Source: Alphaproteobacteria bacterium
GTDB lineage: Bacteria > Pseudomonadota > Alphaproteobacteria > RF32 > CAG-239
Reading direction: 5' to 3'
Assembly: GCA_017480745.1 (NCBI GenBank)
Contig: JAFUSA010000008.1
Span: 86,090 to 150,089 of the forward strand
Length of the DNA stretch: 64,000 bases
Of this stretch, positions 1 to 64,000 are shown piece after piece (the first letter of the stretch is position 1; each line of letters opens with the position of its first letter). A program made the position numbers and the translations under genes. The notes under the pieces were generated by a model. That model was not told the origin of the DNA. It was given only the letters and a program-made list of their open reading frames with translations, and searched no databases.

Positions 1-1043
1 TCAGCGCTTAAATTAAATCCACACACTTGTCCGTTTTCGTAAATCATTTGCAGAGCCACTTGCGATGATCTTTTAATCTGTTTATAAAGGTCTTCTAATT
101 CGGCACGACTTTTTATGATATGTTGTTGCACTTGCGGTTGAATATTTTGTTGTTCGGGAATGTTATTTTCAGTGTTACACCCGCGCTCTTGAGCCCATTT
201 TTCTAATTTTGGGCGAATACTTTTAAAGCCAAGCTCATCGGCAAAAGCCAAAAGTTTTGGAGCGTCCGGTGCACAACATTTGAACAAACTTATATCATGT
301 TCAAGCGGAACATCGTCTTTCAGAGTAACCAATTTTAAAGATATTTGTGCCGCTTCTTTATTTTGTTCGATCAATTCGCGACGTTTATTTTGTTTTATTT
401 TATCGGCATTATCCAAAACCCTCTGCAATGAACCATATTCGTTAACCAATTCAGCAGCCGTTTTAGGGCCTATGCCGGGAACTCCCGGAACATTATCTAT
501 TTTATCGCCGGAAAGCGCCTGAACATCTACTATTTTTTCAGGATAAACACCAAATTTTTCTTTTACGTCTTCACGGGTAAAAAATTTATCTTTCATTGCA
601 TCATAAAACTGCACTTGCGGCCTCATGAGCTGCATTAAATCCTTATCTGCCGAAACCACAACAACTTCATGCCCTTGTTCCAATGCTTGTTTGGTATATG
701 AGGCAATCAAGTCATCGGCTTCATAACCTTCTTGCAAAACATAGGGAAAACCCATAACTTCAATGGCTTGATGAATTAAATCAAATTGAGGAATAAGCAT
801 TTCAGGTGTTTCTGCGCGATTTGTTTTATAAGCCGGAAAAATATTATTGCGAAAATTTTGCCGTTTGGCATCTAATAAAACCACGCAATAATCACACGGA
901 ATATTTTTCATAAGGCGCATAAACATAGTAACAAACCCGTAAACAGCATTAACCGGAGTTCCGTTTGGCGCCGTCATAATCGGCAATGCATAAAAAGCGC
1001 GAAAAATATATCCAGAACCGTCTATTAAACAAACCTTAGCCAT
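1..1043 (-). CDS. polA: DNA polymerase I, N-terminal 5'-3' exonuclease domain (partial; continues past the left edge)
   Basis: My translation of the minus strand from ATG at 1043 gives MAKVCLIDGSGYIFRAFYALP...EADDLIASY...GVPGIGPKTAAELV. This matches 5'-nuclease/FEN motifs. The ORF is absent from the track because it has no stop in the window. Confidence 0.85.
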   Translation of the reverse strand, partial: MAKVCLIDGSGYIFRAFYALPIMTAPNGTPVNAVYGFVTMFMRLMKNIPCDYCVVLLDAKRQNFRNNIFPAYKTNRAETPEMLIPQFDLIHQAIEVMGFPYVLQEGYEADDLIASYTKQALEQGHEVVVVSADKDLMQLMRPQVQFYDAMKDKFFTREDVKEKFGVYPEKIVDVQALSGDKIDNVPGVPGIGPKTAAELVNEYGSLQRVLDNADKIKQNKRRELIEQNKEAAQISLKLVTLKDDVPLEHDISLFKCCAPDAPKLLAFADELGFKSIRPKLEKWAQERGCNTENNIPEQQNIQPQVQQHIIKSRAELEDLYKQIKRSSQVALQMIYENGQVCGFNLSA

Positions 1044-1144
1044 CTTATTTTCTCCCAAGATGTAATATAAACTCTTTTTTTGTTTGCGCAAAGTATTTTA
1101 AAATTTACTCCCAAGCTTTATAATTTCTTTAACTTCTGTGCGTT

Positions 1145-3211
1145 ATGATAGCTCAATTTTTAATGGGGAATGATATGCCGCAAACGCAACGTAAAAAAAC
1201 AAGCAAATCAGTAGATAAATCAGAAAATAAAAAAACAAGACGGCGCACTCCCGTCAAAAATAAAGTCGCTAAAAAGAAAACAAGCACTGGAAATAAAATT
1301 TCGTGGAAGCGGAGGTTATTTAAATGGTGTTTATATACTTGTTTGACACTGTTTATTGCTCTTTGCGGCTATATTTTTTATTGCTATGTAACCTTGCCTG
1401 ATATTCAAAAAGCAATAACTCGTTCGCGAGAACCTTCAACTGTTGTGTTGGCGGAAAACGGTAACGAAGTTGCCAAGTTCGGAAATGTTTACGCCGAAGT
1501 TATTTATCCGGATAAACTGCCGAAAAATTTAACCGACGCAGTTATTGCCACCGAGGATAGACATTTTTATAGCCATTTCGGGTTTGATATTTTTGGTTTT
1601 GCGCGCGCAATGATTACTAATATTTTTAGAAAACGCTATTCGCAAGGTGCATCTACCATAACTCAACAGGTAGCAAAAAATGTGTTTTTAACTCCGAGTA
1701 AAAACATAAAACGCAAAGTGCAGGAACTCTTACTCTCTTTTTGGTTAGAATACAAATTGAGCAAAAATCAAATTATGGCTCTGTATCTGAATCGCGTTTA
1801 TTTCGGCTCTGGATCATACGGTGCACAGGCGGCGGCAAATTGGTATTTTAACAAAAGTGTTTATGATTTGAATTTGCGCGAAGCAGCCATTTTAGCCGGA
1901 ATGCTGAAAGCGCCGAGTCGCTACAATCCGATTTTTAAGCGTAGCGCCTCACTCAAAAGAGCCGATATTGTTTTGGATAATATGCGTAAAAACGGTTATA
2001 TCAGCGAAAAACAATATAAACAAGCCCTCTCCTTACCTATCAGCGACGGGCGTAAATATCGTGTTAGTGGCGGCAAGCATTTTGCACAATATGTTTATGA
2101 TGAGGTTAACTCCTTTGTTGGCGAACGCTCTGACGATATTGTTATTATTACTACGCTTGATCAAAAGTTACAGGAAACTGCCGAAAAAATTTTGCGAGCA
2201 AAAATATTTAATGCCAAGGAGCAAAAAGTCAGCGAAGGAGCAGTTGTAATCATGGATAAAAACGGAGCTATCAAAGCTATGGTTGGTGGTGTTGATTATA
2301 ACCGCAGTCAATTCAACCGCGCAGTGCAAGCCAAGCGTCAAGCTGGTTCATCATTTAAGCCTTTTGTTTATTTAACGGCTTTGCAATACGGATTTACACC
2401 GGAAAGCAAAATAAATGATGCACCTATTACTATCGGTAAATGGAAACCGGAAAACTACACCAAAAAATATTATGGCGAAGTAAGCCTGAATTATGCTCTA
2501 ACTCACTCGTTGAATGTGGCTACGGTTAATCTTTCACAAGAGTTATACATTAAAGATATTGCCGCCAATGCACATAAAATGGGAATTTCAACCGATATTT
2601 CATTGGCTCCGGCAATGGTTTTGGGCACCAGCGGCGTAAAAGTTTTGGATATGGCAACTGCTTACGCTACTATTGCCAACGGCGGGATAAAAGTATTTCC
2701 GCATGCCATTAACGAAGTTGCCACTAAGGATGGAAGACAGATTTATGTGCGTCAGGAAAATCCCAAAGAGCGTATTTTGGACCAAAGTGTTGTGCGTGGC
2801 ATAACTTCAATGTTAGAAAAAGTTATCACTCAGGGCACCGGACAACGAGCCAAGTTGCCGTTTTTTGCCGCCGGAAAAACCGGTACAACTCAAAATTATC
2901 GAGATGCGTGGTTTATAGGTTGGACCAATAAATATGTGGCAGCCGTTTGGGTTGGTAATGATAATGAAAAACCGATGAATAAAGTAGGTGGCGGTAATTT
3001 GCCGGCAGAAATTTGGCATGATATTATGCTGAGCACGGTAAAAGATATTGACGTTGAAGATGTGGATTTCAGCAACTTCGATATGGAGAAAGAAGAAAAC
3101 GACGATATCGGTGATTTAATAGAAAAGGAAGCCACAGATATTGGTGCATCAGCCGCATCTCCGGCAAAATCTGCTCCGCAATCTATGGAAGAATTGTTAG
3201 AAGAACTGTGA
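1145..3211 (+). CDS. mrcA: Class A penicillin-binding protein (transglycosylase/transpeptidase, PBP1A family)
   Basis: Motifs ATEDRHFYSHFGFD, QGASTITQQ, SSFKPF and KTGTT, with an N-terminal TM helix. Alternative starts at 1163 and 1175. Confidence 0.85.
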   Translation: MIAQFLMGNDMPQTQRKKTSKSVDKSENKKTRRRTPVKNKVAKKKTSTGNKISWKRRLFKWCLYTCLTLFIALCGYIFYCYVTLPDIQKAITRSREPSTVVLAENGNEVAKFGNVYAEVIYPDKLPKNLTDAVIATEDRHFYSHFGFDIFGFARAMITNIFRKRYSQGASTITQQVAKNVFLTPSKNIKRKVQELLLSFWLEYKLSKNQIMALYLNRVYFGSGSYGAQAAANWYFNKSVYDLNLREAAILAGMLKAPSRYNPIFKRSASLKRADIVLDNMRKNGYISEKQYKQALSLPISDGRKYRVSGGKHFAQYVYDEVNSFVGERSDDIVIITTLDQKLQETAEKILRAKIFNAKEQKVSEGAVVIMDKNGAIKAMVGGVDYNRSQFNRAVQAKRQAGSSFKPFVYLTALQYGFTPESKINDAPITIGKWKPENYTKKYYGEVSLNYALTHSLNVATVNLSQELYIKDIAANAHKMGISTDISLAPAMVLGTSGVKVLDMATAYATIANGGIKVFPHAINEVATKDGRQIYVRQENPKERILDQSVVRGITSMLEKVITQGTGQRAKLPFFAAGKTGTTQNYRDAWFIGWTNKYVAAVWVGNDNEKPMNKVGGGNLPAEIWHDIMLSTVKDIDVEDVDFSNFDMEKEENDDIGDLIEKEATDIGASAASPAKSAPQSMEELLEEL

Positions 3212-3275
3212 AAAAGTTTTTGTCTTTCATTTCAGAGCATTATCTATTTTTCTCAGATATTCTGATAGAAACCGT

Positions 3276-3487
3276 TTGACTTTGAATTTTTTTGTGATAT
3301 AGTGAGCATAAGATGAGGTAACTTGTCTGAGGTATCCTAACCTCTCTAACAGCGTCTTTTAGGGCGTAAATTTTTCCGGCCACGGTCGGAAGGTCGCAAA
3401 ATGAAGCAGTGTGCGAATATGCGACACTATTCTGTTAGATAGTTAGGAACTTCCGGCCGTCTTGTCTGAGGCGGTTGTTTTTTTAAC
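3276..3487 (+). promoter_or_regulatory. Class A structured leader (promoter + ~190-nt RNA + terminator hairpin) upstream of a non-pilin ORF
   Basis: TTGACT 3276-3281, 16-nt spacer, TGaTATAGT ending at 3303. Conserved blocks gatgaggtaacttgtctgaggt..acctc, ttccggcc/ggtcggaagg, gtcgca..tgcgac, actat..atagt, then acttccggccgtc..gaggcgg + T-run 3478-3485. Confidence 0.75.
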
Positions 3488-3515
3488 AACAAAAGAGCAA
3501 AAAAGGAAAATAACG

Positions 3516-3791
3516 ATGACTTTTGATGTTGAACACACTTATGACGGAACAGTTAAAGTTCGTCGTCATTATGATTTTTACACAACAGTGGAAATTAAGG
3601 AACGAGATTATCAATTTGTTTTATGCTGGCATTTTTTGGATGAAAAACAAAAAGAACAAGTTTTGCAATATATTCGCCAAATAAGCGATAACAAATTTCC
3701 GTTTCGCGATACATCTCAATACCCGCCATTTAAGCCGAAAAAATACCTTAAAACTCTGTTGAGTATGGCTGATTTATTCCATTGGATGTGA
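3516..3791 (+). CDS. Hypothetical small protein (91 aa)
   Basis: ATG at 3516 is preceded by aaaagga. The track's upstream extension (3462) overlaps the leader terminator, so I trimmed it. No recognisable domain. Confidence 0.55.
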   Translation: MTFDVEHTYDGTVKVRRHYDFYTTVEIKERDYQFVLCWHFLDEKQKEQVLQYIRQISDNKFPFRDTSQYPPFKPKKYLKTLLSMADLFHWM

Positions 3792-3813
3792 AAATTTACT
3801 GTCGGCAATTATG

Positions 3814-4257
3814 TTAAAAACACATACTGACATGATTAGCCGACGGTTGACATTCGCCATTTTTTATCTCATTTACCTTAATCTCAGCCATACCCCACTC
3901 CGGACTTTTGGCAATTTCACATTGAGCTTTATTCAACCCCTTAATGTCCAAACAATAAGAATTAATACTGACCGGTAAAACATCCCATTCTAAGCCTTTC
4001 AGACCGCGAAAATAAAGCAATGATTTTTTGGCTTCACCATAGTTGCCGATGAACATCACTTGAATTTCTGAGTGCACTTGCGCCAAATCCTGCTTAAACT
4101 TAACCAAATTCATAGCATTATTCATCTTGTTTATACCTTCCATGGCTGCCGCATCGGTCGTGCCATCTACCGCCAATGTGCCCAATAAATCACCCATTTG
4201 TGCATTTGCGCTGAAAGCATACAAACAACAAACAAAACTCCACAGTAACTTTTTCAT
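3814..4257 (-). CDS. Secreted hypothetical protein (Sec signal peptide, Cys-containing)
   Basis: N-terminus MKKLLWSFVCCLYAFSANA|Q. Abuts the stop of the upstream ROK gene. Confidence 0.6.
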   Translation of the reverse strand: MKKLLWSFVCCLYAFSANAQMGDLLGTLAVDGTTDAAAMEGINKMNNAMNLVKFKQDLAQVHSEIQVMFIGNYGEAKKSLLYFRGLKGLEWDVLPVSINSYCLDIKGLNKAQCEIAKSPEWGMAEIKVNEIKNGECQPSANHVSMCF

Positions 4258-5061
4258 CTATACCCCTTTCATTTTATTTATACACAGCAAAGCTGCTCCA
4301 ACCATTCCGGCGTTATTCAAACATTTTGCCGCAACAATTTTCGGCGGATTACGCCATTCTTTTTCTGTTATAGCGGCATTAACAAATTCATAATCAACAA
4401 TTTGCGCCAAACTGCCGGATAAGGCAATGACCTCAATATCTAACAAGCGATTAAGCATCTGCAAACCGTCAATCAACCTGTTTTCCCATTGTTTATAAAT
4501 CATTGCGGCTTGATTGTTTTTTTGCTTATATAAATCATAAATAGCAAAGCAATCTTTTTTAGCCAAGGAATAATTCTGCGCCAATTTTTGCAAATCGCGT
4601 CCGGAAAATTTAAAATCATATTCTCCTGCCGCACCGATTTTTCCTCGCATAAGCATTCCATTACAAATCAAACCGCAGCCTACCGCAGTGCCTATGGTTA
4701 GCAATACACCTTGTTGCACATTTTTAAGCTCTCCGATTCGATATTCCGCCCAAGTAGCGGCATTGGCGTCATTTTCTATAATATAAGGAGTTTTACAAAT
4801 ATCGGCTATATCAATTTTTTCGTATCCTGCCGGCAAATTATTCGGTTTTCCCAAAACTCTGTTATTATTTACAACTCCGGCAGTAGCTAATGCGAATCCG
4901 TCAAAATCATATTGCACTGCGGCTGTTTGAAAAATTTGTTCTATCTCGGCAGCGGTTGACGGAGTCGCAACTTTATTTATGTCCGACACAAAATCGCCGC
5001 GTTCGTTTAGCAAAGCCCACACAATTTTAGTTCCGCCAACATCAAAAGACAATATATTCAT
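4258..5061 (-). CDS. ROK-family sugar kinase
   Basis: FDVGGTKI N-terminal ATP motif, ENDANAA, and a Gly-rich GTAVGCG segment. Confidence 0.75.
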   Translation of the reverse strand: MNILSFDVGGTKIVWALLNERGDFVSDINKVATPSTAAEIEQIFQTAAVQYDFDGFALATAGVVNNNRVLGKPNNLPAGYEKIDIADICKTPYIIENDANAATWAEYRIGELKNVQQGVLLTIGTAVGCGLICNGMLMRGKIGAAGEYDFKFSGRDLQKLAQNYSLAKKDCFAIYDLYKQKNNQAAMIYKQWENRLIDGLQMLNRLLDIEVIALSGSLAQIVDYEFVNAAITEKEWRNPPKIVAAKCLNNAGMVGAALLCINKMKGV

Positions 5062-5188
5062 CTTCGCTCTCCTTTATTGTATATCGCTATCACAATAATG
5101 TAAAAACTTTGTTAGCGAAAGAAAAAATCTTTACAATCTCAATAATATTGTGTAGAATATGACATTGTTGTTTTAAGGAACTTTAAAT

Positions 5189-6334
5189 ATGGCACCGCAA
5201 AAATTATCATTGGCAGAAACACAGGCGAAATTTAAGCAATTCTATCAAAAAAATTTGCAAAAAGACTATGAAAATCTGGAAATAAAACGCATAAAATATT
5301 TGAAAAAGTTTTGGCTTTATCTTTTTGCTTATACTGCTTTGCTTTTTATTGTTTTTGCAATTCATAACAGAGGATATATCGGCCAAGATTGGTTTTCGAA
5401 TATAGCTGCCGTAGTAATAATTGCCGGATGTATCGCCGTATATATGCAAATCAGAAATTATCGCGATGACACTAAAAATATGTCTATGAAAAAAGTTCTC
5501 TCTTTTTGGGGTAATTTTTCCTATCATAACAGTTGCAGTTCGTCGCACCCGAAAAATATTAAGTCCTCGGAACTTTTTGCTTATTATAATTGTGAGGAAA
5601 CCGACGAATCTTTTTCCGGTTCATATAGCGGCACCTCAATCAACGTGGCAGAGCAAGAATTACGCATTAAAGGCAACAAACATGATATATACATTTTTCG
5701 TGGAGTGTTAATTTTACTCGATTTTCAAAAAAAATATAATCGCAAAACAGTGGTTATAAGCAAAGGTCGTTGGTGGGGATTTATTAAAAATAATCCATTA
5801 TTCATTATCACATTATCACTTTTAAGCGTACCGTTATTTTTTGCCGGATATATTTTTTTAGAATCCGGTTTACCCAGTGATTGGGGATATTTATATCCGC
5901 TTTTAATACCTTTTGGGGCTTTTTTATTTGTGGCAATTACTTATTTTATTTATCAGCACTATAATCCTAAAAAAGCCACTCAAAAAGTTGTTTTGGAAGA
6001 TTTATCGTTTTTACGCAAATGGAATGTTTATACTAACAACCAAATTGATGCTCGCTATATTTTAACCCCGCATTTTATGGAAAAAATAGTGGAAATCAAA
6101 CGACTTTTTCACGGCCATGCAGTAGATTTTAGCTTTTTCGGCGGTAAATTATTAATTGCAGTGCATACTAACAAAGATATGTTTGAAACAACATCTTTAT
6201 TCAGGCGCGCTACTGATTATCGTCCAATGGCGGAAGTTGTGGAACAGCTACACAGCATTTTTTCGGTAATAGATGTTATTAAAGCACAAAAAAACATATC
6301 AAGCGAAAATATTAACGCAAAAACAAATGGATAA
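5189..6334 (+). CDS. Hypothetical membrane protein (possibly DUF3137-like)
   Basis: Two clusters of TM helices with a coiled N-terminus. Domain assignment is from memory only. Confidence 0.45.
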   Translation: MAPQKLSLAETQAKFKQFYQKNLQKDYENLEIKRIKYLKKFWLYLFAYTALLFIVFAIHNRGYIGQDWFSNIAAVVIIAGCIAVYMQIRNYRDDTKNMSMKKVLSFWGNFSYHNSCSSSHPKNIKSSELFAYYNCEETDESFSGSYSGTSINVAEQELRIKGNKHDIYIFRGVLILLDFQKKYNRKTVVISKGRWWGFIKNNPLFIITLSLLSVPLFFAGYIFLESGLPSDWGYLYPLLIPFGAFLFVAITYFIYQHYNPKKATQKVVLEDLSFLRKWNVYTNNQIDARYILTPHFMEKIVEIKRLFHGHAVDFSFFGGKLLIAVHTNKDMFETTSLFRRATDYRPMAEVVEQLHSIFSVIDVIKAQKNISSENINAKTNG

Positions 6335-6463
6335 TATTGTGGTAATATAATACCGCAATAATAAAATATTGAAAAATTTGCATTTTTTTGTTGACAAGTG
6401 CAAAAATTTGTGTATATTGACCACGAATTTAACAATTTTTTTAATTTTAGAAAGAGATGTAAA

Positions 6464-6934
6464 ATGATTTCTACACACACAACAAAGCCGTCAGACATTG
6501 AAAGAAAATGGTATGTCGTTGATGCCGATGGCGTAGTTTTAGGTCGTCTTTCCGCAGAAATTGCTAAAATTTTGCGCGGCAAGAATAAACCTTATTTTGC
6601 TCCAAATTTGGATTGCGGCGATTATGTCATTGTTATCAATGCGGAAAAAGTTAAATTAACCGGTAAAAAATTAGCTGATAAACACTATTATAAGCACACC
6701 GGTTATATCGGTAGTGTTAAAGACACTACTGCCGGTAAGATTTTGAACAGCAGATTCCCTGAAAGAGTTATTCAAAAAGCAGTTGAAAGAATGATTTCTC
6801 GCAACCCGCTTGGTCGTCAGATGATGACAAAGTTAAAAGTTTACGCCGGTTCGGAGCATCCACACACGGCACAAAATCCGGTTGTTTTGGATATTGCTTC
6901 TCAGAACCCTAAAAATAAAAGGAGTGCTTTATAA
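6464..6934 (+). CDS. rplM: 50S ribosomal protein L13
   Basis: [21 protein letters not shown]...; start trimmed to ATG 6464. Confidence 0.95.
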
Positions 6935-7422
6935 TGGCTAAAAAAATCGAATCTTTGCAAGATATTAAATCTGCTGCAGTTGTTGCTGAAACCGAAGTTA
7001 AAGCCGCTTCTGTCCGCAAACCGGTAAAAGATAAATTCGGTCGTTCTTATGCTACCGGCAAAAGAAAAGATGCTGTTGCCCGCGTATGGATTAAACCGGG
7101 ACATGGTAATATTACCGTTAATGATAAAACTATTGACGAATATTTTGCTCGTCCGGTTTTGAAAATGGTTATCAATCAGCCATTTGTTATTACTAACCGT
7201 GAAAACGAATTTGATGTTGTTTGCACAGTTAAAGGCGGTGGATTATCCGGTCAGGCCGGAGCCATCAAACATGGTATTTCTAAGGCTTTGAATGATTATG
7301 AGCCTGAATTGAGATCTGTTTTGAAACAAGCCGGATTCTTAACACGTGATGATCGTGTTGTTGAACGTAAGAAATACGGTAAAGCTAAAGCTCGCCGTTC
7401 TTACCAATTCAGCAAACGTTAA
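6934..7422 (+). CDS. rpsI: 30S ribosomal protein S9
   Basis: C-terminal [22 protein letters not shown] overlap with rplM. Confidence 0.95.
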
Positions 7423-7447
7423 TATTATACGGTTTTGCAAATTACTT

Positions 7448-7482
7448 CTGCCGATTCTGTTATGGAATCGGCAGAAAATTTT
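7448..7482 (+). terminator. Intrinsic terminator after rpsI
   Basis: Stem ctgccgattc / gaatcggcag followed by aaaatttt. Confidence 0.6.
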
Positions 7483-7577
7483 GTGAACTTATTTATTACT
7501 CCGTTAAAACTTGATATTTTAACAAATTTAAAGAGCTCGTATAATAAATTACGAGCTTTTTAATAGGAAAAATTATT

Positions 7578-8108
7578 TTACTCAGGCATTGACAAGCCGA
7601 ACGGATCTTGTTTAGGCTTATCATTTGCCTTTTCTTCCGAGGCAATCGGTTCAACCTCAGAAGTATTTTGCGCTTTTTCTACCGCATTTTGAATTTCATC
7701 AAAACTAAACAGAGGGCTTCCAAAGCGATCAAACACGGTATCTTCATTTAAAACCTGCTGCCATTGCAATTTATGAGCTTCTTCTGACAAAGGCTCAACC
7801 GCATGTTGCAGACTTAAAGCATACACATCATCCCAAGTATAAATTTTTCCCGAATCCAAATTAACATGCGATATTTGATGTGTGTTGGCATCAATATACG
7901 CAAAATGTCCTTTCTCATCTGTGTAATTTTTGCACGGAATATCTATCGGATCCGGATATTCTACTTTTGGAGCGGTATTACTTTTTGTGATTTCAACTGT
8001 TTCAGTTGCAACACCCTGCGCAGAAGATACTTGCGTTTTTCTATCAGTAGAGGTAGCCGAATCTGACTTAATTCCCCTCAAAGCATTAAGCTGTTCAAGC
8101 GTTAGCAT
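7578..8108 (-). CDS. Hypothetical protein (176 aa)
   Basis: Start overlaps the stop of the upstream ORF (TAATG), suggesting translational coupling. No domain recognised. Confidence 0.55.
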   Translation of the reverse strand: MLTLEQLNALRGIKSDSATSTDRKTQVSSAQGVATETVEITKSNTAPKVEYPDPIDIPCKNYTDEKGHFAYIDANTHQISHVNLDSGKIYTWDDVYALSLQHAVEPLSEEAHKLQWQQVLNEDTVFDRFGSPLFSFDEIQNAVEKAQNTSEVEPIASEEKANDKPKQDPFGLSMPE

Positions 8109-8938
8109 TATCTTCCCCCGTAGTCAATCCACTTATCAGATAACATCTTACTTGTGGCAGCGCCATCTAATTTTTGGCCACGACTGATACTGGCTTGTGT
8201 ATCAGCACCATATTGTAATTGTTCTTGCAATATATGGCTAGCCTGATATCTGTCTATTGACTTGAGATGTCCGTCTTTAGTTTTTTCGTAGTGGCGTACA
8301 TTTTTATATACACCATCAGAACCTTTATCATTCGGATCGTAAGTGGTGATAATGTCACCGCGCTGAACAGCGGCTGTGCGCAACTCCTGACCTTCACGAT
8401 CCGCCTTGCGGGCACAACAGAATTTCATATTATCATATTCACGGCGCTTTTCATAATCAATGATTATACCGCCATTAGACATAGGCACACCCATTCCGTC
8501 CGCAAAATGTAATTGATCGCGTAAAGCATAAATGATTTCCGGATCCTTAGTAATTATCATTTCTTTGCCGTGGTATACCTTTGCCGCATAAACACCATTA
8601 TTGGAACCTACCATGCCGACAGCCGTTTTACCGCCGATATCTTGACCGGCCATTTCATCATCATATACTTGAAAATCATTGCGCGCAAAAGCTCCCTTCT
8701 CCTTTTCGTACGGGTGAACATGCTGTCCCCCAAAGGAGGCATAAGGATTTTCAACCAGATTATAATGTCCATCCGTCTGCCCATCACTAACCTTAATGTT
8801 CTCATAATCTTTGACAACCATGAATGTATTTTCAGCAAAGCCCATTTCCTTCAATTTGGTGCTTAATGGTTTCACTTCGTAACTTTCAGGATTATGCACC
8901 ATTTCCTTCCAAGTAGTATCTCTTGACTGCCATGACAT
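8108..8938 (-). CDS. Hypothetical protein (276 aa)
   Basis: Start trimmed to ATG 8938 (MSWQSRDTTWKE) behind a strong RBS, aaggag. The track extension to 9052 runs through the leader hairpin. Confidence 0.6.
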   Translation of the reverse strand: MSWQSRDTTWKEMVHNPESYEVKPLSTKLKEMGFAENTFMVVKDYENIKVSDGQTDGHYNLVENPYASFGGQHVHPYEKEKGAFARNDFQVYDDEMAGQDIGGKTAVGMVGSNNGVYAAKVYHGKEMIITKDPEIIYALRDQLHFADGMGVPMSNGGIIIDYEKRREYDNMKFCCARKADREGQELRTAAVQRGDIITTYDPNDKGSDGVYKNVRHYEKTKDGHLKSIDRYQASHILQEQLQYGADTQASISRGQKLDGAATSKMLSDKWIDYGGR

Positions 8939-8959
8939 CTCTTTTCTCCTTAATTTGTT

Positions 8960-9128
8960 AAAACGACAAAGCCGCCCGAACCGGCGGCAGAGGAGTGCAA
9001 AATCATATTTGTACAAAGGAACAACGGTTTCAGCATTGCATACAAACAACACCGGTACAAATAGGAGCTTTGCAGGCCCCGAACCAAAGTTCTATATTCA
9101 TTATACCCTAAAAAAAAATAAAAGTCAA
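8960..9128 (-). promoter_or_regulatory. Short class-B-like leader (promoter + 5' hairpins + terminator hairpin) upstream of a non-pilin operon
   Basis: On the minus strand: TTGACT (9128-9123), 17-nt spacer, TATAAT (9105-9100). Then agaactttggttcggggcctgcaaagctcc as in class B, ending ctgccgccggttcgggcggctttgtcgtttt. Confidence 0.65.
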
Positions 9129-9244
9129 ACAGTTTTACAGCATCTGTTACAAATTTCAGCGGATAAAATAATTCATTGTTTGCCTTTTGCAAAAAAATAA
9201 GAGATAAATAGTAACAGATATTTTAACAAGGTAAGGATTTGATT

Positions 9245-10276
9245 ATGGAAAAAGATAAAGCATTAGAAGCCGCATTAAGCCAAATTGAACGCGCTTTCGG
9301 CAAAGGCTCCGTTATGCGTCTCGGGCAAAATACCAATATTGATATCGAGGCAATTTCTACCGGTTCGTTAGGTATAGATATAGCGCTTGGTATTGGTGGT
9401 ATGCCTAAGGGGCGTATTGTTGAAATTTACGGTCCGGAGAGTTCCGGCAAAACCACTTTGGCATTAAGCGTTATTGCGCAAGCGCAGAAAAAAGGCGGAA
9501 CTTGTGCTTTTGTAGATGCTGAACATGCCTTAGACCCATCTTATGCCAAAAAAATCGGTGTAGATGTAGAAAATTTGTTAGTTTCGCAACCGGATTCCGG
9601 TGAACAAGCTTTGGAAATCGCCGACACGTTGGTGCGCTCCGGAGCCATTGATGTTATGGTAGTAGATTCGGTAGCTGCTTTGGTTCCAAAGGCAGAACTT
9701 GAAGGTGAAATGGGCGATTCGCATATGGGGTTACAGGCGCGCCTTATGAGTCAGGCCTTGCGTAAACTAACGGCAACGGTGGCTCGTTCCAATACCTTAA
9801 TTATATTCATTAACCAAATTCGCATGAAAATCGGCGTAATGTTTGGTAATCCGGAAACCACAACCGGAGGTAATGCTCTTAAATTTTATGCCTCAGTGCG
9901 CATAGATATTCGTCGTGTTGGCGCTATTAAAGACAAAGACGACGTTATCGGTTCGCAAACACGCGTTAAAATTGTTAAAAACAAGGTTGCTCCTCCTTTT
10001 AAGACTGTTGACTTTGACATTATGTATGGAGAAGGTATATCCAAAACCGGTGAATTAATTGACTTGGGTGTTAAATCCGGTATTGTAGATAAGGCCGGTG
10101 CATGGTTCTCGTATAACGGCGATAAAATCGGACAAGGAAGAGAAAATGCTAAAATTTTCTTGAAAGAGCATCCGGAAATTGCCGCTGAAATTGAAACAAA
10201 AATTCGTGCTGACGCCGGTCATTTAACCACCGAAATGATTGGGGATGATAATGAACCGATGGATGATGAAGATTAA
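9245..10276 (+). CDS. recA: Recombinase A
   Basis: [10 protein letters not shown] Walker A and overall RecA sequence. ATG 9245 preferred over the TTG at 9239. Confidence 0.97.
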
Positions 10277-10302
10277 TTAAGCGGATTCTTGTTATAAAAT
10301 AT

Positions 10303-10343
10303 ACCGCCGATTTCATTAATGTGGATTCGGCGGTGTTTTTTTT
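10303..10343 (+). terminator. Intrinsic terminator after recA
   Basis: accgccga...tcggcggt stem followed by an 8-nt T-run. Confidence 0.8.
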
Positions 10344-10383
10344 GATATCCATATTTTTTTATTTAACAGATAAACTTATGTGA

Positions 10384-11475
10384 TCAGCGGTTACTTTCAA
10401 AATTAATCCGCGGATCTACAAGTGAGTAGGTTATGTCGCTGACAAGTTTCAGCACCAAGCCCAAGAGGCCGAAGATGTATAGTGTGCCGAAAACTACCGG
10501 ATAATCGCGCGTCATAATTGCCTCGTAACCGAGCAATCCTAAGCCGTTGAGCGAAAAAATAACCTCAATTAACAGCGAACCGGTGAACAGCATTTTAATC
10601 AGCAGTGATGGAAATCCGGCAATAATTATCAGCATGGCGTTGCGGAAAATATGCCCGTATAAAATACGCTTTTCCGGAACGCCTTTGGCACGTGCAGTCA
10701 TAACATATTGCTTGTTTATTTCGTCTAAAAACGAGTTTTTGGTTAGCATGGTCAAACCGGCAAAACCGCCGATTACCATTGTTAATACCGGCAAGGTAAT
10801 ATGCCAAAAATAATCGCCTATTTTATGCAAAAGTGTAAAACTATCCCAATTATCCGACACTAATCCGCGCAATGGAAACCACTGCAAATAAACTCCTCCG
10901 GCAAAAAATACAATGAAAAATACTGCTAATAAAAACACGGGCATTGCTGAACCGACGACAATTAAAAACGATGTAATCGTATCAAACATTGAGCCGTCTT
11001 TTTGTGCTTTTTTAATTCCCAGCGGTATGGCAATCAAATAAATTATCAAAGTTGACCACAAACCGAGCGAAACCGAAACCGGTAACCGCTCTTTAATCAA
11101 ATCAACAATAGTTTTGTCGCGATAATAACTTTTACCAAAATCAAACAATAGATAATCTTTAAGCATCTTGCCGTAGCGATAATACCAAGGTTTATCAAAA
11201 CCGAATTGTTCTTCTAAAGCTTTAATTAAATCCTCCGGTACTCCCTGCGCACCAACGTATTTTGATGATGATGAAGAACCGGATGAAGCATTGCTGTTAA
11301 CCTCGCTCATTGCCGTAATCTGTGATTTAGCATCAGTATTCATTCCGCGATATTGCGCAAGAATATAATCCACCGGACCACCTGGAGCTAATTGAATTAT
11401 AGCAAAATTAACCGTTATAATCCCCCACAAAGTAAACGGAATTAATAAGAGTCTTTTTAAAATATATTGCCGCAT
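10384..11475 (-). CDS. ABC transporter permease, oligopeptide/microcin C (YejB-like) family
   Basis: [34 protein letters not shown], a typical DppB/YejB N-terminus. Start trimmed to 11475. Confidence 0.8.
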
Positions 11476-11479
11476 TATT

Positions 11480-13279
11480 TTATTGCTCCTTAATCCACCA
11501 AGTGAACGGTTGAAACCCAACTTTCAAATTTGTATCCGGACGTCCGAATTTATCCCAATAAGCAATGCGCGAAAAGGGCGAATACCACTGAAAAATCATG
11601 TAATTTTCACTGAGTAAAACTCTATCCAGCGCTTTAACATAAGCCACATAATCTTCTTTTTCCTGCGCCGATACTAAACCTTTTATCAATTCATCTACCA
11701 CCGGATTTTTTATACCTATAATATTATTGCTTCCCTTAATATCGGCAGATTCACTACCCCAATAATCGCGTTGTTCATTGCCCGGAAGTTGTGAAACACG
11801 ATAAGAAACAATCGCCATATCAAAATCAAAATTATCCAAACGATTTTTGAATATGTTGACTTCCAAATTTCGAAACACCGCTTTAATACCTATTTTGCGC
11901 AAATTTTCAATAAACGGCAACATAACCTTTGTAAAAGTAGCACCGTTTGCCGAATTGCTTAAAATCTCAATTTCCAAAGGTTCTCCTGTTTGCAAATTAA
12001 CCATTTTATCACCTGAAAAATCGAAACCTGCTTCTTTGAGCAAGGCTACTGCTTTTTTCAAATTTTTGCGAGAATTGTAAATATCTTCATTTACGGTTAA
12101 TTTATACGGCTTATTAAAAATATCAGGCGATAATTTATCGGCATATTGTTGCAAAATAGCTAATTCTTTACCTTGTGGCAAACCCGTTGCTTCCATACCG
12201 GTATTGGTAAAATAGCTGAACAATCGGCGATATTGCCCGTAAAACAGTTTTTCATTTGCCCACTCAAAGTTAAATGCTAAATCAATAGCCTTACGCACAC
12301 GCCGATCTTTAAACTTATCGCGACGCACGTTATAAGCAAAATTTTGCAAAGTTGCCGGATTATTATGTTCAATATTTTCTTTTTTTATTTTAGCAGATTT
12401 AATTAAATCATTGTCATAACCTGTCATCCAAATTTTGGCAATATATTCCTCCCGTGCGTCAATACTTCCGGAAAATAGGGCTTGTAAAGTAACAGTCGTA
12501 TCCTGATAATAATCATATCGAACAGTATCAAAGTTGTAAAATCCTTTGCGCACAGGCAAATCTTTGCCCCAATAATGCGGATTTTTTTGCAGTTCCACAA
12601 ATTTATTAACCTGAAAATCCTTAACCGTATAAGGACCGCTTCCCAACGGAACTTGTAATGTTGGTTTATCAAACTCACGTCCTTGCCAGTCTTTTTGCGA
12701 AAAAATATGAATTTGAGCCAAAATCATCGGCAATTCTTTATTATTTGTGCCTTCTTTGAAGTAAAAGCGCACTTCGCGATCATTTATTTTTTCCACTCTG
12801 TCCACATCGCCGTAATACATTCGATAAACTGGTGCGCCTTTTTCCATAATAGCATTGAAGCTAAACACCACATCGTCGGCCGTTACCTCCGAACCGTCAG
12901 AAAAACGCGCTTTGTTGTTAAGAATAAACCCGATATATGACTTATCTGCCGGAATATCGAATTTTTCTGCTAACAAAGGATATACCGTAAACGGATCATC
13001 TGCCGGAGAATATCCCAAAGTTTCTGCCCCCAACTCGGTAACAAAACTCGCTGCCACACCTTTGAAAATATATGGATTAAAATTATCAAAAGTTCCATAC
13101 GCCGGCAATACAATTTTTCCACCTTGTGGTGCTTGCGGATTAACATAATCAAAATGTTTAAAATCGGCTGAATATTTTGCTGCACCATATAAAGCGATAT
13201 AGTCATAAATTTTTGCCGAAGCCGACACGCTCCATAAACAAAGGGCAACAAACAAACTACTTACGATAATTTTCTTCAT
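11480..13279 (-). CDS. ABC transporter substrate-binding protein, family 5 (YejA-like)
   Basis: Signal peptide [22 protein letters not shown], about 600 aa, adjacent to the permease. Confidence 0.75.
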
Positions 13280-14654
13280 CGGTCCAACCACCAAAAGGAT
13301 AAACCAAATCTTCATCATCTTCGTTTTTTGCCGTAACAGTTCTCTCGCCAGCCGTAAAAGATGCTTCTTCCACCGTATTCAATTTTGGCTCCGGATTTAA
13401 CTCAGGAGCAATATTTGTTGTTTCAGGTTGCAAATTCGCAGAGTTTTCAGCGGCTGAATTATTGCGCAAGCTTTCAAGAGTGCTCTGTAAATTACCGAAA
13501 GCGGGGCGCAAATTAACACTTGGAGCCTCCGCCGATAAACTCGGTTCTGCTTCCGAAGTGTTTTCGATTTCTGTTGATGATGAAAAAGCTGTAAACGATG
13601 GAGCTTCGCGTTCATCTTCATCTCCGCGAAAACTATTATGCAGGGCCTGAAAAAACGGATCAGGCTCACTACCTAAATCATAATCAATATCTTGTTCTTT
13701 TTTGCGAAACGGATTTAATTTACCCAAAAAAGAAAGAGGAGAAGTCGGCTCTGAATCTTCTTCATAATCCTCTTCTGTTTGATTACCCTCATCGTCATTT
13801 TTATCTATATTCATTATATTTTTACTTATCTGAGGTTCTTCCAAAGTGGCTATTTTCAGCACGGAAGAATAATCTTTTTGTGTTTGCGGCTCTGCTTGGT
13901 CCTGCGGTGTAAGCGATATTTTTTCCAGCCCCTCGCTAAGCGGAGCAATAATAGAATATACTTTGCCGAATACTCCGCTTTCTATCATCCCGATGAAAAC
14001 GCGATCACGATCATGTTTTTCAAGCAACAACATCAGATTTTGGTAGCGCGAACAAAACTCCAACAGCGATCCGCGAAACACTTTATCGCGATTAACTTTT
14101 TCTTTTACCCATGCGTCAAAAGTGCTTTGATTTTTACTTGCCTCCACAATGGCTTTTCCCAAAGTCCAACGTTCGCCACGGCGTACGCGTTGCCACAAAT
14201 TATCTAATTGCGCCATAGAGGCAATATTGCAACGCTGGATAATTTCCCCCAACGCCTCATTCATATCGTTGATAAACAAATCAAATTTATTGAGCACAAA
14301 GCCGTCTTTAATCTCGTGTTCGGCATCTAACATAACTCGCACCACCAAATCAGTATAATCCTGATTTTTTTGCAGTTGAGTTAAAAGTTCATTTTGTTTA
14401 ATATTCATATTGCGGTTACTCAAAAATTGATTAACATAGCCGAAAACCGCCCAAATTACCAATATTGGCAAAAAAATTACCAATAGCAATGTCAGCATAA
14501 TTTCCGGACTTTGTTCCCACAAACCCTCAACTTCTATTTTAGCACGCACAAATAAGAGCGCATAAATAAACCAACTAAACGAGGAAAAAACAGCGGTAAA
14601 AAAAGCAAACATCAGCATTTTATCAACCTTTGCGCAAGCAATTACAATTATCAA
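13257..14654 (-). CDS. Hypothetical membrane protein with acidic low-complexity C-terminus
   Basis: Two N-terminal TM helices and a D/E-rich tail. Start uncertain (alternative 14618). Confidence 0.5.
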   Translation of the reverse strand: MIIVIACAKVDKMLMFAFFTAVFSSFSWFIYALLFVRAKIEVEGLWEQSPEIMLTLLLVIFLPILVIWAVFGYVNQFLSNRNMNIKQNELLTQLQKNQDYTDLVVRVMLDAEHEIKDGFVLNKFDLFINDMNEALGEIIQRCNIASMAQLDNLWQRVRRGERWTLGKAIVEASKNQSTFDAWVKEKVNRDKVFRGSLLEFCSRYQNLMLLLEKHDRDRVFIGMIESGVFGKVYSIIAPLSEGLEKISLTPQDQAEPQTQKDYSSVLKIATLEEPQISKNIMNIDKNDDEGNQTEEDYEEDSEPTSPLSFLGKLNPFRKKEQDIDYDLGSEPDPFFQALHNSFRGDEDEREAPSFTAFSSSTEIENTSEAEPSLSAEAPSVNLRPAFGNLQSTLESLRNNSAAENSANLQPETTNIAPELNPEPKLNTVEEASFTAGERTVTAKNEDDEDLVYPFGGWTDEENYRK

Positions 14655-14775
14655 TATGATGCATTATATCGATTTTATGCAAATAAGCAAAGTTTTTTAT
14701 CAAAAAGTTCACAATGATTAGTAAAAAACTCCGATATGAAATCAGAGTTTTTCTCAAAGCACTAGTACAAAAATG

Positions 14776-15516
14776 TCAGTCAACCCAATCCATATCCCAC
14801 TCTTCTGAATTAGGATCAATATCGAAATGAAAGGATATAGCTGTATCATCAGGATCTGATTCTATAACTTCTGAACATTTTTCCGTAATTTTATCTACAG
14901 GAATCGGAAAAGATTTGAAGTAATAACCAATATCACTATACAAAAGAACTGCACTAACATTTGCTGATGTCCAATCTTGACTCAACAGTTCAATACATGC
15001 TTCTTCATTATCTCCAATGTAGTAATCAAGACTAAACGCCTGATTATCACCGCTTTTGGATTTAATTGTCGGACCTAACACAACCCCGTAACCAAAAGGA
15101 TTGGTAATAGACATAATCTTACCATCAGTTACAGTAATCATTTCATCAGGGAATATTTTGGCTTTTTTAACTATCGGACAGCCATTGTAAGCAGATTTGC
15201 CTGCATTATAGTCATAACATTGACAACCGGAAGCGGGGCAAGTGCCATCCTTACTACTACAATCCGCCCCTTCATAATTTCCCTGTGGTCCCCAAAAGGC
15301 ACGCACATTGCCGGCAATGAGAGTTATCTGTTCAATAGTTTTGTTAATACGATATTTCATCATCGCTTTTGAATATCCGGCGATTCCGCCAACACTCAAA
15401 ACACCAATTATAGCCAGCACGCCCAACATCTCAATCATTGAGCGACCGCTCTGTGCATTTTTCGTCATTGCGAGCGCAGCGTGGCAATCTATATTTTTTA
15501 TCTCTAAGTTTCTCAT
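14776..15516 (-). CDS. Prepilin-like protein, paralog 1 (class III signal peptide, G|RSMIEML)
   Basis: MRNLEIKNIDCHAALAMTKNAQSG|RSMIEMLGVLAIIGVLSVGGIAGYSKAMMKYRINKTIEQITLIAGNVRAFW. Glu at +5, hydrophobic helix, conserved EACIEL..DW, and a C-terminal Cys. Confidence 0.8.
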   Translation of the reverse strand: MRNLEIKNIDCHAALAMTKNAQSGRSMIEMLGVLAIIGVLSVGGIAGYSKAMMKYRINKTIEQITLIAGNVRAFWGPQGNYEGADCSSKDGTCPASGCQCYDYNAGKSAYNGCPIVKKAKIFPDEMITVTDGKIMSITNPFGYGVVLGPTIKSKSGDNQAFSLDYYIGDNEEACIELLSQDWTSANVSAVLLYSDIGYYFKSFPIPVDKITEKCSEVIESDPDDTAISFHFDIDPNSEEWDMDWVD

Positions 15517-15552
15517 AGTAAACTTCCTTTCGTATGAATTGTTGATATTACA

Positions 15553-15763
15553 TTAAAACAATACCGCCCCAACGAGGCGGCCGGAAGCTGCAAACTATTT
15601 TACACGAAATAGCGCCGCATATTAATACAAGATTCTATTCTGCGACCTTCCGGCCACTGCCGGAAATTTTTACGTCCATACGACGCGTGTAAAAGAGGCT
15701 TGCAGGCCCCAGACAAGTTATCTCATCTTATGTTTACTATACCATAAAAAAATCCAAAGTCAA
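15553..15763 (-). promoter_or_regulatory. Class A structured leader of pilin paralog 1
   Basis: Minus strand: TTGACT (15763-15758), 16-nt spacer, TGgTATAGT (-10 at 15741-15736). All class A blocks present. Terminator gccgcctcgttggggcggtattgtttt. Confidence 0.75.
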
Positions 15764-15811
15764 ATATTTTTTGCTAAGAAACCATCAAAAATTGCTATAC
15801 TATTTAAATAT

Positions 15812-15852
15812 AAAAATACCGCCGATCTGTTACAGAGTTGGCGGTATTTTTT
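15812..15852. terminator. Bidirectional terminator hairpin downstream of pssA
   Basis: ataccgcc...ggcggtat flanked by an A-run and a T-run. Confidence 0.7.
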
Positions 15853-15863
15853 GGTAAAATAGA

Positions 15864-16718
15864 TTATTCCGCGGTTTCGGAACGTGATTCTTCATACGCC
15901 TTTTTCTCGCGCATAAAACGCACAACCGTAAACGGAACGGAAAGCATATAACACAAAGTAAACAAACCCAGTGTCAACCACGGTTTAGTAATAAGACAGC
16001 TAACAAACATCGCTAACAAAATCATAATCGGTAAAAACCAATCGCTGCTGATTTTTGTTTTTTTCAACGATATAGTCGGAATGCGGCTAACCATTAAATA
16101 AGCCACCAAAACCATCACCACGCTACAAAAATACGGACTGCGTAATATAAAGGAAATTTCCGGAAAGTCAAATGACATTAACATTGGCATAACTCCGATT
16201 GCTGCCGCCATAGGCGCCGGAACTCCCACAAAATAATGCGACCAATATTCTGGAACAGCCGAATCTTCAAGCATAGTATTAAAGCGAGCCAAACGCATTG
16301 CCATTGCTGCTGAAAACATTAGAGTAAAAATCCATCCCCAATGCGGTAAATTACACAAACTCCATTGATACATTAAAATAGCCGGAGCCACTCCGAAACT
16401 AACAAAATCTGAAAGCGAATCCAGCTCGGCACCAAATTTTGAGGAAGCTTTCAATTTGCGTGCCACACGACCATCCAGTCCATCAAAAACACTGGCAAAA
16501 AAGATAAAAATCAATGCCATTGTCCATTTGCCCAAAATAGCATAACGAATTGTGGTTATACCCGAGCATAACGCCATCAAAGTCACAATATTCGGCGCCA
16601 TTTTACGGAACGGAATTTCCTTAAACTTGCCGATAGCCTTTTTTTTGATTACCGCTTGACCTTTAACCAAGGCTTTTACTTTTGCGGAAGTATTTTTTTT
16701 CATTATTTTCTCCATCAA
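15864..16718 (-). CDS. pssA: CDP-diacylglycerol--serine O-phosphatidyltransferase
   Basis: CDP-alcohol phosphatidyltransferase motif DGLDGRVARKLKASSKFGAELDSLSD. Multi-TM protein. Confidence 0.85.
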   Translation of the reverse strand: MMEKIMKKNTSAKVKALVKGQAVIKKKAIGKFKEIPFRKMAPNIVTLMALCSGITTIRYAILGKWTMALIFIFFASVFDGLDGRVARKLKASSKFGAELDSLSDFVSFGVAPAILMYQWSLCNLPHWGWIFTLMFSAAMAMRLARFNTMLEDSAVPEYWSHYFVGVPAPMAAAIGVMPMLMSFDFPEISFILRSPYFCSVVMVLVAYLMVSRIPTISLKKTKISSDWFLPIMILLAMFVSCLITKPWLTLGLFTLCYMLSVPFTVVRFMREKKAYEESRSETAE

Positions 16719-16940
16719 TAAGGGAGTTGTTAACAGAAATCGCGAATCAGATATAAGATATCAACAGACTTTGCTTACACCCCCATAAAGAATGCCGAAA
16801 CGCTGTTTCAGCCACATTCTCACAAATTAATCAGAGGAGAGTTTATCCTCTTTCCGCAGATAAATAAACACATTTTGAAAAAAAATTCAAGTTTTATCTT
16901 GCATTTTAATTTTTTCTATGTATAACATCATTTAGCAGAT

Positions 16941-17027
16941 GCGCTTGTGGCGGAATCGGTAGACGCTGCAGACTTAAAATCTGTTGGGATTTATCCCGTG
17001 CCAGTTCAAGTCTGGCCTAGCGCACCA
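16941..17027 (+). tRNA. tRNA-Leu (anticodon UAA), CCA encoded
   Basis: 87 nt. Acceptor gcgcttg/ctagcgc, anticodon loop cuUAAaa, long variable arm, T arm gccag-ttcaagt-ctggc. Confidence 0.9.
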
Positions 17028-17032
17028 AAACA

Positions 17033-17066
17033 AAAGCTTTCACTCTCAGTGTGGAAGCTTTTTTTG
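17033..17066 (+). terminator. Terminator after tRNA-Leu(UAA)
   Basis: aaagctttcac...gtggaagcttt followed by a T-run. Confidence 0.75.
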
Positions 17067-17133
17067 CCTCAAAAATACTGGGAGTAAATAACAAAGCGGT
17101 ATTTTCCTTAATTAGAAAATACCGCCTTTCTAT

Positions 17134-17220
17134 TGGTGCCCTGAAGAAGACTCGAACTTCCACTGCCTGAGGCAACATGCACCTGAAGCATGCGCGTCTA
17201 CCAATTCCGCCATCAGGGCA
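17134..17220 (-). tRNA. tRNA-Leu (anticodon CAG), CCA encoded
   Basis: Reverse complement tgccctgatggcggaattggtagacgcg-catgc-ttCAGgt-gcatg..., long variable arm, ends in ...gggcacca. Confidence 0.9.
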
Positions 17221-17314
17221 ACTTACCGCTTGAATATAGAAGTCTTTTATTTATCTGTCAACATATTTTTTATAATTTGTTGAATTATTACACTCAAAGC
17301 CTGAACTCGTTGCC

Positions 17315-17353
17315 GAAAGAAAAAATCCGCGATCTTTAATCTGGTCGCGGATT
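17315..17353 (-). terminator. Terminator after pilin paralog 2
   Basis: aatccgcga...tcgcggatt with a T-run on the minus strand. Confidence 0.7.
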
Positions 17354-17369
17354 TACTGTTGTAGAAATA

Positions 17370-17993
17370 TTACTTAACTTCTCCGCTGAGGGAGCTATCT
17401 GCGAAAAACATGATGACGGTATCATATCTATTAGTGCACATATTTACCGCTCCCTCCACACTAACCGGAACTTTTAAATCGTGCAAAGCTCCATCATCAT
17501 CACTGATAGTGATTATATTTATATTTGCTACTGTCCAGTCATAAGTTAATAGTTCAATACAAACTTCATCAGGAATATCATAATAGGCTATACTGAATGC
17601 TTTATTATCTTCCTCTTCTGCTAAACTAACCCCACCACCGAAAGGATTGGTAATAGAGGTGATTTTACCAGCCGCATTAATGGTAATCATTTCATCAGGG
17701 AATATTTTGGCTTTTTTAACTATCGGACAGCCATCACCGGAAGATTGCCCATAGCAACCGGCACTATTGCAATAACAACGCACCCCGATATAATTCTTCT
17801 GTGGTCCCCAAAAGGCATGCACATTTCCGGCAATGAGGGTTATTTGCTCAATGGTTTTATTGATTCTGTGTTTCATCATTGCTTTGCTATATCCGGCAAT
17901 TCCACCAACAGATAATACGCCGATTATGGCGAGCACTCCTAACATTTCTATCATTGAACGACCATTTTGATATTTAATTTCAAAGTTTCTCAT
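17370..17993 (-). CDS. Prepilin-like protein, paralog 2
   Basis: MRNFEIKYQNG|RSMIEMLGVLAIIGVLSVGGIAGYSKAMMKHRINKTIEQITLIAGNVHAFW...VCIELLTYDW. Confidence 0.8.
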   Translation of the reverse strand: MRNFEIKYQNGRSMIEMLGVLAIIGVLSVGGIAGYSKAMMKHRINKTIEQITLIAGNVHAFWGPQKNYIGVRCYCNSAGCYGQSSGDGCPIVKKAKIFPDEMITINAAGKITSITNPFGGGVSLAEEEDNKAFSIAYYDIPDEVCIELLTYDWTVANINIITISDDDGALHDLKVPVSVEGAVNMCTNRYDTVIMFFADSSLSGEVK

Positions 17994-18028
17994 AATCTTA
18001 TCTCCTAAATCATAGAGGTTAATACATT

Positions 18029-18260
18029 AAAAAAACTAACCGCCAAACGGCGGTCGGGAGAGGTAGAAAATCATATTAGTTGAAATGATTTCTGTGATCT
18101 TTAGACAATAGCCCTGTACATCCACCACAGACTCCCCAACCCACGTCGGAGATATTTCACATTCAATAACGATGTCAAAAACACCGCAACTAATAAGAGC
18201 TTTCTACAGCTCCGAACCGAAGTTCTAAGTTTATATTATCACAAAAAATCTAAAAGTCAA
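18029..18260 (-). promoter_or_regulatory. Class B structured leader of pilin paralog 2
   Basis: Minus strand: TTGACT (18260-18255), 16-nt spacer, TGaTAATAT. gaac-ttcg-gttc hairpin, atatctccgacgtgggttggggag, ctgtg..cacag, ctctcccgaccgccgtttggcggt + T-run. Confidence 0.75.
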
Positions 18261-18347
18261 AATATTTTTATCAGTATTTTTAACATTTTATTGAGTATTT
18301 TATTTTATAATGTCAGCCATTGCAAAACAGTATTTTTGAGGGAATTG

Positions 18348-21083
18348 ATGGCTAAGAAAAAAATAATAGAAGAAAAAAAAACACCGTGGTGGAAAACCGC
18401 TTTATGCAATATTTTCGGTATATTTTTTATTGTTTTTCCGTTGCTTGTTTATGCCGGATTGTCAGATTATCATGCGTCCGATCCCTCGTTTAATAAAGTT
18501 ACATCCGAAGAGGTGCAAAATTTTCTTGGGAAATTCGGTGCGTATAGCGCAGATTTTGTGTTAAGCTCATTTGGATTATCTTTGATTATCTTTTTGTTGG
18601 TGCCGATTTTTTGGGGTATCGGACTATTGAAATTTAAAAGCTTCAGCGAATATAAAAGCCGTATTTTTGCGTGGATTGTTGGTGTTTTATGTCTTGCCTG
18701 CTTTATTGATGTTGCTTGCAGTTCTTACATTGCAAGTCTGAACTTGCCGCATAATCTGACCGGAGATTGGAGTCATATAATCAGCCGATGGCTCAATAAT
18801 TATATCAATCAGGTTTCATTCCCTTATAATTCATTGATTATAAAATCTATAATTTTGTTTGTCAGTTTTTTGGCTTTCAATTTTTCTTCCGGCATAACAT
18901 TTAGTGTATGGGTAAAAATGTTTGGCAAAATAGGCGGTTTTTGCAAATCCGTTTACGCCGTATGTGTAAAAATATTCAAAAAAGCTGCCAATATTCGCAA
19001 CTTCAACGAGTTTCAAGAGCTAAATCCGCGCTATTTGCAAGAGAAGATAAAAAATAATTCTGCGCAAAAACATCAGAATGAACCAAAATTTGAAGAACAT
19101 GAAATCAATTTTGCTCCCAGTCTCAATGCTTCATCTTCACACAACATCAGTGTCACTCCGTTAACCGATGCGCTATTAGCACCAAGCATGAGTCTTAATT
19201 CTCAACCGACAAAATCCGCTTCTGTTTCCGGTTTAACCATAGAAATTCCGCAGTTCAATAATTCCGTTAATGATGTTTCTTCTCTAAACATAAACAAAAA
19301 TTCGTTAAATACCGAGCAAAACATTTTGACTCCTACTTTTGATTTTATGATTGATAGTGTAGAGGAAAATCCGTTGCCTAAAAAAGCAGAGAGCAAAGCC
19401 ACCACAAATAATATTTATCAAATTGACGGAGTTAAGAAATTTGTCAGCAAAATGCGCTCAAAAAATAAATCTGCCGATACAGCACAACAAGATGATTTAT
19501 TAACCGTTCCGACCTCGGCAACTGCTCCGCAGAAACCGTTGCAGGCACAGGTTGCTTTTAATGATTCGACAGCGATAGAAAAAAGCAAAGATGAATATGT
19601 TTTTCCGGATATTAATTTGCTTTCTGTTCCGCAAAATAAGGAAATTGAAATTGACGAAGAAGTATTAAAGAAAAATGCCGCACAGTTAGAACAGGTTTTG
19701 CAAGACTTTGGCATTCGCGGACAAATAGTTAAAGTTCGTCCCGGTCCGGTGGTTACACTTTATGAACTTGAACCGGCTCCGGGAATCCGCACAGCCAGAG
19801 TTATCGGTCTTTCAGATGATATAGCGCGTTCTATGGCGGTTGCTTCGGTGCGTATGGCGGTTGTTAGCGGACAAAAGACAATAGGTATTGAATTGCCTAA
19901 CTCGATTCGCCAAACTGTCGGCTTGCGAGAGCTTTTAGAAAGTAAAGATTTCAGAAACAGTAAAAATATTTTAAATGTTGCATTAGGTAAAGATATCGGT
20001 GGGCAGTATGTTTATGCAGATTTAGCCGGAATGCCGCATTTGTTGGTTGCCGGAACAACCGGTTCAGGTAAGTCGGTTGGTGTTAACTCAATGATTTTAT
20101 CTCTTCTTTACCGAATGACACCGGAGCAATGCAAATTTATTATGATTGACCCGAAATGCGTTGAGTTTTCTATGTATAATGGTATACCACATCTGCTTAC
20201 GCCGGTAATTACCGATCCGGCAAAGGCGGTGGTTGGCTTAAAATGGGCAGTGCAGGAAATGGAAAGCCGCAACCGTTCGTTGGCGCTGTTAAATGTGCGC
20301 AATATAAGCGGATATAACCGAAAAATTGAAGAAATCGCAAAATCTTCCAAAGAATTTAAAAAGACTATTCAAACCGGCTTTGACAAGGAAACAGGTAATC
20401 CTATTTATGAAGAACAGGTTATTGATACAACCCCAATGCCATACATAGTGATTGTGGTTGATGAAATGGCAGATTTAATGTTAGTTGCCGGAAAAGAGGT
20501 TGAAGCGGCAATTCAACGTTTGGCTCAAATGGGACGTGCGGTGGGTATTCACTTGATTATGGCCACACAACGTCCGTCGGTTGACGTTATTACCGGTGTG
20601 ATTAAAGCCAACTTCCCAAGCCGCATAAGCTTTCATGTGACTAACAAATTTGACAGCACAACCATTATCGGTGAAAAAGGAGCAGAACAATTGCTTGGAC
20701 GTGGTGATATGTTGTTTGTAGCCTCGGGAGATAAGCCACGGCGTGTTCACGGTTGTTTTGTGCCGGATGATGAAGTGGAAAAAATTGTTGAATTCATCAA
20801 AAAACAGGGTGAGCCTAAATATGTGGCAGAAGTTACTGCCGGTGAACTCAACAGTAAAGATTCCGGTCCGGTATTTGACAAAGGAGAAATGGGAGATGCC
20901 GGAGAAGATCTATATAGGCAAGCGGTGGACATTGTGCGCACAGATAAAAAAGCTTCCACCAGTTATGTTCAACGTAAACTGCGTATAGGATATAATCGTG
21001 CCGCAAACCTGATCGAACGTATGGAAGATGAAGGAATTGTCAGTCATCCGGATCATGTCGGTCGCCGTGAAGTCATCGGATAA
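18348..21083 (+). CDS. ftsK: DNA translocase FtsK
   Basis: N-terminal TM domain, low-complexity linker, motor domain with GTTGSGKSVGVN Walker A, and a C-terminal gamma (winged-helix) domain YVQRKLRIGYNRAANLIE. Confidence 0.95.
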   Translation: MAKKKIIEEKKTPWWKTALCNIFGIFFIVFPLLVYAGLSDYHASDPSFNKVTSEEVQNFLGKFGAYSADFVLSSFGLSLIIFLLVPIFWGIGLLKFKSFSEYKSRIFAWIVGVLCLACFIDVACSSYIASLNLPHNLTGDWSHIISRWLNNYINQVSFPYNSLIIKSIILFVSFLAFNFSSGITFSVWVKMFGKIGGFCKSVYAVCVKIFKKAANIRNFNEFQELNPRYLQEKIKNNSAQKHQNEPKFEEHEINFAPSLNASSSHNISVTPLTDALLAPSMSLNSQPTKSASVSGLTIEIPQFNNSVNDVSSLNINKNSLNTEQNILTPTFDFMIDSVEENPLPKKAESKATTNNIYQIDGVKKFVSKMRSKNKSADTAQQDDLLTVPTSATAPQKPLQAQVAFNDSTAIEKSKDEYVFPDINLLSVPQNKEIEIDEEVLKKNAAQLEQVLQDFGIRGQIVKVRPGPVVTLYELEPAPGIRTARVIGLSDDIARSMAVASVRMAVVSGQKTIGIELPNSIRQTVGLRELLESKDFRNSKNILNVALGKDIGGQYVYADLAGMPHLLVAGTTGSGKSVGVNSMILSLLYRMTPEQCKFIMIDPKCVEFSMYNGIPHLLTPVITDPAKAVVGLKWAVQEMESRNRSLALLNVRNISGYNRKIEEIAKSSKEFKKTIQTGFDKETGNPIYEEQVIDTTPMPYIVIVVDEMADLMLVAGKEVEAAIQRLAQMGRAVGIHLIMATQRPSVDVITGVIKANFPSRISFHVTNKFDSTTIIGEKGAEQLLGRGDMLFVASGDKPRRVHGCFVPDDEVEKIVEFIKKQGEPKYVAEVTAGELNSKDSGPVFDKGEMGDAGEDLYRQAVDIVRTDKKASTSYVQRKLRIGYNRAANLIERMEDEGIVSHPDHVGRREVIG

Positions 21084-21121
21084 GCCGAACAATCCTTTTT
21101 TTATAAAAACTGTTTGAATAA

Positions 21122-21186
21122 GTTACACTATTTAACCTAAAATAGCTATGAACTTCCGGCCGCCTCAGTGGGCGGTTGTTTTTATA
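21122..21186 (+). terminator. Terminator after ftsK, made from a 3' fragment of a class A leader
   Basis: cactatttaacctaaaatag + gaacttccggccgcctcagtgggcggttgttttt matches the last hairpin, third segment and terminator of class A leaders. Confidence 0.7.
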
Positions 21187-21195
21187 CATAATTTC

Positions 21196-21903
21196 TTATT
21201 TTCTAACATCAAAAACAGCAAATTTTTCACGCAGATAATTTAGCAATTTTTCATCGCGGAAAAACTTTTCACAATCGGCATCTTGCGTTATTTTATCGCT
21301 CGGAATCGGCCGATATTTCTGCAAATAATACTCCTTAACTCCAAGTGCCGAAAGGTCGTCAGCAATTTTATAAATATCCTCAACAGACAAAATACGCGGA
21401 TCACAAGTGGTTCGGCATTCAAAATGCACACCGCTTGCCAATAAAATACCTAAACTTTCTTTAACTTTTTCCACTTGCGCAATACCACCGGTTGCCCTTT
21501 TATAATGCGCCTCTTCAAACGGCGCTTTTATATCAAAACCGATCCACATAACCTTATCTATAACATTACGCAGCGCTTCCGGATTATAGCCGCCGGTATG
21601 CATACCAACCTCGAATCCCATTGCTTTAACCGTATCCATTGCTTGCGCTAATCCTTTCTGCATAAGCGGTTCGCCACCGGAAAATACGACAGCATCCAAA
21701 ATTCCTTTACGATGTTCTAACAAATGAATTAAATGTTCCCATTCAACTTCGGTCGTTGCATTTGCATTTTGCAAAGATGTGTTATAGCAAAACGGACAAC
21801 GCCACGGACAGCCTTGCATAAAAACAACTGCAGCTATCTTAGAAGGCAAATCGACGATACTGAATTTTTCAATATCGCCGATTTTGATTAGATTTTCTGC
21901 CAT
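21196..21903 (-). CDS. nrdG: Anaerobic ribonucleoside-triphosphate reductase activating protein (radical SAM)
   Basis: CPWRCPFCYN cluster motif. Adjacent to nrdD. Confidence 0.9.
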   Translation of the reverse strand: MAENLIKIGDIEKFSIVDLPSKIAAVVFMQGCPWRCPFCYNTSLQNANATTEVEWEHLIHLLEHRKGILDAVVFSGGEPLMQKGLAQAMDTVKAMGFEVGMHTGGYNPEALRNVIDKVMWIGFDIKAPFEEAHYKRATGGIAQVEKVKESLGILLASGVHFECRTTCDPRILSVEDIYKIADDLSALGVKEYYLQKYRPIPSDKITQDADCEKFFRDEKLLNYLREKFAVFDVRK

Positions 21904-21910
21904 TAGAGAA

Positions 21911-22135
21911 CTATTCAGCAGCAGCCATCGTGCAACAATCGCAAGGTTCTTCCAAGCTCATATGCATAACCGCCTTTTCTTCCTCAAAGCATTTGCGTGA
22001 ATAATATTCACTCTTTTTGCCTTTATTAAATTCGGAAACCGGACGGTGATACCCCATAACACGAGTCCAAACTTCGCAAGGTTGACGTTCTGCATCGCTC
22101 AAAGCAATATCTTCAAAATTTATGGTGTTAGACAT
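21911..22135 (-). CDS. Stand-alone glycyl-radical domain protein of class III RNR (NrdD C-terminal module as a separate ORF)
   Basis: EVWTRVMGYHRPVSEFNKGKKSEYYSRK resembles the RV.GY...NKGK..E...R glycyl-radical segment normally at the NrdD C-terminus. Has its own RBS (ggaga) and is separated from nrdD by 49 nt. Confidence 0.7.
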   Translation of the reverse strand: MSNTINFEDIALSDAERQPCEVWTRVMGYHRPVSEFNKGKKSEYYSRKCFEEEKAVMHMSLEEPCDCCTMAAAE

Positions 22136-22184
22136 TTATATTCTCCAAAGTTAGGTTAATTTTAATTGTTCTTTTTTTTGCTTT

Positions 22185-24284
22185 TTAAGCAACATTACTT
22201 GCCTTCAAAGCTTTAATTTTTGCATTTTTCTTTTCTTCATCACAAAGCGGGCAGAACTTGTGTTCTCCGGCTAAATAGCCATGTTTCGGACAAATAGAGA
22301 AAGTAGGTGTAATAGTAATATAAGGCAGGCGGTAGTTGGTCAAAACCTTCTTGATCAATTCTCCGCAAACCTTGGCCGAAGATATTCTTTGGCTCATATA
22401 CAAGTGTAATACAGTTCCGCCGGTATATTTGGATTGCAACGTCGCCTGCAAATCCAAAGCCTCAAACGGATCATCGGTGTAGCCCACCGGAAGTTGTGAA
22501 GAGTTCGTGTAATACGGATCTTCTTTGGTGCCGGCTTGAATAATGCCAGGAAAACGCTTTTTATCTTCGCGTGCAAAACGATATGTTGCGCTTTCTGCCG
22601 GAGTAGCTTCCAAATTATACATGTGACCGGTTTCTTCCTGAATTTTTATCAATTTAGCGCGAATATAATCCAAGAATTTTTCGGCAAAAGCCTTACCCCA
22701 CGGATCTGCAATTTCATGTTCTCCGTTAGTAAAGTTCAAAATCATCTCGTTAATACCATTCACTCCAATAGTCGAGAAGTGATTACGTAAAGTACCTAAA
22801 TAACGCTTAGTATAAGGATACAAGCCATTATCTATCAAGCGTTGAATAACCTTACGTTTAATTTCCAAAGAAGTACGCGCAATGTTCAGCAACTCATCAA
22901 CACGGCCGAACAAACCTTCTTCATTGCCTTTATATACATACCCCAAACGTGCACAGTTAAAAGTTACTACACCAATGGAGCCGGTTTGTTCTGCCGAGCC
23001 GAACAATCCGTTACCTTTGGCCAATAACTCACGCAAATCCAACTGCAAGCGGCAGCACATAGAGCGAATTTGCCCCGGTTTCAAAACAGAATTAATAAAG
23101 TTTTGGAAATAAGGCATACCGTATTTTGCCGTCATTTCAAACAACAACTGTGATTTTTCATCTTCCCATGGAAAATCAGGTGTCATATTATAGGTAGGAA
23201 TCGGGAAAGTAAACGGACGATCCATCACATCACCTTCCATCATAACTTCAATGTAGGCGCGGTTAATCATATCCATTTCTTTTTGTAAATCACCATAAGT
23301 GAATGGCATTTCTTCCTGCCCTTCAATAATTGGCATAAAGTTTTCATCATGACCGGCAATATGACCACCGATATAAGGATGTTGATTGCGTAAATCCTCC
23401 GGACATACCCAATCAAACGTAAAGTTTGTAAACGGAGTCTGTGAGCCCCAACGCGAAGGTACATTCAAATTATAAACCAATTCTTGAATACATTGTTTAA
23501 CTTCTTCGTATGAAAGATTATCTTTGCGAACATACGGCGCTAAATAAGTATCAACCGAAGAAAATGCCTGCGCTCCTGCCCACTCGTTTTGCAGAGTTCC
23601 CATAAAGTTAACCATCTGACCGGTAGCCGCGGATAAATGCTTTGGCGGATTCGCTTCTGCTTTGCCACGCACACCGTTAAAACCCTCTTTGAGTAAATTT
23701 TTCAGAGACCAACCGGCACAATAAGCAGCCAACATATCCAAATCATGAATGTGAATATCGCCATTGCGATGTGCTTCACCAACTTCCGCCGGATACACAT
23801 GGCTTAACCAATAGTTGGCCGTAACTTTACCGGAAACATTCAAAATCAAACCGCCGTTAGAATATCCTTGGTTAGCATTAGCATTAACACGCCAATCCAA
23901 TTTTTCCAAATATTCATTAATTGAGCTTTCAACATCTACCATAACTTTATGGTCTTTGCGGGCACGCGTGCGTTGATCTCTATACAAAATATAGGCTTTT
24001 GCAGTTGCTGTATAGTTGGATGAAATTAACGCTTGTTCAACAATATCTTGAATTTGTTCAATCGTCGGCACGGATTCGGCAAACTTATAGTTTATCACTT
24101 TCATAACCTGTGCGGTCAATAACCATGCATCCGCTTCCCCAAATTCACCGGTAGAAGTACCGGCTTTTAACAAAGCGTTGTATATTTTGCTACCATCAAA
24201 CGGCGCCAAAGTCCCGTCGCGTTTTGTAACATTTTCGACATTAGAATGAATGCTCGTCGGCTGATTTTCTTGCTCTGCGGCCAT
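22185..24284 (-). CDS. nrdD: Anaerobic ribonucleoside-triphosphate reductase large protein (ATP-cone + catalytic barrel + Cys/His Zn site), lacking the glycyl-radical tail
   Basis: N-terminal ATP-cone (VTKRDGTLAPFDGSKIYNAL), about 700 aa, C-terminal CPKHGYLAGEHKFCPLCD. Followed by nrdG. Confidence 0.9.
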   Translation of the reverse strand: MAAEQENQPTSIHSNVENVTKRDGTLAPFDGSKIYNALLKAGTSTGEFGEADAWLLTAQVMKVINYKFAESVPTIEQIQDIVEQALISSNYTATAKAYILYRDQRTRARKDHKVMVDVESSINEYLEKLDWRVNANANQGYSNGGLILNVSGKVTANYWLSHVYPAEVGEAHRNGDIHIHDLDMLAAYCAGWSLKNLLKEGFNGVRGKAEANPPKHLSAATGQMVNFMGTLQNEWAGAQAFSSVDTYLAPYVRKDNLSYEEVKQCIQELVYNLNVPSRWGSQTPFTNFTFDWVCPEDLRNQHPYIGGHIAGHDENFMPIIEGQEEMPFTYGDLQKEMDMINRAYIEVMMEGDVMDRPFTFPIPTYNMTPDFPWEDEKSQLLFEMTAKYGMPYFQNFINSVLKPGQIRSMCCRLQLDLRELLAKGNGLFGSAEQTGSIGVVTFNCARLGYVYKGNEEGLFGRVDELLNIARTSLEIKRKVIQRLIDNGLYPYTKRYLGTLRNHFSTIGVNGINEMILNFTNGEHEIADPWGKAFAEKFLDYIRAKLIKIQEETGHMYNLEATPAESATYRFAREDKKRFPGIIQAGTKEDPYYTNSSQLPVGYTDDPFEALDLQATLQSKYTGGTVLHLYMSQRISSAKVCGELIKKVLTNYRLPYITITPTFSICPKHGYLAGEHKFCPLCDEEKKNAKIKALKASNVA

Positions 24285-24324
24285 CTTTTAATTTTCTCCT
24301 CTGCTGTGTGTTAAATTTAATGAA

Positions 24325-24372
24325 ACATACTATATATAGTTTAATAAAAAATTAAAACACAAAATATAGTGT
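24325..24372 (-). promoter_or_regulatory. Tandem NrdR boxes upstream of nrdD
   Basis: acatactatatatagt (24325-24340) and acacaaaatatagtgt (24357-24372), centres 32 bp apart, 40-90 nt upstream of the nrdD start. Confidence 0.7.
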
Positions 24373-24921
24373 ATTAACAATTTTTATTACCGCAATAATT
24401 TTTATTTTTCGTTTAGATTTATTAAAGCCAAAAAGTTGTCTATATAACAAGAATTTTTTTTGCAAATTTTGCATATTTTAAATCTTTTTTTGCCTAACAT
24501 TTTATATTTGCGCTATAATTTTTTTTATCTATCGGTTAATAAACTCATTAACCTTTATTAACGGTATTTTTTATATTTCTTAGACGCAAAAACATTACGT
24601 TACACATAATATTTTGATTTTGCATAATTAAAAAATCCACAATTAGCTGTAAAATAAAAGTTAATTCTTATTTTCAAAGAAAAAGATATTATTTTTCTTA
24701 AATTTGCGATTCTGTGAAATCTAATAACTGCGAATCGGAAAAGCATTTATCGAACGCTTAATAGATTTACGCTGAAACGGAGATCAACCGTTTCAGCGTA
24801 CGGCTCGCGAGCCTTGTATTTATGACAATGGTTTTTAGAGAAGTTTAGAATAAGTTATTTTAAACCATTACCATAAAAGGAATATCGCCGGACTAAGTTG
24901 CCTCATCTGGCGCTTATATGA

Positions 24922-25671
24922 CTAATAAAATTTCAGAAGTAAAGCATTTTGATCGGCTTTTCCGTCAGCCGTTCCACAAACAGCGGCAGCATTGGCAGCA
25001 GTCATCGGACCTTTACCTCCGCAAGCAACACCCTCACCAACCGTACATGTTGTCACGGCAGTTTTAGCAAAATCGGTAACCGTTCCAGATGTTGCAGCTT
25101 TAGGTGTACAACCATTTTTCGGATTACCTTGAGCGTCTTTACAATCGTCTCCAGCATCTGCACCTGCCAATTCACCAGCAATTATTTTAGCCTGAATTAA
25201 ACCTGAACCGGAAGCTGAGCCCCAATCCTGAGTTGCCAAATCCATACATGCTTCTTCCGGAATATTATCAAAAACCAATACAAAAGATTTAGCATCACCG
25301 CAACCGGTGCAAGTACCGGTTTCTGTGGTGCTGCTGCGTGCACCCGCTTGCAGATAAATGTTTCCACCAAATGGATTGCCATTAGCTATTATTCCATCAC
25401 TTGTAATCAACTCATCCGGAAATAACTTTGCTTTGGCAATCAAACTTCCGTTTGTTGCGGCACCCAAAGCCTTGTAATTCTTTTGGCTACCGAACAGGGT
25501 GCGCACGTTGGTTACAATCATTGAAATTTGTTCAATAGTTTTATTAGTGCGATATTTCATCATCGCTTTGGAATAACCGGCAATACCACCAACGCTCAAC
25601 ACGCCGATAATTGCCAATACGCCGAGCATTTCAATCATGGAACGACCGGATTCGATATTGTGTGTTTTCAT
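24922..25671 (-). CDS. Prepilin-like protein, paralog 3 (divergent Cys/Gly/Ala-rich C-terminal half)
   Basis: Start trimmed to ATG 25671 behind gaaggag: MKTHNIESG|RSMIEMLGVLAIIGVLSVGGIAGYSKAMMKYRTNKTIEQISMIVTNVRTLF...EACMDLATQDW. Confidence 0.8.
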   Translation of the reverse strand: MKTHNIESGRSMIEMLGVLAIIGVLSVGGIAGYSKAMMKYRTNKTIEQISMIVTNVRTLFGSQKNYKALGAATNGSLIAKAKLFPDELITSDGIIANGNPFGGNIYLQAGARSSTTETGTCTGCGDAKSFVLVFDNIPEEACMDLATQDWGSASGSGLIQAKIIAGELAGADAGDDCKDAQGNPKNGCTPKAATSGTVTDFAKTAVTTCTVGEGVACGGKGPMTAANAAAVCGTADGKADQNALLLKFY

Positions 25672-25714
25672 TTTTAAATCTCCTTCTCGAAAAAAAATAT
25701 ATGTTATTAATACT

Positions 25715-25940
25715 AATTTTGACCGCCACTGGCGGTCGGAGAGTTTACAAATCATACCACATCAATGATCCTGCTAATCTTTAGGTAAACTACCCTGAAC
25801 ATCCACTAACAGCTCCCCGACCAAATCGGAGATATATCATCTGTCAACGACGTTTTTTCCACGTCGAATGCGGTATGAGCTTGTAAAGGCTCTGAACCGA
25901 AGTTCTGAATTTATGATAACATAAAAAATGAAAAAGTCAA
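25715..25940 (-). promoter_or_regulatory. Class B structured leader of pilin paralog 3
   Basis: Minus strand: TTGACT (25940-25935), 16-nt spacer, TGtTATCAT. gaac-ttcg-gttc, cgacgt..acgtcg, tctccgatttggtcggggag, ctgttag..ttagcag, ctctccgaccgccagtggcggtc. The U-tract after the last hairpin is poor in this copy. Confidence 0.7.
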
Positions 25941-26006
25941 ATACTTTTTTGTTGCAATTTGCAAAATTTTCTGCAAATGCAAACGAAGTTGCGGATTTTT
26001 TAACAT

Positions 26007-26696
26007 TTAAATGCGTTTGTTGATTATCTCAGCAATGGAAATAATCTCTTCTTCGCATACCTTGTGTGCAAGTCGCTGATATGTTTTAACGCAAGCCGGC
26101 ACATTATTTTCTTTCAACCATAACACACTATGCTGCAAAGTTTTATATTGTACTTTCAAATCATCCTCACCATGGAATAAATACAAAGGCGGACGCGAGC
26201 ATATTTGCTTTTGCAAGCTCTTTTCGGCAGCTACCAAACCGGAAAGGACAAATCCGCCGGCCAAACATGTGCTGCGCGTTAAGGCTGCATAAATCGTCAG
26301 CATTGCGCCTTGCGAAAATCCCATCAAATAAGTATGCGCATCATCTGTTTGATATCGCTGTTGCATTTGCGATATAAAAAGGTTAATATTCGCGGCTTGT
26401 TTTTGAATATCGTCCGCTGCTTTTTCATATATGGCAAAAATTTCTTTCGTTGATGTTTGCGGCTGCCGCCTTTTATTATCCGGATCATATTTAAGCATAC
26501 CAAACCACTGCAAGTGTGCCGAATTTCTGTCACATGGCTGAGCAGATTCCGGAAAAATAAGATAGGCAGATTTCAATTTATCGCAAAACAAAGCAATTTT
26601 ATCAGAATAACTGGCAACAGAATCGTTATATCCGTGAAGAAATATCAGCAAATTTTGCGGTTTTTCACCAACTTTATGCAATGTATACGGCAGCAT
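26007..26696 (-). CDS. Alpha/beta hydrolase (phospholipase/carboxylesterase family)
   Basis: LIFLHGYNDS and the GFSQGAM nucleophile elbow. Start trimmed to 26696. Confidence 0.75.
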   Translation of the reverse strand: MLPYTLHKVGEKPQNLLIFLHGYNDSVASYSDKIALFCDKLKSAYLIFPESAQPCDRNSAHLQWFGMLKYDPDNKRRQPQTSTKEIFAIYEKAADDIQKQAANINLFISQMQQRYQTDDAHTYLMGFSQGAMLTIYAALTRSTCLAGGFVLSGLVAAEKSLQKQICSRPPLYLFHGEDDLKVQYKTLQHSVLWLKENNVPACVKTYQRLAHKVCEEEIISIAEIINKRI

Positions 26697-26799
26697 AATC
26701 TTTTCCTTATCTAAACGATATATAATATATAACCGGTTTAGGGTAAACAAAAATCCCCGGTTTGTTCACAAACGGGGGATTTAAGAAAGTTTGTAATCA

Positions 26800-26955
26800 T
26801 TACAAGCTATCGCCACAATCTTTCAGGCGCTTGCGTTTAATCTCAACACAGGCATCATCGGAATGGGGAACAGCGCTTCTGCGGCGGCAGGAATTTTTGC
26901 CCAGCAGATCATCACGAAGATAGGCCTCTTGTTCAGGCGAATAGTTTTTTTTCAT
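26800..26955 (-). CDS. Small hypothetical protein (51 aa; below the ORF-track cutoff)
   Basis: My translation: MKKNYSPEQEAYLRDDLLGKNSCRRRSAVPHSDDACVEIKRKRLKDCGDSL. Followed by hairpin aatccccg..cgggggatt with a T-run on the minus strand. Confidence 0.4.
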   Translation of the reverse strand: MKKNYSPEQEAYLRDDLLGKNSCRRRSAVPHSDDACVEIKRKRLKDCGDSL

Positions 26956-27082
26956 ATCCATATCTGCATAATTTAAGTATCAGATCAACCTTTAACAAAA
27001 AAAATTTTGCCAGTCAATAAGCAAATGTGCGGATGGTTATAACAATTTTTCTATGACTTTCGCTCTGTTTGATAATATGAAA

Positions 27083-27772
27083 TTAACATCCATCAGGTAA
27101 TGAACAGCGATTTAGTTCTTTTTGCCAATAGGTGGAACTTTGCTGGATATCAAATAAAAAACTTATAGTTACCTGATCAAGATCAGAACAAACATTTATG
27201 GCATCATCAATGGCTATCGGAGGCAATAGATAATACTCCGGTTCTTCTCCATTTGTCTTTATGTTATAAGCATATATAATAGAAGCAAGACTAAGTGATG
27301 TCCAATCTTGTGTCAGCAATTCAATACAAACTTCTTCATTATGTGTAAACAATCCTATTCTAAAAGCCTTCTCATCTCCCTCGCTTATCTTATCCGCAGC
27401 TGCCAGAGCAACACCATCTCCCCAAACATCTTTAATGTAATTATAATCACCATCCCACATTTCATCGGGCACAAGTTTGGCTTTTTTAATAACCTTTTTA
27501 TCATCCAATCCAGCATAGTTTCCTTGCGGAGCAAAAAACGAGCGTATGTTTCCGGCAATGAGAGTTATTTGTTCAATGGTTTTGTTGATCCTATACTTAG
27601 TCATCGCCTTTGAATATCCGGCGATTCCGCCAACAGAAAGCACGCCGATGATGGCAAGAACGCCTAACATCTCTATCATAGAGCGACCGCATTGCGTGGC
27701 AAAGCGACACTTATAGTCATGCCTGTGCATGTTAATAATTTCTTTGATACTTTTTATATCTAAGTTTTTCAT
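27083..27772 (-). CDS. Prepilin-like protein, paralog 4 (29-aa presequence)
   Basis: MKNLDIKSIKEIINMHRHDYKCRFATQCG|RSMIEMLGVLAIIGVLSVGGIAGYSKAMTKYRINKTIEQITLIAGNIRSFF...VCIELLTQDW. Confidence 0.8.
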   Translation of the reverse strand: MKNLDIKSIKEIINMHRHDYKCRFATQCGRSMIEMLGVLAIIGVLSVGGIAGYSKAMTKYRINKTIEQITLIAGNIRSFFAPQGNYAGLDDKKVIKKAKLVPDEMWDGDYNYIKDVWGDGVALAAADKISEGDEKAFRIGLFTHNEEVCIELLTQDWTSLSLASIIYAYNIKTNGEEPEYYLLPPIAIDDAINVCSDLDQVTISFLFDIQQSSTYWQKELNRCSLPDGC

Positions 27773-27810
27773 AGTATACTTCCTTTCATTTTTGTTGTTG
27801 ATATTACACT

Positions 27811-28017
27811 AAAACAACCGCCCGATAAGGCGGCCGGAAGTTCGAAACTACTTCTACATAAATAGTGTCATGTATTAAAAAAACTATCTATTCCATGACC
27901 TTCCAGCCAATGCCGGAAATATTAACGCCATTTACAGCGATGTAGAAAGAGGTTTCGACACCTCAGACAAGTTACCTCATCTTGTTTTTATGATAGCATA
28001 AAAAAACTAAAAGTCAA
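27811..28017 (-). promoter_or_regulatory. Class A structured leader of pilin paralog 4
   Basis: Minus strand: TTGACT (28017-28012), 16-nt spacer, TGcTATCAT. All class A blocks present. The gtcatg/catgac stem carries a double compensatory change. Confidence 0.75.
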
Positions 28018-28018
28018 A

Positions 28019-28900
28019 TTATTTTTGCAAAAAATTTTTTATTCGCCAATATCCGCATAATATCATCAGCAAACATAATCTCTTACGCCAACCCCGACGT
28101 TTTTTATCAGGATTACGCAAGCGACGCAATAACAAATTAACATAAAACATTTGCACCCCGTAAAGCCACTCTGATTCAGAATAAGAATGGTGCGCATTAA
28201 ATAAGCCATATAAGCGGATAAATTCTCTTAAATTTCCATAAAGCGAACGAAAACCGCTGAGTTGTAATAACAAACCGGCAACATCTTCCGTTGGCGCACC
28301 GTAACGAACGGCTTCATAGTCCAACAAAAAAATATTGCCATTTTTCAGCAAAATATTGTTAATTGTCAAATCACCGTGCAACACTGATTTTTGCGCAGGC
28401 TCATCCATCAGTTGCGCTTTAAATCTCTGCCAAAACAATTTACGGATAACCGCTAAACAAAAATCGTTGTTTGCGGCAAATAGTTTATCTGTTTCATTTA
28501 CCAAATCGACCAATTTTTGCGCCTCTAAAACATCATCAGAATATTGCAACGCATTCTGCAATTTTTCATACTCAGCATAAAAATTCTCGATCATTTTCGC
28601 ATCTATATCATGACTGTTTATTTTTCGACCATCATAATAAGGAAGCGCTAACATAAAAAAATTATTATAATTCTGTTGCGACAAGGGATATAAAATACCT
28701 AAATTTTGCAAAATATTTTTTAAATGCGTAAAGCGCTTTTCATCATTTATAAGTTTTAACAAATATTTCTTGTTTGTCGTTTCAACACAAAAATTATACG
28801 AACTTCCGCCGGAATAAATTTCATTCATATCTGTAAAACCGGCAAATAAATTATGTTGTTTAATAAAACTTTTTAGCTCTGTTGCACACTCAAACTTCAT
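28019..28900 (-). CDS. Phosphotransferase-family kinase (APH/choline kinase-like)
   Basis: VLHGDLTINNILL...FLLDYE catalytic loop and metal-binding pattern. Confidence 0.7.
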   Translation of the reverse strand: MKFECATELKSFIKQHNLFAGFTDMNEIYSGGSSYNFCVETTNKKYLLKLINDEKRFTHLKNILQNLGILYPLSQQNYNNFFMLALPYYDGRKINSHDIDAKMIENFYAEYEKLQNALQYSDDVLEAQKLVDLVNETDKLFAANNDFCLAVIRKLFWQRFKAQLMDEPAQKSVLHGDLTINNILLKNGNIFLLDYEAVRYGAPTEDVAGLLLQLSGFRSLYGNLREFIRLYGLFNAHHSYSESEWLYGVQMFYVNLLLRRLRNPDKKRRGWRKRLCLLMILCGYWRIKNFLQK

Positions 28901-28901
28901 A

Positions 28902-29744
28902 TTAATTCATTCTTTCATAGCGATAGTTATGCGCCTTATAACAACCTAAAATTTGGTAGCTCTCGGAAAAGAATTTTAACTCAGCCAACGCATATTGCAA
29001 GGCTTTTGAATTAACATGTTGTTCAACTTCAATATAAAACTGTGCCGAAAAAAATCTTCCGTTAAGCAGATAACTTTCCAATTTTGAAATATTAATTCCG
29101 TTAGTGGCAAATCCACCCAAAACTTTATACAATGCTGCCGGAATATGTTTAGTAACAAACACAATGGAAGTTATATATTTATCTCCCTCATACGATGGAA
29201 TCTCCTCCTCTTTTTGCATAACCAAAAAGCGCGTGGTGTTGTTACTGGCATTTTCAATATTAGATGCCAAAATATCAAGACCATAAATTTCAGCTGCCAA
29301 TTTAGACGCAATAGCCGCTTTGGTAAGGTCTTGTTCAAGCGCTATTTTTTCACATGATTTGGCGGTATCAATACGCGATAAGGCGTGTATGTTATGTGCT
29401 TTCAAAAATTCTGAACATTGCGCCAAAGCTTGCGGGTGGGAAGCAGCAGTTTGAATATTTGCTAACTTTGCCCCTTTAACCGCTAAAAGCTGATGTTCAA
29501 TACGCATAAAAAATTCATCAACAATATGCAAACCGGATTCCGGCAACAAAAAATGCACATCCGAAACACGGCCTGCATTGGAATTTTCCACCGGAATAAC
29601 AGCTTTATCCGCATTGCCATTTTTTACCAATTCCATAGCAATTTCAAATGTATCGCAAGCAATATATTCCTGTCCGGGAAACAATCTGGTGCAAGCAATG
29701 TGCGAATATGCTCCCGCAACTCCCTGATATGCTATTTTTAACAT
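28902..29744 (-). CDS. pheA: Prephenate dehydratase
   Basis: MLKIAYQGVAGAYSH, TRFLVM, and a C-terminal ACT-like region. Confidence 0.85.
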   Translation of the reverse strand: MLKIAYQGVAGAYSHIACTRLFPGQEYIACDTFEIAMELVKNGNADKAVIPVENSNAGRVSDVHFLLPESGLHIVDEFFMRIEHQLLAVKGAKLANIQTAASHPQALAQCSEFLKAHNIHALSRIDTAKSCEKIALEQDLTKAAIASKLAAEIYGLDILASNIENASNNTTRFLVMQKEEEIPSYEGDKYITSIVFVTKHIPAALYKVLGGFATNGINISKLESYLLNGRFFSAQFYIEVEQHVNSKALQYALAELKFFSESYQILGCYKAHNYRYERMN

Positions 29745-29775
29745 TTAATTCCTTTCTTTACTTAAAAAAAATGCT

Positions 29776-30444
29776 CTACATAAAATCTGATTTCTGTGCA
29801 ATTTGTGCTTCGTTATCTGCAACGATATCTTCTAAATCGTCTAAAAACCAATCTATATCATCATCAGAATCTTCGTGCAACATTTTATAAAAACGTTCAC
29901 GATACGAAATTAAAAAGCTGCTTTCGCTTATCTTTAAGTCGCGCACTTGTATAACATTTTGATTTTGCACCACTTCAAAAATAACTTTTATTCCGCCCTT
30001 AGAAGCCTTATCACTCACATTTTCCAATTTTTTAATAAATACGGTGCAATAAATATTTATCTTACTTTTGTCGGCAACAGCTCTGTCAACCGAAAAAGTA
30101 ACCTCTCCCTGTTCCATATCCAAAGGATAAAGTTTATAAATACTGTTTGTATAGCGCCGAAAAAGTGTTGTATAGCGCTCTTTTTGTGAATCGCTCATAA
30201 GGCGCCAATATTTACCCATAACAAATTTGGCTGCATGATCTAAGTCGATATCTCGATTAAATATTTCATCAAGTTGCTGAAACTTCAAAGCGCTGTTCGG
30301 TGAAGTTAAAATACCAATAATTTCCTTGCCCTTATTTTGTGCCCACAGCTTTGCCTCATCTGCGGAAAGCGTTTGTGCAACGGCACTACATGCAAATCCA
30401 CAGATAAAAAACAAAGCCAACAACCTATAAAATATTTTATTCAT
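29776..30444 (-). CDS. MlaC/Ttg2D-family periplasmic lipid-binding protein
   Basis: Signal peptide, then AAKFVMGKYWRLMSDSQKERYTTLFRRY, typical of MlaC. Start trimmed to 30444. Confidence 0.65.
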   Translation of the reverse strand: MNKIFYRLLALFFICGFACSAVAQTLSADEAKLWAQNKGKEIIGILTSPNSALKFQQLDEIFNRDIDLDHAAKFVMGKYWRLMSDSQKERYTTLFRRYTNSIYKLYPLDMEQGEVTFSVDRAVADKSKINIYCTVFIKKLENVSDKASKGGIKVIFEVVQNQNVIQVRDLKISESSFLISYRERFYKMLHEDSDDDIDWFLDDLEDIVADNEAQIAQKSDFM

Positions 30445-30559
30445 TTTTCCAAATCCGATCAACACTTTTTTGCATTATAACACGTTTACGGAAAAATGGA
30501 AGATATTTTTTTGCATAAAGAAACGTAAAAATATATTTACGCATTTTTGCAAAAACAAA

Positions 30560-30764
30560 TTGACATAAGGGATTTTTTGGTTTAATATGATCCTCATGAT
30601 GAGGTAAAAATCATCTGGGGTCTCTAAGCCTCTTTAAACCCGTCTTTGTAGACGTAATTTTTCCAGCTTGGCTGGAAGGTCGTGGAATAGTTAATGAATG
30701 AATACGCGACACTGTTTGGTTTAAATAGTTTAGAGCTTCCAGCCACCTCTCGGAGGTGGTTTTA
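30560..30764 (+). promoter_or_regulatory. Class A structured leader of pilin paralog 5
   Basis: TTGACA 30560-30565, 17-nt spacer, TAATAT 30583-30588. The three repeated segments all carry ccagc/gctgg instead of ccggc/gccgg. Terminator ccacctc-tcg-gaggtgg + tttt. Confidence 0.75.
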
Positions 30765-30797
30765 ATGTAATTTTAATTAAGTGAAAGGAAGTTTACT

Positions 30798-31430
30798 ATG
30801 AGAAACTTAGAAATTAAAAATCAAAATGGCCGTAGTATGATAGAGATGCTTGGCGTGCTTGCCATAATCGGCGTGCTTTCTGTGGGCGGAATTGCCGGAT
30901 ACAGCAAAGCAATGCAAAAGTATAAAATCAATAAAACCATTGAACAAATAACTCTCATTGCCGGTAATATACGTGCTTTCTTTGCTAATCAACCCGAAGG
31001 AACTAAATACACGGATTTATATTCCGAAGGCGAAAAAGCACAAATACTAAAAAAAGCGAGGTTAATTCCTGATGAAATGTGGAATGGATCTAAAATAGAA
31101 AATATTTTTGGAGGTGCGACATACATTAGTTATTTGGGTACATCTGGTAATATTGATTATAGAAGTTTTCTCATTAATTTAGGAAACATACCACAAGAAG
31201 CTTGTATTGAACTTTTAACACATGATTGGAGCGCATCAGGAGTATATGTTATGGGTAATGTGAGTGCATTAGCTTATGGTGCTAAGGCAAGTCATGATAA
31301 TTGCGAAACAAAGGAAATTATGAGTGGACCTTATTCGTTTGGCTATACATATTGTGGTACATCAATGCCCATGGAAACAGCAATAGAATTTTGTAAGGAG
31401 GTAACAGATTTTTATTTAGGATTCCATTAA
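30798..31430 (+). CDS. Prepilin-like protein, paralog 5
   Basis: MRNLEIKNQNG|RSMIEMLGVLAIIGVLSVGGIAGYSKAMQKYKINKTIEQITLIAGNIRAFF...EACIELLTHDW. Confidence 0.8.
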   Translation: MRNLEIKNQNGRSMIEMLGVLAIIGVLSVGGIAGYSKAMQKYKINKTIEQITLIAGNIRAFFANQPEGTKYTDLYSEGEKAQILKKARLIPDEMWNGSKIENIFGGATYISYLGTSGNIDYRSFLINLGNIPQEACIELLTHDWSASGVYVMGNVSALAYGAKASHDNCETKEIMSGPYSFGYTYCGTSMPMETAIEFCKEVTDFYLGFH

Positions 31431-31449
31431 TGTGAAAAAATACACCAAC

Positions 31450-31482
31450 AAAAAACCGCTGATTTATAAAGAATCAGCGGTT
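31450..31482. terminator. Hairpin between convergent pilin 5 and rplS
   Basis: aaccgctgatt..gaatcagcggtt. The T-run is better on the minus strand (rplS). Confidence 0.65.
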
Positions 31483-31506
31483 CTACTCTACAAATTTTCT
31501 TAAAGC

Positions 31507-31896
31507 CTATTTTCCGGCGTTAACGTCTTTAACCGATACCGACAAATCATCGGCAATACGAGCCGAACGACCACGCAGAGCACGCAAGAAGTATAATTTA
31601 GCGCGGCGAACTTTACCTACGCGGGATACTTCAATTTTTGCTACATTCGGAGAATATAACGGGAACACACGTTCAACACCTTCACCGAAAGAAATTTTTC
31701 TAACCGTGAAAGACGAGTTTAATCCGTCATTTTTACGAGCAATGCAAACGCCTTCATAAACTTGAATACGTTCTCTGTCGCCTTCTTTTACTTTGGTATG
31801 AACGCGCAAAGTATCTCCGGCTTTGAACTTCGGAAGATTTTTGCCTTCCATCAGTTTTTCAATTTGTTCTTTTTCAATATTTTCGATAATGTTCAT
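31507..31896 (-). CDS. rplS: 50S ribosomal protein L19
   Basis: Sequence and the conserved rimM-trmD-rplS context. Confidence 0.95.
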
Positions 31897-31909
31897 TTTT
31901 TTATTACCT

Positions 31910-32632
31910 TTACTTTATTTTTTTATTCCCATACACCAAAATTTGTGCAAAATCAAGAGTTTTTTCCAACAAATCCGGGCGTCGTTGTTTAGTTATTTGA
32001 AGAGCCTGTTCTTTTTGCCATTTGGCAACATTTTCATGATGACCGCTCATAAGAATTTCCGGCACTTTGCGCCCTTTCCATTCTATCGGACGTGTATATT
32101 GCGGATATTCTAAAAGATTATCTTCAAAACTTTCATTTTGAGTGGAAGCCGAGTTACCCAATACATTAGGCAACAAACGAACTACCGCATCAAGCATAAT
32201 CATTGCCGCTTGCTCACCGCCGGTTAATATATAATCACCGATACTTATTTCCTCAACTTGATAGTGTTCAATCACTCTCTCGTCAATTCCTTCAAAGCGT
32301 CCGCAGATAATCGTCAACTCCGTCTCTTGGCTAAGCTCACGAACTTTTGCCTGAGTTAACGGTCTGCCTTTCGGACTCATATATATAATTTTACCGCCGT
32401 TATGATTGTGCTCAATCGCATTTCCCAAAACATCCGGCCGCATAATCATTCCGGCACCTCCGCCACAAGGAGTATCATCAACAGATCCGTGTTTATCAAA
32501 AGCATAATCACGAATATTGATCGCTTCAAGCTGCCAAATACCTTCTTTTAAGGCTTTTCCGGTTAGCGAATATCCCAAAAAACCTGGGAATATGTCCGGA
32601 AAAATCGTCAGTATTTTAACCTTAAAGCTCAT
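31910..32632 (-). CDS. trmD: tRNA (guanine37-N1)-methyltransferase
   Basis: [23 protein letters not shown]... Start trimmed to 32632, overlapping the rimM stop. Confidence 0.92.
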
Positions 32633-33158
32633 CTGCTTCCTCATCATCTTCCGCAAAATTCATAGTTGCCGATGAAACAATTATATAGCCGCCATCAATA
32701 TTTATTTCCGGAACATATTCCTTGGTAAACGGCAACATCTCCGTCTCCCTCTGCCCGTTGAGTTTAAGCTCTATAATTTCTCCGGCGCCGAAATTGCTGA
32801 ATCCGGATACTGTGCCGATAACCTTATTTTTTGTTTGCAAACAAACTTTTAACCCGACAAGATCAAAGTGATAATATTCATCCTCGCCCAATTCCGGCAA
32901 TTTAGTGCGGTCAATATAAAATTCGGTGCCAATAAGCGCTTCCGCTGTATTTCGATCATCCACGCCTTTTATTTTAACTCGCACATTGGAAGAAGTTACC
33001 CCCATAACTTTTAAGCAAAAAACTTTGTCAGCATCCTTATTTTCCACCGCACCCAACTTATCCAAATCTGACGGAGAAGCGGTAAAGCTCTGCACCTTAA
33101 CCTCTCCTCTAATACCGTGAGCGGCAACAATTTTACCTATGCAAACGCGTTTTTTCAT
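32622..33158 (-). CDS. rimM: 16S rRNA processing protein RimM
   Basis: IGKIVAAHGIRGEVKV N-terminus and PRC barrel. Operon context. Confidence 0.9.
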   Translation of the reverse strand: MKKRVCIGKIVAAHGIRGEVKVQSFTASPSDLDKLGAVENKDADKVFCLKVMGVTSSNVRVKIKGVDDRNTAEALIGTEFYIDRTKLPELGEDEYYHFDLVGLKVCLQTKNKVIGTVSGFSNFGAGEIIELKLNGQRETEMLPFTKEYVPEINIDGGYIIVSSATMNFAEDDEEADEL

Positions 33159-33259
33159 TCAAAAGTCCTTATCTCATTTTTTACCGGCATTTCATCGCTG
33201 ATTTGCCGAAGGTCATCACAGACTCAAAATAACTACTTAATTTGTAAGCATTCCGAAAA

Positions 33260-33634
33260 TTATTCGGCAGAAGCTTCAGCAGCGGCTGCAGCTGCGGCAG
33301 CGGCTTCTTCTTTAGCTTTCAATCTTTCCATAGCTTTGGCCTTTGGAGCAGATTTTTTCGGTTGGTCATGCATCTTCGGAGCTGCACAAATACCTAAGTT
33401 AGCAAACAATTTTTGCAATCTTTCGGTCGGTTGAGCACCCTTAGACAACCAAGCGGCAACCTTTTCCTTATCCAAAACCAATCTATTTTCGTTATCCTGA
33501 GGCAACAACGGATTGTATGCACCCAATTTTTCAATATATCTACCGTCACGAGGAGCTCTTTGATCGGCCGCTACAATGTGATAATACGGACGTTTTTTTG
33601 AACCACCGCGAGATAGTCTTATACGTACTGCCAT
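33260..33634 (-). CDS. rpsP: 30S ribosomal protein S16 with Ala-rich C-terminal extension
   Basis: [24 protein letters not shown].. core. Tail ...[15 protein letters not shown]. Confidence 0.93.
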
Positions 33635-33661
33635 TTTTATTTTTTCCTTTCTTGACTATTC

Positions 33662-35044
33662 CTAAAACGGAAATTTTTTACTAAACCCGCCGGACATAGG
33701 CATACGCCCGAACGGATTACCCATTAACTTAGACACTGCCGACATAGCGCCGAACTTGCCCATTTTTTTCATCATTGTTGACATCTGCTCGTATGATTTG
33801 AGCAAAACGTTAACATCATGAACATCTACTCCGGAACCGAGTGCAATTCTTCTCTTGCGAGAAGCTTTTATTATATCGGGATGCGAACGTTCTTCTTTGG
33901 TCATAGAAAGAATAATCGCTTCCTGTTTTTTCATCAGACTGTCGGCGATTCCGGATTCCTCAATCTGAGATTTAAATTTTGACAATCCGGGAATCATACC
34001 TATTATGCTTCCCATACTGCCAATTTTTTGCATTTGTCGCATTTGTTCCAACATATCGTTTAAATCAAATGCTCCTTTTAGCATTTTACCGGCCATTTTT
34101 TCGGCCTCGGCACGATCAACATTTTCCATGGCTTTTTCAACCAAAGAAACAACGTCACCTTGCCCTAAAATACGTCCGGCAACACGGTCGGCGTGAAACT
34201 CTTCAATATCATCTAATTTTTCACCCGTTCCCAAAAATTTAATGGCAACACCGGACACCATTTTCATAGATAAAGCGGCACCGGCACGCGAAGTTCCGTC
34301 AATTCTGGTCAACACCAAACCGGTTACACCTGTTTTATCCTTAAACTCTTTTGCCACATTGCAAGCTTCCTGACCGATTAAGGCATCTGCCACCAACAAC
34401 ACTTCTGTCGGATTCGCTATTTTTTTAACTTCAACTGCCTCATTCATCAGATTCTCATCAATCTGCAAACGGCCGGCCGTATCCAAAATCAGCAAATCAT
34501 AAACACCTTTTTTGGCTTCTTGCAAAGCGCGTTTAGTAATCTCCAACGGATTCTGCCCCTTAATAATCGGCAAAACATCAACCTCGATTTGTTTTCCTAA
34601 TTGTGCTAATTGCTCTTGCGCTGCCGGACGATATACATCAAGTGAAGCCAATAAAATGCGTTTATTTTTCTTTAATTTCTTGGCAATTTTGGCGGCCGTT
34701 GTTGTTTTACCTGAACCTTGCAAACCAACTAACATCATACAAACAGGCGCCGGAGCATTAAAATTAAGTTCGGTATCATTTGCACCCAATAATTTGACTA
34801 ACTCGTCATGCACAATTTTAATAACCATTTGCCCCGGTTGCACTGATTTTACTACTTTTTCGCCCAAAGCTTGTTCTTTAACTTTGGCAATAAAATCTTT
34901 AACCACCGGCAGAGAAACATCGGCTTCCAACAAAGCAACGCGAATTTCGCGCATGGCATCGTCAATATCTTTTTCCGACAACACTCCGCGTGAGGTTATC
35001 TTAGAAAAAGCTTGGCTCAGCTTGTCGGTTAAACTATCAAACAT
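33662..35044 (-). CDS. ffh: Signal recognition particle protein Ffh
   Basis: MFDSLTDKLSQAF, GLQGSGKTTT, DTAGR, and a Met-rich M domain. Start trimmed to 35044. Confidence 0.95.
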   Translation of the reverse strand: MFDSLTDKLSQAFSKITSRGVLSEKDIDDAMREIRVALLEADVSLPVVKDFIAKVKEQALGEKVVKSVQPGQMVIKIVHDELVKLLGANDTELNFNAPAPVCMMLVGLQGSGKTTTAAKIAKKLKKNKRILLASLDVYRPAAQEQLAQLGKQIEVDVLPIIKGQNPLEITKRALQEAKKGVYDLLILDTAGRLQIDENLMNEAVEVKKIANPTEVLLVADALIGQEACNVAKEFKDKTGVTGLVLTRIDGTSRAGAALSMKMVSGVAIKFLGTGEKLDDIEEFHADRVAGRILGQGDVVSLVEKAMENVDRAEAEKMAGKMLKGAFDLNDMLEQMRQMQKIGSMGSIIGMIPGLSKFKSQIEESGIADSLMKKQEAIILSMTKEERSHPDIIKASRKRRIALGSGVDVHDVNVLLKSYEQMSTMMKKMGKFGAMSAVSKLMGNPFGRMPMSGGFSKKFPF

Positions 35045-35236
35045 AAATGTTTTTCCTTCAACGGTTATCATAAACAAACAATCGTCAGTGTGCGAATCCT
35101 CGCTGGCTGACGTACTCCGTAGAGCTTGATTTTAACAGACTTTTAAGGGTAAAATTCTCTAAAATCAAGATTTCTTTACCCTCAAAAAATCCGTTTGTCA
35201 AGAGTGTTTTTAAGAAAAGTGCGGAAAATTTTCATA

Positions 35237-35980
35237 TTATCTGAAATAAAAGTGTAATTCAGCGTCATCAGAACAAGTGCTTGCGGCTTTATCAACGCTT
35301 ATCGGTAATGTTTTGTTGTAAATACAGCCAACATTATCATCATCCCAATAATCTCCCGTTACACAATCAAACATTACAGCACTGTCATCTTCATTTATTG
35401 CCAGAGCTATTAAATCGCTGACAGACCAATCATGTGTGGATAGTTCAATACAGGCTTCTTGCGGTAAACCATAAAGGGTTATCTTATAGCCCGTCACTGT
35501 TTTACTTCCGTTGCTGCCCCAATAATCGTAAATATAAACCGCACCACCAAAAGCATTGGTTATATTCGTGATATTACCGTCGGAATCTAATGTCAGCATT
35601 TCATCGGGTACAAGTTTGGCTTTTTTGATAATTGCTTTTCCTGTATCAGAATACGAAGATAATCCGTCATAATTTCCTTGCGGGCCGAAGAATGCCCGAA
35701 CATTACCGGCGATTAAAGTTATTTGCTCAATAGTTTTATTGATGCGATACTTTTGCATTGCCTTTGAATATCCGGCGATTCCGCCAACAGATAACACGCC
35801 GATGATGGCAAGAACACCAAGCATTTCTATCATTGAGCGACCATTCTGTCCGCCCTCAACATTTTGCACTTCTTTTGAGTTAAACAAAGCATTGCAATAA
35901 ATATTCTGCGGAGCGAACGAATGTTCGCGACCTGATGCGTTAGCATCACAAATAGTTTGTTTGAAATTACAATTTCCCAT
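35237..35980 (-). CDS. Prepilin-like protein, paralog 6 (46-aa presequence)
   Basis: MGNCNFKQTICDANASGREHSFAPQNIYCNALFNSKEVQNVEGGQNG|RSMIEMLGVLAIIGVLSVGGIAGYSKAMQKYRINKTIEQITLIAGNVRAFF...EACIELSTHDW. Confidence 0.78.
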   Translation of the reverse strand: MGNCNFKQTICDANASGREHSFAPQNIYCNALFNSKEVQNVEGGQNGRSMIEMLGVLAIIGVLSVGGIAGYSKAMQKYRINKTIEQITLIAGNVRAFFGPQGNYDGLSSYSDTGKAIIKKAKLVPDEMLTLDSDGNITNITNAFGGAVYIYDYWGSNGSKTVTGYKITLYGLPQEACIELSTHDWSVSDLIALAINEDDSAVMFDCVTGDYWDDDNVGCIYNKTLPISVDKAASTCSDDAELHFYFR

Positions 35981-36015
35981 AGTAAACTTTCTTTCATTTT
36001 TGTTGATATTACACT

Positions 36016-36222
36016 AAAACAACCGCCCGATAAGGCGGCCGGAAGTTCGTAACTACTGCAATTAATAGTGTCGCATATTCAACCCATAGTCTTATTCTGC
36101 GACCTTCCGGCCACAAAGCCGGAAATTTTTACGTCTTTAAGACGAATTGCAAGAGGTTACGACACCTCAGACAAGTTACCTCATCTTGATTTTATGATAG
36201 CATAACAAAAACTGAAAGTCAA
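36016..36222 (-). promoter_or_regulatory. Class A structured leader of pilin paralog 6
   Basis: Minus strand: TTGACT (36222-36217), 17-nt spacer, TATCAT (36199-36194). Canonical class A blocks. Terminator ggccgccttatcgggcggttgtttt. Confidence 0.75.
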
Positions 36223-36301
36223 ACAAAAAATTTAAATCAGCCATTTTTTATTAGTCACGGATTATTTTTTGAGCAGATTTTGATTTCTCAGAAAAAATAA
36301 T

Positions 36302-36531
36302 TTGACATTTTAAAATTTTGTGATATAGTAATCACAGAACTACGGTTCGGGGCTTTCATCGGCTCTCATTACGCTTGGTGTGTAAAAAACACTATCATAA
36401 GGTATGTAATATCTCCGATTGGGTCGGGGAGACTGCAATGGATGTTCAGAGCTTTTGCTTAAAGATTGTAGTGATTATTAGCGTAATGTAATTGATGAAC
36501 TCCCCTGCCGCCGTTTGGCGGTTAAATTTTT
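36302..36531 (+). promoter_or_regulatory. Class B structured leader of pilin paralog 7
   Basis: TTGACA 36302-36307, 16-nt spacer, TGaTATAGT (-10 at 36324-36329). gaac-tacg-gttc, atatctccgattgggtcggggag, ctgcaa..ttgtag, actcccctgccgccgtttggcggt + T-run. Confidence 0.75.
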
Positions 36532-36565
36532 AATGTGTTAACCTTTAATTTTAGGAGATAAAATT

Positions 36566-37213
36566 ATGATAAACTATAATAATGAAAACGGTCGTTCGAT
36601 GATAGAGATGCTGGGCGTATTAGCTATCATTGGTGTTTTAAGTGTTGGTGGTATCGCTGGATATACCAAGGCGATGATGAAATACAGAATCAATAAAACC
36701 ATCGAGCAAATTACTCTTATTGCCGGCAATGTGAGAACGTTTTTCGCAAATCAAAAAACAATTTCATTAAGATTTAATAAAGATGGTCCACAGGATGAAG
36801 CAAGTGAAAAAATTGTCAGAAAGGCAAGGTTAGTGCCGGAAGAAATGATGTATTTGAATGGTGATGGCGAAATAGTGTATCTTGTAAGTACGTTTGGTGA
36901 ACGTTTTTTTGTAATAGGAAGTCCATCAAGCAAGTTCTTTTCCTTATATTTTTATAATCTTCCACAGGAGGCTTGTATTGAATTGTTATCGCATGATTGG
37001 AATAACGCTAATGCTTCTGCAATTAGTGTTAATGGCGGTGAATATCTTACTTTTTTTCTTCCAGTAAACGTGGATGATGCCGTGAAAGCCTGTGATTACA
37101 TCAACCGTAGCCTCGATAGTAATGGTGATTATAATGTATCGATATTATTTGACTACACCGGAGATATGACGGATGCTGTAAATGAAACAAAAGAAATATT
37201 GAGCAAATTATAA
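36566..37213 (+). CDS. Prepilin-like protein, paralog 7
   Basis: MINYNNENG|RSMIEMLGVLAIIGVLSVGGIAGYTKAMMKYRINKTIEQITLIAGNVRTFF...EACIELLSHDW. Confidence 0.8.
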   Translation: MINYNNENGRSMIEMLGVLAIIGVLSVGGIAGYTKAMMKYRINKTIEQITLIAGNVRTFFANQKTISLRFNKDGPQDEASEKIVRKARLVPEEMMYLNGDGEIVYLVSTFGERFFVIGSPSSKFFSLYFYNLPQEACIELLSHDWNNANASAISVNGGEYLTFFLPVNVDDAVKACDYINRSLDSNGDYNVSILFDYTGDMTDAVNETKEILSKL

Positions 37214-37216
37214 CCC

Positions 37217-37672
37217 CTATCCCTTTTGTTGCCAAGCACCGCGATCAGATTGTTGCCAGTAATAAACTTCATTTCCGGCATCTTTATAAGTTTTCCATAA
37301 GCGGCGTGCTTGGCTCAAAGCTTCTTCTGAACGACCGTCAAAAATATTGAATACGCGTTCAAATTTGGTGATTATTTCTATGCTGACTTCCGCGCCATCT
37401 GCCAAAAATAAAAATTCTGCCTGATTGGGATTATCGTCATCGGATGTCAACCATATCGGCTGTTGATCGGCAAAACCGTCTTTTTTGCTTCCGTGTGGCA
37501 AAAAACTTTCATCACTGTATGTCCATAGCCATGAATTTATGCGCTCCATATCTTCCGGTTTACCTATTTTCAGCAAAATACGTTTTCCGGTAGCGTAAGC
37601 TTTGTTCAAAAGCACCGGCAGCACCTCATCAAGACTTTGTTTTTGCAAATGATAAAAATCAATTCTGCTCAT
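37217..37672 (-). CDS. holC: DNA polymerase III chi subunit
   Basis: MSRIDFYHL...LWTYSDESFLPHG...QPIWLT...FDGRSEEALSQARRLWKTYK..YWQQ, typical of chi. Confidence 0.85.
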   Translation of the reverse strand: MSRIDFYHLQKQSLDEVLPVLLNKAYATGKRILLKIGKPEDMERINSWLWTYSDESFLPHGSKKDGFADQQPIWLTSDDDNPNQAEFLFLADGAEVSIEIITKFERVFNIFDGRSEEALSQARRLWKTYKDAGNEVYYWQQSDRGAWQQKG

Positions 37673-38957
37673 CTGATTTCCGCAAATTAAGTGTTATGGT
37701 ATCAACCGTATCCGGTGAAATAAACTGCAAAGTTGCTTTTCCGTTATCAGTCGCTTGCTTTATTTTTGTTTGCAAATCGGCTATTCCGAAAATCTGCTTA
37801 CCATCAATAGTTTTAAATCTATCTCCGGCACGTATCCCTTTACGATAGGCTTCTGAATCCGGCTTAACATCAACCACTGCAAAATATTTTTGCTCCTCAT
37901 CATAATAGGCTTTAAACCCTAAATCAACAAAATCAACTGCCGATTTTACTTGTTCCTCATCTAAATGTAGTGCATCATAATCCGGCTTTTCATTCGAAGT
38001 TTTACCCGTTTTATCAATGCTGTTTGTTTTGTCGCTCGGCATTTCAGCAACCTTCACCACAAATTCCAATGGTTCACCATCGCGAGTTATAGTTATTGAA
38101 AGTTCGCTGTCCGGCTTACTTTGAGCCACTTTCAGTGAAAACAAACGTGGATTATTCAGTGGAAAATCACTTACTTTTTCCAAAACATCTCCTACTTTGA
38201 GTCCGGCTGTTTCTGCCGGCGATCCTTCTATTAACGAAGCTATCGCTAACTTGTTTTCGGGGTTAACTTTTTGCACTCCTATTCCCAGCCAACCGCGCAC
38301 AACTTTGCCGTTTTGTTTCAATTCTTCCGCAACCCAACGTACGATATTGGCAGGAGTGGCAAAACCAACCCCCATATTTTTACCATCCGTAGAAAATATT
38401 GCCGTATTCATTCCAACAATTTCGCCCTCCGTATTAAACAAAGGACCGCCCGAATTTCCCTGATTAATCGCCGTATCGGTTTGAATAAAATTATCATACG
38501 GACCTTTTTCAATATCGCGTTCCTTAGCCGATATAATCCCCAAAGATACACTATTACCGAGCCCGAACGGATTACCTATGGCAAAAACTTGATTTCCGAC
38601 CCTTGTTTTATCGGAATCCGTAAATTTTGCCGGTTCAAATCCCTGCGGATGCTGAACTTTGAGCAAGGCAATATCCGTTTTAACATCTGCTCCGATTAAA
38701 TCTGCCGCATATTCCGTATCATCACTGGTAATTACGGTTATTTTTTCTGCGTTTTCGCACACATGCGCGTTGGTTACCACATAACCATCAGCACCGATAA
38801 TGATTCCGGCTCCCAAAGACTGAACATCATCAGCAGCATCGGCTGCCACGCTCACAACCGCTGTATTGACTTCGGCAATAACATCTTCCAGCGCATATTC
38901 TTTGGCATTTACCGGCGAAATTAAAAACAAAGCAATAACAAAACAAAGTAGTCGCAT
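37659..38957 (-). CDS. Periplasmic serine endoprotease, DegP/HtrA family (S1C) with PDZ domains
   Basis: Signal peptide, TNAHV, D..LLKV, and the GNSGGPL catalytic Ser motif. Confidence 0.9.
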   Translation of the reverse strand: MRLLCFVIALFLISPVNAKEYALEDVIAEVNTAVVSVAADAADDVQSLGAGIIIGADGYVVTNAHVCENAEKITVITSDDTEYAADLIGADVKTDIALLKVQHPQGFEPAKFTDSDKTRVGNQVFAIGNPFGLGNSVSLGIISAKERDIEKGPYDNFIQTDTAINQGNSGGPLFNTEGEIVGMNTAIFSTDGKNMGVGFATPANIVRWVAEELKQNGKVVRGWLGIGVQKVNPENKLAIASLIEGSPAETAGLKVGDVLEKVSDFPLNNPRLFSLKVAQSKPDSELSITITRDGEPLEFVVKVAEMPSDKTNSIDKTGKTSNEKPDYDALHLDEEQVKSAVDFVDLGFKAYYDEEQKYFAVVDVKPDSEAYRKGIRAGDRFKTIDGKQIFGIADLQTKIKQATDNGKATLQFISPDTVDTITLNLRKSDEQN

Positions 38958-38964
38958 GATTTTT

Positions 38965-39837
38965 TTACTTCTTCATATTACGATTAAAATATTTGAAAAA
39001 ATCGGAATCCGGCGACAATACCAAAGATGTTTCTTTATCTGCCAACGATTTACGATATGCGTCTAATGAGCGATAAAACTCATAAAACTCTATATCTTGC
39101 CCAACTGTTTTATTCCACAACTCAACTGCTGTTTTATCTCCCTCACCACGGGTTATTTGTGCGTTTTTCTCCGCTTCGGCCACAATAATCGTCGCTTCTT
39201 TATCAGCGGTTGCTCGAATATTTTGAGCCTGTTGCTGTCCTTTGGCACGAAATTCCTTTGCATCGCGCTGACGTTCAGTTTTCATGCGGTCATTAATGGC
39301 TTGCATAACCTCAATCGGCAAATCGGCTCGGCGGATTCGCACATCGGCAACACTAACTCCGATAGCTTCGGCATCTTTTTTTACGGTAGCGCTGATATCA
39401 TTCATAATTTGTGTGCGTTGTTCCGATAAAAGCTCAGTTAAAGTAACACGACCCAAAACTTTACGCAGAGAAGAGTTAACAATTTCAGCCAACTTGCTTT
39501 GAGCCTGCTCTTCATTACGCACTGTTTTATAAAATTTGAGCGGATCAACAATTTTATACCGCGTAAAACTATCCACATCCAAGCGTTTTTTATCATTCAG
39601 CACAACTTCTTGCGCCGGCGGATCCAAATTCAACAACCGCATATCATAAAAAGTAACATCTTGCACAAAAGGCACCTTAAAATTAAGTCCAGGTTCGCGC
39701 ACTTCACGAATCGGTTGTCCAAACTGAAAAACTATTGCTTGTTCAGCCTGATTAACAATATAAGCCGAACTGAGCAAGACAATCAGCAGTGCTCCGCCGA
39801 CAACGGCAAAAATATGCATAAATCCTATTTTATTCAT
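38965..39837 (-). CDS. hflC: Protease modulator HflC
   Basis: SPFH/band 7 domain with an N-terminal TM helix, directly downstream of hflK. Confidence 0.88.
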   Translation of the reverse strand: MNKIGFMHIFAVVGGALLIVLLSSAYIVNQAEQAIVFQFGQPIREVREPGLNFKVPFVQDVTFYDMRLLNLDPPAQEVVLNDKKRLDVDSFTRYKIVDPLKFYKTVRNEEQAQSKLAEIVNSSLRKVLGRVTLTELLSEQRTQIMNDISATVKKDAEAIGVSVADVRIRRADLPIEVMQAINDRMKTERQRDAKEFRAKGQQQAQNIRATADKEATIIVAEAEKNAQITRGEGDKTAVELWNKTVGQDIEFYEFYRSLDAYRKSLADKETSLVLSPDSDFFKYFNRNMKK

Positions 39838-39841
39838 TTCC

Positions 39842-40882
39842 TTACTCCTTTTTGCCTTGCGTATTCAATGGTAAAACCGGCAGTACATTACTGTTTTTGG
39901 CCGGATCAATAATTACCTTATTTGCTTTGGCTAAAACATTTTCCAACGTATCTAAATACATTTTTTTGATGGTAACTTCCTGCCCGTTTTTATAAGCGGC
40001 ATAAACCGAAGCAAAACGTTTTGCCTCACCTTCTGCTTTGTTAATGGTTGCGGCTTTATAAGCTTCGGCATCTTGCGTTATTTGTGCGGCATGACCACGT
40101 GCTTTTGGCAAAACCTCATTGCGATAGGCTTCGGCTTCATTTTTGAAACGTTCCATATCGGCTTTGGCACGTTGCACCTCATTAAAGGCGTCTACAACTT
40201 CGCGTGGAGGATCAGCTTTTTGCAACTTCACACGCACAATTTCAATTCCGGCATTAAACTCATCCAAAACCCTTTGCAACTCAGCTTTGGTTTCATCTTC
40301 CACTTTGCCGCGATCTCCCGTAATAATCGGCTGCATTTCAGATTGTCCGACAATTTCGCGTAACACAGATTGCGCGGCAACACTAACAGTTTCCGCCGGA
40401 GAACGCATACTAAACAAAAAGTCCTTAGCATCTTTAATTTTCCATACCACGGTTAAGTTAATATCCACGATATTTTCATCACCGGTCAGCATATGACTTT
40501 CCGTAAACGCATTATTACGGTAATCACGATTATCTCCCGAACCTAAGTTGATACTGCGCTCCTGAGTTACCACCACTTTAACAACTTTTTCAATTGGTGC
40601 CGGCAAGTGATAATGCAAACCTGCATCAGTGGTATATACATATTTACCAAAGCGCATAACCACTCCTTGTTCACTTGGTTGCACCTGATAAAAGCCACTG
40701 CATACCCACAATATCAAAAACAAAATGATTCCATATTTTATATACGAACCATAATTATCATCCGGTGTTTTGCCGGAAATTTGTTTCAAACGGCGAGCGA
40801 TACGCTTACCGGCAGATGAATTAGTCAATTCTTCCAAATTGATAATGTCATCACCATCCCACGGATTATTATTTTTTACCAT
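39842..40882 (-). CDS. hflK: Protease modulator HflK
   Basis: SPFH domain. hflK-hflC-degP-like gene order. Confidence 0.88.
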   Translation of the reverse strand: MVKNNNPWDGDDIINLEELTNSSAGKRIARRLKQISGKTPDDNYGSYIKYGIILFLILWVCSGFYQVQPSEQGVVMRFGKYVYTTDAGLHYHLPAPIEKVVKVVVTQERSINLGSGDNRDYRNNAFTESHMLTGDENIVDINLTVVWKIKDAKDFLFSMRSPAETVSVAAQSVLREIVGQSEMQPIITGDRGKVEDETKAELQRVLDEFNAGIEIVRVKLQKADPPREVVDAFNEVQRAKADMERFKNEAEAYRNEVLPKARGHAAQITQDAEAYKAATINKAEGEAKRFASVYAAYKNGQEVTIKKMYLDTLENVLAKANKVIIDPAKNSNVLPVLPLNTQGKKE

Positions 40883-40982
40883 ATTGCACCTTAATTTTAT
40901 ATAATTTCACTTGCAATAAGATAATCTATATATTAAATAAAAACAATTAACTATGAGAGAATATCCACATCGGAGTAAACTT

Positions 40983-41981
40983 ATGACGGAAAACGAAATT
41001 TTGGAATTAGCGGCAAAATACTACCCGCAAGCAAATATAAAAAGTGCAAAAAAATTGGGCAATCGCGTGATTATTGAAATACATAATTTAGCGGAAAATC
41101 AAAGCATTACAGCAAAATTAAAACAAGAACTAAGCGCTTTGTTGCCACAAAGCAAAATTTCCGTTTTGTTTGTAGAAGAAAAACAGGTTAATATCGGAGT
41201 GCAGGAAATAGCAAAATGGCAAATAAGCGGAGTTAAAAAAATAATCGGAGTGGCTTCGGGCAAAGGTGGAGTCGGTAAGTCTACCACGGCGGTTAATTTG
41301 GCGCTGGCGCTTGCAAATTGCGGCAAAAAAGTGGCACTTGTTGATGCTGATATTTACGGGCCATCGATACCTACCATGCTTGGTTATGAAGGGCAACCGC
41401 TAAGTTCGGAAGATGGTGTTAATTTTGTGCCGTTTAGAGAATATGGTATTCAATCCGTTTCCATCGGTTCGCTGATTGACCGCAACACACCGCTGATTTG
41501 GCGCGGAGCCAAAGCTTGCGGGGCCATTGAACAGTTATTAACGCAAACAGCATGGAATAATGTGGATATTATGGTAATAGATATGCCTCCGGGAACGGGC
41601 GATATTTTAATTACACTCTCCCAGCGAGTTGATTTTGCCGGCATTGTAATTGTTTCCACTCCGCAAGATATTGCGCTGATTGATGCCATTAAGGGAGTAA
41701 ATATGTTCAAAAAAACCGGCACTCCCGTTTTGGGTATCGTTGAAAATATGAGCTATTTTATCTGCCCGCATTGCGGTAAACAAAGCGATATTTTCGGACA
41801 CGAAGGAGCTAAACAGACGGCTGAAAAAATGGGAGAAACATTTTTGGGAGCGATTCCACTGACTATGGATATTCGCCAAAATTCCGACAACGGCACACCG
41901 ATAGTGGCGGCCGCACCGGATAGCCCACATACCAAAGCTTACGAAGAAATCGCCCGCAAAATTGTGGCAAGGATAGGGTAA
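40983..41981 (+). CDS. apbC: Fe-S cluster carrier ATPase (Mrp/ApbC/NBP35 family)
   Basis: ASGKGGVGKST deviant Walker A and the CPHCG motif. Start trimmed to 40983 (RBS ggag). Confidence 0.85.
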   Translation: MTENEILELAAKYYPQANIKSAKKLGNRVIIEIHNLAENQSITAKLKQELSALLPQSKISVLFVEEKQVNIGVQEIAKWQISGVKKIIGVASGKGGVGKSTTAVNLALALANCGKKVALVDADIYGPSIPTMLGYEGQPLSSEDGVNFVPFREYGIQSVSIGSLIDRNTPLIWRGAKACGAIEQLLTQTAWNNVDIMVIDMPPGTGDILITLSQRVDFAGIVIVSTPQDIALIDAIKGVNMFKKTGTPVLGIVENMSYFICPHCGKQSDIFGHEGAKQTAEKMGETFLGAIPLTMDIRQNSDNGTPIVAAAPDSPHTKAYEEIARKIVARIG

Positions 41982-42050
41982 ATTGCTAAAATAACACAAA
42001 AATTTTTCTTGTTTTGTTTGTTATATTTTTGCGGATTTTGCAAAAAGTGG

Positions 42051-42257
42051 TTGACTTTTGAGCTTTTTATGATATAGTAAAAGCAAGATGAGGTAACTTG
42101 TCTGAGGTGTCAGAACCTCTTGCAATTCGTCTTAAAGACGTAAAAATTTCCGGCTTTGTGGCCGGAAGGTCGTGGAATAAAACTATAGGTTGAATATGCG
42201 GCACTATTAATTGCAGTAGTTCTGAACTTCCGGCCGCCCTTATCGGGTGGTTGTTTT
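42051..42257 (+). promoter_or_regulatory. Class A structured leader of pilin paralog 8 (reference copy)
   Basis: TTGACT 42051-42056, 16-nt spacer, TGaTATAGT (-10 at 42073-42078). Segment 1 ttccggc 42148-42154, segment 2 gccggaagg 42161-42169, segment 3 cttccggcc 42227-42235. Terminator cggccgccc/gggtggttg + tttt to 42257. Confidence 0.78.
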
Positions 42258-42292
42258 AGTGTAATATCAACAAAAATGAAAGGAAGTTTACT

Positions 42293-42970
42293 ATGAAAAA
42301 CTTAGAAATAAAAAATCAAAACGGTCGTTCAATGATAGAGATGTTAGGTGTTCTTGCCATCATCGGTGTTTTGAGTGTCGGTGGAATCGCCGGATATTCC
42401 AAAGCTATGCAAAAATATAGAATTAACAAAACCATTGAGCAAATAACACTTATTACCGGAAACGTTCGCTCATTTTTTGCCAGTCAAGGAAATTATAGGG
42501 GATTAAGTTCAACTAATACAGGAAAAGCGATTATCAAAAAAGCTAAACTTGTACCTGATGAAATGTTAGAGCTCAATGCCGATGGTACCATAAAGCAAAT
42601 TAACAACTCTTTCGGCGGAACGGTTTTGATTGAAGCTGCTAATAAATCAAGTTCAGCTAATGGAAGTGAGCCTATATACATTTATGGTGATGAAAAAGCT
42701 TTTGCTTTATCTTTCAGCGATATTCCGCAGGAGGCCTGTATTGAATTGGTAACACAAGATTGGAGCGAGGCCAACATCGGAGCCCTCCAAAAAGGAGGTT
42801 TTATTCCTACTAAGAATAATGTAATTTTTACACCGGCAAGCATCGATATCGCCACGAATATGTGTGGTTCTACAAATGAAATATCTTTTTTTGCTGATGT
42901 TGATACTAATTCCACTTATTGGAAAGGTCTTTTGGGTGATGAAAAGTTGGTGGGTACTATCGGTAATTAG
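42293..42970 (+). CDS. Prepilin-like protein, paralog 8
   Basis: MKNLEIKNQNG|RSMIEMLGVLAIIGVLSVGGIAGYSKAMQKYRINKTIEQITLITGNVRSFF...EACIELVTQDW...NMCG. Confidence 0.8.
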   Translation: MKNLEIKNQNGRSMIEMLGVLAIIGVLSVGGIAGYSKAMQKYRINKTIEQITLITGNVRSFFASQGNYRGLSSTNTGKAIIKKAKLVPDEMLELNADGTIKQINNSFGGTVLIEAANKSSSANGSEPIYIYGDEKAFALSFSDIPQEACIELVTQDWSEANIGALQKGGFIPTKNNVIFTPASIDIATNMCGSTNEISFFADVDTNSTYWKGLLGDEKLVGTIGN

Positions 42971-43055
42971 GAGTAAAAACATAATCAAATCGACACGAAA
43001 ATAACTCACTTCCGAGTAGTATTGCGAGTTAGTGTCGTTAAAAAATTATACTGCT

Positions 43056-43349
43056 TTATCCCACAATTGTGGCTTCATAAGCATAAACAATCTCGGTTTC
43101 ATCCGGATTATCGGTCGGTGCAATTTCGCACACCAAAAGTTTTTCTTTATCGTGCAAATTATTGAAAATTTCCGCGCCCACTTCTTGCAAAGTCAACGCA
43201 TCTGCGCCGTTGCGATAAAGCTCCACAACCTGCTCCTTGGCAATTAAACGCACAGCAGGTCCCACCGGTTCAGTTTCGCGCGCATAAATAACCAGCATAA
43301 CCTCATTGTCTTCGCTAATCATAAAATCAAAGGTATTCATATCAGCCAT
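43056..43349 (-). CDS. Hypothetical small acidic protein (97 aa)
   Basis: Clean ORF with no domain recognised. Confidence 0.5.
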   Translation of the reverse strand: MADMNTFDFMISEDNEVMLVIYARETEPVGPAVRLIAKEQVVELYRNGADALTLQEVGAEIFNNLHDKEKLLVCEIAPTDNPDETEIVYAYEATIVG

Positions 43350-43427
43350 GGTTAATCATCCTTTTTTATTCGTCTTAAACGAATTTTAGGATATTTAGGT
43401 TAATATTTGTATAACAAAGGAACAAAA

Positions 43428-44105
43428 ATGAATAAATATTTTGATTTTTTTCTTAATCTTTTTCGCTGGCCGGTCGCTATTTTTTTGTTGTTTTCCATTC
43501 CGGCTTTGATTGATTCCTTTAACTACTTTGATTTCAAAACAGAGCGATTTTATGCTTTTGCCGGTGGAGCTATTTTATATTTTGCCATGATGATTATCGT
43601 CGGTTCAAATGTATATCGCACTATGCAAATCATTTCTCATGAATTAACACATACTGTTTTTGCGTTGCTTACTTTTCATGATGCCGGAAAAATACGTATA
43701 AATCCGGACGGCAGTGGTGGATCTATGCAAGTTAAAGGCGGAGGTAACTGGCTTATAACTCTTTCGCCTTACTTTTTTCCGTTGTTTGCTTTTTTGTATA
43801 TGCTTATAATGCCGGGACTGTTGCAAATAGGTCAAAATCATTGGCTTGTGCACCTTTTTTACGGGTATCTGATCGCTTATTATTGGGCAACGATAATTGA
43901 TCAGGTTCACCCTAAACAAACAGATATTATTCGTGAAGGATATCTGTTTTCAACCATAATCATAGTCGGAAGCAATTTATATATCAGTGGTTTAGCGCTT
44001 GCCTTCAACAGCCAACAATGGGACGGCATAGTAAAATATCTGCGTATGGTGCATAAGTTTAATCTGCAATATTGGCCAAAAATCATGGCTTTTATCGGCG
44101 TATAA
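43428..44105 (+). CDS. Integral membrane HExxH metalloprotease-like protein
   Basis: IISHELTHTVF motif within a multi-TM protein. Start trimmed to 43428. Confidence 0.55.
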   Translation: MNKYFDFFLNLFRWPVAIFLLFSIPALIDSFNYFDFKTERFYAFAGGAILYFAMMIIVGSNVYRTMQIISHELTHTVFALLTFHDAGKIRINPDGSGGSMQVKGGGNWLITLSPYFFPLFAFLYMLIMPGLLQIGQNHWLVHLFYGYLIAYYWATIIDQVHPKQTDIIREGYLFSTIIIVGSNLYISGLALAFNSQQWDGIVKYLRMVHKFNLQYWPKIMAFIGV

Positions 44106-44982
44106 TTTCCAAAGTTGCCGTATCGGCACACAAACAAACATCAGCTCCTAAGGGCAAAACATAGCGCGACTTGGTGTGCCCGAAGTTAAAATTATTAACC
44201 GTCGGCAAATCAACGCCTTGCAAAAAGTCATTGATACAGTCTTTCACGGTTCCGTCTTCCGTATCTCCGGTGCAATCGGTAAATTGTCCGAAAATAATTC
44301 CTTTAAGATTCTTAAAATCAGGCTGTTGTTTTAATTGCTGCAACATTAAGTCTATTTTGTGTATGCGCTCGTGCACATCTTCAATCAACAAAATTTTTCC
44401 ACTCAAATCGGGAAAATATTCCGTTCCAGCCAACCTTAACAACACACTCAAATTACTAACTATAAGCTGTCCCTCGGCTGTTCCTCCATGAATTGTATCG
44501 CCGGAATGTATTGTCATTTTTTCTTCTTTAAGATTTTTTTGCAAAGTTTCAGAAATTAAGGGATCCAATACACCATCTCTAAAATCATAGGTCAAATTAA
44601 AGCCGTTAATGGAGTGAATACCGCTTTTTTGATAAAGCGCCAACTGCACAGCAACGTTATCACAAAAACCAATTACCGGTTTGGGATTTTTTTGCGCAGT
44701 TTCATAGTCAATATAAGGCAAAATACGGCTTCCACCAGCCGCCGCACGCACACAAAATAAAGCTTTTATTTGCGGATCGCAAAATGCAATGTTTATATCT
44801 TCCGCTCTTTGTTCGTCAGTTCCGGCCATATAACGATTAACCGCAAAAATATGTTTTCCCAACACCGGTTGAAAACCGAGTTGGCGCAAGTAATTTAAGC
44901 CTTGCTCTATTTTGCTGATTTCACCTATTTGCCCACAAGGAGCCACAATCGCAACTTTATCTCCGGCAACAAGTTTATTCAT
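44092..44982 (-). CDS. LD-carboxypeptidase (peptidase S66, LdcA-like)
   Basis: GDKVAIVAPCG N-terminus, IGFCDN at the nucleophile-elbow position, LIEDVHE, and FGHT near the C-terminus. Confidence 0.7.
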   Translation of the reverse strand: MNKLVAGDKVAIVAPCGQIGEISKIEQGLNYLRQLGFQPVLGKHIFAVNRYMAGTDEQRAEDINIAFCDPQIKALFCVRAAAGGSRILPYIDYETAQKNPKPVIGFCDNVAVQLALYQKSGIHSINGFNLTYDFRDGVLDPLISETLQKNLKEEKMTIHSGDTIHGGTAEGQLIVSNLSVLLRLAGTEYFPDLSGKILLIEDVHERIHKIDLMLQQLKQQPDFKNLKGIIFGQFTDCTGDTEDGTVKDCINDFLQGVDLPTVNNFNFGHTKSRYVLPLGADVCLCADTATLEIIRR

Positions 44983-46347
44983 TTATAATTTCTCCAAAAT
45001 TTCGTAGCACAAATCAGTCAACGAATTATCGCGCGCTCCCATTATAACAATACGATCATTAGGTTTGACCAAAGACAATATCTTTTCTTTTGCCTCATCT
45101 TTATTTGCCGCAAAATAAGCTTCCTTTTTGCCGAGTGTATGCACATAATTTATAAAATCTGCCGAAGATATATCTTTGGTAACCGTTCCGCCGACAAAGA
45201 ATATTTCAGGCATAATTAAAATATCATCAGAGCCCATATTAGCGGCAAATTCTGCCATAATTTCCTTACCAAGCGAGCGCATCGGTCCGAAACCATGCGG
45301 TTGAAACATTATAATCAAACGCCCGTCATATTGCCGTAACGCACTGACTGAAGCTTTTACTTTATCGGGATTATGCGCGAAATCATCAATCACTGTTATA
45401 TTATTTTTTTGCCCAATAACTTCTAAACGACGTTTAGTACCGTGAAAATCCTGCAAAATTTCCGCCGCACGCAACTTATCCACCCCAAAAACCGAGCAAG
45501 TTGCAATTGCAGACAGTGCATTTGCCACATTAAAAGCACCAATTAAATTAAGACTGAAATGTTTACCGCAAAAATTATAACATACTCCGCCGGCAATAGG
45601 AGTTATTTGTGATGCATAAAAATCAGCTTGCGGATTTTGCAACGAAAAAGTCAACGGTCTGTTTTTATGAGTTATTGTGCGGCACAAATCATAATCATCG
45701 TTAATAATCACCCGTTCGGCCGTACGATCAGATAAATGTTGAAACAATTCCCGCAATTCACTCAACGATTTATGGTCTGCCGATATATTGTTTATTACCG
45801 CAACATAAGGATTATACAAATCTATACTGCCATTGCTTTCATCTGCTTCTGCCACACAAATATCCCCGTTATTATAGATAATATTAGGAATGGCATATTG
45901 CCCTTCATAATCGCGCAATAACCCTCCGTTTATCATACAAGGCTTGTAACCGGCCTTATCCAAAATAAATCCAATCATAGCCGTTGTGGTTGTCTTTCCG
46001 CTTGTTCCGCCCACGGCAATACCGTATTTATAACCATGAAAAGTTTTTGCCAAAAGCTCGGGCCTTGTAATTATTCGCACACCTTTTTCTTTTGCGACTT
46101 TAATATCGGCAATACTATCTTCCACCGCCGTAGAAGCACAAACAAAATCTATACTTTCATCAATTCCCGATCCGTCTTGCGGAAAAATGGAAATTCCGGC
46201 TTTTTCAAGCGCTAAACGATTTTTAGTATCACGCCCCAAATCAAAATTGCGATCAGATCCTTGCACTATATTACCGGAAAGTTTCAAAATTTGTGCCAGT
46301 GAGCTCATACCGCTACCTGATATACCGCAAAAACTTATCTTAGCCAT
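44983..46347 (-). CDS. Mur ligase family protein (MurC/Mpl-like)
   Basis: GISGSGMSSLA Rossmann N-terminus, GGTSGKTTTT, EADESNGS, NISADH. Confidence 0.75.
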   Translation of the reverse strand: MAKISFCGISGSGMSSLAQILKLSGNIVQGSDRNFDLGRDTKNRLALEKAGISIFPQDGSGIDESIDFVCASTAVEDSIADIKVAKEKGVRIITRPELLAKTFHGYKYGIAVGGTSGKTTTTAMIGFILDKAGYKPCMINGGLLRDYEGQYAIPNIIYNNGDICVAEADESNGSIDLYNPYVAVINNISADHKSLSELRELFQHLSDRTAERVIINDDYDLCRTITHKNRPLTFSLQNPQADFYASQITPIAGGVCYNFCGKHFSLNLIGAFNVANALSAIATCSVFGVDKLRAAEILQDFHGTKRRLEVIGQKNNITVIDDFAHNPDKVKASVSALRQYDGRLIIMFQPHGFGPMRSLGKEIMAEFAANMGSDDILIMPEIFFVGGTVTKDISSADFINYVHTLGKKEAYFAANKDEAKEKILSLVKPNDRIVIMGARDNSLTDLCYEILEKL

Positions 46348-46356
46348 TATCTCACC

Positions 46357-47655
46357 TTAAATATCACTGATTAACTCATTCAACAAACCCTCTTTTTCCT
46401 TTTGCAAAAGAGGTAAATTTTTGTAATCTATTGTAATATAGCTTTGTTGCTTGTCATTTGCTAACAAATCTATTACAGCTCCTATGCTTTCACTTTCAAA
46501 CGTTGCATAAAGAGTGGCTTTATTTTGCGCTAATTCCTGCAAAAAGTCATCATTACCGATAGGATTAGACTTCTCTACCACACCAACAGATTTTTCTTTA
46601 TCATCTGCTTCAAGCGCAATAACATTCGGAGAAAAAAATTCTTTGGCATTACCATATTTTTGCTCCAAAGCTTTATAATATTGATGATATAATCGTAGCC
46701 CCTCTCCGGCTTTATTATCATCATTTTGCAACGCACTTTGCGCATATATGCAGTAAAGGTGATTTTGAGAACCGAAAACTGCTAATATCCGCGCAAAAGT
46801 TTTTTTATTTTGCTTAGGATTTTTTACTTCATAGACATTTTGATATTCTTCCCGTTCGGCTTGCTCTAACTTAAAACCCAGAGCTTCCGTTTCTTCTTTG
46901 GAAGCATCCCAATATAAGCCAAACGGAGCCCCCTCAAACCTGTCGGCTAAAGCTTGTTTTTCATTATCTTCCGCTTGACTTTTTTGAGGCGAGACTATCT
47001 TCTTCGGTTCTGTCGGAAGAGATTTTATTATCGGAACTTGCACATTATTTGCCGGAATCTGATTATTTAAACCGCCCGAACTATCCTTTTTTTGCGGCGC
47101 TTCCGACAATACTTCCCGTTCAAAAATTTCCTGAGCCTTTTTTTGCTCATATTCCTTGCGTTTTCTATCCCCTTCTTCAATCATTTTTATTTGATTTTGC
47201 CGTAACGAAAGAATATTCGGTTTTTTAGAAAGAATATCGCGAGCATCTTTTTGAGCCTTATCTGCGGTTTCTAACCCCTGCAAATATTCATTCATAACAT
47301 TTTTGCGTTCATCAAATTCAATATCGTCAACATTATTTTCTTGCATAAAATCATCGAAATCATTTTCTTTTTGCCGAATATCTTCCGCTTGATCTGCTTT
47401 CGTTTCCGATTTTACAACGGTTAACGAACCGTTCAAAATAGCCGGATTTTTCTCCTCAATCGTAGCAACTGTTTCAGCAACACTATCTGCTGTTTTTTCC
47501 TTATCAGGCTCAACCGTTACTTCTTCTTTCTGTGTTTCAACAACCTGTTCATCAACCGCTTCGTCCAATCCCAAAAAATCCATTTGAGCTATCGCCGATT
47601 GCGGATTTACAACCATCAATAACCATGCCGAAAGTAAAAATAGACTGTTTCTCAT
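46357..47655 (-). CDS. Hypothetical secreted K/E-rich protein (432 aa)
   Basis: Signal peptide MRNSLFLLSAWLLMVVNPQSAIA and a charged low-complexity middle region. Confidence 0.55.
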   Translation of the reverse strand: MRNSLFLLSAWLLMVVNPQSAIAQMDFLGLDEAVDEQVVETQKEEVTVEPDKEKTADSVAETVATIEEKNPAILNGSLTVVKSETKADQAEDIRQKENDFDDFMQENNVDDIEFDERKNVMNEYLQGLETADKAQKDARDILSKKPNILSLRQNQIKMIEEGDRKRKEYEQKKAQEIFEREVLSEAPQKKDSSGGLNNQIPANNVQVPIIKSLPTEPKKIVSPQKSQAEDNEKQALADRFEGAPFGLYWDASKEETEALGFKLEQAEREEYQNVYEVKNPKQNKKTFARILAVFGSQNHLYCIYAQSALQNDDNKAGEGLRLYHQYYKALEQKYGNAKEFFSPNVIALEADDKEKSVGVVEKSNPIGNDDFLQELAQNKATLYATFESESIGAVIDLLANDKQQSYITIDYKNLPLLQKEKEGLLNELISDI

Positions 47656-47754
47656 AAATAATCCCTTGATAACCGCAAAAAAAAATTGAATAACTTTTTT
47701 CTTTGATTATAATATCGTTTAAATGCAAATATTTTATTAATTATATGGCATAAA

Positions 47755-48348
47755 ATGGAAAAAGACGAATTACAGAATTTTTTAATTAACATAGGGCGCT
47801 CTATGGTGCAGGAAAACGGCACAGATGCGCTGACAGTGCGCAAATTGTCCGAAGCTTCCAAATGCTCGGTCGGCGCCATATATAACCAGTTTTCCAATAT
47901 GGATAACTATATCGTGATCCAAAATTGCATAACTCTTGATGAGTTACACGCTGCTTTAAGCAAAGTGCAACGTTCCAACAACGTGTTCATCGATATGAAT
48001 AATTATTTGCAGACTTTTGTTGACTATGTTTTGGATAATAAAAATTTATGGTATATGCTTTATACCTTTCACTTGAAACATAATAAATATCGCTATTCAT
48101 CATTTTATTTGCGCAAAATAATAAAAATTGTGCGTATTGTTAATGAGCTGCTAAAAGATGCCACTCCGCGAGTTGAAAGACCTGAACGTCTGCTTTCGGC
48201 TCAGGTTTTATGGCTGACAATGTTTTCACTCAGCGCCTTGCTCACTAAGGATATTTTAGACTCTTTTTCCAAAATCAATCGCCGCAATTTGTGTGAAATT
48301 GTTTTGAATACTTTTGTTGCCGGTATGACTGTGCTGGAAAATAGGTAA
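47755..48348 (+). CDS. TetR-family transcriptional regulator
   Basis: N-terminal HTH: GTDALTVRKLSEASKCSVGAIYNQF. Confidence 0.8.
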   Translation: MEKDELQNFLINIGRSMVQENGTDALTVRKLSEASKCSVGAIYNQFSNMDNYIVIQNCITLDELHAALSKVQRSNNVFIDMNNYLQTFVDYVLDNKNLWYMLYTFHLKHNKYRYSSFYLRKIIKIVRIVNELLKDATPRVERPERLLSAQVLWLTMFSLSALLTKDILDSFSKINRRNLCEIVLNTFVAGMTVLENR

Positions 48349-48360
48349 TTTTTAAACAAA

Positions 48361-48546
48361 GCGCTCGCCGACGTGTTGAAAGCTACCTAATAGAATAGTG
48401 TCGCATATTATACAATTTATTCTGCGACCTTCCGACCATTGTCGGAAACATTTTACGTCCTGTCTGACGCTATTAGAGAGGCTTTCAAACCTCAGACAAG
48501 TTACCTCATCTTACTTAGATACTATCACAAAAAATGTAAAAGTCAA
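48361..48546 (-). ncRNA. Orphan class A leader-like RNA with promoter but no downstream gene
   Basis: Minus strand: TTGACT (48546-48541), 16-nt spacer, TGaTAGTAT. Then gatgaggtaacttgtctgaggtttgaaagcctc, cgtc..gacg, tttccgacaatggtcggaagg, gtcgca..tgcgac, cactatt. The 3' part diverges and runs into the convergent tetR stop. Confidence 0.6.
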
Positions 48547-48618
48547 ACTTTTTTTCGTAGTCAAACACAAAATTATGGCGCGCTATAATTTGTGCTTATA
48601 CACCAAATCATAAAAGTC

Positions 48619-49761
48619 TTATTTATCTCCGCAGAAAAAATAAGCCAAAAAATCTTTATAAACATTATAGAGAGTTGCAATATTCGCCAAATCTTCACAC
48701 TCATTGTTTTTATGAATAGTTTTATTGGTCAAACCATATTCCACAACCGGACAATAATTTTTCACAAATCGCGCATCTGATGTTCCGCCGGCGGTTGAAT
48801 AGGTCGGAATCTTTCCCGTATGTAGCTGAATGATTTTTCTTAAATTTTCTATGTGATCATTAATCGGGCTTAAAAAAGATTCTCCTACATATTCGGCCTG
48901 ATATGTAAATTGTCCGCTGGTTTGCTCTATATGTTGCCGCAACCATTGCTCAATATCGGCAAACGTATGCTCTGAATTAAAGCGAATATCTATTTGTGCA
49001 AAAGCCTTATTCGGCACAACATTAGACGCCTTGTTATTAACGTCAAATGCGGTTATATGCAAACTTGATGGTGCAAAATACGCATTACCGTCATCTAATT
49101 TATCGTGTTGCAGTGAATATAAAAGATTAACCAAATTATGCACGGGGTTACTGTTTACATCGCTATACGCTGTATGCCCTGATTGACCGTATGAAGTTAT
49201 GTTCAACACCATATCTCCGCGACGGCCTATTTTTATTTCATCTCCCATTGTTAGCGGATTCGACGGTTCTCCGACAATGGCAAAATCAAAATACTCCCGT
49301 TCTTCCGATAATAATTTGAGCATTTTTTTACTACCTTCAACTATCGGTTCTTCTTCATCGCCGGAAATAATCAGCGTAATTTTGCCTGAAAAATCGTTAT
49401 TTTGAATGAAATCTTTGCAAGCCTGCAAAAAACAAGCAATACCGCCTTTCATATCAGCGATTCCGCGACCATATAAAATATCATCTTCAATTTTTGCCGC
49501 AAAAGGTGAAAATTGCCATAAGGATATATCATTTGCCGGAACAACATCAATATGCCCGACAAACAAAAGATGTGGTTTGCCGCTTCCAAAACTTGCACAC
49601 AAGTTAGAAACTTTTTTCCCTTCCGTCTCAAAATCCACAATGCGGGCAGAAAAATTATTTTGTTCCAAAAAATTTTTCAAAAACAACAATGCTTCTGTGC
49701 AATTATTACCAACACTTTGAAATTGCACCAGTTTTTGACATAATTCTATTAAATCAGACAT
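48619..49761 (-). CDS. dapE: Succinyl-diaminopimelate desuccinylase (M20 family)
   Basis: HLLFVGHIDVVP, GRGIADMKG and overall M20 layout, about 380 aa. Confidence 0.75.
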   Translation of the reverse strand: MSDLIELCQKLVQFQSVGNNCTEALLFLKNFLEQNNFSARIVDFETEGKKVSNLCASFGSGKPHLLFVGHIDVVPANDISLWQFSPFAAKIEDDILYGRGIADMKGGIACFLQACKDFIQNNDFSGKITLIISGDEEEPIVEGSKKMLKLLSEEREYFDFAIVGEPSNPLTMGDEIKIGRRGDMVLNITSYGQSGHTAYSDVNSNPVHNLVNLLYSLQHDKLDDGNAYFAPSSLHITAFDVNNKASNVVPNKAFAQIDIRFNSEHTFADIEQWLRQHIEQTSGQFTYQAEYVGESFLSPINDHIENLRKIIQLHTGKIPTYSTAGGTSDARFVKNYCPVVEYGLTNKTIHKNNECEDLANIATLYNVYKDFLAYFFCGDK

Positions 49762-49977
49762 ATTTGCACCTCAACAACAAAATTATTATACCACATAAAT
49801 TTTATTTGACAATTAAAAAAATAAATGTAATACTATGTAAAAATTTTCGAGATTAAAAGAAATGACTGATTTAAAAATTACTATTCAAAGCATATTTAAA
49901 CGTAGCGTTTTTTTGCGACGATGATTTTTTCTTTGCAAATAAATTGTGATTTTTGAAAAATTGTTTCTACGGAGAAT

Positions 49978-50766
49978 ATGATGAATAATGATGAGTTGTT
50001 GCTGAAAAAATTAGATATTAAGGATTTAAAAAGTTTAATTGATTTACAAGATAAAATTATTGCCGACCTGAAAGATGATGAACAGCATTTTATTTTGCAC
50101 CGCACAGCCAGCGATTTTTTAAATGCATTGGAAAGCGATTCTATGTATGTTTTCGGCTTATATGACGGAGACCGCCTTGTTTCGCAGTCGATTCTTTCTT
50201 TGCCGCAAGATAATGATAAACGAGAAATTTCCGAATTTTTAAGCAATGAAAAAAATTCTGATTTAGCTGTATATAAAGCCGTTTTAGTTGATCCGGAATA
50301 CCGTGGACGAGGTTTGATGAAAAGAATGCTGCAAATTCGTGAAGACGCGGCTATTTTGAACGGACGTCGTATTGCCATCACACAAATAGCGGCCGACAAT
50401 CCGGCCAGTTGGATCAATGCTTTGCGTTATGGTATGCAAATCACTAAGGTTGGTTTTGATCCAGATGACAACGCCAAGGTTATTTATTTACAAAAAAATC
50501 TTGACGGACAAAAAGAGCCTAAACTTAATATGCAACAAGAATATTCTATGTCACTGGGCAAAGATATTCATCATCAAGTACCGGTTTTATTCAATAAAAT
50601 GCAAAAGCTCTCTCAAGACGGCTGGGTGGCTACAAACATAAAGATAGATAAAAATGATGATAGTTTTCGTCTTGATTGGCATCCGATAATCAAACAGAAA
50701 AGAGAGCGCTATCAAAGCTTTGCCAAACCACTGACTATGGCAAAAGAAAAAGAATTTGCCTATTAA
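49978..50766 (+). CDS. GNAT-family N-acetyltransferase
   Basis: VLVDPEYRGRGLMKRML acetyl-CoA binding motif. RBS ggaga. Confidence 0.7.
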   Translation: MMNNDELLLKKLDIKDLKSLIDLQDKIIADLKDDEQHFILHRTASDFLNALESDSMYVFGLYDGDRLVSQSILSLPQDNDKREISEFLSNEKNSDLAVYKAVLVDPEYRGRGLMKRMLQIREDAAILNGRRIAITQIAADNPASWINALRYGMQITKVGFDPDDNAKVIYLQKNLDGQKEPKLNMQQEYSMSLGKDIHHQVPVLFNKMQKLSQDGWVATNIKIDKNDDSFRLDWHPIIKQKRERYQSFAKPLTMAKEKEFAY

Positions 50767-50859
50767 AAGAGTATTTAAACCGGCGCTTGTGAGGAACGCC
50801 GGTATTTCTTGTAGAAAAAAAGGAACCAACCGGCTTGGCAGGTCAGTCATTTTTTGTAT

Positions 50860-51651
50860 TTAATACCACGTTACTCCCAGATCAGCGGCTTCCTTCTTAT
50901 AAAAACTTTCATCTGCATCAAAAAATAAAGATACACTTGTACTAATTACATCATCTTCAGGATCGACGTACGCATATGAACATATGTTGACAGCATTATC
51001 AATAGATATTGGTAAAGAAAAACTTGCTTTATCTATAGTTTGCAAGTTATTTACCGAAATAAAACTGACATTTGCGTTAGTCCAGTCATGTGTTAAAAGT
51101 TCTATACAAGCTTCTACGTTATTTCCTATGTCATACGTAACATCAAATGCTTGATCTTCACTATTAAATGATTTATAATTTGCATTTAATACAACTTTTC
51201 CACCAAAAACATTTTCCAAAGCCGTTTTGTCACTATTCCACATTTCATCAGGGACTAATTTAGCTTTGTGTATTATTTTTCTGCCATTAGTTTCATTGCT
51301 ATTCAATCCTTTATAATTCCTCTGCGGAGCAAAAAATGTTCGCACATTGCCGGCAATTAAAGTTATTTGCTCAATAGTTTTGTTGATGCGATATTTGGTC
51401 ATTGCTTTGCTGTATCCGGCGATTCCGCCAACCGAAAGAACGCCAATAATTGCCAACACGCCAAGCATTTCAATCATTGAACGTCCGCTCTGCGTGGCAA
51501 AACCACACTTATAGTCATGCCTCGATTCCGCAGGAATCGTCAAGTCATCTTCTGCTTGATTAAAATTAATTTGAAGATCCCTTGACGCATTCGCCTTTGC
51601 AAGGCTCTGCGAGGGATGACTTTTTATATTTTTTATTTTTAAGTTATTCAT
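50860..51651 (-). CDS. Prepilin-like protein, paralog 9 (56-aa presequence)
   Basis: MNNLKIKNIKSHPSQSLAKANASRDLQINFNQAEDDLTIPAESRHDYKCGFATQSG|RSMIEMLGVLAIIGVLSVGGIAGYSKAMTKYRINKTIEQITLIAGNVRTFF...EACIELLTHDW. Confidence 0.78.
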   Translation of the reverse strand: MNNLKIKNIKSHPSQSLAKANASRDLQINFNQAEDDLTIPAESRHDYKCGFATQSGRSMIEMLGVLAIIGVLSVGGIAGYSKAMTKYRINKTIEQITLIAGNVRTFFAPQRNYKGLNSNETNGRKIIHKAKLVPDEMWNSDKTALENVFGGKVVLNANYKSFNSEDQAFDVTYDIGNNVEACIELLTHDWTNANVSFISVNNLQTIDKASFSLPISIDNAVNICSYAYVDPEDDVISTSVSLFFDADESFYKKEAADLGVTWY

Positions 51652-51689
51652 AGTAAACTTCCTTTCATCTGAATTGTTGATATTACATT

Positions 51690-51895
51690 AAAACAACCGC
51701 CCGATAAAGGCGGCCGGAAGTTGACGACTATTTAAGATTAGATAGTGTGGCTTATTTGGTTCACCCTTATTCAACCACCTTCCAGCCATACTGGAAAATT
51801 TTTACGTCTTCAAAGACGACTTCAAAGAGGTTTTCAGACCTCAGACAAGTTACCTTATCTTGTTTTCACTATATCATAAAAAACGCAAAAGTCAA
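51690..51895 (-). promoter_or_regulatory. Class A structured leader of pilin paralog 9
   Basis: Minus strand: TTGACT (51895-51890), 16-nt spacer, TGaTATAGT. The gtggtt/aagccac stem is compensatory relative to gtcgca/tgcgac. Terminator ggccgcctttatcgggcggttgtttt. Confidence 0.75.
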
Positions 51896-51971
51896 ACTAT
51901 TTTTCAAAAAAATGCAGAAAGCCACCGATTGTAAAAACCGGTGGTCTTTTGCTATAACAATATTTCAGCAG

Positions 51972-52733
51972 CTATTTTGTAGCGTTAACTTCTTTCAGTT
52001 TGAAAGTTGCAAACTCACCCTCTGTCGGAATATTCAAGTTCATTTTGGTATTAGGTGCAACATCAGCGGCTTCAACTCCGCCCTCATAAATTAACTCACC
52101 TTTATCATCAAAGAAACTTATTGAAATAACTACGCTTTTGAAAGTGTTTTCACCTGAATTTTCTACTTTACCGCAAACACCTTGTTCACATTTGCTGAGT
52201 TCGGAAATTTTTAAGCCATCTTTATCATAGGTATTTTCATCGGCCTTAGGTGTTTCTGCCTTAGGGGCAATCTGTGTAACTTCTGCCTTAGGTGCAGGTG
52301 CAGGCTTAACCGGTTCAGATGACGGCCAAATAATATAGAAGAAAAGGAAAACACCGGCAACCACAACGGCTGTAAGCGGAATTTTTTTACCTTTAACTTC
52401 AACATATTTACCCTTGAGATGTTTGTCATACAAAGCTTTACTCAAACCGGCAGCTTTGCGTGAAGCATCGCCGTAATTTTTATCTTTAATTAAACCGGCA
52501 AGCTCTTTAACTTCTTTAATAGCATTAACATCACTTGCCGAAACCGGAGTTTCAGCCACAGGCGCTTCTGCTACCGGTTCACTGATTTCTGCCGAAGTTT
52601 CCCCTGCCGGAGCTTCCTCAACAGGAGCAACCGGTTCACTTGGTATTTCCTCAACCGGAGCTACAGGAGCTGCCTCTTCAACAGGTGCTTCCGGAGCCAC
52701 ATTTTCTTCTTTTACTTCTTCATTTTCTGTCAT
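51972..52733 (-). CDS. Membrane-anchored protein with Pro/Ala/Glu repeats and a C-terminal beta-rich domain
   Basis: Repeats APVEE.., a single TM (LTAVVVAGVFLFFYIIW), and a C-terminal region with ISFFDDKGELIYEG. Confidence 0.55.
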   Translation of the reverse strand: MTENEEVKEENVAPEAPVEEAAPVAPVEEIPSEPVAPVEEAPAGETSAEISEPVAEAPVAETPVSASDVNAIKEVKELAGLIKDKNYGDASRKAAGLSKALYDKHLKGKYVEVKGKKIPLTAVVVAGVFLFFYIIWPSSEPVKPAPAPKAEVTQIAPKAETPKADENTYDKDGLKISELSKCEQGVCGKVENSGENTFKSVVISISFFDDKGELIYEGGVEAADVAPNTKMNLNIPTEGEFATFKLKEVNATK

Positions 52734-52753
52734 TAAAATTCTCCTTAATTGTT

Positions 52754-53707
52754 TTAGTCAAATAATTGAACACCGCGAGAAAGTCTGATTCTCTGCGATT
52801 CTATTGTTGTTGATAAATTTAATTTTCCGCTCTTAATTATGCCGCGCAACTGGTCTCCCTTTGTGCCATCCGGATTAGCAAACACATATTCAAGTTCCGG
52901 ATGCTTAGGAACACCTACCAAACGTTGGTGTAACACACTGAGAACACCGTTACCCACCAAATCATACGACATATCTTCCGAAATACCGCTGGCAGCCGCA
53001 TATTTTACGATTGACTGAATGGCATCCGTTACAGTACTTGCGTGAATAGTAGAAAGCACTAAGTGGCCGGAAATAGCCGCACGCAGAGCTTCTGATGCAA
53101 TTTCAGGATCACGTATCTCACCCAAATAAACATAACGTGGTTTAGAACGCAACATGGACTTCAAACCCTCAGACCACGAACCTCCCGGAGGTGTCATCTG
53201 TTTGCAAATACCAAGTTCGCCGTTTACCGTATGATACGTGCCATCCAAAGGCATTTCAACCGGATCTTCCAACGTAAACGCATATCCGCCGTCACGAATT
53301 AAATACTCGCGCAACAACGCAGATAATGTTGTTGTTTTACCGGAACCAGTTGTTCCTGCCATTAATATCAAGCCGGAAGCACCGCTGAGCGATTTAAGAT
53401 ATTTAAGCAGATGATCCTCAATTCCAAGCTTATTGATATCCGGAACTGTATGAGGCATTTTACGTGCACAATACTGCTGACCATCTAATGTAACCGTTCT
53501 TTCCACACGATAGTTAAGTCCTTTGTATTTTACCAAATACGAAGGATTATTCCCATCGTATGTATCCATCACTGTTTGATAAAATTCCTGATAATCATCC
53601 GGCTCAACCTGAATCAAGCCGCTCGGAGTTTTACGTCCCCAAATATAGGCCGTTCCATCCGGAATAATATAAATATCGGAAAAATCAACTTCATTTACTG
53701 TAGCCAT
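52754..53707 (-). CDS. Type II/IV secretion-family ATPase, PilT-like (317 aa)
   Basis: Walker A GTTGSGKTTT, Asp box FTLEDPVE, Walker B/Arg LGEIRD, His box SGHLVLSTIHAS. Confidence 0.8.
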   Translation of the reverse strand: MATVNEVDFSDIYIIPDGTAYIWGRKTPSGLIQVEPDDYQEFYQTVMDTYDGNNPSYLVKYKGLNYRVERTVTLDGQQYCARKMPHTVPDINKLGIEDHLLKYLKSLSGASGLILMAGTTGSGKTTTLSALLREYLIRDGGYAFTLEDPVEMPLDGTYHTVNGELGICKQMTPPGGSWSEGLKSMLRSKPRYVYLGEIRDPEIASEALRAAISGHLVLSTIHASTVTDAIQSIVKYAAASGISEDMSYDLVGNGVLSVLHQRLVGVPKHPELEYVFANPDGTKGDQLRGIIKSGKLNLSTTIESQRIRLSRGVQLFD

Positions 53708-53969
53708 ATTTTAATCTTTCACAAAATAATCTCATTGGTATAATAACACCGCTTTTATTAATCTTTTATTACTAAATATATTATTTCTCGTCTATATTTT
53801 AGCTGGCAAATAGTAAGTTATCCACAAATTTTAGGGCAGAAAACACATCTCAACTGTGCAAAAAAAATAATAGTATCCTCAAAGAAACTACTTGTGCACA
53901 AAATAAAATATTTACCATTGACCGCCAAAGATGTAACTTTAACTCAGGTTAATTTTTTTAGAGGTGACT

Positions 53970-55229
53970 ATGAAAAATATTTATATGATGACTGCCTTGG
54001 CATTGTTGTTAGGTATTAACAATGCAAATGCAGCCGGCTATCAGTTAAACGAATTTTCGGCAACCGGTTTGGGTCGCGCCTTTGCCGGTTCCGGTATTAT
54101 GGGCGACGATTTTTCTGCCATGGGTTATAATCCGGCCGGTATGACAGCCAACAAAAACAGTGGTGCACAATTAGGTATTGCTTTCACAGAAATTGCTTCT
54201 AAGGCAAAAAGCAAATACGGAACCGATAAAATGGATTATTTTGTGCCACTGCCAAGCTTTATGAGCCAATGGAATATTAACAATAAGTGGTTTTTAGGAT
54301 TTGGTGTGTATGTTCCTTACGGTCTGTCCACAGAATATAAGCACGACAGCCATGTAGCGACAAAATCTGCCGGCGGTGCCCGCAAATCTTATTTGGAAGT
54401 AATTGACACGAACTTGTCTGGCGCATATCGTTTTGATAACGGTATTTCACTCGGTGCCAGCGCCATCTTGCGCCACATTTCAGGTCAGTTAACCTCAAAC
54501 ATCAACGCCATGCCAGCCTATGGTCTGAGAAGTGATTTCAATGTTCACGGTTGGTCGCACTCCTTCCAATTGGGCGGAATGTATGAGTTTAGTGAAAATA
54601 CCAGAGTCGGCCTTTCTTATCGCTTTAAGAGTACTCAAAAGACCAAAGGTAAACATTATATAACTACAACTTCAACCAATCCTATGATTATCGCTGGTTT
54701 GGAAGCTATGGGTATGATCGGCAAATTCCACTCAATTTCTGATCCGGAATTGCCGGCAAGCTGGGTATTATCCGGCTTTCATAAGTGGAATGAAAAATGG
54801 GGTACTTCGGCCACGGTTAAGTATGTTCAGTGGCACCGCTTTAATGTTTTCCCTGGTGAAACAACATGGCCTGGTTTGGCTTTAAGCGGAAAGAAAAACT
54901 TAGATGTTGATTATAAATGGAAAGATGCTTGGACAGTTGCTCTTGGGCAAGAGTATTACTTGAATGATAAGTGGACACTTCGTGCCGGTGCGGCATGGGA
55001 TCAATCTCCTTCCCGCAAAAGTAGTTTCCGCACTAACCGTATTCCGGATACCGATCGTATTTGGACGTCATTGGGTGCCAGCTATGCAACCGGAAATCAT
55101 CAATTTGATTTAGGCTATGCTCATTTGTTTATGATGCACGGTAAAACAGTTGATCAGCCAACTGATTTAACTGTTAAATATCATAATCACAGCAATATGT
55201 TTGCCTTCCAGTATCAATACAAGTTCTAA
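53970..55229 (+). CDS. Outer membrane transport protein, OmpP1/FadL/TodX family
   Basis: Signal peptide then AAGYQLNEFSATGLGRAFAG. C-terminal aromatic residue (..QYQYKF). Confidence 0.85.
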   Translation: MKNIYMMTALALLLGINNANAAGYQLNEFSATGLGRAFAGSGIMGDDFSAMGYNPAGMTANKNSGAQLGIAFTEIASKAKSKYGTDKMDYFVPLPSFMSQWNINNKWFLGFGVYVPYGLSTEYKHDSHVATKSAGGARKSYLEVIDTNLSGAYRFDNGISLGASAILRHISGQLTSNINAMPAYGLRSDFNVHGWSHSFQLGGMYEFSENTRVGLSYRFKSTQKTKGKHYITTTSTNPMIIAGLEAMGMIGKFHSISDPELPASWVLSGFHKWNEKWGTSATVKYVQWHRFNVFPGETTWPGLALSGKKNLDVDYKWKDAWTVALGQEYYLNDKWTLRAGAAWDQSPSRKSSFRTNRIPDTDRIWTSLGASYATGNHQFDLGYAHLFMMHGKTVDQPTDLTVKYHNHSNMFAFQYQYKF

Positions 55230-55257
55230 ACATATTACGTAAATTATATTAGTCCCG

Positions 55258-55287
55258 AAAGTACCGTCATATGGCGGTACTTTTTTT
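55258..55287 (+). terminator. Terminator after the FadL-family gene
   Basis: gtaccgtc..ggcggtac followed by a 7-nt T-run. Confidence 0.75.
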
Positions 55288-55409
55288 GTGAGAAACAAAC
55301 GCCGAAGACCACGTAACATTGACAAAAAATAACCGAAAAAATTACTTGACACGGAAAATATTATATGTTAAAAATGGTGCAATTATTCTGTAAAATTAAA
55401 GAGGTAAAA

Positions 55410-56378
55410 ATGGTTAAATTAAACGAAAACACATCTTATAAAAGAGGGCAAGAATTATTAGATTCCGGCCACTATGAAGAGGCAATTGAAAAATTTGCCG
55501 AAGTTATAGCGGAGAATCCTCGGGCTTGGAAAGCGTTAAACAGTCAGGGTTTTGCCTTTCAAAAGATGAGTAAGTATACCGATGCGGTAAATTGTTTTGA
55601 TACGGCGTTGTCCATAAATCCAAAGTCGGTGGAAGTTTTGAATAATAAAGGTGTTACACTGAGTATGCGCGGACTATATAAAGAAGCAATAGCTTGTTTT
55701 GATGAGGCTTTTGCCAACGACCGCACTTCATTGGAAGCCTTAAACGGTAAAGCTATTGCCCTGCAACATATGTTTTCATATAAAGAAGCCTTGGATGTTT
55801 TGGAAGAAGCCATGAAAATTGACAATAAACATCCGCAAACACTACTCAGCATTGCCGTAACATTGCAAAAATTAAAACAATATGACCGTTCTATCTCTTT
55901 CTTTAAGAAAGTTTTATCCGGTGACAAGTTTAACACCAAAGCATGGAACGGAATTGGCGTTACTTATCAGTTAATGGGTGATAATGATTCTGCGTTAAAA
56001 TGCTTTACTAAAATTTTAAACATAAATAGTCAGGATTTACAAGCCTGGGTTTCTATCGGCTATGTATATCAAAAAATGTTCAAATTTAAGGATGCTTTGA
56101 AGTGCTATAAAAAAGCTCAAGCCGTTGTAAACGGACGTTACACACATAAATTATATGACGGATTAGCTTCTTGTTTGACCAAGCTTTCAGAGTTTGACCA
56201 AGCAATAGAGGTTTATAAAATAATTTATCAAAGTGAAGAAGGTAAACGTAAGTGGGATGCCCAACGTTCAATAAAGTTTGTTAATAAACTGAAACGTAAG
56301 CAGGCGATTGGCGCTTTGCCGGAAATTACTCCGCATAGCGATGATGATGGTAGCGGAAGTTCTGCTCCGGCTGAATAA
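55410..56378 (+). CDS. Tetratricopeptide (TPR) repeat protein
   Basis: Repeated 34-aa A..A/Y..A units (EEAIEKF.., YKEAIACFDEA.., YKEALDVLEEA..). Start at 55410 behind gaggt. Confidence 0.75.
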   Translation: MVKLNENTSYKRGQELLDSGHYEEAIEKFAEVIAENPRAWKALNSQGFAFQKMSKYTDAVNCFDTALSINPKSVEVLNNKGVTLSMRGLYKEAIACFDEAFANDRTSLEALNGKAIALQHMFSYKEALDVLEEAMKIDNKHPQTLLSIAVTLQKLKQYDRSISFFKKVLSGDKFNTKAWNGIGVTYQLMGDNDSALKCFTKILNINSQDLQAWVSIGYVYQKMFKFKDALKCYKKAQAVVNGRYTHKLYDGLASCLTKLSEFDQAIEVYKIIYQSEEGKRKWDAQRSIKFVNKLKRKQAIGALPEITPHSDDDGSGSSAPAE

Positions 56379-56407
56379 AGATATTTGCACTTAATACTAT
56401 ATAGAAT

Positions 56408-56438
56408 ATCCGCCGAGTCAGCTTGGCGGATTTGTTTG
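56408..56438 (+). terminator. Terminator after the TPR gene
   Basis: atccgcc..ggcggat followed by ttgtttg. Confidence 0.65.
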
Positions 56439-56550
56439 TCAACACTGCCAACTTGGATCAATATTTACGGAATTACTTTTGGGGATTGATAATTTGCTTA
56501 AAGCCCTGCACAAATGCAGGGCTTTATGTCATGTTTATTGAATATTTAAC

Positions 56551-57420
56551 CTACTTAAAACCCAATATAATCTCGCAAGTATCTTCTGTGCACGAACATG
56601 CGGCAACAGCTTTTTCCAGTGGAAGCGGCAAAGTATTTCCCGCTGGACAAAAATACCTATCATCTTCCGCGGTACAATCATTATCCGCGACATTAGCCAT
56701 ATCTCCGTCCAACGTTTCATTGATATACATACCTACAACATTTGCGGCTTGCCAATCATGACTGGCTATCTCAATACAGGCTTCTGCCGGTAAATATGCT
56801 ATGCTTATGCCAAAAGCTGTAAAACCATTAGTTACATTCTCCGATAATACAACCCCACCACCGAAGGGATTGGTAATAGCGGTAATTTTTTTACCGGTAG
56901 AATCAAGAGTAATCATTTCATCCGGTAATATCTTGGCTTTTTTTATTATCGGACAGCCATTGACAGTAGAAGTAGGATAGCCGCTGCTGCTAACACCGCC
57001 ATCACTTCCCTTACATCCGTTGGTTGCATTGCAGGTATAACCACTACAATTAACCCCGATATAGTTCTTCTGTGGTCCCCAGAAAGCACGCACATTGCCG
57101 GCAATTAATGTTATTTGCTCAATAGTTTTATTGATGCGATACTTTTGCATTGCCTTACTATATCCGGCTATTCCGCCAACGCTTAATACGCCGATTATAG
57201 CCAGTACGCCTAACATCTCGATCATTGAACGACCAGACTGCGGCGCATCTGCACCACTCTCCGCAAGAGGTGAACATCCACTCTGTTCACTTTTTGCATC
57301 AAGCACTTCTTTTGCAGTTAAAAACGTATTGCAACAAATATTCCATGGAGCGGATGAAAATCCGCGACCCGGCGCACCAGCGCCGTTAATGTTTTGTTTA
57401 GAATTTATATTTCTCATCAT
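56551..57420 (-). CDS. Prepilin-like protein, paralog 10 (63-aa presequence)
   Basis: MMRNINSKQNINGAGAPGRGFSSAPWNICCNTFLTAKEVLDAKSEQSGCSPLAESGADAPQSG|RSMIEMLGVLAIIGVLSVGGIAGYSKAMQKYRINKTIEQITLIAGNVRAFW...EACIEIASHDW. Confidence 0.78.
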   Translation of the reverse strand: MMRNINSKQNINGAGAPGRGFSSAPWNICCNTFLTAKEVLDAKSEQSGCSPLAESGADAPQSGRSMIEMLGVLAIIGVLSVGGIAGYSKAMQKYRINKTIEQITLIAGNVRAFWGPQKNYIGVNCSGYTCNATNGCKGSDGGVSSSGYPTSTVNGCPIIKKAKILPDEMITLDSTGKKITAITNPFGGGVVLSENVTNGFTAFGISIAYLPAEACIEIASHDWQAANVVGMYINETLDGDMANVADNDCTAEDDRYFCPAGNTLPLPLEKAVAACSCTEDTCEIILGFK

Positions 57421-57449
57421 TTTATCTCCTCTATTTGATAGGTTTAATT

Positions 57450-57687
57450 AAAAATCAAAGGCCACCAAACGGTGGCAGGGGAGTTTACAAATCATAGAGT
57501 TTAAAATGATCCGCGCAATTTTTAGGCACAAACCCTGAACATTTACCACGCGCTCCCCGACCAAGTCGGAGATATTCATCATATCTTTAACGATGTTAAA
57601 AAAATTAACACCGTAAACTCTAAGAGCTTGTAAAGGCCCTGAACCGAAGTTCTGTTTCTATAATATCATAGAATTTTAAAAAGTCAA
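57450..57687 (-). promoter_or_regulatory. Class B structured leader of pilin paralog 10
   Basis: Minus strand: TTGACT (57687-57682), 16-nt spacer, TGaTATTAT. gaac-ttcg-gttc, tgttaa..ttaaca, atatctccgacttggtcggggag, gcgcg..tgcgc, actcccctgccaccgtttggtggc + T-run. Confidence 0.75.
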
Positions 57688-57709
57688 ACTATTTATAATA
57701 TTACTTACA

Positions 57710-57739
57710 CCAAAAATTCAGGGGCGGAAAACCGCCCCT
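57710..57739 (-). terminator. Terminator immediately after rplO
   Basis: aggggcgg-aaaa-ccgcccct with gaattttt following on the minus strand. Confidence 0.75.
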
Positions 57740-57764
57740 ATAAAACTTTAAGCAACGTTTCAAA

Positions 57765-58217
57765 TTAAGCAATGCTTACTTTACCACCGGCTTTTTCAAC
57801 CGCTGCAACAGCTGCTTTGGATGCAGAATTTACGGTAATATTAACGCTGCTGGTAATCGCTCCGCGAGCCAACAAACGAATACCGTCTAACTGCTTAGAA
57901 ATTACATTGGCTTTTAATAAAGCTTCAACAGTAATTTCCTTGGCATCTAATTTGCCGGCATCAACAGCTTTTTGAATGGTATCCAAATTTACAACAGCAT
58001 AAGTCTTTGCAAACGGATTTTTGAAACCATGCTTCGGCAATTGACGATACAACGGCATTTGTCCGCCTTCAAAACCCAACTTTGCGCCGCCACTGCGAGC
58101 TTTTTGACCCTTATGACCAAGTCCGCAGGTCTTGCCCTTACCGGAACCAATACCGCGACCAACGCGTTTACGATTCTTTGTAGCGCCTTCGTTGTCTTTT
58201 AATTCATTAAGTTTCAT
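57765..58217 (-). CDS. rplO: 50S ribosomal protein L15
   Basis: [30 protein letters not shown]. Confidence 0.95.
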
Positions 58218-58367
58218 TTTTTATTATCCTTTTCTGTATTCACTCTAAAAGGTTTCTTTCTAAAAAACTTCGGCAAAGAGGCTTGTGATTGTTTATTTTG
58301 TAAGTGTGCATACAAATCAACACACAAGCACGCAAATTAAGCAATACAAAGCCCCTTTTGCAAAGTT

Positions 58368-58556
58368 TTATTCTTCAACCTTAACTAAGTGAGCCACCTT
58401 CTTAATCATTCCACGAACAGCAGGAGTATCCTCCAACTCAACAGTGCGGCCAGTTTTGGTCAAACCCAAACCTCTTAAATTCAGTTCCTGACTTTTCGGA
58501 CGACCAATTGTGCTGCCGATTCTGGTAACTTTTATAGTTTTATTTTTAGTTGCCAT
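58368..58556 (-). CDS. rpmD: 50S ribosomal protein L30
   Basis: [24 protein letters not shown]. Confidence 0.93.
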
Positions 58557-58559
58557 GGA

Positions 58560-59126
58560 TTAAGCCTCCTCTTTTACATCTTTGGCACCGTTTTCACGAC
58601 GGCTTACAATATCGCCGACTTTCTTACCGCGTTTTGCTGCAACCATTCTTGGAGAATTGATTGCTTTCAAAGCGGCAAAAGTTGCCTTAATCATGTTATA
58701 CGGATTGTTAGAACCCAAAGATTTAGCCACTACATCCTGCACACCTAAAACTTCAAATACGGCACGCATAGGACCACCGGCAATAACACCGGTACCGGCA
58801 GGAGCTGTTCTAAGCACAACTTTACCTGCACCGAAACGACCGGAAATATCGTGGTGCAAAGTTCTGCCCTCACGCAATGGAATACGAACCATATTTTTTC
58901 TGGCTTCGTTTGAAGCTTTAACAATAGCGTCCGGCACTTCCATAGCTTTACCTGTTCCCAAACCGATACGGCCTTTCTGATCACCGACAACAACTACTGC
59001 GGCAAAGGAAATTGTGCGGCCGCCTTTAACAGTTTTGGCAACGCGATTTACGTGAACTAATTTTTCAACTAATTCATCTTTCAATTCTTTTTTATTATGA
59101 CGATCTGTATTTTGTACCATCTTCAT
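58560..59126 (-). CDS. rpsE: 30S ribosomal protein S5
   Basis: [12 protein letters not shown]...GTGVIAGG. Confidence 0.95.
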
Positions 59127-59129
59127 CTC

Positions 59130-59492
59130 CTAAAACTTCAAACCTGCTTCACGAGCAGCTTCCGCCAAAGCTTTTACACGACCGTGATAGATATATCCAC
59201 CACGATCAAATACAACTTCGGAAATACCGGATTTTGCTGCACGTTGAGCAATTATTTTACCAATGAAGCCGGCGGCTTCTACAGTAGAAGATTTTTTAAT
59301 TTCCCCTCTTATATCCTTATCCAAGGTGGAAGCAGAGGCAACCGTTAAACCTTTTACATCGTCAATGATTTGCGCATAAATATGCTTACCACTGCGGAAA
59401 ACAGATAATCTCAACTTTCCGTTGGCAGCGGCTTTAATAGCAGATCTTACACGCGCTTGTCTTCTTTCAAACAATTTTTTTGGTGTATTCAT
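59130..59492 (-). CDS. rplR: 50S ribosomal protein L18
   Basis: Spc operon order. ..[26 protein letters not shown]. Confidence 0.95.
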
Positions 59493-59503
59493 CGACTTAT
59501 TCC

Positions 59504-60040
59504 TTATTTCTTCTTACCTTCTTTACGACGAACAGTTTCATTCGCATATTTTACACCTTTACCTTTATAAGGTTCCGGCTTTCTGTATTTGCGAATTTCG
59601 GCGGCTACTTGACCTACCAATTGTTTGTCTGCACCAAAAATGGAAATTTGGGTAGGAGCGGCACAAGTGATTTTGATTCCTTCCGGAGCTTCAAAAACAA
59701 CATCGTGAGAAAAGCCCAAAGACAAAATCAAATTTTTGCCTTCAACACGAGCTTTATAACCTACACCAACCAATTCCATATCTTTGGTAAAGCCTTCGCT
59801 CACACCCTTAACCATATCATTAATGCGAGCGCGAGTTGTTCCCCACAAAGCTCTTGACATATTGCTTTGTGATAACGGAGTCACCGTAACTTTACCGTCT
59901 TCAAATTTTGTAGCAACATGACTGTCGTCAAAAGAATAACTTAATTGACCCAACTTGCCTTTTGCTACAACTGTATTGTTATTTATGCTCAATTCTACAC
60001 CGGCAGGAATAACAACAGGATATTTACCTACTCTTGACAT
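59504..60040 (-). CDS. rplF: 50S ribosomal protein L6
   Basis: [15 protein letters not shown]... Confidence 0.95.
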
Positions 60041-60052
60041 TCCATCCTCCTC

Positions 60053-60451
60053 TTAGAATACTTGGCACAAAACTTCGCCGCCAACATTGGCCTGACGGGC
60101 TTCATTATCACTCATAACCCCCATCGGAGTAGAGATAATAGAAATACCCAAACCGTTATATACTCTCGGTAAGTCTTTAACGCTTGAATAAACGCGACGA
60201 CCCGGAGTGGATACACGGTAAATTTCTGTTATAACGGCGGTACCTTCATGGTACTTTAATTGAATACGAAGTTCATCAACACCAGGTCTTACATTGCTTT
60301 TTTCATAACCGGCAATGTAACCTTCTCTTTTCAAAACTTCTAACACATTTTCACGCAAGCGAGAAGCAGGTGATACAACATCACTCTTTTTCGCTCTTTG
60401 TGCGTTTCTGATGCGTGTGAGCATATCGCCCAAAGGATCACTCATAGACAT
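60053..60451 (-). CDS. rpsH: 30S ribosomal protein S8
   Basis: [17 protein letters not shown]... Confidence 0.95.
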
Positions 60452-60465
60452 GATATCATTCCTCC

Positions 60466-60771
60466 TTACCAGCTTGATTTTACTAAACCAGGAATTTCGC
60501 CAAAGCTTGCCAAATCTCTCAATTCAACACGGCTTAAACCGAATTTTCTGTAATAACTACGTGAACGTCCCGTAAGTTTGCAACGATTACGAATACGAAT
60601 CTTTGCGGAGTTCTTCGGGAATTTTTGCAAAGCAAATTGAGCTTGCATTCTCTCTTCCGGAGATGCATTTTTATCCATCATTATTGCTTTTTGTTTTTGA
60701 CGGCGGTTCGCATACTTAGCAGCCATCTTAACTCTTTTCAAGTTTCTGTAAACTGAACTTGTTTTAGACAT
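60466..60771 (-). CDS. rpsN: 30S ribosomal protein S14 (long, 101 aa form)
   Basis: ...[41 protein letters not shown]. Confidence 0.95.
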
Positions 60772-60785
60772 AGTAAAATCTCCGC

Positions 60786-61340
60786 TTATTTCTTGTAAGG
60801 CAAGTTAAATGAAGTCAGCAAAAATTTTGCTTCTTCATCTGTCTTGGCAGTTGTGCAAATAACAACATCAAGTCCTCTTACTTCATCAACTTTTTCATAG
60901 TTGATTTCTGGGAAGATGATTTGTTCTTTAATACCGAAGGCGAAGTTACCTTTGCCATCAAAGTTCTTACCGGTAATACCATGGAAATCACGGATTCGCG
61001 GCAATGCCATGTTTACCAATCTTTCTAAGAACTCATACATTCTGTCCGAACGTAAAGTTACTTTGCAACCAATCGGCATACCTTCTCTTAACTTGAAAGT
61101 TGCGATAGATTTACGTGCCTTTGTCATAACCGGTTGTTGACCAGCTATTAAGGCCAGTTCTTCCATTGCGGATGTTACTTTTTTCTTATCGGTAACAGCA
61201 TCGCCGATACCCATATTCAAAACGATTTTTGTCAGCTTTGGAATCTCATGTGGGTTTTTGTAACCGAATTTTTCCACAAGAGATTTCTTTATGACATCGT
61301 TATATAAAGTTTCAAAATTAGTCATAAAATTTTCTCCCAT
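60786..61340 (-). CDS. rplE: 50S ribosomal protein L5
   Basis: Spc operon order and sequence. Start is either 61340 (TAATG overlap with rplX) or 61325 (RBS gggaga). Confidence 0.93.
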
Positions 61341-61648
61341 TAATCGATTACTTCACCGGATTTACGCGCAACACGCACTTTTTTACCATCAACAACTTTG
61401 TAACCTACTTTGGTGGCTTTACCATCTTTGTATATGGCTACATTAGATGTGTGAATGGCAGCTTCCTTGGAAACAATTCCTCCCGGATTGTTTTGAGAAG
61501 GTTTTGTGTGGCGTTTAACCATATTAATACCTTCAACAATAACCTTGTTTTCCTTAGGCATTGCTTGTTTCACTACGCCGGTTTTACCTTTGTCGTCTCC
61601 CGACAAAATGATAACCGTGTCGTTTTTCTTTATTTTCATTTTCGGCAT
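61340..61648 (-). CDS. rplX: 50S ribosomal protein L24
   Basis: [23 protein letters not shown] motif. Confidence 0.95.
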
Positions 61649-62016
61649 TACAATACCTCCGGTGCTAACGAAATGATTTTCATAAATTTCTTTGCGCGCA
61701 ATTCTCTTGTAACAGGGCCAAAGATACGAGTACCAATCGGCTCACCGTCTTTATTGATTAAAACTGCGGCGTTATTATCAAAACGGATTACACTTCCGTC
61801 CTTGCGGCGAATATCACTGGCCGTTCTTACGATTACGGCTTTGTAAACATCACCTTTCTTTACATGCCCCTTTGGCAATGCTTCTTGTATAGCAACAACA
61901 ATCACATCACCAACAGAAGCAGTTTTTCTCTTGGAACCACCAAGAACCTTGATGCACTGCACCTGACGTGCGCCGGAATTATCCGCTACATCGAGGTTGG
62001 TTTGCATTTGTATCAT
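61648..62016 (-). CDS. rplN: 50S ribosomal protein L14
   Basis: [17 protein letters not shown]... Confidence 0.96.
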
Positions 62017-62034
62017 TTTTCTATTCCTTCATAT

Positions 62035-62274
62035 TTAGGCGTTATCTGACGAAATTACAGTCCAAGATTTGTTCTTGGAAATAGGGCGGCATTCTTCAAT
62101 GGACACTCTATCGCCTACCTTGTACTGATTGTTCTCATCGTGTGCAGCAAACTTTTTGCTTTTTTTCACGAACTTTTTATAAACAGGATGCATAACCTGA
62201 CGCTCTACACTGACTACGACAGTTTTATCCTGCTTATCACTTACAACAACACCTTGAAGAATTCTCTTAGGCAT
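62035..62274 (-). CDS. rpsQ: 30S ribosomal protein S17
   Basis: [20 protein letters not shown]... Confidence 0.95.
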
Positions 62275-62284
62275 ATTCTTTCTC

Positions 62285-62482
62285 CTAACTATTCTTCTTG
62301 CGCTCAGTAATGAGCGTGTTGATTTGAGCTACTTCACGGCGAACCTTTCTGATATTAGAAGTGTTCTGCAGTTGTCCGGTTGCTTGTTGAATACGCAGAT
62401 TAGCTTGCTCTTTTTTGCATTCCAACAATCTGCCTTCCAATTCATCAATCGTCATAGCACGTAAATCTTTAATTTTAACCAT
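62285..62482 (-). CDS. rpmC: 50S ribosomal protein L29
   Basis: Position between rplP and rpsQ. ..[25 protein letters not shown]. Confidence 0.93.
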
Positions 62483-62916
62483 TATGCTTCTCCTTCAGAT
62501 ATATCAGAGTTCAAGCGCTTTATAAATTTGCACTTAACCGGCAATTTAGCAGCACCCAATTCGAAAGCTCTGCGAGCGATTTCTTCAGAAACGCCGGCAA
62601 TTTCAAACATGATACGCCCCGGTTTTACTCTTGCTACCCAAAATTCAATAGCACCCTTACCTTTACCCATACGTACCTCAGCCGGTTTATCGGAAACAGG
62701 TACATCCGGAAAAATTCTGATCCACAGCTTTCCGGCTCTCTGCATCTGACGAGTAATCGCACGACGAGCAGCCTCGATTTGACGAGCGGTTACACGTTCA
62801 GGAGTCAGAGCTTTCAAGCCGAACGAACCGAAATTCAATTCTGCTCCACCCTTAGCCAAGCCGTGAATACGACCTTTATGCTGTTTGTGGAACTTTAAAC
62901 GTTTTGGACTTAACAT
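62482..62916 (-). CDS. rplP: 50S ribosomal protein L16
   Basis: [16 protein letters not shown]... Confidence 0.96.
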
Positions 62917-62935
62917 CTTACCTAAACCTCACTGA

Positions 62936-63604
62936 TTATTTTTGTTCAGCCAACTTCTTATCTTGCGCCATCGGATCATGACTCATAATTTCGCCTTTAT
63001 AGATCCATACTTTCACGCCGCAAGCACCATAAGTAGTATGAGCTGTTGAAGTTGCATAGTCTATGTCAGCACGCAGTGTGTGCAAAGGTACGCGACCTTC
63101 ACGATAATATTCCGTTCTGGCAATTTCAGCACCGCCCAAACGACCACTACAGCTAACCTTAATACCTTCTGCACCCAAACGAAGAGCCGATTGCATAACG
63201 CGTTTCATTGCTCTACGGAAAGCAACACGCTTTTCCAACTGCTGAGCAACAGAATCAGCAACCAATTTGGCATCCAATTCAGGTTTTCTTACTTCAACGA
63301 TATTTAATTGAACCTCGGAATCGGTCAACTTTTGAATTTCTTTTCTTAAAATTTCAATATCTTGACCTTTCTTACCGATTACAATACCCGGTTTAGCAGA
63401 ATGAATGGTAACTCTGGCTTTTTTAGCCGGACGCTCGATAACGATATGGCTAACACCTGCCTGAGCCAACTTTTCATTCAAAAATTTTCTGATTTTCAGA
63501 TCTTCGTGGAGATAGTCAGTAAACTTTTCATCAGCATACCAACGAGAGTCCCAAGTGCGGTTAACACCTAAACGAAGACTGGTAGGATTAACTTTCTGTC
63601 CCAT
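62936..63604 (-). CDS. rpsC: 30S ribosomal protein S3
   Basis: [24 protein letters not shown]... Confidence 0.96.
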
Positions 63605-63608
63605 TTAT

Positions 63609-63965
63609 TTACTCCCCACTCTCTGAAACAACGATAGTCATGCTGGAAAACGGCTTCAAAATACGAGCGCTTCTACCACGGCCACGTGCATTCATACGTT
63701 TCATTACTATACCCTTACCAACATAAGCTTCGCTTACAACTAACTTATCAATGTTAAGGTTGTGATTATTTTCTGCGTTTGAAATTGCCGATTGCAACAA
63801 TTCCAAAGCAACCTTTGCGATTCTCTTTTTAGAGAAGCTCAATTCGGCTACCGCTTTTTCAACACCCAATCCGCGAATGGTTTGCGCAACCAAATTCAAT
63901 TTGCGCGGACTTGTGCGAATGGAGCGACATACTGCCTTTGCTTGTTTTGCATTATTCATAGCCAT
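63609..63965 (-). CDS. rplV: 50S ribosomal protein L22
   Basis: Sequence and position upstream of rpsC. Confidence 0.94.
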
Positions 63966-63967
63966 AA

Positions 63968-64000
63968 TTAACCTCTCTTCGCTGTAGTTTTAACGTGACC
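63968..64000 (-). CDS. rpsS: 30S ribosomal protein S19, C-terminal end (partial at the right edge)
   Basis: In-frame ..[10 protein letters not shown]-stop read on the minus strand. Expected position upstream of rplV. Confidence 0.6.

Follow-up and report, generated by a model that had tools for sequence, protein, structure and literature searches.

Results

A leader without a gene between dapE and tetR

In the window (the whole stretch of DNA analysed, 64,000 nucleotides long, from an uncultured alphaproteobacterium of gut or rumen) a leader of the type that we call class A lies on the minus strand at 48546–48375(−), between dapE and the convergent gene tetR. We refer to this leader, which has no gene of its own, as the orphan; its parts and neighbours are listed in Table 1. 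Farther along its strand, 99 nt beyond the start of tetR, an operon begins at 47655 (432-aa protein, mpl, ldcA). Between the dapE stop and the orphan promoter, close to both, there is an A+T-rich inverted repeat, CACAAATTAT...ATAATTTTGTG, at 48570–48600, which may be a weak dapE terminator.

Table 1. Features of the orphan locus and positions of the other leaders in the window
Feature	Position	Strand	Description	Basis
tetR	47755–48348	+	TetR/AcrR-family gene, convergent with the orphan	Pfam TetR_N
3′ flank of tetR	48349–48377		Putatively retained from an ancestral pilin 3′ region; junction at 48375–48377, GTT/AAC on both sides	Alignment with L092
Closing helix, 3′ strand	48375–48393	−	CTATTAG gta GCTTTCAA C; last leader-derived sequence	Alignment, fold, end of model match at 48375
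P4 hairpin	48400–48428	−	GTCGCA...TGCGAC, then conserved ACTATT at 48399–48394	6/6 pairs change on both sides
P3 hairpin	48428–48448	−	TTTCCGAC-aatg-GTCGGAAGG	Fold and consensus structure
Small hairpin	48456–48469	−	CGTC-agacag-GACG (P2 of the earlier note)	Fold, consensus structure, covariation
Closing helix, 5′ strand	48470–48488	−	TTGAAAGC ctct CTAATAG; pairs with 48393–48376	Fold; helix covaries among copies
P0, 5′ hairpin	48494–48511	−	AGATGAG-GTAA-CTTGTCT	Consensus structure; 7/7 pairs change on both sides across 19 leaders
Orphan promoter	48519–48546	−	−35 TTGACT at 48546–48541, 16-nt spacer with TG, −10 TAGTAT at 48524–48519	Consensus scan
dapE	48619–49761	−	Peptidase M20 gene, same strand, directly upstream of the orphan promoter
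Class A leaders	3276, 15763, 28017, 30562, 36222, 42049, 51897	+, −, −, +, −, +, −	Positions of the −35 hexamers
Class B leaders	9128, 18260, 25942, 36302, 57687	−, −, −, +, −	Positions of the −35 hexamers

The promoter has the sigma-70-type layout TTGACT-16-TGaTAGTAT, and in alignments its −35 hexamer and spacing are those of the other leader copies. Judged by its sequence, it is like the promoters of working copies and is probably still firing, with a transcript start that would fall at about 48512. The core that follows, 48375–48512(−), matched covariance model R1, built from 11 cores, over the full model length (1–142) with a score of 136.8 bits, inside the range of 122–145 bits obtained for the seven gene-linked copies in the window. 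It forms 31 of the 32 consensus pairs and folds with a z-score of −5.1; about 138 nt are 72–79% identical to the seven other class A leaders in the window, and the conserved motifs GGTAACTTGTCTGAGG, GGAAGGT, GAATA and CACTATT are common to the orphan and its gene-linked counterparts. The closing-helix sequence, TTGAAAGCctctCTAATAG, is unlike that of every other copy and pairs with the orphan's own CTATTAGgtaGCTTTCAAC (48393–48375). An earlier note on this DNA, made from the letters alone, had described a near-consensus promoter and intact hairpins, and in this it was right, the tttccgac/gtcggaagg arms of P3 being present as described. Its boundaries needed correction. Divergence from the other leaders had been placed right after cactatt, but homology extends for about another 20 nt and takes in the 3′ strand of the closing helix; and the leader had been brought to within about 15 nt of the 3′ end of tetR, whereas leader homology stops at 48375, 26 nt from the tetR stop.

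Seven contigs, each from its own metagenome assembly (L001, L004, L006–L009 and L090), carry the dapE–leader–tetR join, on which ground we rejected an assembly chimera at the orphan; in addition, the only long shared word lies farther from tetR than the closing-helix strands specific to the orphan. Within the species, the orphan shows 2 differences in 138 nt, against 0.7–4% in the flanking genes, too few to separate neutrality from constraint. Among the polymorphic sites, that at 48481 converts a C-G to a U-G pair and so keeps the pairing, and another, at 48498, breaks a pair of P0. Logan contigs L002, L003 and L091 all end at about 48506, inside P0. Near this position lie the strain polymorphisms 48498, 48508 and 48510 and a 24-nt word common to the leader copies, and the contig ends most likely reflect a break in the assembly graph without biological meaning.

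Class A leaders and their attenuator-like layout

The window holds 13 promoter-leader units of two structural classes, of which 10 precede type IVb-like pilin paralogues and 12 carry an intrinsic terminator, the orphan being the exception. In each of the seven gene-linked class A copies, promoter and structured region are followed by a G+C-rich hairpin and its T-run, then by a ribosome-binding site and finally by the gene, which in six of the seven encodes a type IVb-like pilin (Pfam PilS/Bundlin) with an invariant N-terminus. Of the five leaders of the second type, class B, four stand before further pilin genes and one before a non-pilin gene. The non-pilin ORFs are a 91-aa one behind the class A leader at 3276 (3276–3791(+)) and a 276-aa one behind the short class B leader at 9128 (8108–9128(−)), and neither matched a Pfam family above the curated cut-off. 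With two leaders placed before such ORFs, the leader regulon extends beyond pilins.

The class A fold begins with the 5′ hairpin P0 and continues with a long closing helix around three hairpins. R1 recovered all eight copies in the window, the orphan included, and found 15 further copies in the pilin loci of other MAGs (L010–L089), every one of them directly upstream of a pilin gene, so that the gene-less state is the exception. The MAGs with related pilin loci are designated Alphaproteobacteria bacterium, Proteobacteria bacterium CAG:495 and uncultured Azospirillum sp. Among 19 class A sequences from other contigs, in an alignment that was itself fitted to the model, 29 of the 32 pairs showed changes on both sides, and paired cells amounted to 97%, against about 44% with the partners slid.

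We examined 24 gene-linked class A copies from the window and from other MAGs. In all 24 the closing helix is directly followed by the 5′ arm of a terminator hairpin with a T-run, and in 22 the sequence there is complementary over 9–11 nt to the 3′ arm of P3 (GGCCGGAAGG, GGCTGGAAGG, GACTGGAAGG or GGCAGGAAGG), with duplex energies of −15.6 to −23.3 kcal/mol; in the other two our script did not locate the P3 arm. This complementarity of P3 with the terminator covaries. As predicted from these pairings, the layout is that of a terminator/antiterminator switch, and the family looks like an undescribed attenuator or riboswitch candidate. No Rfam 15 family matched the class A leaders when the whole window was searched at gathering score, and we found no literature on a pilin-associated leader or riboswitch in this lineage. 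A leader peptide in P0 (ATG AGG TAA) was considered and set aside, since the ORF is not conserved and some gene-linked copies have ATA.

When a gene-linked copy and the whole window were searched at E ≤ 10, the only matches were to RF02221 sRNA-Xcc1, below its gathering score of 53. They are full-length and lie at 42160–42243(+) (34.3 bits, window-wide E-value 0.035) and 36029–36112(−) (32.8 bits, 0.081); the copies concerned resemble each other at about 90%, and the matches are not independent. In these two gene-linked copies the outer helix of the sRNA-Xcc1 model falls where the P3 3′ arm pairs with the terminator start. The family is an integron-cassette RNA upstream of symE in Xanthomonas, a gene context unlike that of the class A leaders, and neither it nor any other Rfam family matched the orphan at E ≤ 10. 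All scores fell below the gathering score, and we treat the resemblance as unproven; it may be chance or a distant likeness.

The orphan lacks the downstream part of the leader

The orphan has neither the stretch that would pair with the 3′ arm of P3 nor an intrinsic terminator, and it also has no ribosome-binding site and no gene. Against the tail that follows the core, the P3 3′ arm forms a duplex of only −5.8 kcal/mol, and the antiterminator pairing is absent; the 50 nt beyond the core fold at −4.7 kcal/mol, compared with −7.4 to −15.7 in gene-linked copies. A terminator scan found no terminator-like site right after the leader, and in this the orphan departs from the intrinsic terminators of class A. 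No ORF of at least 60 aa starts 120–420 nt from the −35 hexamer. These results agree with the observation in the earlier note that the third segment, the canonical terminator and a gene to regulate are all missing.

The sole terminator-like site farther along the orphan's strand is weak and lies inside the tetR span, at 47949–47927(−). Orphan and tetR thus present the arrangement characteristic of cis-antisense transcription, a convergent promoter with no intervening terminator, and from this geometry it is fair to infer that transcription would enter tetR in antisense.

Neighbours of tetR and dapE in relatives

A search with TetR returned 221 homologous proteins at E ≤ 1e-5, of which the closest, at 98 and 82% identity, were used as orthologues; TetR is well conserved across the lineage. 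The dapE–leader–tetR join was present in same-species contigs, whose TetR is 98–100% identical, and the orphan was seen only there; it was absent from L092, L097, L093–L096, L100–L153 and L157. In L092, where TetR is 82% identical, a pilin ORF runs convergently towards tetR, its stop codon lying 90 nt beyond that of tetR. This ORF runs for at least 253 aa and has the invariant N-terminus GRSMIEMLGVLAIIGVLSVGGIAGYSKAM; the contig ends inside the pilin gene, and covers neither its leader nor the gene upstream. The best match of the L092 pilin in the window is the copy at 56551–57420, at 78% identity, and it is not a clear orthologue of any window pilin. When a full-length copy was sought, the best matches (75% identity) were paralogues at other loci.

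The L092 flank bears directly on the origin of the orphan. Positions 1182–1210 of L092 align with 48349–48377 of the window, and an exact 12-mer, CGCCGACGTGTT (48366–48377, +), is common to both; a shared word of 12 nt between the two flanks arose in none of 5000 shuffles. Past CGCCGACGTGTT the L092 sequence continues into the pilin 3′ region and that of the window into the closing helix of the leader.

In other relatives the surroundings differ. In L097 (DapE 86%) dapE is followed by rpsM-rpsK-rpoA, with no leader, and synteny ends 7 nt after the dapE stop. TetR orthologues of 68% identity or less have a 186–188-aa gene or DUF2155/MlaD adjoining, with no leader or pilin gene within 5 kb. A TetR-alignment search of metagenome contigs returned relatives of at most 65% identity, none of them with a leader or pilin gene near tetR, and a DapE search of genome contigs by exact peptide patterns found no relative. 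The 3′ side of tetR is occupied in L093–L096, L100 and L157 by an overlapping 186–188-aa ORF, by DUF2155/MlaD or by chromate transporters; the divergent operon upstream of tetR (secreted protein, mpl, ldcA) is conserved in relatives. On the contigs compared, the 3′ side of tetR can be described as a variable spot in the lineage.

Pilin cassettes were found at synteny breakpoints when the 42049–48546 block was compared with L100 and L097. Elsewhere in the window, at 57687–58217(−), a class B leader and its pilin gene come directly after the ribosomal protein L15 gene, which was mapped from L001 to about 57765–58217. In most bacteria secY follows the L15 gene, and a pilin cassette directly after it is another sign that these cassettes interrupt conserved gene order. 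A further pilin gene, 17370–17993, lies beside convergent tRNA-Leu genes, TAA at 16941–17027(+) and CAG at 17134–17219(−), about 100 nt apart.

Discussion

We consider the orphan most likely to be a young relic of a pilin cassette, left behind when about 1 kb was deleted. The ancestral order would have been dapE, promoter, leader, terminator and a pilin gene convergent on tetR, and a cassette in this position would go back to the ancestor that the window species has in common with L092. The flank that the window has in common with L092 up to the junction indicates a deletion of about this size, which would have spanned roughly 0.95–1.0 kb and have its ends at a 3-nt microhomology, AAC. It would have taken away the entire pilin ORF with some 60 nt of its 3′ flank and, ahead of the ORF, the ribosome-binding site, the intrinsic terminator and the partner segment of the P3 3′ arm, and the end of the closing helix would thereby have been fused to the 26 nt adjoining the tetR stop codon. 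The earlier note had suggested that a deleted pilin cassette left the leader, and had proposed that syntenic relatives be compared for a pilin gene; L092 has such a gene, convergent on tetR, and shares the flank up to the start of the window's leader, in keeping with that suggestion. We infer the ancestral state, with a pilin beside tetR, from this one 2-kb low-coverage contig. If L092 and L097 belong to the same species, dapE would not be beside the L092 cassette, and at least one further rearrangement would separate the two genomes.

Without the terminator of its family, the orphan transcript would not be cut at about 190 nt and would continue antisense into tetR until Rho or a chance terminator stopped it. 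Any selected function of such transcription would be slight at most. The orphan is free of decay; we would attribute this to a young deletion and not to purifying selection, although purifying selection would predict the same.

A leader that faces tetR, with no terminator-like site before the weak one inside that gene and with the next minus-strand genes beginning 99 nt beyond its start, might nevertheless matter in cis: unterminated antisense transcription would lower TetR by collision or antisense pairing, and may continue into the operon at 47655, linking it to the control of pilin promoters. Control of a regulator gene by antisense RNA that reads through into it from a convergent unit is described for lexA/sbrB of Staphylococcus aureus (PMC8745188). 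The orphan is comparable in having a promoter that lacks an effective terminator and faces a convergent regulator gene, but its arrangement would have arisen by deletion and is not a conserved design. We regard an effect of this kind as unlikely. It is the by-product to be expected of any such deletion and carries no sign of selection, and tetR and the upstream operon are conserved in many relatives that have no convergent leader. Moreover, an untranslated transcript of 600–860 nt is on general grounds a probable target of Rho, which is likely to stop transcription early. Equally doubtful is a role for a kept orphan core within the read-through RNA, as an effector decoy or in coupling TetR and the mpl/ldcA operon to the signal acting on pilin promoters; if this were true, the orphan would show a regulatory RNA at the moment of its emergence from a cis-acting leader. 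A maintained stand-alone RNA, whose core competes in trans for the class A effector or base-pairs with transcripts, would accord with the intact promoter, with a core as well formed as those of gene-linked copies, with the retention of the orphan in all seven same-species assemblies that span the site, and with the preserved pair at 48481. We think it quite improbable all the same, given that the lack of a predicted terminator leaves no defined 3′ end, that the arrangement is confined to one species and that the polymorphism at 48498 breaks a P0 pair. As a decoy, the orphan would by our estimate add only about one-eighth of a pool to which at least seven other class A leaders with equivalent promoters contribute within 64 kb. 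The earlier note had envisaged a stand-alone or trans-acting RNA with a discrete transcript of 150–180 nt. There is no terminator to produce one, neither L097 nor the TetR orthologues of 68% identity or less have the leader, and conservation in relatives, the test that the note itself proposed for a function, does not extend beyond one species. The orphan is not best read as a dedicated small RNA.

Rearrangement without loss has also to be considered. The orphan and the class A leader at 42049–42227(+) stand in inverted orientation on either side of a block of about 42.2–48.4 kb, and exchange between them as inverted repeats would flip the block and leave one leader always gene-less. In L100 (DapE 68%) the block that runs from a 97-aa gene to tetR has the opposite orientation with respect to dapE, and synteny with L097 breaks at the dapE stop, beside the orphan. 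The two leaders are, however, 72% identical with a longest shared run of about 24 nt, a poor substrate for homologous exchange, and no site-specific recombinase was noticed beside either among the gene calls. All seven assemblies that span the site have the same orientation, and the tetR flank of L092 abuts a pilin 3′ end, which matches neither state of a flip. We therefore give this explanation very little credence, and it seems just as remote that a flip would hand the pilin gene 42293–42970 to the orphan promoter and leader. That some repeat-associated rearrangement took place in the 42049–48546 region is plausible from the inversion of the block relative to L100. For the orphan itself we retain deletion of a pilin cassette as the preferred explanation.

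Terminator/antiterminator leaders include the T-box and the c-di-GMP-II riboswitch upstream of pilA1 in Clostridioides difficile. The class A family resembles these in that the P3 3′ arm has two alternative predicted partners, one inside the structured domain and the other in the 5′ arm of the terminator. The orphan differs from such attenuators in having the sensing-like domain only, with no expression platform. Trans-acting RNAs derived from riboswitches are known as well, among them SreA and SreB of Listeria, which are terminated SAM riboswitches, and the decoys EutX and Rli55, which contain a B12 riboswitch; these have defined 3′ ends and experimentally shown targets in trans. The orphan has in common with them that a structured RNA of leader type may exist as a transcript without a gene in cis, and is unlike them in having no terminator and no conservation beyond one species.

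Taken alone, the orphan would be a minor event, the deletion of a gene that left its promoter and leader in place. As a natural truncation it marks the boundary between core and expression platform in an undescribed leader family: the truncation point coincides with the end of the closing helix, which supports the model in which everything downstream is the switchable terminator/antiterminator part. It is also a built-in control for transcriptome work, in which read-through at the orphan compared with the seven other leaders would show the hold of the terminator on pilin expression. The leader family is more interesting than the orphan and deserves separate study. At the level of the organisms, these comparisons point to pilin cassettes that are gained, lost and rearranged between close relatives among the uncultured gut and rumen Alphaproteobacteria.
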